From Blasia pusilla (lineage: Eukaryota), in NCBI GenBank assembly GCA_050084515.1, contig CM114271.1, forward strand, positions 2,728,001-2,792,000: 64,000 nt of DNA, written 5' to 3'. A model generated the notes under the pieces. The model saw only the letters and a list, made by a program, of their open reading frames with translations, was not told where the DNA came from and did not search any database. Of the stretch, positions 1 through 64,000 are shown in pieces. Position 1 is the stretch's first letter, and each line of letters begins with the position of its first letter. The translations under genes and the position numbers were made by a program.

Positions 1-3000
1 CGACTTTACTTGCAGCTTCTTCAAAACAACTCGGCTCGAGTTCTTGAAGGGTAGTCATCATATATGCATGATGTGTCGCAAGGAAACCTTCATGTATGAA
101 TCTATGAACTGGATATGTAACTCTACTTGATCTACGAAGTTGTTATTCAGAGGTAGATGCCTCTGACACCTGACTCAAGCTCTGACTAGTATCAACAGAC
201 TGAATACGTACTCTTCCCGTCCATGGACTCACAGATTTAACTGATGAATTTAGGACCTCTCCTAATCTTGCACAAGTACTGGGGGAAGTTAAAGACCATT
301 TCTATTGGTTTACAATCATATTCTTCCATTCAACAGACGAGTTTATAGGTGGAATAGGCTCAGATGGAGCATACCATGACTTTAGCTCATCAAAGACAAC
401 ATCCCGACTAATAATAAGTTGCCTAGAGGATGGAATGTAGCACTTATATCCCTTAGTTAACATAGCCAATGAAGATACATCTTTCACACTTGGGATCTAA
501 TTTCTGACGTCTCTTAGAAGGATCATGACCATAACAAATAGAGCCAAATACTTTCAAGAAGGAAAAATCAGTTTTACTTCTTGTGAAGACTTCAAATGAA
601 ATTTTATCATGAACTCTTACTGTTGGAGTTCGGTTGATTAAGAAGACTGCACATGCTACAACCTCTGCCCAATACACCTTAGGCATGTTCTTCTCATTCA
701 GCATAGCTCCTGCCACTTCAACAATATGTCGATTCTTCCTCTCAACCACTCCATTTTTTTGTGGAGTGTAACGGCAAGTCACGTGACGTTGGATACCATT
801 CTGACGTAAATAATCATCAAACTTTGTTAAAAGATACTCTCCTCCTCCATCACAACGCAATTTCAGAATGTGTTCTCAAGTCTGCTTCTCTACTAGAACT
901 CTGAATGTTTAGAACACTGAGAATACCTCTGACTTGGCTTTAAGAAAGTATACCCATATATACCTAGAGAAGTCATCAATAAATGAAACAAAGTATTGGC
1001 AACCACTAAGACTAAGTTGTGATGTTGTCCACACATCATTGTGTGGATCAACTCCAATATCTTGGATGCTCTTCTACCTTGCTTTGGAAAAGGAAATCTA
1101 ATTTATTTTCCAAATTGGCAAGGAGGACATACCTCTAACGTAGCAAGACTCGCTAATTTAGGGAGTCTTATTACTATATTAGATGATGAAAGACTCTGTA
1201 ATCTTTGAAGATTCATACGTCCAATTATTTTATGCCACACATTTAGATTTGTGACTTGTTGGCCGGCTTGATCATACATTAATGTTTGAATCTCTGGCAT
1301 AAAAACATCTAATTTGAACATTCTTCCAAATATAGTTCCTTTGGCTATCGTAGTCTGGTCATCCATTGTTTGAATGAAATAATCATCTGTGTTAAACTTC
1401 ACTTAATAACCCTCTTCTACTATCTGTCCTACACAGATCAAGTTTCTTGCAATGGTAGGAACATAGAGAACATTTCCAAGAGCACAAAGACCATCTGATG
1501 CTATTAGAACTTTATCGGTATGCGTGATATGATGTTGAGCGTCATCTCCTTTGAGCACAATTGCATGATCTTTCACCGCCTCCAAACTAGTAAACCCTTT
1601 AGCTTGTGAGGTCATGTGATTTGATGCACCAAAGTCAATGTACCAATCTGTTGTTGAGTCTTTCTTGACCATTGCTCCCATATAATGAGTCATGACAAAG
1701 AGATGCTCCGTTTGTGAACATTGTTATTCTTGGTATTGCTCTTGGTGTTGTTGCTCCACATAGTTTTATTTTTGTAAGGCTCCTATTCTCATATCTGCCT
1801 TCTTGAAGCAAAACTTTGCATAGTGACCCTTTATCCCACAGGAATTACAAGATCCAGGGACCCTCTGCTGCTGACCTCGACCCCAACGGTTTCCACCATC
1901 ACCACCTTATGATTGTGTCTAGTACTGGTTCGTAGTTGATTGAGTGACGTTATATTGAGTGCCTCTTCTTCCATATCCTTGGTATCCACCACGACCACAA
2001 AAGTTTCTACCATGACCCTTGCCTCTGTTTGATCCATAACGTGCAAATAGCGCACTCTCTTGCAGACTAGACGAGCTACCGCTACCTACTAGGCGCATCT
2101 CTTCATTGATTGACAGAGGGACTAACTCTTGAAAGGTTGGATACTTCTCTCTCATAGAGATAGAGGTATCAAAGGAGTTGTAATCCTTTGGAAGGCCTTA
2201 AAGAGTGAACAAAATCATATCATCATCTTCTACTGTCACTCCAATGCTATTCAACTGATCAACAATATGTCTAATACTCAAAATATAATCATTGATGCTC
2301 TACGATCCTTTCCTCACTTCGTTCAACTGTTGTTTCAATTGAAACTTTTTGGCCTTTGTAGATGTTTGGAATAGTTTTTCCAATGCATCCCAGGACTCTT
2401 TCGGAGTATCAACATCTTGAATGTGACCTATCATTAACGAACTGATCGTTATTGAAAATTAGTGGATTACTTGCCTTGCGCGTTTGTTCCAGGCGCGAAC
2501 ATTCAAGTTTGTTGAGTCACCTTCTCGTTTGGCCTCATCACGTGTGACAAGCTCCCATAGTTCTTGACCCATGAGAAATTTTTTCATGCAAAACTTCCAG
2601 ACATTGTAATTCTGCTTATCTAGCTTCTCGCCTATGATTGCTGTTGAAGAATACTCCATGACGAACGCTTTCACTCACAAAAATGTAATTTTAGGCTCTC
2701 CTACTACTCCAATTGAAGCATAAATCACTCCTACCAAAAAATTGACCTGAAATTTGCCAAAAATGATCAACTGTATGAAAGAACTAGTCGAAATTGGCCT
2801 GTAGAGAGCAAACTGCATAACTTTTCTTCACTAATTGCACTTTCCTACACTGAAATTGCTACTGTAGGAGCTCAGAATGTCAAAATTGAGCGATTTTGGG
2901 TGCGTTGGAAAGATCTCGATAAGCTCTACAAGTAAGTTGGAACAAGCCTACAGTGTCGTTATAGCTGCTGCGGACCCAGATGGCTAAATCAACCGGGAAA

Positions 3001-3468
3001 GCCCTAAAAAATGCCTCCAAATTTTTATCACCGTCAAAATCCACTGAAATCTGTACCCACTGAGCTCGGAACAAAATTTCCTTCTCCCAAACTGAAATTG
3101 TGCCTTCTCTTGCCTCTCTTCTCTCCTCAAACACCAAGATTTTCAAGTGATGTTCTCCTATCACTCTAATATCATGTGGAAAATTGCTAAAGAAGCATAA
3201 TTGGTTAGAAACGGCTCTCACTCACACACCACCGTGGAGAACAAAATTTGCAATGAGAGAATGAGTGGAAGCTGGTCCCCTTCTCAATTCTATAGGGTAT
3301 GTACAAGTAATCCTAACCTTAATCATAGTCCCGAGTTAGACTAAATGTGATTAACTAACCCTAGTTAAGATAATCGTACTCAACTGACTAACCAAGATTA
3401 AGTTTCCCGACTTCGTGTGAGTACCAAATGTAGTAGTTCAAGTGTCTTATGAGCTTGACTGTAACTCA
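1..3468 (-). mobile_element. Degenerate Ty1/copia LTR retrotransposon, copy A (runs off the left edge)
   Basis: Minus-strand fragments occur in copia order: gag N-terminus (GEKLDKQNYNVWKF), CCHC knuckle near 1810-1850, protease (WYIDFGASNHM), GAG-pre-integrase (NVWHKIIGRMN) and integrase (RCDGGGEY...TPQKNGVVERKNRHIVE). There are many stops and frameshifts. Confidence 0.93.
3175..3468 (-). repeat. 5' LTR of copia copy A (294 bp, TG...CA) with degenerate tRNA-iMet PBS at 3163-3174
   Basis: The minus strand reads TGAGTTACAG...TTTTCCACA and is followed by TGATATTAGAGT (consensus PBS TGGTATCAGAGC). Homologous sequence occurs at 8992-9292 and ~11985-12230. Confidence 0.85.
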
Positions 3469-6400
3469 ATCATCAATACTCATCGCCTGAGACAACGTGA
3501 AAGATTGAGGAAGCTTGGTCTGTTTCTTGGCTTCTCCCGACCGTGGATCCAACTCTGCGGTTGTCCCACGCGTCACAACTTCGGCGGCCTCCATTTGGGC
3601 AATCCCACATATCCAACCAGGATCCTCCATATCTCTGGCTCCTCCATATGATGCCGATGTCACGGATCCGGCATAGCGTAACCTTAATGCCATAGAGGCA
3701 ATCTGCTCGTATAGCTGCTGTATCTGAGCAGCTATCCCAGCCTCACGCTTGGCGTCTTCCTCGACGTGTCTAGGTGGTGAGACTCTACCTCCTCCACGGG
3801 AAACTCCACCATCCTGTCGGGAAACTCCAGCTCCTCGTCGCCCAACGGGACCACCTGGTACACGACCTCTAGGCCCACCCGAACCGGCTACTCACTTTGG
3901 TGCCCTCTCTGGCCCTCAGTCCGGACATAACTTTGGGTATAAACTGAAACACCTGGCGCATGTGTGACCATACCTCTGACAAAGTCACACTTATAACACC
4001 CTAATGCAGCACCATCTCCTCCTCCATGCTGAGGCACATGTCCATGACCCTAACGAGTGCAATCACGCTGATGATGGGCTCCACCACACGACCAACAAGT
4101 AATCCTAGGCGGTTGCTGCTGAGCCGCATATGAAGAAGCAGGTCTCTGTGGCGCGGCCTCCCGGTATTCTCCCTGACCTCGTGGTGCCACAGTCAACCTA
4201 TCTTGGAGTCCACGTTGCTACATTGGTGGTGCAGGCAATCATGACTACTCTCGCCCAGAACCCATGGTGGCTACGCTCTCCTCCTCCATGTTGCACTCAA
4301 TGTTCTCGGCGGTCCTAAAAACATCTCTCAACGTAGGGGAGGTGTTCATAAGAAGCACCCCCTCCCGCACCCATATCCGCAGGGTCCGGTTCAGCATCGC
4401 GTACCTTGATTGGATAGCCTAAGCCTCTATCACCCCCTGAGTGACATTGATCAACCGGCGCAAGCGAGTGTAAGCCTCACACAAACTCTCATCCGGGAAG
4501 CTCTGGAAGCCGTGGATGCTCCGCAACTTCTCTGTCTGTATCCCCTGGTAGCTCGCCCTCAACTCAGCGAAGAACTCAACAACGAGGTTGAACCTGGGAT
4601 GAATCCGACTAGACGGTGCAACTGCTCCAGTGCGAGTGATCCCTCCTAAAACATCACTAGTGGAAGAGGAAGTAGCCTCTCATGACTCCTCGTCCTCATT
4701 TGGGAACGGCTCTCTCCATGACACATAGTGTGGGTCATAGTAGAGTCGCCATGCCTCAATCTCCTGGGTATATCTGTGGGAGAACTCATGGTAATCGTCC
4801 ATGGCGCCCCCTCTAAATGTGGACCATACCATTCCATGTTGTAAACGGGTTGAACTCTCTACAATTCCTAGCCCGCTGTGAGTCACACCAACTCCTAAAC
4901 TCTGCAATGAAGTCGTGTAGCTCTATAGTGCCTACATCACCCAAAAACCTACGCGGTCCTCTACTTCGGCCGTCCATCTCATACGCCCAACTGGTAGGAC
5001 CACTCAATCTGTACAGTGGATCACTAACACACTCCTCTACATGCTCCCCCTCGTCTGACGACGACAGAGAAGGAGATCCAGGTGGTCTCTCACGTGGAGA
5101 CCCTCGAAACCTCGCACCACTCCAGGTAAACCCTACGGAGCTACTCTCAGATCCACTACCTCGTCTCTCAAAATCCCAAAAGGATGATGTGATGACCCTC
5201 ATGCCCCTCTCACACGATCACTCTCAATCTTGCAAGTAATCCCTCAATCACTCAAACTAAACATGCGGCACTCAATCTACACTCTCTCACTCACACGTGT
5301 GTTGTGCGACAACAAGCGGCATGGTCCGGCAAATCAATTGATCTATCGTCTCATTGACAAACCATCCTCAACTCTGGACATCCCACACAACTCTATGCCC
5401 CCTAAACCCATACATCATCAATGCTCTCAGCATCAGCACGAAACCCAATATCCCAAATAACTTGCCAATACCCGGAAATCCCTCACGTGCAGGATAAGAG
5501 ACCACAATGGGTAACCTGACAATAATTTCGATGTCGCTCCTCGGCAACTGCGAATCTTGATCCCAACTCGATTGTGAAGACAACTCCTCCAATCAACAAG
5601 TCGTACTCCTCTGGTACTGACGAAGCTCAAACCTCGTTAATATGCGGTGCGGATCCAGCGGTACGGTGCAGCACGGAACAGCTACAGAATGGCACGACAC
5701 TCGATAATGGAATGCAACACTCCGCGGCATACCCTCCTCAATCAGAAATATACACGCTTTGATCCTTAGTGAAGGAGCGGCTCCGTGATTGAGACGGTGC
5801 GGTGTGGCCACGAGCGGCACGACGCGGAAATTGACGGCGCGTTGCGACTACGAGGGTCACGGCATGGTACTCGATCTTCGTCGAGCGGCTACCAATCACA
5901 ACATAGTAGAATGAAATGAAAACTCAAATCCCATAACCCAAGGTCACCTACCATCACTCGTTAATGACAAAATTGCGATGACATTGGTGGCCACAACAAA
6001 GTACGTGGTGGCGGCGCAAGTCAAAGAATCAACGGTCGTCGTGGAAGACCGTCCACTCCATAATGGTGGCAATGGCAACCAACGGCGGACAAGGGCCGAA
6101 CACGACTCTGAGTGGCGGTATGCCACAGCGGCGGTCAACGGTCAAAGGTCAACGGCGGACGGCGATGATGGACTGTTGACGGTGACAATGGACCGTCGAT
6201 GGCGGACCGTCAAAGGTGACGGTGGATTGTCGACAATGACGGTGGATTACCATGGAGAGAGCTTGGAAGAGGGGAGGGATATACCTCAAGGAGAGAGAGT
6301 TTGAGAGCTCATTCTCTCTTTGTAAAATAAGGTGAAATATCTTTCACATGTGTGCACTCTCATATGTCTGTCTCAATGTCAAACCAAACCCACTCTCCTA

Positions 6401-6854
6401 ATGAGAGGCTTGGGTTACACTCACAAGGCAAGGGACCATAGCTCCGCCGCCTCATGTCAAGAGGTTCAACAAAGAGAGAATGAGCTCTCAAGCTCTCTCT
6501 CCTTGAGGTATACCCCTCCCCTCTCCCAACCTCTCTCCATGGTAACCTATGCTCCCAAGTCACCTCCTTGGCTCTTGACGTGATGTAGGTGGTTAAGGGC
6601 CACTTCCTCAAATAGAAAGTATACCATATACTCAAAATACTTACTAATAGCAGGTTCCTCTATATTGCCTAAGGTACTTACCTAAAATAGTAGGTTCCTC
6701 AATATTGCTCCAAATGAGCCGAAACAAAGGGGAAACCTGCTCTCTTAGATTCCTTGGGGCCTGAGCAGGTCATCCTCGGCCTCTTGAGCCTATCCTCCAC
6801 TACTCATGAAGGCGCTCTACTAGATCTCACCGATCTATCCTAAAAGACGTGACA
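3469..6854 (-). mobile_element. Degenerate Ty3/gypsy-like retroelement remnant (LTR-like end plus gag with two zinc knuckles)
   Basis: The minus strand gives knuckles CWSCGGAHHQRDC (~4057-4097) and a frameshifted CDFCQRYGHTCARC (~3950-3990), plus gag-like GPRRFLGDVGTIELHDFIAEFRSWCD. The LTR-like start TGTCACGTCTTTTAGGATAGATCG at 6854 recurs at 28408 on the other strand. Confidence 0.65.
6247..6545. repeat. 77-bp inverted repeat (6247-6323 / 6469-6545), 4 mismatches, 145-bp spacer
   Basis: Direct base-by-base comparison of the two arms. Confidence 0.9.
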
Positions 6855-7776
6855 AATTTCATGTTGCTTAGTTCTATCCAAGCACTGCTTCTTAATCTGA
6901 TCCGTGCATGCAAATATTCTTATTTTATAAATACACATCACATCTTATATTCCATGGAGATAAAACATCATACAAAAAACCAACAGATCATATGACATTA
7001 GTTGGAATCTTATGAGGAGTCAGCCTTCGATCAACCAAATTGATATCCAAAAGTTTTCGAGTCAATTTTCCAACAATGTGCGTGATAGGAAATGTTGATG
7101 GTGTGTTATGGGCCATAGTAGCGATCTTTGTAGCATAATTTTTTGGGATGAGTTGGGATCTTGACATATGACAAGACCAACCAATGAAGAATGAGGGTCA
7201 GATCGTGGAGGACTATGTTGTCTAAGAGTTTCCGATTGGCATGACACAATATGCAGATTGGAGGCTAGTGATATGCATATGTGAGGTGTTGCAACACATA
7301 GTGGGGATCAACACATTTGCCATAAATGGAGTGAGGTCTTCATTCTAGAGAGTGATGAGACTAATGATAGATGTGAAGTGGGACCATTGATGTTGGCATC
7401 CTTCGTCATATCTTTTGTAGAAGAACGATGCGTATCCGCGTGTCACTTTGGTGGAGACCAAAGGTTGAGCATAGTAGGTTGAGAATGACTTACTGAGGAA
7501 TAGGGTACCGTATAAGTGTAGATTTCCCCTTGGTTTGGGCTCATTTAGAGCCTATTTCAAAAACTTGCTAATTCAAATAAATCACATATTTTGATGTAAT
7601 TGATATTTCATTCGTAGAAAGAGACCCTCTTTCCACTATTTCAAGTTTAGGGTTAAGGAGATGACATGCATGCATAGGTTTTTCAACGAGATAGCTTGGG
7701 GAGACAGAGGTTGGGAGTTCATTTTCTCTTTGCTTGAGACGGCGAAGGTATGGTGCATCTAGTAATCCCAATCTCT

Positions 7777-7982
<206 letters not shown>

Positions 7983-7999
7983 TGCTCTCTCCAACCCTA

Positions 8000-10900
8000 A
8001 TAAACTCAACACTTAGAAAATACTTGAGTTCAGCTTAGTCCTTCATATCAAATTTTGCTTGTAAGTTTAGTTTGACTTGTTATACCATAGCTTCAGTACT
8101 CCCAGTAATCAAGAGCTCATTAACATATAACATAATAATAATTGTACGGCACGGATAGAGTTTTCTTTTAACCAACATACACGGAATGGAAAATTGAGAT
8201 ATTCAGATCCATTTGGTTGAGCATATATATATATATTCTCATGTAGATCTCCATTCAAGAAGGCATTCTTCATGTTCATGTGATGTAGTCTCCACTTCTT
8301 GCTCATTGCAATTGCAACCATTGTTCTTGTAATGGCCATCTTTCCAACAAGGCTAAATATCTCCTCATAATCGCTATCATATTGTTGTGCATAGCCCTTG
8401 GTTACCAATTTGGCTTTGTATGTGTTCTTCCTACAATCTTGATTGCACTTGATTTTGTAAACCCATCTCTAACAGCTTTCTTACTGGAAGGTATATCAAT
8501 GAGCTCCCAAGTCTGTTGATATCTTAATGCAACAAGCTTTTCCTCCATAAATTCAATCCATTTGACCTTACATATAACTTCTTCAAAACAACTTGATTCT
8601 TTTTCTTGAAGGGAAATCATTATCTGTACATGATGAGTTGCAAGGAATCCTTCATTTATGAATCTAGGAACAAGATATGTGACTCTACCTAATCTACGAA
8701 GTTGTTGCTTAGAGATTAATGCCTCTGACATCTAACTTGGGCTCTAACTAGTGTCAAAAAACTAAGCACGTTCTCTTCCCATGCCAACTATAGATTGTCA
8801 GATTTAACTAAAGGGTTGAGGACCTCTTCTAACCCTCCACTCGTACTTGGGGAATTTGTAGGAAATTTTTGTTGGTTTACAATCATATTCTCTCTATCAA
8901 TAGACAAGTTTAGAGATGGAATATGCTCAAATGGAGCATACCATGACTTTGGCTCATAAAAAAGACCTTACGACTAATAATTTTTGAAATTTGAGTTACA
9001 ATCAAGCTCATGAGACACCTGATATGCTACATTTGGTACTCACACAAAGTAGTGAAGCTTAATCTTGATTAGTCAGTTAAGCGCGATTATCTTTATTATG
9101 GTTAGTTAATCACAATTAGTCTAACTTGAGGCTATGGTTAAGATTAGCGTTAGGGTTGCTCGTACATACCTTATATAATTGAGAAGGGGACCAGCCTCCA
9201 CTCATTCTCTCATTGCAAAATTTTATTCTCCATGGTGGTGTATGAGTGTGAGTTGTTTCCCACCAATTATGGTTCTTTAGCAGTTTTCTATAATAATAAG
9301 CTACCTAGAGGATGGAATGTAGTACTTTGATCCCTTAGTTTCATCAACGTAGCCAATGAAGACACGCCTCTCAAATTTGAGATCTAATTTCTGACGCCTT
9401 TCAGAAATTAAGAACATGAGCATAAAAAATACATCTTAAGACTTTCAAGAATGAGAAATCAGGTTTAGTTCTTGTGAAGACTTTGAATGGAATCTTATGA
9501 TGAACTCCTTCAATTGTTATTTGTTTAACGTTGATTAAGAAGATTGCGCACACTACAGCCTTTGACTAATACATCTTAAGGATGTTCTTCTCATTCAACA
9601 TAGCATGTGTGGCCTCAGTAATTTTTCGATTCTTCCTCTCAACCAACTAGCGCTTTTACTTAGCTTTCAGAAAGTATATCTATATATATCTAGATAAGTC
9701 ATCAATAAATGAAATAAAATACTGAAAATCACGAAGGCTATGTCATAATCTTGTCCATACATCATTGTGAATCAACTCCAATATCTTAAATATTCTTCTA
9801 TCTTGCTTTGGACATGGAAATCTAGCTTGTTTTCCAAATTAGCAAGCAAGGCATATCTCTTACATAGTTGGACTTGATAATTTATGAAGTCTTATTACTA
9901 GATTAGATTATGAAAGACTCTGTAATCTTTGAATATTTATATGCCCAATTCTCTTATGCCATACATTAAGATATAAGACTTGTTGGCCAGTTTGACCATA
10001 GGTTTTTATTTGAATCTCCACCATAGAAACATCTAATTTGAACATTGTGCTAGATCTTGTTCCTTTGGATATCATAATCTCGTCATCCATTATATCAATG
10101 AAACAACCATGTGTGATAAACTTGACTTGATAATCTTATTTTGCTATCTATCTTGTAGAGATTGAATTTCTTGCAATGATAGGAACATAGAGAATATTTC
10201 CAAGAGCACAAAGACCATGTAATACTATTTGAACTTTACCAATATGCATAATATGATGTTGAGTATCATTTCTTGTGAGCTCTATCACTATATTAGATTA
10301 TGAAAGACTCGGATAATTTTTGAATATTTATATGCCCAATTCTCTTATGCCATACATTAAGATCTATGATCTGTTGGTCAGATTGACCATACATTGTTAT
10401 TGGAATCTCCACCATAGAAACATCTAATTTGAACATTGTGTTAGATCTTGTTCCTTTGGATATCATAATCTAGCCATCCATTATTTCAATGAAACAACCG
10501 TGTGTGATAAACTTCACTTGATAACCCTATTTTGCTATCTATCTTATATAGATTGAATTTCTTGCAATAGTAAGAACATAGAGAATATTTCCAAAAGCAC
10601 AAAGACCATCTAATGCTATTTGAACTTTATCGATATGGGTGATATCATGTGAGTATCATTTCTTGTGAGCTCTATTACAGGATCTTTGACACGCTCCATA
10701 CTACTAAACCATTCCGTTTGTGAGGTCGAGTGATTTGATGTACCAGAGTCGATGTACCAATCTGTTATCGAGTCTTTCTTGACTATTTCTCCCATATGAT
10801 GAGTCATAACCAAGAGGTGCTCAATTTGTGAATGTTTTTGTTCTTAATATTGCACTTTGTGTTGTTGCTCCACATAGTTTTGGTGTTGTAAGGCTTACAT

Positions 10901-12230
10901 TTTCATATCTGCCTTCTTCTTGAAACAAATCTATGTATAGTAACCCTTTAGCCCACAATAATTGCAAGATCCAAGAACCCTTTGTTCTTGATCTCAAGCC
11001 TAATGGTTAGCACCATCATCACCTTATGATTATGTCTGATACTCGTTGAATTTGGTTCATAGTTCATTGAGTGAAGTTATGTTGAGAGTCTCTTCCTCCA
11101 TATGCTTTATATCCATCAAATTATGGAAGCTTCTCCTACAACCACAAATCTTTTAGAAGACCTTGAAGAATGAAAAAATTCCGGTCATGATCTTCGACAG
11201 TCATTTAAAGACTATTCAACTGATCAAATTTATGTTTGATACTCAAAATATATTCATTGATGCTTTACAATCCTTTCCGTACTTTTCAATTTTTATTTCA
11301 ATTGAAGCTTTTTAGCCTTTATAGATGTCTGGAACAAATTTTCCAATGTATCCTAGAACATTCAAGTATGTTGAGTCATCTTCACGTTTGGCCTCATCAT
11401 GTATAATAAGCTCCCATAGTTCTTGATCCATGAGAATTGCTTCATGCAAAACTTCCAAATATTATAAGTCTGCTTATCTAGCTTCTTGCCTCTAATTGTG
11501 CTAAGGAATACTCCATAGGAATAATTTTACTCACAAATTGTAATTTCAAGCTCTCCCCTATTCCAATTGAAGTATAAACCACTCTTACAAAGAAATTGTC
11601 CTGAAATTTTCCAAAATTGATCAATTATATATAAGAATTAGTTAAAATTGGCTCGTAGAGAGCAAAGTGCACAACTTTCCTTCACTGATTTCACTTTTCT
11701 ACACTAAAATTGCTATTGCATAAGCTAAGAATTTCATAATTAAATAATTTTGGGTACGTTGGAAAGCTTTCAACAAGCTCCACAAGACATACAGAACAAG
11801 CAATTGGCATCGTTTTGATTGTCGTAGTTCTAGATTGCTCAATCGGTCAACAAAGCCTTAAAAAGACTTCAAAGTTTTGTCACCGTTACAGCTCCACGTG
11901 AAATCTTCTTCCATTGAGCTTTGACTGAAATTTCCTTGCCCCAAACTGAGGTTGTACCTCTTCTTTCCTCTCTAGTGTCTTCTTACACACACACACCACC
12001 ATGGAGAACAAAATTTTGCAATGAGAGGATGCCTTCTTTTGCCTCTCTCCTCTATAGGGTATGTATAAGCAACCCTAATCCTGACCATAGTATTGAGTTA
12101 TACTAATTATGGTTAACTAATCATAGTTAAGATAATCATGCTTAATTAACTAACCAATATTAAACTTTCCTACTTTGTGTGAATAATAAATGTAGCAATT
12201 CGTATGTCTAATGAGTTTGACTATAATTCA
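8000..12230 (-). mobile_element. Degenerate Ty1/copia copy B (same family as copy A), truncated in RT
   Basis: Co-linear with 1-3468 and extends into RT (VTKGYAQQYDSDYEEIFS, MNMKNAFLNGDL, ITGS...KFDMKD). A rearranged 5' LTR lies at ~11985-12230 and a ~390-bp internal tandem duplication at ~9901-10680. Confidence 0.9.
8992..9292 (+). mobile_element. Solo LTR of the copia A/B family, inserted in opposite orientation inside copy B
   Basis: Reverse-complement match to 3175-3468. The flanks (CGACTAATAA / ATAATAAGCTACCTAGAGG) are contiguous in copy A at ~405-430. Confidence 0.85.
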
Positions 12231-14512
12231 CTCTTTAATATCTTTTAGTTTTCTTGGTAATTAGTAATTTGAAATATAGATTTGAGTGACATGTGTGCAT
12301 AGATCACCTTCTTGGAGCCTTGGAGGGCTCTACCCCAAAGGGAGGCTTGGAGAGGCTCATGTTTCTATAGTTAAGCCTTCCAAGCACAAGCGAGGGTGGG
12401 ATGTCATCAAGGATGCCTTAGACATGGATTCTCTCATATTGAGGGTGGAGTCGGCATGATTTTTATTCAATGATTCGAAGATAAGTGTATTTCCCAACTA
12501 ATTTTTCATTCAAGGTGGCTTGCGCATCCAAGTCATTGTCAAGCTAGTAGGCTTATATATGAGTTATAATGAGTAGATTCACAAAAGACCTAAACTAAAG
12601 CCTCAATTTAATCTCAATGTAAATCCTACCTAGTATAGTAGTACGTATATCATAAAAATTAGCTTTTATGCGAGAATCGAGAAACACAATGCGTCCAAGA
12701 AAATTTTGTTCAAAGATAAATTTCTACGAAACTAGATGGTATAAGATTCAATGTTATTTTTCTCTAAGTGGTAGCTTTCAATGGATTTTAGCAAAACTTA
12801 TCGTAGTTTAGTTTCATCATATCCAATACTTCTTTGATGAAGGCCTGATAACTTTTGTACTAAAATTTTAAGCATCCAATATATCTTTTACGTTACCCTA
12901 GGAGACTGAGAAAGATTATGCTTTTCGAGTAGCCTTATTATGTACTAGTAAACATGCCCATATGATATATAGGTATTTATGATATAAATATTTTTTCTCT
13001 TTTAAGAAAAAAATAGCAATTTTATAGTAATAATTTTTGAAATATATAAAAATGGAAAAAGATGAAAAAATCCGATAAAGGGAAAAATCAAGATTCCTTT
13101 ATGGTCTTAAAAATGCCAAAAAAAATACAAGAAAAAAAAAGAAAATTGGAAGAAATGGAAATAGAACGGAGATATGAATTGTAGCAAGGGGAAAATAGGA
13201 ATTCTGACGTCATTGAGAAATTCCAAATTTTGATTGACTATTTTCAACGATTAAAATCTTCTAAAAAAGAACTAAAAACAATGGATTCGACAATAATTGT
13301 TCTAAACAAATTTCAAACGATCACATCCATGAAAAATTTGACATGCATGAAGCCTTTGGACACATGTTATAGTTTGGACTTATACCGTCGGCTGGAGAAG
13401 CAATGTATATGTAGAGGAAAAAATCTTAATTTTCAGCCCAAGAAAGGTGAAAACAAAGTTGGATAGAATAAGCTATCAAGTGTATAAAAGCGGGTGACTA
13501 AGGCCACAACCAAAGGGAGGGAGACCAAAAAAAAAAAGGGTTTAGGAATGGTTGCCTTGTGCCCAACTTGCATGCAACCTTGACCTACATGGGACTAATA
13601 AACACAAAAAAATCTTTAAAAAATTGTTATGTGTCATATGAAAAAAAAGAAGCTTGCTGCCCATTACCATGTGTTTGCAAATTGAAAAGCCATTGCCCAA
13701 TATCAATATACATGAGGGTAAAGGTTGGGTGAAAAAGACCAATAATTTCTTACCAAAATACTAGTTGAAGCTCGAGCCTAAACCAAGGACTTTAGGCCTA
13801 AGGCTCTAGTGCCCTACATGTCAAACAAGGAATAAGAATTTAATTGTTATCTGCATGTAACTCTAGTTTGAGTTATATCAACTACATCAAAAGACGCAAA
13901 AAAATATTGATAATTGTAATTTTCAGAGGGGAAGAAATATTCTATGCATAATTTATATAAGATAAGTAAAAAAGTAAAATAGGATGAATTTATTTTCTAT
14001 TTATAGGCCTTAAAAATTAATGTGAATCCACATATGGCACAAACATTATAAATATGTCAAAATTTTCAAGCCAAACATGGACTCACACATGTTAAATTTA
14101 AAATAAAAGATGAGTCAATTTTTCATATATATTATCATTACCATAAGAATTAAAAAATTAGTTGTTTTTTTAACACTTGGTATCTTTTTTTCAAATATCA
14201 AAATTGATATTTTCATTCGTTGCCATCAAAACTCTTTACATGTTTTTTTCACAAAAGAGTTGTTGTTTTTCATATGAGAAAATATTCACACATCACACGT
14301 GCCATTAAAGTAATGTAAGATATGCTCCTTTTCAATATTTTATAACATAAAATAAACACAATAAGATTATGAAAATACTAGGATACAAAGTATGATCTAT
14401 AGTATTATTGGCCTCTTTCCATGTGAAATAAGACAAGATAGCATATCAATGAAATGAAATAGTAACTCATTTCATATTTTAATTTTTTAATTCCCCTTGA
14501 GGTTGGACACTA

Positions 14513-14940
14513 TGGTGAGTATACAATTTAGGGGAAGGAATATGACGTGTTTGAATCTTGGTGAAAAGGGGAAAAAAGGGAGAATTGGTCATAAAGGGGA
14601 ATAATTATTTCATAAAGGGGAAGAATCATTGAGTGCCACTCAAAGAAGTCGAGGAGTGAGATGTTTATTTAAAGGGTTACTACTAATTACTTGGAACAAA
14701 AATAAAGATGCACTTCGAAACGTGTGATGGAAAACCCATCGGGAGTGGAGGAGAGAGGTATTTATTACGGGTGAGATACTTATTAAGGCTTAAGAATCCA
14801 CATAAAATTTAAAATCTAAGAAAAGAGTAAAAAATGCTCTTTGCCAACTTTTGTCAAATTTTCCATTTTATTACCACTTCACCTATCCCCAAGATTCAAC
14901 GGTACCTTTTTTTTTCCTCCCCCAAATTTTATACCCACCA
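14513..14940. mobile_element. Probable old MITE with diverged ~55-bp terminal inverted repeats
   Basis: TGGTGAGTATACAATTTAGGGG...TTGAATCTTGG at the left end pairs imperfectly with CCAAGATTCAA...CCCCAAATTTTATACCCACCA at the right. No TSD seen. Confidence 0.45.
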
Positions 14941-15562
14941 AACAGAAATGGGTTATTATTACGTCTTTTTAATTCTCTATTTTATTTCATTTCATTATAG
15001 CAGTAATTAAGACACTAGTATGCTCTATTACGAACTAGGAATTCCTAATAATAGGGACGTGCCCGCGCTCTGTCTACAAGAACGCAAATCGCGAATGTTC
15101 CTAACACCCGCAGAACGTTCCAGACATCTTCGTACAGTGCCTAAAGGACGTAAAGGAGCGAGAAGAATCAGAAGTTCCACCACTTGCCTCCGGATTTTGA
15201 CCCCCATCAACCCCGCGCCGCGGCCCCGCGCTCACCCCCACTTGGAAGCGCCGTCCGTCCGTCCGTCCGTCCGTCCTTCCTTCCGTCCGTCTGTATTTCA
15301 CGACTGTTGCCCCCTCTGGTTGTCCCACCTCCTGAGGACTACTCACATCATTCACCTCTACTCTTCTCGTCTCTTCTCGCGTCGGATCTCTGAGTCTTTC
15401 TGTTTTTCCTTTCATTCGGTGCTTGAGGTTTCTCGTTTTCGAATCAGCGGCAGTGGACAATCGATTTCGGTCGCAGGTCGCGAGGAAAGCCATCGCTGAG
15501 AGGGCTGTGAGGAGGGATTTGTTGCGATCAACGAGAGAAGGAAGAAGGCGGAGGGAGGAGAT

Positions 15563-17148
15563 ATGGGCGTTTTGACGCAGCTATGGGAGGCGATACCAGT
15601 GTACACGGGGCTGGCACCGATGACGTTCTGCACTCTGGTGGCGGTGCTGGTGGCGCTGTACTATTTGGTCAGTGCTATGCTCGCGCCTCCTGAGTTCAAG
15701 TACGTGCCGATGGAGCCCCTGCCGCCGCCCGTGCAGCTGGGGACGGTTTCGGAGGAGGAACTTAGACAATATGATGGTAGCGATCCTAAGAAGCCTCTTC
15801 TCATGGCTATCAAGGGGCAGATCTACGACGTCTCGCAATCCAGGTTGGTTGTGTTTAGGCTTTTTGGAATTTTGTATAGGGTGTGGTTGGGTTTGGTTTT
15901 AGACTGTCTGTAATTTGTAGTCGTTGAAAACGTGGGGGAGCATGTTCTTTTCAAGGCTTCCTCTCCCGAACTTTGCTCTGTTTAAGTCAAATCGGACACA
16001 CGTGTTTCTATTGTGATAATCATCTGCTCTTCCATACTTTCATTTCTAGTTGAGTGTTTTACAGCAGTACTCTACTTCAAATTTCCGGTTCTGTTGGGAC
16101 CCGCGTCCTTGTGTAACCACTGTCACGTACGTTGATAGAGGACTGATAGAGAACCACTATCAACGTACGTGACAGTTTACAGGAGTCAGAAAAACAAGAT
16201 TCTTGTTGGATTTCTATGGGGAAGCTGTACTCTAGTCTAAGCAACGTTTTCATTTGAATTTTCGGTTTAGGTCAATTTTAATCTTTGGGAGCCTTAGGTC
16301 CTCTCGGATTAGCCACAAATCCTCGGAGCTTTTCGCAAACAGTCAGTTCTTTACACAATCCTTGCGCGAGTTATCATGTGACGCTGAAATGTCCAAAAAC
16401 GTGTTCCCACTCTTATCCTTTCTCTTCTGGGGGAGAGAGTGTTTATGGCATGCCTTCAGTTGGATCTTCCAAACTGGTTTAGGCCCCTGATTAGCCTCCT
16501 AAGTGAGGAGATTTTCCTGGGGAAGTTGAGGCTGCGTTGTCCACTAGTGATGGGTAGTTCATACCCCGCACTTGATTCTATGCTTAGCAATTCAGCAGTG
16601 ATTTCGGTCTAAATCTTTTTAAGGTGATTCCCGAGCACCAATTGGCAGAAACTGGACTGGATGTTTCAGATTTCCTTCATCTTTATCTGAACCAGCTGGA
16701 GTCACTTCCGTTTTCCTTGTCTCGTTTCATTTTACATTTTGACCACAATATGTAAAATGTCGGCTCAGAATTGTACATCCCTAATTTGCATTGAAGTCAC
16801 AGAGGGAGATGAACCACTACGGATTTTTCAGTAGTTTCTTTAGGATGCTGAGGTCACGTCGTGCTCTTTCATTTGTGCAGGGGTTTCTATGGTCCCGGTG
16901 GAATGTATTCCATGTTTGCAGGTAGAGATGCGAGTAGAGCTCTAGCCAAAATGTCCTTTGAAGAGAATGATCTCAATGGAAACATTGAAGGTCTTAGTGC
17001 CATGGAGATTGAAGCACTTGGCGACTGGGAGTTCAAGTTTATGGGCAAGTACGTGAAGGTGGGCCAGCTTTCAAAGCCTGAGGATAGCCCTACCGAGACA
17101 GTGAGGGAAATCCCAGTCACAGACACCGAGACGAAGAAAGACGAGTAG
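15563..17148 (+). CDS. MSBP: Membrane steroid-binding protein / MAPR family (cytochrome b5-like haem/steroid-binding domain), 182 aa
   Basis: Exons 15563-15843 and 16881-17148 join across a GT-AG intron with the frame closing. The product has an N-terminal TM helix and EELRQYDGSDPKKPLLMAIKGQIYDVSQSR|GFYGPGGMYSMFAGRDASRALAKMSF...WEFKFMGKYVKVG. Confidence 0.95.
16119..16176. repeat. Perfect 20-bp stem / 18-nt loop hairpin in the MSBP intron
   Basis: ACTGTCACGTACGTTGATAG (16119-16138) and CTATCAACGTACGTGACAGT (16157-16176). Confidence 0.9.
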
Positions 17149-19009
17149 ATGATTTTCAAAGGATAATAGAGAGACCAAACTGCGGAGGAAAGGTCTGGCA
17201 AATCTTGCCTTGAACCACAGTTTTGAAGCTAAGACTCAATTCGTCTGGGCATAATGTCGAGAGCAAGTTTGATTTAGGAACAGCGTAGGGCTTCTTGCAA
17301 ATACGGACGTCTTCAACCAGATAGTGGTCTCTCTAGTGATTCACTCCAAGCTGCAGTAGCCTCTCAAGTTCTGAAACATAGATAAGTTATGAACGCACCT
17401 CTAGACGCCTCGCGCCATGTGGGGCTAACTTGATGGACGTCGCCATGTGGTTTGCTCCATGGATCAACTTTGTACAGGTCACTACGTCAATTACACGTTT
17501 TGGAGACCCTCGCATGCTCTTTGGTCTGAGGCACTTGTTTCAGAAGGATTGTGAGGTCTATGTGAGTTCTCTTACTGGGCACAAGGGAACTCACACATTG
17601 AAGTGGGCACACGGGAACTACCATGAACGATATTGTGGTCAGTGGCTTGTTCCACATTAAAACAAATCTCAAGTGGCAAATCGAGCTGGAACATCAGCAT
17701 ATTTCGATGCACTTCGTTCTAGGTTTTGCGGGGCTAACCAGCTCCTCCACAGGGAAATGCTGAACAGAGGTTTCCCCGAAGATTTCCACCCATCACGAAC
17801 CGTTTCTTAATGAAATTTCATCATCTGAAGTCAGTGAACTTTCTCAGTTAGCGTACCCGAATTTCCTCCTTTTTGCCTGCCACACTCTGGAGGTCGCTGG
17901 TATGAACGAACATTAGAATGATTAGAATCCAATTAAAAGATCAACCGGTAACAAACCGCGTCCACATTCCCGGTGGACGGTTTCCGGATGCGCTAGTTTC
18001 TTTTCTTCAAGTAGTTACTTTCACCTGGAGTTCATTTTAATTAAACCATCTCAAAATACACAACACGTGCAGGACAAATTTACCGAACACGTTGACGTTG
18101 CCTCTTTCTTCACTCGTATTGGCCATCCGTATATTCAGGACTCCAGTGTCTATCACGTCGAATTTGTGTATTCATTCGTGGTAGCTAGCATGCCCTCCTT
18201 GCGCACAAAATTGATTATTATAATTAGCGTGGTTATATATTATAAAAAATGAAATTTATACTCATTGAGAAATATTATTTAATTTGAAATTTGAAAATAA
18301 TTATCATTCTTATGAATTTGAAAAGCGTCATAGCATTTCATTTTTAAAAAATACTTGATTTTTAAAAATAACTTCACTGTTCCATAAAAATTTGAACCAT
18401 TTCTATTAAATTAAAATCTTTCCAAGGAAAATGTGGAGGTTATTTTACTTCGTCCGGAGGTCTCTTAAGCAATTCCTCTCATTTCTGCTCTTCCCTTTCC
18501 ATTTTTCCTGCAAAAATAACTTCCACTAAATAATTCCGCTCCTCACTTAAAATTTAAATGATATTCCACTTTCCTAAATAATTATACCCTCCATAATTTT
18601 AAGAAAATATCTTTTTTGACTCATATTTATCTTCTTATTCCATTCAATTTCATTCTTTCTACCATCTATTAGGACCCTAAGGAAAAAATCGAAGCATGTT
18701 GCTATTTTATCGTATTGTCTTATTATTTTGTCGTATTGTGCATATGGGGTCGCCAATTGTTATCGATTAGTCATGCGTAAATTCATTAGTTCATTTTTCG
18801 TTTGCCTTTCTCTCTCTATGCTATTTATTACCAATTACATGTATTAATATTTTTTTTCCCGTGTAATGCATTCAATTGGAAGGAAATGAAAATATTTCAC
18901 TAATGGAGAATATAATGAAATCATTATAGTAGAAACATATAGAAATTACATAGATGAAGAATAAAGATAATTTTGTTTAAATATATGAATAATCATGGAA
19001 TTTTAAATT

Positions 19010-19438
19010 CAGGGTTGCACACGGACAAAGTCCATGCCCGGACTTATGTCCGTCTCATGGCCAGACGTATCCGTGCAGGTGCGGGTGCGGGCATGTGTAC
19101 CGCGGCCCGCCCCGGAGCCCACCACGTTGACCCGGGCTGACAGAGCCCACACCCGTTGCGTGGCCTGCCAGAGCCTGCAGTCAGCCCGCATGGTGGGCTT
19201 GGCCCTTGCGGGCTTTGGGCAGGCCCCCTGCGGACGCGGAGCCCGCTATGCGACCCTTGCTCTAGCCCAAAGTCCCCCATGCGGCCCTTGGGTGGGCTCT
19301 GCAGGGGCTTGGTTGCGGGCTGACTGCAGGCTCTGTCGGGCCACGCAACGGGTGTGGGCTCCGTCAACCCGCGTCTACGCAACGGGCTTGGGGCGGGCTC
19401 GAGTGCGGGTTGGGCATGTCCGTTTCAATGCAACCTTG
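19010..19438. mobile_element. Non-autonomous hAT element (MITE), 429 bp, GC-rich
   Basis: TIR CAGGGTTGCA / TGCAACCTTG (1 mismatch), a perfect 8-bp TSD TTTAAATT (19002-19009, 19439-19446) and a ~50-bp internal inverted repeat. Confidence 0.88.
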
Positions 19439-20247
19439 TTTAAATTTAAAATTATTATTTTTCATTTTCATCATTTTTCCAACCCTCATCTCTCAATTCA
19501 TGAAGGAAAATCATTCATTTTGATTCAAAATTTGTTTCAGAATTTTCTTTAGAAATCCCTAGCAATGAAAGTTTGAACATTGTTTATTTTGATTTTTTAT
19601 TAAATATTAAGATACAAATTAATTTTTATAATGGAAAACTAAAGTTAATGTGAGAGAGACTCACCACTTCTTCTTAAGGATTTTTTTTAATTTAATATTA
19701 TTACTATAACCTCTTTTCTATTCAAGTTTTGGCTTCCTATGGAAAAAAATTAAACCGAAATTAAATAGTTGAAAGGCTTCACACATGTGGTTTAAGGCCC
19801 TTGCGGGCTTTGGGTGGGCCCCTTTAATAGTATGATCTTAATTATCCATAATTCAATAGAATTTTTTTCCTCCCAAAGATATATTTCTCAAGCGAAAACT
19901 TTGAATAATATCAAATGAATCCATAAATATGAGCTAAAGTATCTATGCTTATCTAAATCTGCCCCTACTTCATGTCATCCGTTTCACATAAGATTGAAAA
20001 CGTTACGACATCATTTTAGAGGTCCAAAAAGTTTTTGAACCCTATTGTTGCTCTATCAGATGGTAGTGTGAATGCAATTGTTGCACATGGTTATTCCACA
20101 ATATTACACACCCATTCATTGCAGATTACATGTAGTAAGGCTAAGAAACTCTTGCCAATCTCAAAAGGACACGACTACAATTCTCAACCAATTGATTGCA
20201 AGAGTTCAACCAAACTATGAATCTTGTACCCAATAGCCAAAGGTACA

Positions 20248-20441
20248 TCTATATAATTAAACGAGGATAGGCTTAGAGAAACCCTCCTCCTATGTTGACA
20301 TCTGTCTTTTTAAGATCCTTCTATTCTTGATACCTGAACTTTTAAGGCCCTTCTATAGTTGTCACGTGTTATTTAAGGGTAATAAAATTAAGAGTAAAAG
20401 GAAGACTTTGTCACCCGTGCATCGCATGGGAAACATACTAG
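20248..20441 (+). mobile_element. Mini (non-autonomous) Helitron, 194 bp
   Basis: Starts A|TCTATAT, has the subterminal hairpin CCCGTGC-ATC-GCATGGG and ends CTAG|T. A related copy lies at 44666-44852. Confidence 0.8.
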
Positions 20442-22599
20442 TATTGATTTATTGTGGTGGTTGAATCCTTGAGAATTCCATTGGATTTTATCCTCTCTGG
20501 GCACACTCTCTACAGATTTCTAGAATTGATTTCACAGATTCTAGAAGCCAATTCCCAACAAGGATTTGGGACCAACTTCTTTATCCACCATCCCTTGCAA
20601 GCTCAAAATCTAAGTAATGTTTTAAAGGCTTAGGTGGACTAATCATAGTACTTCATACAAATGCAACCAAAGTCTTAGAAAACGGAAACCCTTTTGAATA
20701 ACAACTATATCATGAAACTTGACTCTCCTTTTTAGCATTCACAATTACCAAAGCCCAATTACAAATCAAATTATTCCTAATATAAACTTATTCATAGGCC
20801 TATTTTGTCATAGATTAGTCCTTGACAAACTAATGGGCCCACATTAGATTAAAATATGTTTTCATCATTCTATCCCATAATGAAGTCTATTCATTAGAAT
20901 ATTTGATCCCATCACTTTCAAATGTAGGGATAACAATAACTATTTATTTCATTTAAGGAATATATGCATGAAAATACTGAAACTCAAAGAGTGATTTGTT
21001 GGATATGTATGAAAACTTTGTGATTTTATTTTATTTTTAACTATCATTTAATGGATATTTTTCTCCTTCAATTTAATTGGACATTGTAGTTTAGATAGAT
21101 CATAAAAAAAATTTAGTGAAAGATGTCCATTTCTTTAAGAATAGAGAAGTCTTTACCATACTACAAAAGAAAACTTAGCAATACACTATCATGGCTTTGC
21201 TCACACGTCCTCATCATCTAATCATATAGCATATCTAGAGTTGGACACGAACCAAATACATGAATGGGGCATTAACATAAATTATAGATAGGTTATAAGC
21301 TTCTATTTTGGATTCCGTTTTGCATTTTGACATTAAATAAATATCAATAAATGAAAAAATTATTTCGACAAAATTGAGTTCACGTATTTTTTAAAATTCT
21401 ATACTTAGATAGATGGTTTCATGCGTAAGTAAACAAGAAAGTCATAACCAGGATTATTGCCACTCACCAAATTTGGGAATGAATAAGAAACTTTGTTGGA
21501 AATCTAATCATTATTTTGGCCGGCACTTTATGGGTGTTAAAGATTGTTGAATTCTTCTTCATGCCTTTTATGGTAGGTTTGCTAAAAAATCCATTCCGAG
21601 GTGTTAATATACATGATTTAAGGGAGGATGACTTCTCGATTTACAAACACCTAGGTGATTGACATATGATAATGAGGCAAAAATAAAATATTCTAGAAAC
21701 TAGATAGAAAAAAAAAAATGATTTTTTGGGCAGCTTGGTTATCGGTCTTGTACACAGGATGGGCTATACACAAAGTTTTAGTAAACAAAGGAAAGAAAGA
21801 GAAACATAAACTCTCAAACCATATTTGAATAAAAAAAAGAAAACAAGTGTGAAAGAAATAAACAAGTTGTTTGTTTCTGATTCTGAAAGCTTCTTTCTTC
21901 CCTCTCGTGGTACAATTAAAATATCATGATTGTGAGAAGTGATCTCAAGAGACACTTCACGGTCAATCATATGAGGTGTAGGGTAAGAGGATATCGGTTC
22001 AGGTCCTTACCTCAGGTTTGTGTTGGAGACGAGTCACAAAACGTGCTTATGAGGCAGATACAGAAGTTCCAATTCATCAATCAATGACAAACTAAAGGCT
22101 GCAGCTACTCTTTCTCCTGGAAGCATAATCTCAATGATGGTTTTCTTTCAGATAACAAAGACGCATCGGTTGTGGAAAGGCTGGTCCATGCGATAAAGGA
22201 AATCAGAACCCTTCAGCCCCAGAGAAATCTCTGAGAAAGCCCATTAGCCATTATAAATTGATTCAAAATTTGATTAGTCATGTAGGCTGAAGTTGGAATA
22301 AAACCAGTATGGTTCAAATTGGTATCCTTCCACCAGTTGAACATTTGGATTTCTAACCCCTTTCGAAGGGGAAGTGCATGCCCCTTTGGACATGATGCCT
22401 ACACTGACTTGTCAACTCAATGCTTTCCAAATTTAGTGAAGAATCATGGCAGCCGCATGCTGGAGGGCTATCAGGCAGTCTTACTCTCCTTTCACCATCT
22501 CCTGCTATGGTCATCATTACATGAGCTATAAATACTACCAACAAGGCTGCAGGACAATCTCGTGGCCAGTCAGCTTGGGACCAGCCTTGCTTAGCTGTT

Positions 22600-25500
22600 T
22601 CACTTGTGGTACAGAAAAACAATCCCAAAGACGAAGAAGCCAGTCATCTGCAAGCCACCAATATAGCAATTAACTAATGCTGGGAAGAGCATCCACAATC
22701 TAACATGAGACAGTATCAAGGTGGCGACTAGAGTCTTAAGCCAATGTAACTCAGGATACATTCCGTCAGCAACTTCCACTGGTAATCAAAATTACTAACT
22801 GCAAAACTTGGCATCCAATTGTCATTAGTCATTAGTTAGGGTAGTACCATCGAGAAAGCTCCCCCATAGTAAGGGTATGCTGCTTTGATGAAGCGTTCAT
22901 ACTCGTTGTGTCGGAAAGGCCTCACTGGAATCTGCATCACTCACATGCACTCCTTTAGCCAGCAATATTCCTTTTTCTCACCTCCAAATTGAAACTTGAA
23001 TCTCCAGTTTGTTAAGGATTTCTTATTTTATTTAGTCATGTAAACCAACAACTGGCCCAGATTTACACCTTTTCCCTTCTTGTACAACTTCAATCACTAC
23101 AAACAAAAAAGTGCCAAATCTACACCAATCTGTACATGAGCAAAGAAAATTAGAGGGATTCTTTTGACGATTGTTGACCAATTCATAAATGGCAATTCAA
23201 ATTCTCCGAAAAGAAAACCGACAAAAGCTCCCAAGCAAGATGAAGATTGACAACTTTCTGAATCCACTAGGGCCAATAACCTCCATCTGCATACCATTCA
23301 TCATAATATTCAACTCAATGAGTTGCAAATGATAAAATGGTCTAAACCTTGACAGTGCTTAGGTACTAGTAGAAAGAGGATTATTTTCAGTACCTGCTTG
23401 CTCAAACTGAGACTAGTGTACCCGAGCCTCCTGTATTCAACCTTAAACTGGAAAACGCCATACACATCTGGCACTTGAAAAGATGTGGAGTATAAACCCT
23501 ACATCCATGCACAAAGCACAATCAGGTCCCCATTAAAAATTTTGACAAAGAAGGTTGAATTCCAGCCCTAGAGTTTCTTGGTCAGAACAGCCTCTTAACT
23601 TATTTCCCGAAACTGGTCAGTGAACTCCAATCACAGTACTGCCATTTCTTTCTTCTTGCTCATGGTCCTCAACTTTCTCCCATCAGCTGCTAGCTACTAT
23701 TTTTAACACAGATGTGCGCTATCATTTCGTAGCATACTACACTTTCTCTACCAGATATGTCCCCTTTCCTTCTTGTCTGCTGAGGCAGTTCAAACAGCCT
23801 CCCCTATCCTTCTGCTGGATTGTAAAGCTGATAATTACCTTTTTGTTGTGGTCCAAAGTCTTTAAGACATAGGGACTCATCATGTAGAACTGAACCTGGA
23901 CGTCATCAGCTTGATAAGGTTGCCATTTCTTCCCCGTCCATTCATAGATTTCTAGCGCATACTCCTGGAAATCCATAACATGAGAATCTTGGAGAAATCC
24001 ATGAAAGAGGTTGGAAGTTGCTGTAGCATTTACACGAGGCCACCCAGCAAGGCAGGGAACCTACTTCAACAGGGCATTTGTGTTCTTGTCTAAGTTCATG
24101 AACAGAATCAATCTTTCAATCAAGCACTCCTTATCGCAGAAACTACATACCAGCTGATCGGTGATTCTATACATCCCAGGTTCATCTGCCTCTCCGACCT
24201 TGTTGTGGTGGACATTTATTGCCTGATAAAAAAGAGGATTCGTGATTAGGCCATCTTGTCAAATAAAACGTTGTAGAATCTGCCACATTCCTAGACTCGA
24301 TAATTGTAATTGGTGTGATTCAGAAATATAGAAGTCCTTGTGGACCCCTTGTATACAAACCTTCAAATGACCACGTTCGTGAAAGGTCCATTTGCTGAGC
24401 TCAATAGCCAACTGTTCATTTCCAGACTTTTCAAACCTGTTTAGGCGAAACAATAAGGGTGTCAATACCGAATCTCTGATGAAATGACAGTCACACTCAG
24501 TAGACTTGTGCGAATCAGAATCCACCCTTGACTCAAAAATAGGCCAAATCTTCAAAACGATAGGAAAAAAATTGAATAAGCAACACATACGTAATACCTC
24601 TTAGAGCCTCCAAATTTCTGAACTGGTGACCTGAAGAATCTGTGAAGATAGAGGCATAGCAATAAAAATCCATTCTTTCAGGCTATAGAAGGGCACCATC
24701 AAACTTCTCAAAGGAATTATACAATGCCAAGAGATAATTCACAATGAGAGCTTTAAATAAAACCCTCACATGTACAGACATATCTAGAACACATAAACCA
24801 CTAACACATGCAGCCAGAGGTCACTCCTGAATACTCACTTGTCACTGAATAAGTCCAGAGAGCCTGAGATAAGAATCCTAGCATTGTTCCTTGCCTGTCA
24901 GCACAGAGGTCCAAGCACAGCTGTTGGATTGGACTCTGAAAAAAGGAAGGGATCAAACCAGAAGGAGTTCACTGTAGCTAATTAAACGTGTGCATGAAGC
25001 CTATCATGGCAGAAATACCACACACTGTCGTCCTGAATCAGTGTTTGTGATAGCCTTGCCAAAAACCAGAGAGAAGGAAGTCAAGGAAGTCTTCAGTACA
25101 ACTCCATTTCTCTCAGAACTCCACCATTGGGAGAGAAAGGCTTCACACTCTTTACCTCTCATGGTTGGTACTACGAAAGGTACCCTTCTTCATAGGAAAT
25201 TCTAGTTATACTATCTTTGAGAATATATGATATGCAAAGGACAGCAACCATGGAGAACTGAGTACTCAAATCGAAGCTTGTACTTAAATGCACAACCATT
25301 CTTGAAGTGGACTCGTACTTATAACAACCTTCCAACAACACACTCAAATGGATTTATAATTGTACCTGAACAACAGAGACAAGTCCAATTGAAGTGCCAG
25401 TAAGAGCTGGAGGGGTTTGCAGTTCTGCGTTAGGGTTTGCTGAGAACGCTGATGGAGAGGCTGAAAGGACCTTGACAACCTACAAGTGGGCACAGAAAGA

Positions 25501-27345
25501 AAATGTGAGCTTATGACAAAAACATGTTCTTGAGCATCACCCTTGTACATTTTCTATGAAATAAAGTCCTGTTATCTATGCACTTTCGTACAAGAATAGA
25601 GTCCTGTTATCTATTCCAGCTCATAGCATAGATAGAAAGACAAAGAAGAGAACCAACTTTTATTTCTTGATTCATTTCTCTCTTTTTTCAGCCAATGCAA
25701 AAAGCACTTGCACTATCAACTGCTCACCAGTTCACTACCGGCATTAAGGGAGTGGGCAATCCCTCGGAAAAGGATCGGTTCCTGCATATTCACCGCAACA
25801 ATTACTCACTTCCAGGGATCATAGAAATATCCAGTGCTCTACCAAAATATTCAACTGTGCACGAGGCAGAAATCAAGATGTACAAATCGCTGTCACCTCA
25901 ATGGCATCTGCGCCCAGTATGACACTGGACTTGATGAGGTCTTCCCCAACAATAAGAGAGTGGTCGCTTTCGGTCTGAACAGCAAAGTTGATGTGATCTA
26001 CAACCACTGCCTCTGCCCCCTGCACATTAACCAGCCTTCAAACTTAATTTCTTGCTCTAAATCTTGAGTCCCAGAGGTACCATGAATGTCTAAGAGCTGC
26101 ATGGTCTTCATGGAAGAGCAACAACTAAAAAAGATTGCGGTACCCAGCAAGAGTTTCCAGGAGGGTATCAGAGTACCTCATCAAAATCCACTCCACAGTC
26201 AGTGGCAATATCTCGGACGAAATCAGAAGTGTGTGTATCTGCTGCAAGAATCAAATCATGTCCAGAATCCACAAAATCCAATACTGCAGCTACGTCCAGG
26301 GAGCCTCCAAGTGATCCTGCAAGTTTGATGGGACACTCTGTGTGTTAAACTAAAAACCACTAAGATTTCAAAAACGCAATCAACAACACTAAGTGCGTTA
26401 AGTCTGGCCAAACAAAACTCAATGCACTACTACTACGTGGGAAGAAGGGTGGTGCAAAAATAAGGAATAAAACGGCACTTCAACCAGAGGTGAGGGGGAA
26501 AGTGAAAAGTTGTGGAGTTTGACCTTCTACTCTTTCAGCTTGCCTATCAGACACATTAACGACGTCTGAAACGAGTGTAATTCGCACTCACGACAGACCC
26601 GGAAGTGTTTATTTCATCGGATCTGGAAGCCCGTTAGTTTGCTAGGAAAGTCAAATTCGCTGTTAAACCCAGAAGAGTGGCATGCTCAGATTAAATTCAC
26701 CATAATATGCAAGAAGAAGAGCTCACCTTCAACAGACGGCGCAAAGAGGATAAGCGCATCATACAGATACTCCCCGTATCTTTGCAATGCCAGCTTGGAG
26801 TCATCAGCTAGTCTGAAATCCAGATCGTAACCCCGACCTGCACAAAGGGCCTGTCTACCTCAGATCGACTTCCAACCAAACATCCGAAGTCCGGACATCT
26901 GTTAATCGTCTCGTCACCTTCCGAACCGTAAAGCTCGGACTAGTCCACTTCTACGACCGCAATTCAACACAAGCGTAAAAACCTCCACTCTCTTCTTCTC
27001 CACGTCGTCCATAACGGACGACTACCTCAGATCGACCGGCGACCACATATCCAAAGGACATTTTCAAATCGTCTGAGACAACGAAAACCGACACAACAAA
27101 ACCACAACAAAAATTCAAAAAAAAAGGGTAAGGATCTGCGCTCTCATCGCCACTGCGAAGCTAGCGTCGGAGGACTCACTGGTCAAAGACTTGAAGAAAA
27201 TTGAGTGAGAACTCTTCATCGCCAGGTCATCCAGCAACACCAGCACGCGCTGATCGGTAGGTTTCTCTTCAGAAAACGCCGCGCACATAGCCGGAAGCAA
27301 GATCGCCAGCCATAGCAGCCCCTGCAGCCGCTGCAATGCAGCCAT
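22600..27345 (-). CDS. OST48: Oligosaccharyltransferase 48-kDa subunit (OST48/WBP1/DGL1), 14 exons, 438 aa
   Basis: Exons 27180-27345, 26727-26837, 26177-26316, 25897-26019, 25728-25781, 25366-25479, 24839-24894, 24598-24639, 24361-24436, 24151-24222, 23839-23964, 23394-23498, 22848-22931, 22600-22647; all GT-AG, 1317 nt in frame. Motifs include a signal peptide, [57 protein letters not shown] and a C-terminal TM...LYHK. Confidence 0.96.
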
Positions 27346-27625
27346 CGCGCCTCCTTCTCCTCCGCTTCTTCCCACTCCGATTTCGCCCCTGCGCTCCCTC
27401 ACACACAATCCTCACGGGTCTTGAAAAAATGGCCGTCACTGTCGTCGCCCCAGTCCTCCGTAGGCACTAAGGACGGCGAACCCCAAACCTGCTTACGGAC
27501 GGGTCCATTATAAGACGGCGTGTCAAAGCGATTGGGACTGAGAACCGGGGATGCGAGTAGACAAGGCCGGAAGAGTGGTCCGGTTTCCGGTCACCGGCAA
27601 CAAGTTCTCCGGATATTTTTATTCC

Positions 27626-27800
27626 TATTGGAGTGTGTTTTTTTTTTATTTGCAAACATCTCTTTATTTGAAATAAATTTTCTAGACATCTATATTATTA
27701 TTGGAGAGTGTTTTTTTGATTTGCAAACAACTCTTTATTTGACATGTAGCAATCGGGTATAAAAAAATGTTCCCTCTCTACGGGCAGCAAGAAAAAGATT
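27626..27800 (+). mobile_element. Helitron-like 5'-end fragments (two tandem copies) upstream of OST48
   Basis: A|TCTATATTATTATTGGAGAGTG...GATTTGCAAACA at 27689. The same motif occurs at ~36218-36270 (+) and at 58601 and 58724 (-). Confidence 0.55.
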
Positions 27801-28407
27801 TTATGTGTAACATGATTAGTTCCTTCACTTTTGTGCATGGCGCGGACTGCCCACTAGTTCCCATTACCGGCAAGATGTTGTGGAGGAGGGAGGGGGGCAT
27901 TTGTGGTGGATGTCAAAAAGAATCAAGAAAGTTTTTGGATTTTACAATTGCGTGATGGGGAGGGTTCGTATGATGGGGAATCTAGGATTGCCATTTGCAA
28001 TCATGTGTACTCATGTTTCAATCCAATGCGGTCGAGGTCGCAAGGACCTTGGCCCGTCGTCCCATATCTCTACAATCCAACAGACTAACTAAGAGCACCC
28101 AAATGGGAATCCGATAGGACTCGTGTCGCAAGGAGGCAAGGCGCAAATCGTCACAACATTTGTGTGTCCTCCTTCCATTTGCATATTAACAGGAACCGAA
28201 GTAGAAAATTAGCATATATAGGGGAAGAAAGGGCAATTCGAATTCAAAGTGGAATTCCACCGATAGTGTCCACCTGTCAATCGGCATCACATGGTCCATG
28301 GGACTTGGTCCTCATCGGAGGTCATTTAGATCACATTCTATATGGTCATTTTTTACCTTCCCTTTTGTGCTGGTTGACACATTAGTGTGTATCATGCTTT
28401 AGTAGTT

Positions 28408-29780
28408 TGTCTCGTCATTTAGGATAGATCGATTAGTTTTGGTAAAGCGCCTTCGAGGAGATTGGACAGCCTCAAGAGGTCGAGATGACTAATTGAAGCC
28501 TCGAGTAACCTGAGAGACCACTTTTCCCTTTGTTTTGGCTCATTTGCAATTACATAGAAACAATCATTCTTTCAGGTAAGTTTTTATTAAGAATATAATT
28601 GATTCTCCACTTTAGTAAGTAGTCCTTGATCCCCTACAAGAGGTCAAGATCCAATGAGGTAACTTGCGAGCATAGGTTACCATGTAAAGTTTTTGGGAGA
28701 GGGAAGGGGATATATCGGAATAGAAGGGAACTTTGGAGCTCATTCTCTCTTTGTTGAACCTCTTGGTATGAGGTGGCAGAGCCATGGTCCTCCTTGTGTC
28801 GTGAGCAACTCAAGCCTCTTATGAGGAGAGTGGGTTTGGTTTGACTTAAGAGAGAGATGGAGTTTGTGTAAGAGCTTTTAAATGATCGTGATTTACAAAG
28901 ATCGTTTCGATGTTCAAATGCCATGAGTGAGTATGATATCTCGTGTGTTTGTATTAATAATCAGTGAAAACGATGTATGTTGTGTAGCGATGTGTATATG
29001 CAATAGAAGTTTCACTTCTATAAGGTTCAAAGAGATTCGGATTAGAAGGATTGATCACTTACTAAGGAAGGACTTCCTTTGCTCATTATGTATCTTCTCA
29101 CTTGATTGGAGGATTGGGTGTAGATTAAGTGGAGTGAGAGTATGTCATGTACTCTATTTTGATAATGACATCATGTGGAGTGAGAACATATAGACACATA
29201 TTACCATGGAGTCCTCGGGTTGGGGATTTTCATGGTAGATGAGACATTGGGCGAGATAGTATCAAGCCTTAGAGGGGTCGTTTACTTCCCTATTTGGAGA
29301 GGTCATATATGATCCTCTTATGAGGTGACCTACGAGTATAGGTCACCCTTCCTTTATGAGGAGTGGCAACCTTGTAGAGATTCACCCTCCCATCCTTTGT
29401 GTGGAGTCACTTGGGCCTACAAGGTTCGAGGGTAGTCAGTGGTTGGTCTTATGAGGGGACCATGTACGTAGTTGTTATAGAGTTAGTACCTTGTATACTC
29501 TAAGTTGTTAGTGACTTGCGAGGAGGAGTTTGCGTGTGTGTATAATTCACCCATGGAGATGCCTAGGGGGGGGGTATACATGGGATGAAACTCATTCAAA
29601 GCTCAACTTCCTTAGATCAAACCTATGTTGGGATCCGTGATACAATGCCAATTGCATTTATTGAACATGGATTCTTTCTTGAAGAGTGGGCTAGGATTGA
29701 TCGGAGATCACACATACATAGAGAGTATATTGCAACCTTTCTCCTTCTGTTACGCAGGAGAATGAAAGTTATATTACAAG
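28408..29780 (+). mobile_element. Decayed gypsy-type LTR related to the 6330-6854 segment
   Basis: Begins TGTCTCGTCATTTAGGATAGATCG. 28408-28850 aligns with the reverse complement of 6380-6854 (shared pseudo-translation QTKPTLLxRGL...QEVQQRENEL). The right boundary is approximate. Confidence 0.6.
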
Positions 29781-30079
29781 TGATTCTCAATCGTGGATAT
29801 GAATCATGACCCTAGTAAAAACAAACTCACTCCTTCGTGTTAATTAATTTTCCTGTGTTAGTATAAATGTTTGTTTTCCTAACGTGTTACTCCCCGTGGT
29901 GCCGTATTACTTCCTTTGTTTTATGGCTCTCTTGCCTCTCAAAGCCACGCCGTGATGATCATGTTAATGTGAACGTCGTGCTTTTGTTCTCCTTCTGTGT
30001 GACTCCCGTTTTGCTTCCCCAAGCAGTGTCTCCTTATGTGTCCAAACCCAAAACCACAAATCGGGCCGCATATTGGTTT

Positions 30080-33000
30080 TGTGAGAAAACATAAAGTGAG
30101 GAAATCACTGAAACCTTTACAAAACTTAGCGATACAAAGTGGCCTAGTCCGTCCGTGCGCTCACACAAGAGCTTTGATGGAACCTAAACATAGAGATAAC
30201 TCGACATACGAGAATGCGCTACCGCTGCGGCTCCCGACTATTTGACTACTCGGGAAAACTAGGGTTTTTACCTATTTTTCTTCATTTCTATTAATAGAAA
30301 AAATAGGGTTAGATAAACCTAGTAACGCTACTCCTAAAACCACCTACGTCATATTACTATGATTCCTTCGACGTCTAAGTCGGAACCATCAATCTAGGCT
30401 TCTCCTCATACAAGGGGACCGATCAGATTAATGGTGCTTAGAGAAGTGGATGTTGAGAATCCAACACCCCCCCTCAATATCCACTCTCATGTGGACTACT
30501 GTCTTGGACCCATGCCAAGACCCCTCAGATGTCGGTGAAGCTGATCTCCACTCAAAGCTTTCATGAAGATGTCTGCACGGTTATCCTCTGTTGGACAATA
30601 GACTAACTTCAAAACCTCTATCTCGATCAATTCACGAACAAAGTGATAATGGATCTCTATGTGCTTCGTACGAGCATGAAACACATGATTATGTGCTATG
30701 GAAATGCAACTCTGATTGTCACACCACATTACAGTAGCATTTTCTGGTGCTTCTCCTATGTCCTCCAATATCCATCTCAACCATACTGTTTCACATGAAG
30801 CATAACAAGCCACCTTGTACTCTGCCTCGGTAGAAGAAAGAGCCACTATAGGTTGCTTCTTGCTGACCCATGACACCACACCTGATCCTACCAAGAAGCA
30901 ATAACCCGAAACTGATCTTCGAGAATCTGAATCTCCTGCCCAATCCAAGTCACAAAAACTTGTCATTTCCGTCCCTGCTCCATAGGTGATGGCGTACTCG
31001 ATAGTGTGCATTTGATGTACTTCAACACATGCATCCTTGCCTTCCAATGGTTCTCACGAGGCTTAGTTGAGAACCTACTCAACACTCCCACAGCGAAGCT
31101 AATGTGTGGTCTGGTGTTATACAAAAATATCAAACTGCCTACAAGCTTTATGTACAACTTTTCATCTACCAATGGTGAAACATCCTCCATTGAGAGTTTC
31201 AACTCTACCTCCATTGGCAAGACCACTACCTTACACTCGGTCATCCCAAATGCCTTCAAGATTTCTCTAGCATACTTCTGCTGAGAGAGAGAAATAGATT
31301 ATGACTGTTGCCAAATTTCGAGCCCTATAAAGTAGTGCAGAAGACCTAAATCTGACATTTCAAACTCAGATTTCAACACTCCCTTCATTTCCTCTATTTT
31401 CTTACTTTGGTCTCCTGTGATGATAAGATCATCCACATACAGGACTATGAATATATACATCCTATCTTCGCAAAACACATACAAATTTGCTTCTGACGGA
31501 CTCTTGATGAGATCCTTATCTCGAAAGAATGTATCTATTCGTTGATACCATGTCCTTGGGGCCTGCTTCAACCCATACAATGCTCGATGAAGTAAACAAA
31601 CTTTCTCTTCTGATCCGAGTGTCTCAAAACTTGGTGGTTGAGAAACATATACCTCCTCCTTGAGACTCCCATTCAGAAAGGCAGACTTCACATCGTATTG
31701 GTATACATGCCAACGTCTTGTTCCTGCAACCGCTAGAACAATTCAAATGGTTGTCATCCTTGCAGTAGGAGCAAAAGTCTCATAGTAGTCAAAACCTTCG
31801 ATTTGTGAGCATCCTTGTGCAACCAACCTCGCTTTGAATTTATCCAATGTACCGTCCGACTTGTAGTTGGTCTTGTACACCCACTTGGTGCGTATTATCT
31901 TCCTATCCTTTGGCTTTTCAACCAAAGTCCAAGTTTCATTTCTTTGAATAGCGTCCATCTCCATCTGCATGGCCTCTCTCCATTGAGGATGAGCAAGGGC
32001 CTCATCCAAGCATGATGGCTCTTCCACCTTCAAGACCTCTGTCATCAAGGCCATGTTGACGAGATGTGCGAAAGCTCTATTATGCTCCTCTAGTCTCTTG
32101 GATCTCCTTGGATGTGTAACAACTTCATCAGTGGCTGGTGGATCCTTACTATCCAAGAGTTGCTTTATCCACTTAGGGTATGACGACTGTAGTGGAAGAG
32201 CAAGTTGCTCTTTGTAATCATCATCAAATTCTTCTTCTTGATGATCTGGTGTAAACATTGGTGGTGTGCTCTGGTGGGTTATCTCTTCGTTTGATGATAA
32301 TGTGGACGGACCACTGATATTCGCCACTTGACAAGGCTGTTCCTGGAACACCACATCACGACTCACAAGCATCTTCTTTTCCTCAGGACACCAAAGGCGA
32401 TAAGATTTAGACTCATCACTGTATCCCATAAAGATGCACTTCCTGCTCTTGGACTCGAGCTTGGTCTTGGATGCTTCAGGAATATCTACAAAATACTCAT
32501 TACCAAAAGTCCTGAAATGTTGGATTGATAGTACCTTACCTGAGTATGATTGATGAGGAGTCATGCCTTGTACTGACTTGGTAGCACTTCTATTTAGAAT
32601 GTATACGGCAATATTAACAGCTCCAGCCCAAAATCCTTCTGTCAAACCTTTTGCTTTCATCACACATCTTGCCATCTCCACCATTGTACGGTTTCGACGC
32701 TCAACAACTCCATTTTGTTGTGGTGTATGTGCTGTGGTTAATTGTCGCTTGATTCCATGCTCCCCCAAATATTTGTTGAATTCTGTTGATAAGAATTCTC
32801 CTCCTTGATCGGTGCAAAGCTTTTGTACCTTCTTTCCTGTATCATTCTCAACCAGCTTGTGCCATACTTTAAATTTTCCAAAAGCACTTGCCTTATCACG
32901 AAGGAAATACACGCACATCTTCCTACTATAATCGTCGACAACTAAAAAGAAGTAGGAAGAACCACCTAATGCCACTGTTCTCATTTTACCACAGAGATCA

Positions 33001-34992
33001 GCATGTATCAACTCTAGAGGAGCCTTTGCTATATTGCTGGACTCTTGTGGAAATGGTTGTCGGTGTTGCTTGCCCATCATACAAGCTTCAAAAGTATCCG
33101 ACACTCCAATAATTGTTGGTAAATCAGCAACCATGCCAGATTTCTGCATCTGACTTAGTAAGGGAAAGCTTATGTGACCAAATCTTTCATGCCACAACTT
33201 ACTGCTACTAAGATCTCTACCTACACTTGTCGTGAAAGCATACAACTCGTAGATATTTCCACGTCGTATACCTTCACCCACTACTTTCCCATTGGCATCC
33301 TCAATGACTGCTCTAGTTTTCTTGAAACGAACTTCTAGGTCACGATCACATAATACTGCCACTGAAATCAAATTTCGCTTCAACTAAAAGTGCACAAGGT
33401 ACATTAGTTAACTTCTTTTCATCTCCTTTTTGTGAGACTAAAGAAATTGTGCTTTTCCCTTCTACAGGGCAATTTGCATTATTCCCAACAGTAACAACCA
33501 TGGGATCCTGTAGAGGCTGTAAGGAGCTATACCAATCCTTATGATTGGTCATATGCCTAGATGCTCCACTATTGAGCACACATGCATCTTCACTCTTTGA
33601 CTTAGTGGAATATTCTGTGTATGTGCAAAACTCTTTTATTGCTACCCAAACATCTACTTCTTGTTCTCCTAGTTCTACAGAATTTCCAAACTCCTTCTTA
33701 GGTCTTAAACAACGTTCTTCTCATCCTGACTCCTCTTTCTACAATCTTTGATAAGATGACCTAGCTTACCACAATAAAAGCATTTGAAGGCTTTTCTTGG
33801 AAATTTCTTCTTGACATTTGAATTGTAATCATGATTTCTACCTCTCTGTACGTTGGCAATAAATGCTGCATCATTTCCCTCTCTTGCTTTGAAGCGCATT
33901 TCCTCTTCTACTAACATCGCACTAAATTGTTCAAAAGTAAGCGGCGTGGGTCTTACTTGAGTATTCAGTGCAGTGACCAAACTGTCATACCTTGGAGGCA
34001 AAATCCTTATGCACTGACGAGCCAAATCTTCGTTAGACTTTGAAATTCCTACACACGCCATATGATCTTGAAGATTCTTGAACCTTATCAAAAATTGCTC
34101 CGCGCTTTCTCCTTCTGAAAATTTCTCAGACGTAAGCTGATTCTCCAGATTCTGAATCCGAGTCTCATTCCTCGTTTCATACTGATTCTTCAAAATATTC
34201 CACGCCTCAACAACAGTGGTTGTATGTTGAATGAGAGTCATGACAGAATCAGTTACATTCGTGACAATCGCATATAGAGCATCGGCATTTCTGCGTCTCC
34301 ATGCCAACAATACAATAGGATCGATATCCCCAAATGAAGATATCCCTTGTGGCCGTTTCCCAAATCTCAAATGATTCGAGGACAGTTCTCATTTTGAACT
34401 TCCACAACGTATAGTTAGATCCTTCTAACTTCCCTTCACCCAGCGGAGGAGGGCGAGCATGAACTGACGAAGAAGTAGCCATCTCTCAAGATTTTGTGCA
34501 AACACACTAGATCGCCAGATACAAAATATTGGAAAACCTATTGCTCTGATACCATGTGAGATAACAGAAAGTGACAAAATCAGTGAAATCTTTACAAAAC
34601 TTAGAGATACATAGCGGCCTAGTTCGTCCGTGCGCTCACAGAAGAGCTTCGATGGAACCTGAACATGGAGATAACTCGACATACGAGAATGCGCTACCGC
34701 TGCGGCTCCTGACTAGTTGACTCCTCGGGAAAACTAGGGTTTTACCTATTTTTCTTCGTTTCTATTAATAGAAATTTTTTTGCATCTAACCCTATATTGC
34801 ATCAGGGTGCGGGGCACCGTGATGCAACATAGGGTTAGATAAACATAGTAACGTTACTCCTAAAACCACCTACGTCATATTACTATGATTCCTTCGACGT
34901 CTAAGTCGGAACCATCAATCTAGGCTTCTTCTCATACAAGGGGGCCGATCAGATTAATGGTGCTTAGAGAAGTGGATGTTGAGAATCCAACA
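30080..34992 (-). mobile_element. Full-length Ty1/copia retrotransposon (4913 bp), coding region disrupted
   Basis: LTRs 34555-34992 and 30080-30466 (TG..CA), 5-bp TSD GGTTT on both sides, PBS TGGTATCAGAGC at 34543-34554, PPT at 30467-30476. Domains: gag with CFYCGKLGHLIKDC, protease (LNSGASRHM), integrase (TPQQNGVVERRNRT), RT (LYVDDLII), RNase H (DWAGD...SSTEAEY...KHIEI). Several frameshifts and stops. Confidence 0.97.
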
Positions 34993-35324
34993 GGTTTTAC
35001 ATTATCTAAGTTGTGTAAGCCAAAAACTATATCAATTTTATTGGGATGAACTTTCAATAACTCATAATATGATTGGAATTGAGTAAATGTTATGGCTTCA
35101 GGAAGGGATGGTTTGTTACAATGCAGAAGAGTTGGATGTATACAAGGCACAAAAGGATTTTTATAGAGATAATTCATACTGTGAGGAGAGTTGCGAAGAT
35201 GCAAATAAGGCCCTAATAATGCAGATCCCTTCATTGCATTTATGAAATTGTTTGGTCATGACATATTGGGAAACAATATGAAAAAATTAATGAAACATTA
35301 AAACACATGAAACCATGCACTATA

Positions 35325-35720
35325 GCAAAAGGATATGGAGAACGAAGCAACAAGAGACATGGATTTACACACAAAGGATACGGAGAAGTGAAACAATAAG
35401 AACATGGATTTACATGCACAAAGAATATGGAGAAATGAAGTAACAAAAGAAATGAATTTTTGCACCCAAAGGGTACGGAGAAATGAAGCAACAAAAGACC
35501 CAAATTTACACACCAAAAGGATATGGAGATTTGTTTTAAAGATATTGATTTATAAAATTTGTTTTATGAAGAAATGAAAAAAACAAAAGAAATTAGATTT
35601 ACACACAAAGTATACGGAGAAATAAAACAACAAAAGACATGGATTTCTACACCGAAGGGATATAGAGAAATGTAGCGACAATAGACATGGGTTTCTACAC
35701 ACAAAGCATATGAAAATGGG
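35325..35720. repeat. Degenerate ~47-bp minisatellite
   Basis: Recurrent unit of about AAAGGATA(T/C)GGAGAAATGAAGCAACAAAAGACATGGATTT(CT)ACACAC, roughly 7-8 imperfect copies. Confidence 0.75.
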
Positions 35721-36407
35721 ATGGTAAAATTGAAGTAAAAGATGCAATAGCTATATGATGGACATACAAATGATTAGTCGACACTTGTGCAATGTCCATG
35801 CGTCTACTAATCCACTGTTAATTTGAAAAGGGGTGTCCACTATCCATACAATGTATTGATATCCACTACTAAATTATTTCGTGCAAAACACGAGATAACC
35901 TATAATAATGAGAGATAAATGAAATCCATGACTAATGGATTAACTAATCCTAATAAAATTATGAATGGACGTTTCACAATTATTTCTATTTCTACGCAGG
36001 TATTCTATATAGGACATGAGGTGTTTGAAAGAATTTATATTATTATTGGAAAATACCTCTATGCACTAGGCAGAAAAAAATGTTTCACATCTTAAGAACA
36101 ACAAGAGAATATTTTGAATTTGTGTGCAATATCATTAATTCCTTCATTTCACAAATTATATATTGATTAAAGTTCTTCAAATATTTTTTATTTCTCGTGC
36201 ATTTCGAATACTTACTAGTATAAATTATTATTGGAGAATATTTTCTTCATTTGTAAACATATTTGGTTGACATTCGACAACCAAACAACAAAATAATATA
36301 GGGAATAATATATGATTTTATAATTCCCACGAGTATATAATATAGGGAATAATATATGATTTTATAATTCTCACGAGTATATAATAATTTGTAACTTGGC
36401 CCCCTCC

Positions 36408-36439
36408 TTAGGGTTTAGGTCCTTCTCACTTAGGGTTTT
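36408..36439 (-). promoter_or_regulatory. Two telo-boxes (AAACCCTAA) upstream of NOP16
   Basis: TTAGGGTTT at ~36408 and ~36430 on +. Telo-boxes are established promoter/5'UTR elements of plant translation and ribosome-biogenesis genes. Confidence 0.55.
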
Positions 36440-36479
36440 GCATCAACTCTTCACCAAAGAGATCTCCTTCGGCCGCAGC

Positions 36480-36985
36480 GAAAGCTGTAGGAGTTGTTGG
36501 AGCGAGAGGTGCAGGAGTTGTGTGCGCGAAGGATGCAAGAGCAGTTGCACGAATCGTGGGAGCTGCAGGAGTTGTTGGAGCGAGAGGTGCTGGAATTGTT
36601 TGTGCGAAAGGGGCAGGAGGAGTAGTTGTGGGAGCGAGAGGTGGTGGAATTGTTTGTGCGAAAGGTGCAGGAGGAGTAGTTGTGGGAGCGAGAGGCGCAG
36701 GAGTTGTCGGAGAGAGAGCTGCTGGAAGTGTTTGTGCGAAAGGTGCAGGAGGAGTAGTTGTGGGAGCGAGAGGCGCAGGAATTGTTGGAGCGAGAGCTAC
36801 TGGAATTGTTTGTGCGAAAGGTGCAGGAGGAGGAGTTGTGGGAGCGAGAGGCGCAGGAATTGTTGGAGCGATAGGTGCAAGACTTTTTGGAGCGAGACGT
36901 TCAAGGAGTTTTGGAGCGAGAGGTGCAGGAGTGGTTGGACGAGAGGTGCAGGAATTGTGGGAGCGAGAGGCGAAGGAGTTACTGA
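36480..36985. repeat. Purine-rich minisatellite of 24/27-nt units (GGTGCAGGA[GGA]GT(T/A)GTTG(T)GGAGCGAGA)
   Basis: About 20 imperfect units with a higher-order pattern, lying between the telo-boxes and the NOP16 ATG. Confidence 0.9.
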
Positions 36986-37045
36986 AGGCGTCCCTGGACA
37001 GACGACGGAGAGAGAGGAAGGGGAGGGAGATCGATTCGAGCGAGG

Positions 37046-38305
<1,260 letters not shown>

Positions 38306-39627
38306 TGTACCTTGGGAACTTGCATGGACATGTTGGTCATGATTGCAAAGAATGACAGCCAGAAAAGTCGGTGTCACTGTTATCACGTTCATTATGGGGA
38401 GACACTGACACCTGTGACACTTTCTTCTACGAGGCTGGATGAGAGGTCAATGGAAGCATCAGAGATACACCAACGCCTGAATAATATGAGGGTGTCCCGT
38501 CTCCTGAGGTGAAGAATGAGGGGAGTAACGTGTATGGTATTTTCATAGGCCATAGTCCACGTGGTCACAAAGACTATGGCCTGGATTTTGTTCTTTGCTG
38601 TCAGCGAGTATCAGGTGTGAAAGGCTGATCTTGTGGTACTTGGTGGCAGTCTCCATCTACCGGGGCTTCCTTTTTGTCACCTCTTTCAGCATCCGAGAAC
38701 TTCTTTAGTAAATCACATGGCTGGTACTGTTTATCACCGGCAGGTGCATTTACCACCCTGAAAGTAGTCAATTCACTGTCAACAACCTGAGGATAGTCAG
38801 CTGGTTCTGTACACCTTATGATATCAGGTTCCTGGTGTCATGGAAGTGTTCAGTGCTCTGAAACACCAGTTGATAGCAGTTCTGGGGAAAATGTCTTGGC
38901 TCATGGAATTAAAATTAGAGTAGTCGCAGAGTAATTTTGGTCGTTCAACATATGAGTGGATGAGGAATGATCCATACGGACTAGTGTATATTTGACACCC
39001 AAAGGGTGTTGTGAGCACATACACCATGTGGACAGGATATTTGGGAAAAATATTCAGTCTACAATTAAATGTTGCAAACGTGTGAAAATGACAGGTTTTT
39101 GCCACTTGTTGCTACAGACAGTCTAGGGTGATTAAGTGAGGTCTGTTTATGAATAGACATGACAATCAATGCTGTAAACTTGGCCACACTCTTCCCTGCA
39201 AAACCTTACTGTAATATTTTGCAGAGACAAGTGAATGTAATGGTATTGAAAAAGCATTCCTTTTTTTTAACGAAAGGAAAGGTCATCTTTACGACTCAAC
39301 AGCTCGTGCTCATGTTTTAGTTGCTCTTGACTAAATGTTAGTGATATGCAATCCAGCGATGCAGGCTACTGATGCCCGACTCCATAGGATATGGTTGGTG
39401 TGGAGGTAGTTGATGTGCCTGATTAATGTCGGAGTTACATTTATACCAACCATGAGCTGAGGAAGGATTTGTTGACTGAGGGACGAGGGGACTGGCAGAG
39501 GTGACATCAGATATAGTTACGTGTTAAAGTTGAGATAGGATTTATTCAGTTAACGATTGTGGGACAAGGGGAGTGGAAAAGATAACTTGGATAATTTATG
39601 TACTAGATGAGTATTGTTAGAGGAGAC

Positions 39628-39743
39628 ATCCCTCAGTAAATATATCTTTTCAACTCATCTATAGATGGCATCCCTCAGTAAATATATCTCTTCAACTCAT
39701 CTATAGATGGCATCCCTCAGTAAATATATCTCTTCAACTCATA
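39628..39743. repeat. ~42-bp tandem repeat, ~2.7 copies
   Basis: CATCCCTCAGTAAATATATCTCTTCAACTCATCTATAGATGG repeated almost perfectly. Confidence 0.9.
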
Positions 39744-40850
39744 TATTACTGTAAGGAAGTGTATATACAATTTATATATATATATTATTATATTGTATAA
39801 ATTCGTTCTCGTTTCCTTTAGCAGAATATTGTAAGCACTGCCTCCTTCAACTCTTAGTGAAAATTGGGTGGGCCGCAGTTTCGAATAAATGAATCAGCTC
39901 ACCTTACACTTTTCCTTTAATTCATTTTTCACAGTTGAAATTTCCGTGGTTTACACGAGGTTTAAAGTTTCTATCGAAAGATAGCTAGCTGGACTAATAA
40001 TGAGGCGAAAGAAAGAAGCTGCAGAGGCCAATGTTACTATGTCCAGTATCAATACAAAACAAAATTACTAAGTCTCCAAATCTTAGTAGACCCTGCATGT
40101 GGGGACAAAGGCTTGAAAAGTGGGGACAAAGGCTTGAAAAGACTTTACTAGTCAAGTTGTACTTTATATTATTACTGGCAACCTCGTATACCAAATAATG
40201 AGAGAACAAGAGACAGATAAAATTAAGAATTATATTATGAAAAATTTAAAGATATTACTTAAAATTAATTAATAGTATAATTAATAAAGATTACCTCGGT
40301 GGAAGAAAAAAAACTTATTCAAATTGTAATGAAAAAAGGCTCTGGTTTTGGGGTTTTTAAGATATACTAAGGGTTGGGAAAAAGGTCGGAGAACCTTGTC
40401 TTAGAAGACGAATACGGTGGGAGAAACTCGTGCGTGGAGAAGAAGACTACTACAACAAGCACAACATCGAGAAGAAGAGTGTAACATTGCGTGGAGAAGA
40501 AGAGTAACACTGCATGGAGAAGAAGAATATTGCGAACAAAGTTACTCCCTGCGGGAGTACTTAATTGGGGAGATGTCCCCAAGGGATCCAACTTTGTTGG
40601 ATAGACCGTAGGCGGACTCAAGAAGGTTACAACCATGTAGTAAGGTTTAACTAAGCAGTTACAGATAATATGTGATCATCTTTCCAACCCTACTAGTTGC
40701 CCTCTTCACTAATGACTACTCTGTTTACCACCAACATTTGTTTCCAAATCTTTGTACAGGATGAACAGGGAAAGTCACCCATGACATTGCCTGTAATGCT
40801 ATCTTGGAGATGGAGGCGCACATTTCCCTCATTGACAAGGTGATATATTC

Positions 40851-43497
40851 TCAAAATCTGTAGTTCTCTTTCATGTAGAGCACAGCTTCTTGCTGCACAA
40901 TTCACAAATGTTACCAAATAACAAGATTAATAACGTACTCAATTGAATTGGACTATGATCCACTCTGAAGAATCATGACTGATTTAGGCCTTTGATACAA
41001 TCCTCAAATATGTCTAGTTTTCTGGAACTTCAGCTATGTTGCTGTTTTTAGAGCAGAAAACGAAGTGATTGAGCAAAGCGTTCATAAATGCGGATATGGG
41101 GCATCAAGTGAGATTCTTAAGGTTTCCTATCAACAGAAGCCTTGGCTCCATTACATCAATGACCCAAGGACCAGCACAACGGCAAATGACAAAACAGCAA
41201 CATGAGTGAGTGCTAGCCTGGTAACTGAAATGTATCTATGAGCACATGGAGAGTCCTCCCATTCCATCCAACCTAACGTTCTCATCTTTCTTTGTGATTT
41301 ATTTCTATGTAGTCAGCCGTGGGGAGTATTTTTTTCAGCTTTTTTGTTCTCAGCTTGCACTGAGGTATGATGAACATCCGATCAAAGCTTGCAGGCCACA
41401 GAGATGTAGAAGGTGGTGTTAGACTCACCAGAAGAAACAGGAACAAGCACCCAATCACACCAGGGAAAAGCACAAACCACCATTGCAACCGATGGAGCTT
41501 CGAGGCATCGAGCAGTAACAGTGGTAAGCCTGCAGCTGCGTGGCAAGTCCACAATAATCTGCAGTAAGAAGTCATCTCAATGGCAACAACCATTTCTAAC
41601 CAGCATAAGCTTCCAATTCCAAGCCACATTGGAACCAAAGGCCCTAATGTGGGTGTTGTGCAGCAAGAGTAAACACAATTACAGCAGTAAGGTAGTAGCC
41701 ATACTAATATTAGCAAAAACCCTTCTTTTCCAGACCAAAACCCTTCTTTTCAATGGCTATTTGCCATCTAGCAAAATTGGTATGAGTTGAGATATGCATT
41801 TGGCCATTACAGCTTAGGACAGATACCACATCCACTCTCACAACCCTCTTAAAACCCAACTAAACTGCAATTTTCCAGAATCTGCAGATCGGTGGATGAT
41901 TTTGAACAGGTCTGACCACCCACTTTTCTGATTTGTTTCCCTGTAAACTTCTACATCCTCCATGTGAGGCGCACTATACAAGCACGTCATGCGAAGCAAG
42001 GGGAGAAGCATACCAGGGGGATGGATGGATCCTGTATATTGCATGAAAGCTATGGCTGCTGACAGAGCTACAGCTCTAGCGATCCAGCCGGGCCCAAAGA
42101 TGGCGAGCGCAACAACACCCAAGGCAGCACATCCCATGTGTGATATAAAGACGTTGTACTTCTGCAAAGAACGCACACTGTCACCTTTGTTCCTCGTTCA
42201 TTGATGCATTAGCACACCCTGTCTGCTTGAGTTAGCTCTCAGCACCCACCTGTGATGCTGGTGCTTTGGGTAGCGCAAATAATAGTGTACAAACAGCACC
42301 AAAGGACCCTAAAGTGAAGCTCAGGCCCTTAGGAGCCAGCACCGAATCTACATATCCCATAGCCGCCATTGCCATAAATCCACCTGCAGTCACAGCACCA
42401 GCATTTCCAACAGTTTCTTATTTTGGTGTATCCCTTGTCTACCAGAAATTACCATCCATCTTCATGGATAGTGGATCTAGCTTATTCTCATGTTTCTTTC
42501 TAGTAATCGCTTGTTCATACCCTGCTCAAGCAGCTGTAGGGTATGTAATGAGTGCAATAAGTCCATTATTGGACGTCCAAAATGGCCCTGAGACCATTCG
42601 CTGTGCATGATATGAACCTGGAGTTCGCATGAACCAGCAGCCATAGTAGCGTTAAATGTGGGACATTTTGTTCCTTCGCTTCGGGGGCTGAAATCATGTA
42701 TCAGCAAAGGACTTTGGGATTATTTTCCGAGAGACGTACATTACGAATGCTGATGCACAGAACCCACGTCAAATTTCAACTTCCACAGACATCGCAATGC
42801 TAATTATCAAACTACCGGTCAGATTGGATTATCGCTTGCTTGTTCCCATTTCACAACTACTTTGCACTTGCACAATGTTCAGTCCACGAAATTCCGATAC
42901 AGAAATCTTCCCCCAATTCAAATAGCGCGAACTCCTAATTCAACCACAATAGATTCCATTAAAAAGTGTCTGAGTCCATGACGACAAACCAAATTTCCGC
43001 GATAGGAATTCACGTCTGAAAGTTCAGGAATGATCTCTAATCCAACTGCCAGTGGTGTGACGTCCACACGGAATCCCAATCAATTCGGATCATTGAGTGG
43101 ACGAGTGAAAAAGAATTTTAGAAAGGCCAAATTTTCAGCATTGCAATCCTTCAATGAGTCCCAATTGAGAGGGACGAATCCAGGAATTCTTCAGCAGAGA
43201 GTAGATGACTGCACACGCACCTAACGATGGCCACACAATATCGCTAAGTCTTGGAGGAGCCTGCGAACCGCCGAGACGGGCGAGGAGGTCGCTCAAACCG
43301 CCCTGTGGCTGGGAGTTAGGCAGCGGCATGGCGGCGTCATTGGCAGCTGCGACAGCGCCGCTGCGACCGGGCACGCGGCGCGGCTGCAACAACTTCTCAA
43401 TCTTGCGAGGCCGAAGAAGTCCACCCTGCCGCCGCGGATGGAGGAGGTGTGCAGCAGGAAGACATGAAACTCCCGCTGCTACCACGAACATCGCCAT
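40851..43497 (-). CDS. HPP-family integral membrane protein (plastid nitrite transporter NITR2-like), 5 exons, 235 aa
   Basis: Exons 43221-43497, 42250-42383, 42014-42161, 41429-41535, 40851-40892; GT-AG, in frame. Transit-peptide-like N-terminus, SDIVWPSLGGF, GSFGAVCTLLFALPKAPASQKYNVF, signature GSIHPPAAGLPLL, C-terminus YMKENYRF. Confidence 0.92.
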
Positions 43498-44665
43498 GTC
43501 CTCTCCCGCCTGAACTTCCTAAATTTTAAGAGGATTTTGCGTCCACGATCCACGCAAGATCTCCACAATCGCTCTCTCCCGTATCCCAATCCTCACTCTC
43601 CTCCGTAATCCGCACCTCCTGCGCTACCACACCACCGGTTCAATTCAGCGCCGGCCCCGCACAACCATCCCGCACGCTCAAGCAGCAAACCTGTCTCCTT
43701 GAGCATCTCCTCCCCGACATAGACAGCTACAAAGACAGGGATTCCAAATCATCATCTCCCTCCCTCCCTCCCTCCCACCAACCCCAACCCCAACCACATC
43801 CACAACCAAAACCAAAACACCAAACAACCGCAGAAACGTCCACATTCACAGGAGCCAAACGCACAGAAAGATGGCACACGTTTAAACAAACATCGTCTTC
43901 GGCGGACGTGCGTCGCGCATACTTCGGCTATCACTGCGCGGCGGCCACCATCGCCATCTTCGGGGTCCTCACGAGTTCGAGATTGCTTCCGGCCTCCGCT
44001 GCTGCGCTTCTCCATCCCCTTTTATAAAAAGCGGAACACAGAGAGAGAGGGAGAGGGAGAGAGAGAGGGAGAGTGAGAGAGAGCATTCAGTGAGTGCAGA
44101 AGACGACGAGAAATGAATGAACGAATGGCACCAGACGCGCGGAAGCGCTTGTAATCGCTCAAGAGCCGCCCTCTGCCCCTCACGTTCGCTGCATCGCGTC
44201 GCCGTCTCGTCATGTGAAGCGCCGGAGCTAATTTCATTTCATTCCGCGTGAGTTTCATTTCGTCTCATTTCATTTCATCCGACTGAATGGGAGGATCTAT
44301 ATTCTATATTACTATCCGGTTTCATTTTTTTATTATCTCTTAAATTCAACTCCCTCGGGTCAATTAATTAGATATATATTAAAAAGGTATGTTATTATAA
44401 GAGTGTGGAAGGGGTTTAGGAACACTCCATAAGTATGTTTTTGCATTCCTTTAGTATTTACATATGTATTATTTAATAGACAAACAAGATTTAACATCCT
44501 TCCTTTTCGATGATTTTTTCACCTTAGCATAGGAAGGATGCTATTATTATTATTATTATTTGCAATAGGGTCTTCTATATATTATTAGATTTTTTCACCT
44601 TTGCATAACGCAGGAAGGATGTTAGTATTATTATTACTTGCGATAGGATCTTCTATATATCATTA

Positions 44666-44852
44666 CTAGCATCGTACTATGTACAAGTGAAAAAATAACT
44701 TTGGGGAAACAAGTCCGTTAAATTTATTATTCGTTAGCTTTTCTCTTCTTCTATTAAAAAATACACGTGTCAATATAGGTAGAGTGCAAAAAGTATACGT
44801 GTCGACGCAGAGGAAGGGTTCCTCAAACCCCATCCTCTTTTAATAATATAAA
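44666..44852 (-). mobile_element. Diverged mini-Helitron, same family as 20248-20441
   Basis: The minus strand reads (T)TTATATTATTAAAAGAGGATGGGGTTTGAGGAAACCCTTCCTC...GACACGTGT and ends CTAG|T. Confidence 0.6.
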
Positions 44853-45755
44853 TTATCAACCATGACTAGTTGTTATTATGGAAGCTCATATCTTCCAAAA
44901 GAAGAAAAGATGATTTAATAAGCTTTATGTAATATTAATGGAAGTTCATATTTGTTAAAGTGAATAATTTTAAAAGAAGAAAAGGTTACGTATGGGGATA
45001 AAAGAAGAAGAGGTTATGTAATGGGGATCTACATAACCATGGCCTATTGCATTATATGAGCAAGAAATATGTCAAAGTTGATAGAACTTTAGAGCTTTTG
45101 CAAGAGACCCATAACTAGTGGTCCCCATTTTGAGATTACATTGTAGTTAACGAGTCTCCAAGACTTTATGCATACCTAAGCCAATGAGGTTTAGTGGTAG
45201 AGGCGAGTGCTAGAGGCTCCCATTTTGCTTCCATGTCGTAGCAAGCGAATCTCCATCACTATGGATTTGTCTAAGGCAATGGGTTTTTGTGGGAGATGCC
45301 ATTATTGGAGGCCCCTATTTTGAAATTAGATTGTTTTCGATCTCGCGGGGGGGGGGGTCACTATATAAAAGGCTCTACATCACCTGCGACGTTTTACGAT
45401 CTAGACCCCCTAACTTATAAGTGAAAAATTTTTTTCTCACCCTTATGTACTTTAAAGGAACAATTTTTTATTTTTGGTACCCCTAAAATTCTTTAAGTAA
45501 AGCAATCATTTGAAATAAATAAGGCCTTGAAAGATAAGAAAAGTACAAAGTTAAGTTAACTTCCAACACATTGTCCTTATACTATGACAGAGGGGAATTG
45601 AACCCCTAATTGAGCAAGAAGCTCAATTATCAAATATGTCATCCCCCTAGCCTACTCCCTCCCACTATCCTACTCATAATTCAAGAGTGTCAAGTACACT
45701 CTAAGCACATTCCACAAAAATATTTAATCTCAAACATAAAAAAAACTCACCAAGA

Positions 45756-48700
45756 TCAACTCACACTCTGAATGTATGTAGTCAAAGCATGTAAGTCAAC
45801 TGAATCAAGTATATATATTCTATCTTGTACCCCTGATTTCATTGTCAAGTTTACATTAGAAATCACCATTTCAATATCAATCCATTGCACATCTGTTGCA
45901 TCATAAGTGAACAAGGTTTTGTTGTTACCATGGCCGGAAGACTTGTACCAATTACACATAATACGACAAATGCTTCCCTTTTGTCTAGGAAGAGGTACAC
46001 GCTTGTCCAACAAGTCCAAGGCCCTACGACGTCTTGACCAATGTGAACTATTCTTTTGAATCATAAACACAATACGCCCCAACAAATACTCCTTTTTTGC
46101 AACTCCTGCCTCCATTGCAAGTTGTGTCTCTTTTCCCTTTTTTTTTTTTTTTTTTACTTTGTTGATCTTGTGGAAGGGCCAACGTCTGCCGTAAATTCAA
46201 ACAAAACTGCGATATCACTAACAACATCAACCAAACAAGTTGGACAATTAGGATCACGTTCCTTTCCCTTGCTAGTAGTGTAATATATCTTTTGGTCTAT
46301 TTGAGTAAGCTTGTCCTTTGACATGAAAGTAGTGTAAGACAACTGACTTACAAGGGTAGATTTATAGATAATCTTGCTCTCATAAGTTACAGTTGGCACT
46401 ACTGCATGGAGAATCGCCACATGAGTCAGTTCTGCTTGAACAGATGCAAACACATGCCTTACTTCATGTCCTAATATCTCCATCTCAATGGATTTCGGGT
46501 CAATGTCGACATCTATCTCTTCACCATCTATTATGAAAGGCACACTGATATCACAACTTTCCTCTATAACTCAAGAATCAATCTGATTCAAATCTTCCTC
46601 ACGGTCCTCAAACTCCAAAAACTCCCGAGTTGGCTGCTCATATGTTGGAGACCCTATTGAGGATTGGTGATCTTGATGTTCTTCGACATCATCACATGAC
46701 ACTACTTCCCTTATTGAATCTGAATCAGGCCATGTCTCGACCTCCACATCCCAAGGATGCACCCACCACCTTCTTTTTGCAATTGGCAAGGAACTCCTTG
46801 GAGATATGTTCAACAACTGGAAAAGATCTTTTGCTGCGTTCAACCCTTCTTTAAGAGTATCAACAACCAACTCATTAGTCCCAACCAATGAATAATCAAA
46901 TAGATTTGGAACTTGGTCTCCCTCACCAAGAGGATGCAATTTTTCCCAAACATGATCTGGAAGAATGGACATAGAGTACTCCCACCCTTCCCACCCTACT
47001 TTGTACCTTGGAAAAGAACCATTCATACCAGTATAATCTTCCATCATTAATTTCCTACGACGAGCATCACCATCACTAGCATGTCCCAATAGAGGACCAA
47101 TATCTGCTCTGCAATATTCATCCCACATGGATTTCAGCTGCACCCAATGCTCCCTCACTCAGTCTGCTTTGAATTGATTACAAGTTGCGGTGGCACAAAG
47201 AGCTAATTTTGGCATTTTCTCATGCAAAGGATTCACAATTACTACTCTGGCATATATACCTTTGGCATATTTCTCAAAAGTACTCACAATTTTATCATAC
47301 CCTTCATTACCTTCCCCATCAAGTACTTCCAAGCCAAAAGAGCATGTGTGTTCATTTGAGGGACCACAAAAACCGATCAGCGTATCATATTTAGCCTCCC
47401 ATCACAACATGCAACAATATCAAGTTAGAACACACGCCCAATAAACAATAATAGACATGAAAGATAAATATTCAAAGTAATATGACAAACATGATATTGC
47501 CTCTATATATATATATATATATATGAATGAAGGCCAACTATCTCGAGAGATTCAAACGCACCTTGGCCTTTCTTTTATCCTTGTTTCATCCCCAACAAAC
47601 ATAATAGGTAAGTCTCCCTCGATTCCAAGTAGTTTTTTTGATGCAAGTAGTACTCGAGAGACCTCTTGGAATATCTCTTTTCGCAACCTAGCTCTAAAGG
47701 GTGATAGTTTTACTCTATCACGTTTCAAGATCTTTAGACCTGGCCCTCCCAGAAAGCAGTGGGCAACTTGTCGACCACCAAACTGGGACATGGCTTGAGA
47801 AAAGGTTTTGGTTCTCTTACTATAACGATAACCCTTTCCCAATCTATGCAAATTCTTAGCCACATCTTTCAGGAAATCCCACAACCCCTCCTTACCACCA
47901 AATGCCCCATCCCTATGCCCGTTTACTATGTTCCTAAGAAATAGTCTTAAATCTTTCCTATCTGCAGCTATTCCTAACATGTCTTCAGGCTTCTTTCTCC
48001 TAATACTCAAGGCAAAATTTTCTGTGACTGTTGTGCCAAAATCCAACGTTATCTCCTAAATTGAGTGTTCAACTTTCCCATGTGCTCCCTCAACTCTGTC
48101 TTGGTGAAGTACTTCATGGCCATCCCTCTCTGAGTTGTCTTGCCTCCTCTATGCACTAAAGCTTCTGCTTCCCTGTGCACCCGACCACGAAAATCATCCT
48201 CTCGCTTGATGGAGTCACAATGACTACAAGTGAGGTTCTCAAATCCTCCCCTGTTACTGGACAATCTACAGCAAAGCTTGTGCCTAAAACAACCTTGTAT
48301 ACATACAATTGACTTACTAATTGGTTTGAACAGTGTGCTGAAGTGGTAAGCTCTAAGTCCCAAATAGTTCCTCTTGTCTGATCATCTAGTATGGCCTTCA
48401 CATCCATCAACTCTCGTCTCCATTGGACGTTTGATCCCATGAGCCCCAACAAAGCAAACTTAGTCCAAGATCAATGGAGGAAGCAAACCCACCTTTTCTT
48501 GAACTGCTTCCTTCTTTGAAGCCGTTAGGGTTAAAGAATTTGGTAATAGAATTATGAGATGGAAATAAATCCCTAGGATCTGGCTTATTTGGTCTTCCCT
48601 TCTTCCCATACCTCAACCCAAGTTGGGCAGTGACCTCTCTAGAGTCAAGAGCATCCAAGTGATCACGACTAACCAAGTGTTGTCGTAGATTATGCTCCAA

Positions 48701-49590
48701 ATTGGCCTTTCTTGGGCACATGTCTGTGTGCAACTTGCCACACATTATACATTGTACCTTGAATAGGTATGACCTCTATGCAAACTGCGTATCAGTGATA
48801 GATGGTGTCACAGAGAACACTATTGCCTCACCCCCAACCTCTGCATTCATTTTCTCAACTATTCCTAAACATGTGGCAATCTGATGTTCATGATCCCATA
48901 GAGATTTTTGTATAATGTCGTTGGGAGAAATCAATGAACTAGACAGACCCCTATCTCTTACAAAAGTTCTCCTCGTGCTTTGGGTTGTTGAGATGTTTAG
49001 TCTTGGAATTGCTAAAACAATTTGCAATTGATTTCAAAACCTGGGAATTAGCTGCATTCCCATATGTTTCTTGACATTATAAGCACTCTAGGTGCCCTCA
49101 GACATCTTGCCCCTCATCCCAAGTCCCTACTCTCCACTTATGCTCATTGTATCCTTGTCGCTTTACCCAATCTTTCAGCTTTCTCCACTCCTCATTCCAA
49201 CTCTTTGCTGCTACCTCAGACATAAGGCATGACTCAAATGAACCCGTGACCGGCGATGTATTAACTACTTGCTCTTGGGTTGTGGCTTCTCTATGTGATT
49301 GAGACCCAAAAATTGTGTCCTCTATAATAGATATAGTGGCAGCAGATGAATGAGAGGACACAATTGAACCCCCCCTCCCTAAGTACATCAAGAGGCTTGT
49401 TGTACAATCACAAAAACCCTCCCTTCAAGTTCACTAATCTCAATGAGGTTCTCAACAGGACGTCTAACTCTACCAGGAAGCCTATCATCCCAAAAATAAA
49501 ATTTGAAGTGAACCGCCCTAGCACATCTAATGCGGAAGTTGGCACAATTTGAGTCTGTCCTTCTTTGAAGGACAACACTCAAATTGGCAA
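45756..49590 (-). mobile_element. Decayed DNA-transposon transposase pseudogene (two C2H2 fingers, Cys-rich region, P-element-like DDE core, internally deleted)
   Basis: Stop/frameshift-broken minus-strand frames give ECL*CQET...KHLNNPKH; QCIMCGK...NLRQHLVSRDH; CRL...LTCSHCDSI; MFVGDETRIKERPR | intron ~47403-47561 | WEAKYDTLIGFCG...YARVVIVNPLHEKMPKL...TCNQF...GPLLGHASDGDARRRKLM. Termini were not found. Confidence 0.65.
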
Positions 49591-50296
49591 ATCATCCTTC
49601 CCTTTTGCCATGATAATTTTCTTCATTGTCTCTCTTTAATTAACTCCCTAAACGGAGAATTGATGGATCGATCGGGAGTTTTCTCAGCTGTAGCGCGAAT
49701 GAGATGGTTATGGCCGAAGTACCGAGTGCGTTTAGGGTGCGCGTACCGAGTGCGCTGTGTTTCGATAATGTTGGGTCACTTTGGTGAGGCAAACGCGCAG
49801 CTTTGCGAAGAAAACGTCATTCGAGAATTGGGATCCGTATCACTCGGAGGAGACAGGAAAATGAGTGATCCCATGCGCTTGGGCTGATTCTCAGGAGATG
49901 GCTGCGGAATGTTTTAGCGCACATAAGCACTCCTTGCGCTGAGTTTCGATTTCTTTGGTCACGATAGGGCGTGAGGAAAGTGCTGAAGGGTTTCCAACAA
50001 AACGCCATTGGAGAGATGTGATCCGCATCACTCGGAGTGATCGCACATCCCACGCGCTAGGGCTGATTCTTAGGAGATGGCGGAAGAATGTCGAAGCTCA
50101 CATGACTCGGGGCATGACATGAGGGCTCCTTGCGCTTTTTATTTTATTTTACTGACTGTACGGCAGGCGCGTAAGGGTTTTCAAGATGAGGGCATTCAAG
50201 AGATCGGAGTGCACGACATGAAATGTGTGATTCCACGCGCTCGGGTCAGTTCTCACGAGATGGTTGAAGAATGTTGAGGCTGTTTGTGAGAATGTC

Positions 50297-52311
50297 ATGA
50301 GTTCAGACATGGGTAGAAATGCGGAATCCCCGTGCGGACGGTCCACTGCAATGGAGGCGCTCCCACCTCTCACTGCTGTGGGGCGAGAAGCCTTCTTTTC
50401 TGTCTCGAGAAAGACCGAATCCGCCTCTCGAAGATCTGCCCCTCTGGAGGTGGCAACTCTTGCGGCTGTAGGGCGAGAAGCGCAACTCTCAGTCCCAAGG
50501 AAGATTGGATCCCCCTGTCGAAGATGGATTCCAGGGGAGGCGCCCAATATCCGTACAGTGGGGCGAGAAGGTCAATTCCCAACCCCGACAAAGGCTGAAG
50601 AATCTCCCGTTGGGAAATCTTACCTCGTGGAGACTCCTGCTCTTACTGCAATGGGGCGAGAAATGCAACTCCCAACAGCACCAACATGGTCCTCGCCCCC
50701 ACGCAGAGGCCAAGCAATCAGCTGTAGAGATCAAGGATCCCGAGAGAGGAGACAAAGAGTCGGCGGCGTCAGAATCACGGAAACAAGTAGCCATAGTCAA
50801 ACATCCGAGGAAATCCCAGTGACAGGGTTTCTGATCGAAGGAACTCCGACTTCAGAATTCCAACAATGCAATCCATGGATCTTACACTTTTCCAGGGATC
50901 TAGTGAAGTCTTCTTCATCGTTCGATGAGCAGTTCCGGGACCAGTTGCGAACGACGAGGCCATCGTACAAGCTCGGAAAACTCATGGGCCCTTTGGTGGA
51001 TCTGGGAACCTACACGAAGCTCTCCAACTGCAGTGTTCACGACATCCTGAAGTTGATTCATCAGAAGCTACAAACTGTGAAGGTGCACCGGAAGTCCTGT
51101 GAGGATCTCTTTGGTCAACTCAGACACATAGGTGAGACTTGCAAACTCCTGCACTTAATGCGAACTACTCCAATTTCTCCAGACCAATCGCCTCTTTTTG
51201 CAGCATCTCCGACATGAAGTACCGAGACTTTTTCACTTCACATCTCAAACACAAATATCCCCATTCCTCAGTTCTCTCTCTTTTGAACATGAATTTTTTT
51301 TCTATATCTGTGCTACATCCATCACAAGTTTTGGGCTTGTGATGGATGTAAAGGGCATATGTCGAACTCAAACATGAGGAAAGATTTCGAGTAACCATTT
51401 CCTTTGTCTGAATGGAGACGATGTGATCAATGCAACCGATTGAGAGTGTCAAATTCTGGTGATAGTAATACACCCGTGCTCATTTCATGCTTCTATGGTG
51501 GTGTAGTTGGTAGTTCCATAGATTTTCTTGCTGCAGCTTGACCTTGAACTCACTTTCTCGGATTTCGAGTCATTTGAACTCAACAGGTGATGTGCTTTCA
51601 CCATTGTTCAAGGCCTCAGAAACTGGCAACACTTCTCAAGGTGTGCGGAGACTGGTGGTAGTGGTCAAGGAGACCTTGGCTGATGCATACGTACTAGTAA
51701 AGAGCTGTGAGAGCAGGAAACCATTGTGTTCCAGCCTCCTCAACATTCCTGCCAAAATCATGGCATTGGAAGGGGAGATTCAGAGAATGATTCCAGTAAT
51801 TCGTGCTGCCATTTCCCAACATAACTCTCAGCAGGACATGCTAGGTAACCATAGCTGCAACATGGACAGATTTGCATCTGAAAATGGGACTGATGACGTT
51901 TCAAGTTCTCAAACTGAAAGGAGCTCCGCAGCTCCTTCACTACAATCAATTGGAATGAAGGGTACTCGATTGAAATCCGCAGTTTCGGACAATCCCAACC
52001 ACTTCTCTCAGGACTCTGGGTCAACTCTGGGCATGCCTTCCAGGCAGATCCCATGGCACCTGGACATTCATACACTAACAATGCTCAAGAAACAATATCA
52101 GCATTACATCTGCAGGGCTTGTCAAAAGGTTGGCGAAGGGTGTGTCTTCAGTTGTGACCAGTGCAACTATGACGTGCACCCTGGCTGTGTCGAGCTGAAT
52201 GAGGCAATACAGCGGATGGAGGAGATCAGAATCACCAAGCTTTCGATGGGGGATGAATCAGTGGAATTCGAGAAAGATCTGACTAAACTTTCTTGTGACT
52301 TAATGAAGTGA
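50297..52311 (+). CDS. Protein with N-terminal ~30-aa repeats, MCAfunc/MLKL-like four-helix bundle and C-terminal DC1 (C1-like) zinc finger, 519 aa
   Basis: Exons 50297-51131 and 51587-52311 (G|GTGAG...CAACAG|GT, phase 1) are open throughout. The splice restores LIHQKLQTVKVHRKSCEDLFGQLRHIG|DVLSPL...ETLADAYVLVKSC...EGEIQRMI. The C-terminus is HTLTM...YICRACQKVGEGCVFSCDQCNYDVHPGC. The start codon is uncertain (50297, 50309 or 50984). Confidence 0.8.
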
Positions 52312-53486
52312 CGAATTCCCTCTTCTCTCTGGTGGCCAGTGTGGTGAAGAAATCTACAAAAGATTCATATCCGTGGGATATAAATCTTTGCATCCCAAGA
52401 TGTATATCCCGTGGATGTCTTACCCAAAGTTTCCAACCCAGAGAGTAGAGAGATACAACACCTCAGGAACACATTTCCAATACCCAACTCACGTTATACT
52501 GAAATGTCACATAGAATGAGTAGTACGACAAAATCCAGAGAAAATGATACAAAAGAGGATCCAAACCATGGATAAAATAGGTAGATTTCAAAAAATGCAT
52601 ATATACAAAGGAGAATCCAGAAAGCCAACCAGATCCAAGCTCTTAACCATCGTAAGGGGGACAAAAAAAAAAACTCCCCTTCAAAAGAGAAGGCATAAGT
52701 TCTATCCACTGCCCACTTCGCTTTAAGACAATTCTTTCCAAGTACTGTGTTAATGAAACCTACCAGGATACGGTCCTGACTCAATTCTCAACACTGCTGA
52801 AACTTCACATATCTAGGCAGGCAGCTTCACAACAACTCGGTGTCAATTGTCGAGTGTCTGTCCAAAGCCGTTCATCTTCTGGAGTATCGGTGATGTAAAT
52901 TTCGAACATTCCTTTGAGTTCACCTTCAATCTCGTCCTAGTTTATCTTAACGAAGCCCTATCCACAAACGTTACAATGCTCCCACGACTACTTGTTTTGT
53001 ACGTGCCCCTAGATATCCACGTTACAGCAGATCATGACTGGGACTTCATGGGAATGCCATCCCAATTCACCTCACTCTTTCGTTCACATTCAATGCAAGA
53101 TTTGGACCGCTTATGCCTCCTGAGCAGACACTGTTCATACTAGAAATCGGAGCAAGTAACATGGTAACTATTGGTAAACGCGTCTCATAGCCAAACTTCA
53201 CGTCGAAGGAACGCTGCCGCTCACATGTAAAAAACCAATCAATGCCAAGCACAGAATCTCTCTCAAGTTTAAGAAAGGTTGCTCAAAAGAGCAGTGTTGC
53301 CCTCGCCAACCATTGTGTATATACATCCAAGAAAGGGAATGATTAAGCAGACCCAGAGGACATGGAATTCTGTATCCCCAGATGGAAGTCTTTTAACTTA
53401 GCTCTTAGGTTTGGAATGCGGTCGTATATGTACTGTACATGTTTTTCGTGTCGACTGTTGTGCATGTGATAATTTTATCTGATGTT

Positions 53487-64000: not shown

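What the first reader, a model, noticed from the sequence alone, without database searches (positions are those of the whole stretch)
50984..52311. MCAfunc/MLKL-type four-helix bundle fused to a DC1 zinc finger: candidate new sensor-executor protein
Seen: splicing 51131 to 51587 joins two otherwise anonymous ORFs into LVDLGTYTKLSNCSVHDILKLIHQKLQTVKVHRKSCEDLFGQLRHIGDVLSPL...KETLADAYVLVKSC...NIPAKIMALEGEIQRMIPVI. A Ser-rich linker and one H-x-L...CxxC...CxxC...HxxC finger follow. Knowledge: the first block follows the register of the MCA1/MCA2 N-terminal domain as I recall it (LI.....T...HKK.C......L..IG..L..L; L..SY.LV.SC; EI.R). That fold is shared with MLKL/HeLo-like membrane-permeabilising domains. 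Partners I know are PLAC8 (MCA), kinases/pseudokinases and U-box/ARM; I do not know of a characterised fusion to a lone DC1 finger. The position matching the MCA1 N-terminal Asp needed for Ca2+ uptake appears to be Ser here. Inference: a channel or cell-death executor whose regulatory input is a DC1 domain (lipid, redox or effector sensing).
Basis: partly seen in the sequence, partly recalled or inferred. Interest (0 to 1): 0.8.

Follow-up and report, generated by a model that had tools for sequence, protein, structure and literature searches.

The report
Liverwort helix-bundle protein with DC1 finger
A real, weakly expressed liverwort gene joins a helical bundle, resembling those of plant calcium-channel and cell-death proteins, to one zinc finger; the same arrangement exists, unstudied, in Marchantia.

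Summary
The GT..AG intron 51132-51586 is used in RNA, and exon 2 carries a complete single DC1 finger: Pfam C1_2 scores 28.3 bits against a cut-off of 26, and all 8 Cys/His ligand columns are present. Orthologues in Marchantia polymorpha (Mp1g03450), M. paleacea and Riccia fluitans align with the open frame upstream. The protein therefore has about 519 residues and starts at 50297, with a 190-residue basic, repeat-bearing tail.

The helical domain is probably a divergent relative of the MCAfunc/MLKL_N class. MCAfunc is the best helical Pfam match in 3 of 3 orthologues, at E 6.4e-5 to 2.8e-3, but always below the cut-off of 35 bits. A language-model search places it among MCAfunc, RPW8 and MLKL_N clusters. 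One low-confidence AlphaFold model has MLKL N-domains as its top three structural matches. A second model gives only generic bundles.

No PLAC8, kinase or transmembrane segment is present. An MCAfunc plus C1_2 protein in M. polymorpha was listed in a 2021 survey (PMC8049495). Function is inferred, not shown.

The parts
49670..52500 (+). Approximate transcribed span of the gene
   Evidence: In the stranded RNA runs X8 and X9, cover with the first mate on the minus strand begins in bin 49670-49803 and fades by about 52480. The neighbouring minus-strand PCMT gene shows the opposite orientation from 52618 on, which calibrates the strand: this RNA is on the + strand. Depth is low (1-15) and the ends are approximate.
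49670..50296 (+). Long 5' leader with three ~180-nt direct repeats (49868-50286) and 20 upstream ATGs
   Evidence: Repeats: families D1, D4 and D5. Upstream ATGs and their short ORFs. Transcription. Whether this stretch belongs to the same molecules as the coding sequence is not shown.
50297..51131 (+). Coding exon 1 (278 codons plus 1 base). The likely start is Met 50297, or Met 50309.
Evidence: Open frame. Translation P0099. It aligns with the N-termini of P0003 and P0004.
50297..50866 (+). Basic, probably disordered N-terminal tail (aa 1-190). It has four ~30-aa repeats (DNA 50367-50680), each with an (A/T)(V/M)GRE motif, and four Ser-Pro sites followed by basic residues.
   Evidence: DNA repeats spaced 90, 90 and 93 nt: D2 and D3. 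Motifs, Ser-Pro sites and pI 9.6. The same motif occurs in the orthologues. The equivalent part of the P0003 model has pLDDT below 35. No Pfam family and no atlas neighbour at 0.8 or more.
50870..50983 (+). Conserved block before the bundle (aa 192-229; starts NPW(I/V)LHF)
Evidence: Alignments.
51035..51131 (+). Helix 1 (51035-51076) and the first part of helix 2 of the four-helix bundle
   Evidence: Helix limits were carried over from the P0003 AlphaFold model through a pairwise alignment. Both models place the helices at the same positions.
51132..51586 (+). Intron, 455 nt, GT..AG, phase 1, inside helix 2
   Evidence: Sequence. Spliced reads and one spliced contig. The intron is also covered by unspliced reads at depth 1-6 in X8 and X9.
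51587..52311 (+). Coding exon 2, with stop TGA at 52309-52311
   Evidence: Matches P0003 at E 1.8e-55 and P0004 at E 5.3e-49.
51587..51837 (+). Rest of helix 2 (to 51609), helix 3 (51637-51711) and helix 4 (51730-51837) of the bundle
   Evidence: The Pfam MCAfunc and MLKL_N sub-threshold matches of the orthologues cover the equivalent residues.
51838..52047 (+). Acidic Ser/Thr-rich linker (about 70 aa)
   Evidence: pI 4.96. Only 38% identical to Marchantia, against 58-61% in the folded parts. pLDDT is below 40 in the model.
52048..52191 (+). Single DC1 (C1_2) zinc finger: H-x3-H ... CxxC ... CxxC-x4-HxxC
   Evidence: Pfam C1_2 scores 28.3 bits against 26, at P0002 residues 157-202, which is 52054-52191. 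All 8 conserved Cys/His columns are present.
52180..52308 (+). Family-specific C-terminal amphipathic helix (52180-52248) and tail, with a conserved Cys four residues before the last
   Evidence: Helix 486-508 in the P0003 model, mapped. Conserved in all four proteins. C-terminal Cys.

Best explanation
This is an expressed two-exon gene of a liverwort-like plant genome. It is the orthologue of Marchantia polymorpha Mp1g03450 and encodes a soluble protein of about 519 residues with five parts:
(1) a basic, disordered N-terminal tail with four 30-residue repeats and Ser-Pro-x-basic sites;
(2) a short conserved block;
(3) a basic four-helix bundle that is a divergent relative of the plant MCAfunc / MLKL_N / RPW8 (HeLo-like) class;
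(4) an acidic Ser-rich linker;
(5) one complete DC1 zinc finger, followed by a conserved amphipathic helix and a near-terminal Cys.

Shown: the anatomy, the splicing, the orthology and the DC1 identity.

Inferred, most likely mechanism: it is a peripheral membrane signalling protein. The basic bundle would bind anionic membrane lipids and self-associate, as other members of this class do. The DC1 finger with its C-terminal helix (and possibly a lipidated Cys) would target or restrain the bundle. The N-terminal tail would be a phosphorylation-controlled input. Whether it goes on to permeabilise membranes is open.
For: Gene and splicing: junction reads in X9 and a spliced contig in X2.

Orthology: P0003 at E 1.8e-55 with 52% identity, and P0004 at E 5.3e-49 with 46% identity. 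Both cover query residues 3-234 and 6-228. A third orthologue, P0100, was found. The upstream frame aligns with their N-termini.

Pattern of constraint: identity to Marchantia is 61% in the block plus bundle and 58% in the DC1 plus tail, against 38% in the tail and the linker.

DC1: above the Pfam cut-off, with 8 of 8 ligand columns present.

Bundle class:
- MCAfunc is the best helical Pfam hit in 3 of 3 orthologues (E 6.4e-5, 2.8e-3, 9.7e-4). MLKL_N follows in 2 of 3, and DUF7792 in 2 of 3.
- The atlas feature search of P0003 residues 232-400 gives MCAfunc clusters at 0.93 (186 of 256 features) and 0.92, then RPW8 at 0.92 and MLKL_N at 0.90. Eight of the ten best hits with a family share a family or clan.

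Not a membrane-spanning protein: the highest 19-residue hydropathy mean is 1.32, and the bundle has pI 9.5.

Literature: MLKL bundles are annotated as MCAfunc or Cbl-N in InterPro (bioRxiv 10.64898/2026.08.07.743466, passages).
Against: - Every MCAfunc and MLKL_N score is below Pfam's curated cut-off: 23.1, 17.8 and 19.3 bits against 35, and 17.3 and 15.5 against 27.
- The window's own spliced protein was never scored whole. Its two halves give no helical-family hit.
- A profile of the bundle found no MLKL or other relative in the PDB sequences. The only 2 matches were chance-level, at E 0.13 and 0.38.
- Both AlphaFold models are poor. Mean pLDDT is 37.2, with 50-71 in the bundle, and 53.0.
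- Foldseek gave 0 matches at E<=0.001.
- The domain-only model matched only generic bundles (ApoE, TorS, talin). No MLKL, RPW8 or CC chain is among its 50 listed rows.
- The three orthologues are not independent tests.
- Nothing here bears on lipid binding, oligomerisation, localisation or phosphorylation.
- RNA cover of exon 2 is thin (mean depth at most 2.4 beyond 51680), and the intron is covered about as deeply as exon 2.
Confidence: 0.55

Rival explanations
1. The bundle is a latent pore-forming or Ca2+-conducting executor, like MLKL, RPW8/CC-R or the MCA N-domain. The DC1 finger is the sensor (lipid, redox, effector) that releases it.
For: The class resemblance of the bundle. The bundle is basic, as in lipid-binding 4HBs. 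A separate folded C-terminal module is joined by a flexible linker, a layout like bundle-brace-regulator in MLKL (the MLKL comparison is from established knowledge and abstracts listed).
Against: There is no functional evidence of any kind. The same bundle class also heads U-box/ARM proteins that are not known as executors (PMC8049495, passages). There is no transmembrane segment. It is unknown whether plant DC1 fingers bind lipids at all (PMC10707348, introduction).
Confidence: 0.2
2. The helical domain is a generic or lineage-specific four-helix bundle, not homologous to MCAfunc/MLKL. The protein is then simply a liverwort DC1-finger adaptor or regulator with a helical interaction domain.
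For: All family scores are sub-threshold. The PDB profile search was blank. Foldseek found nothing at E<=0.001. The second model matches only generic bundles. Helical proteins give middling Z and atlas scores by chance, according to the tools' own notes.
Against: Three different methods point to the same small set of related plant families, out of 24,736 Pfam models, 7.7 million atlas clusters and 48,161 chains. The Pfam E-value of 6.4e-5 already allows for the size of the library. A published MCAfunc HMM search reported a C1_2-partnered protein in M. polymorpha (PMC8049495).
Confidence: 0.2
3. The locus is mostly a non-productive transcript. It has a long leader full of upstream ATGs and frequent intron retention, so little or no protein is made in this species.
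For: There are 20 upstream ATGs between about 49670 and 50297. Intron depth is similar to exon-2 depth. Cover falls from 5' to 3', and X8 has no junction read.
Against: The frame is intact over 519 codons, with no stop or frameshift relative to the orthologues. The folded parts are more conserved than the linkers. Spliced reads exist. Depth is too low to measure splicing efficiency.
Confidence: 0.05

Closest known systems
Mp1g03450 (Marchantia polymorpha), Mapa_010027 (M. paleacea), R1flu_017341 (Riccia fluitans): deposited hypothetical / 'Phorbol-ester/DAG-type domain-containing' proteins
   Same: Same five-part architecture from end to end. Identity is 46-52% over exon 2 and 57-64% in the block plus bundle. 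They share the repeat motif, the conserved block, the DC1 finger, the C-terminal helix and the near-terminal Cys.
   Different: The number and spacing of the N-terminal repeats differ: four regular 30-aa copies here, fewer recognisable copies in the others. None of them is characterised. No paper in the library names any of the four locus tags.
MCA1/MCA2 (MID1-complementing activity) and Pfam MCAfunc PF19584
   Same: MCAfunc is the best helical Pfam match of the orthologues. The match covers profile positions 1-96, 2-106 and 1-103 of 143. The atlas neighbours are MCAfunc clusters.
   Different: Scores are below the cut-off of 35 bits. There is no PLAC8 domain, no EF-hand-like or coiled-coil middle region was detected, and there is no hydrophobic segment. 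It is therefore not an MCA channel protein. The last third of the MCAfunc profile is unmatched.
Plant and animal MLKL (N-terminal four-helix bundle, Pfam MLKL_N PF22215; PDB 4btf, 6ux8, 6ka4)
   Different: No kinase or pseudokinase domain and no recognisable brace. A DC1 finger takes the place of the regulatory domain. The match is not reproduced with the second model or by a sequence profile against the PDB.
RPW8 / CC-R domains of helper NLRs (NRG1.1, PDB 7l7v)
   Different: No Pfam RPW8 hit at E<=1. No NB-ARC or LRR.
Plant DC1 (Divergent C1, CHP) proteins such as VLG, ULI3, CaDC1; nucleoredoxin-type Trx+DC1 proteins
   Same: The same finger with all 8 ligand positions. A single C-terminal DC1 after another domain also occurs in a thioredoxin-fold protein, P0087.
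   Different: Typical DC1 proteins carry several tandem fingers: 2-17 matched stretches in most hits. This protein has one finger, placed after a helical bundle.

Membership tests
Pfam MCAfunc (PF19584) | Whole-protein score at or above the gathering cut-off (35 bits) | tested here: not met
   The orthologues P0003, P0004 and P0100 score 23.1, 17.8 and 19.3 bits (E 6.4e-5, 2.8e-3, 9.7e-4). The window's exon halves give no hit at E<=10.
Pfam MCAfunc (PF19584) | Match over the whole 143-position profile | tested here: not met
   Only profile positions 1-96, 2-106 and 1-103 are matched.
MCA channel proteins (MCA1/MCA2 type) | C-terminal PLAC8 domain | tested here: not met
   No PLAC8 hit in the window halves or in the three orthologues.
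MCA channel proteins (MCA1/MCA2 type) | Asp21-equivalent needed for Ca2+ uptake in AtMCA | not testable with these tools
The position lies N-terminal of the Pfam match, and no MCA sequence was available from a tool. MpMCA lacks this residue (PMC11663713, passage).
MLKL family | Kinase or pseudokinase domain after the bundle | tested here: not met
   No Pkinase-type hit.
MLKL_N (PF22215) / HeLo-like four-helix-bundle fold | Pfam score at or above 27 bits | tested here: not met
   17.3 bits (P0003) and 15.5 bits (P0100). No hit for P0004 at E<=1.
MLKL_N (PF22215) / HeLo-like four-helix-bundle fold | Structural superposition on MLKL, AtMLKL3 or CC-R bundles, standing clear of other bundles | tested here: inconclusive
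DC1 / Pfam C1_2 (PF03107) | Score at or above the gathering cut-off (26 bits) | tested here: met
   The window's exon 2 scores 28.3 bits, E 2.2e-6. The orthologues score 20.4-22.2 bits, below the cut-off.
DC1 / Pfam C1_2 (PF03107) | All conserved Cys/His zinc-ligand positions present | tested here: met
   All 8 columns that carry Cys or His in more than 80% of the 46 aligned DC1 segments are occupied in the window. Zinc binding itself was not tested.
RPW8 (PF05659) | Pfam match | tested here: not met
   No hit at E<=1. The only link is an atlas neighbour at 0.92.

The most novel reading that the evidence does not exclude
A liverwort-restricted member of the MLKL/RPW8/MCA bundle class that needs neither a kinase nor an NLR. 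Its membrane-acting four-helix bundle would be held in check by a single DC1 zinc finger and C-terminal helix. It would be released by a lipid, redox or zinc signal, or by proline-directed phosphorylation of the repeat-bearing N-terminal tail. This would be the first DC1-gated executor or Ca2+-flux module, and it could be studied genetically in Marchantia.
Probability: 0.15. Interest if true: 0.7.

Novelty: new variant of a known kind. Interest (0 to 1): 0.4.

Why it matters
Bundles of the MLKL/RPW8/MCA class carry out cell death and Ca2+ entry in plant immunity and mechanosensing. How they are controlled outside NLR and kinase contexts is poorly known. A version coupled to one DC1 finger, a domain whose ligand in plants is still unknown (PMC10707348), would give a simple two-module system for studying both domains.

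The model liverwort Marchantia polymorpha has an orthologue, Mp1g03450, so the question can be tested by knock-out and inducible expression.

The value is tempered in three ways. The architecture was already listed in a 2021 survey. The family was found in only three liverwort species plus this window. The class assignment is still sub-threshold.

Tried and rejected
- Word-seeded homologue searches. P0002 at near lengths gave 0 of 218 candidates at E<=0.01. The bundle profile A2 at 44-296 aa gave 0 of 2088 candidates at E<=10. A2 at 297-2000 aa gave only the three orthologues among 8000 scored candidates. No MCAfunc protein was retrieved, so no profile-profile comparison with true MCAfunc sequences could be made.
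- A profile of the bundle against PDB sequences gave only two chance-level matches.
- The whole genome is not held, so paralogues and the MCA gene of this organism could not be sought.
- The look-up of sequencing runs listed no holder on record as RNA. The RNA evidence comes from laying the raw-read runs X8 and X9.
- Complex prediction of the bundle (P0003 232-400) against the DC1 plus tail (436-524) with 2 Zn gave 'no answer': score 0.50 against controls up to 0.41. This is no evidence either way.
- The domain-only AlphaFold job did not improve on the full-length one.
- An atlas search of the N-terminal 240 residues scored 0.78 at best, which is chance level.
- Tandem Repeats Finder found nothing in 49000-53000. 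The repeats were found by the repeat finder instead.
- Earlier findings of this scan: three look-ups, nothing to show.
- Literature: no paper names Mp1g03450 or the other locus tags. No listed paper combines 'DC1 domain' with HeLo, RPW8, MLKL or four-helix bundle.
- I rejected the idea of a transmembrane MCA-like helix.
Full report
**What is there**

An open frame ends at a GT donor: the exon's last base is 51131 and GT is at 51132-51133. An AG acceptor lies at 51585-51586. A second open frame runs from 51587 to a TGA at 52309-52311.

Four public runs that hold this DNA were laid on 49000-53000. One joint was reported: 51129/51585, 'GT..AG (cut +2)', skipping 455 nt. That is exactly 51131/51587.
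- It is carried by 7 reads with 4 start places in the stranded RNA run X9, and by one contig of X2.
- X8 and X1 show no junction, so it is seen in 2 of the 4 runs laid.
- The first mates lie on the minus strand. The neighbouring minus-strand PCMT gene gives the opposite orientation from 52618 on. The RNA is therefore on the + strand.
- The intron is also covered by unspliced reads, at depth 1-6.
- Exon 2 is thinly covered, with mean depth at most 2.4 beyond 51680. Splicing efficiency and full-length molecules cannot be judged from this.

**The gene model must be extended**

A full HMMER scan of 1.84 billion representative proteins with the exon-2 translation gave 93 hits at E<=0.001.
- Two hits cover almost the whole query: P0003 (524 aa, E 1.8e-55, 52% identity) and P0004 (508 aa, E 5.3e-49, 46% identity).
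- The other 91 match only the finger part. Their best stretch starts at query residue 103 or later in 90 of them. The one exception, P0074, is a DC1 protein by Pfam.
- P0003 is Marchantia polymorpha Mp1g03450 and P0004 is Riccia fluitans R1flu_017341. Both are deposited as hypothetical or 'Phorbol-ester/DAG-type domain-containing' proteins.
- A third orthologue, Marchantia paleacea Mapa_010027 (P0100), came from a profile search.

In these proteins the part that matches exon 2 starts near residue 280-290.

The window's frame is open upstream to 50231. Its translation from Met 50297 (P0099) aligns with those N-termini. The alignment includes a strongly conserved block that starts NPW(I/V)LHF, just upstream of 50984.

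The coding sequence is therefore most likely 50297-51131 plus 51587-52311, which is 1560 nt and 519 aa. RNA cover starts near 49670. That leaves a leader of about 630 nt with three ~180-nt repeats and 20 upstream ATGs.

**The finger**

Pfam C1_2 (the DC1 family) scores 28.3 bits against a cut-off of 26 on the window's exon 2.

I aligned this segment with 45 DC1 segments taken from the hits; five of them are the orthologues or members of their cluster. Eight columns hold Cys or His in more than 80% of the rows (H, H, CxxC, CxxC, HxxC). The window has all eight.

There is only one finger. Most DC1 proteins have several. A conserved amphipathic helix follows the finger.

**The helical domain**

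Evidence that it belongs to the MCAfunc / MLKL_N / RPW8 class:
- MCAfunc is the best helical Pfam match in 3 of 3 full-length orthologues (E 6.4e-5, 2.8e-3, 9.7e-4). MLKL_N follows in 2 of 3, and DUF7792 in 2 of 3.
- A language-model feature search of P0003 residues 232-400 gives MCAfunc clusters at 0.93 and 0.92, RPW8 at 0.92 and MLKL_N at 0.90. Eight of the ten best hits with a family share a family or clan.
- InterPro labels MLKL bundles as MCAfunc or Cbl-N (bioRxiv 10.64898/2026.08.07.743466, passages). These hits therefore belong together.

Evidence against:
- All Pfam scores are below the curated cut-offs.
- The window's two exon halves give no helical hit.
- A profile of the bundle finds no PDB relative.
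- The model is poor: mean pLDDT 37, and 50-71 in the bundle.
- Foldseek finds nothing at E<=0.001. Its weak rows do include four MLKL executioner-domain entries and NRG1.1 CC-R among the first eleven.
- A domain-only model (pLDDT 53) matches only generic bundles such as ApoE, TorS and talin.

My reading is that this is a divergent relative of the class, at odds of roughly 3 to 1. It is not a demonstrated member of Pfam MCAfunc.

**What it is not**

- There is no PLAC8 domain and no kinase.
- There is no hydrophobic segment. The highest 19-residue hydropathy mean is 1.32; the usual threshold of about 1.6 is recalled, not from a call.
- It is therefore neither an MCA channel protein nor an MLKL.

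**Other anatomy**

- The N-terminal 190 residues are basic (pI 9.6) and rich in Ser, Thr, Pro, Gly and Arg.
- They hold four ~30-residue repeats, each with an (A/T)(V/M)GRE motif, and four Ser-Pro sites followed by basic residues. The same motifs recur in the orthologues.
- The bundle is basic (pI 9.5) and the linker acidic (pI 5.0).
- Identity to Marchantia is 61% in the block plus bundle and 58% in the finger plus tail, against 38% in the tail and the linker. This fits two constrained folded modules joined by flexible parts.
- All four proteins have a Cys near the C-terminus. It is followed by four residues in three of them and by three (C-A-V-V) in Riccia. This is a possible lipidation site. 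That reading is from recalled knowledge of CaaX-type motifs and was not tested.

**Mechanism**

Only the anatomy, splicing and orthology are shown. By analogy with the class, I take the basic bundle to bind anionic membranes and to self-associate. The finger, its helix and possibly a lipidated Cys would target or restrain it. The tail would be a phospho-regulated input.

The same bundle class also heads U-box/ARM proteins (PMC8049495, passages). It is not known whether plant DC1 fingers bind lipids (PMC10707348, introduction).

The Asp21 remark could not be tested. It also has little weight, because MpMCA lacks that residue (PMC11663713, passage).

**Novelty**

The family was found only in three liverwort species plus this window, at the sensitivity. 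No paper in the library names the locus tags.

However, Nishii et al. 2021 (PMC8049495; I read passages only and did not see the supplements) state that some MCAfunc proteins have C1_2 as an alternative partner in M. polymorpha and maize. The architecture has therefore been listed, though never studied. Whether their Marchantia protein is Mp1g03450 would need their supplements.

I rate it a new, uncharacterised variant of a known kind, of moderate interest.

**Limits**

- The spliced protein of the window could not be handed to Pfam, AlphaFold or the large searches. All class evidence comes from the orthologues, which are 57-64% identical in the bundle region.
- No genome of the organism is held.
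- No true MCAfunc sequence could be fetched for a profile-profile comparison.

Noticed in passing
window 49868-50286: Three ~180-nt direct repeats (65-82% identical to the reference copy) lie in the transcribed leader upstream of the coding sequence. Together with 20 upstream ATGs, they suggest translational control, or a separate upstream transcript.
   Followed up: partly
window 52581-53765, minus strand: A convergent neighbour. An exon of a protein-L-isoaspartate O-methyltransferase gene lies at 53490-53765 (Pfam PCMT, E 2e-30). Much stronger minus-strand RNA cover starts about 52600; one X1 contig has depth 183. The 3' ends of the two genes lie within roughly 100-300 nt of each other.
   Followed up: partly
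window 52296-52308 and the C-termini of P0003, P0004 and P0100: All four proteins end with a Cys followed by three or four residues. Riccia ends C-A-V-V, a CaaX-like box. This may be a prenylation or acylation site that would anchor the protein to membranes.
   Followed up: no
window 30496-34388, minus strand: A Ty1/copia-type retrotransposon with gag-pre-integrase, integrase core, SH3-like and RVT_2 domains in long ORFs (for 31746-33383; neighbouring ORFs). A further integrase fragment lies at 453-875.
   Followed up: partly
window 62475-63443, minus strand: A long exon of a BAHD-type acyltransferase (Pfam Transferase family, E 3.6e-62).
   Followed up: partly
window 46157-48055, minus strand: Three consecutive long ORFs (138, 195 and 167 aa) just upstream of the gene have no Pfam match at E<=0.001. 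They may be exons of an unknown gene or of a mobile element.
   Followed up: no
window 36360-37207; 7568-7996; about 37500-37650: A Gly/Ala/Arg-rich tandem-repeat region is open in several frames on both strands. There are also long dinucleotide microsatellites, read as SLSL... and THTH... in the translations.
   Followed up: no
window 55001-55576, plus strand: An ORF with a weak zf-RVT match (E 5e-4, 21.1 bits, below the cut-off of 27.5). It is probably a remnant of a non-LTR retroelement.
   Followed up: partly
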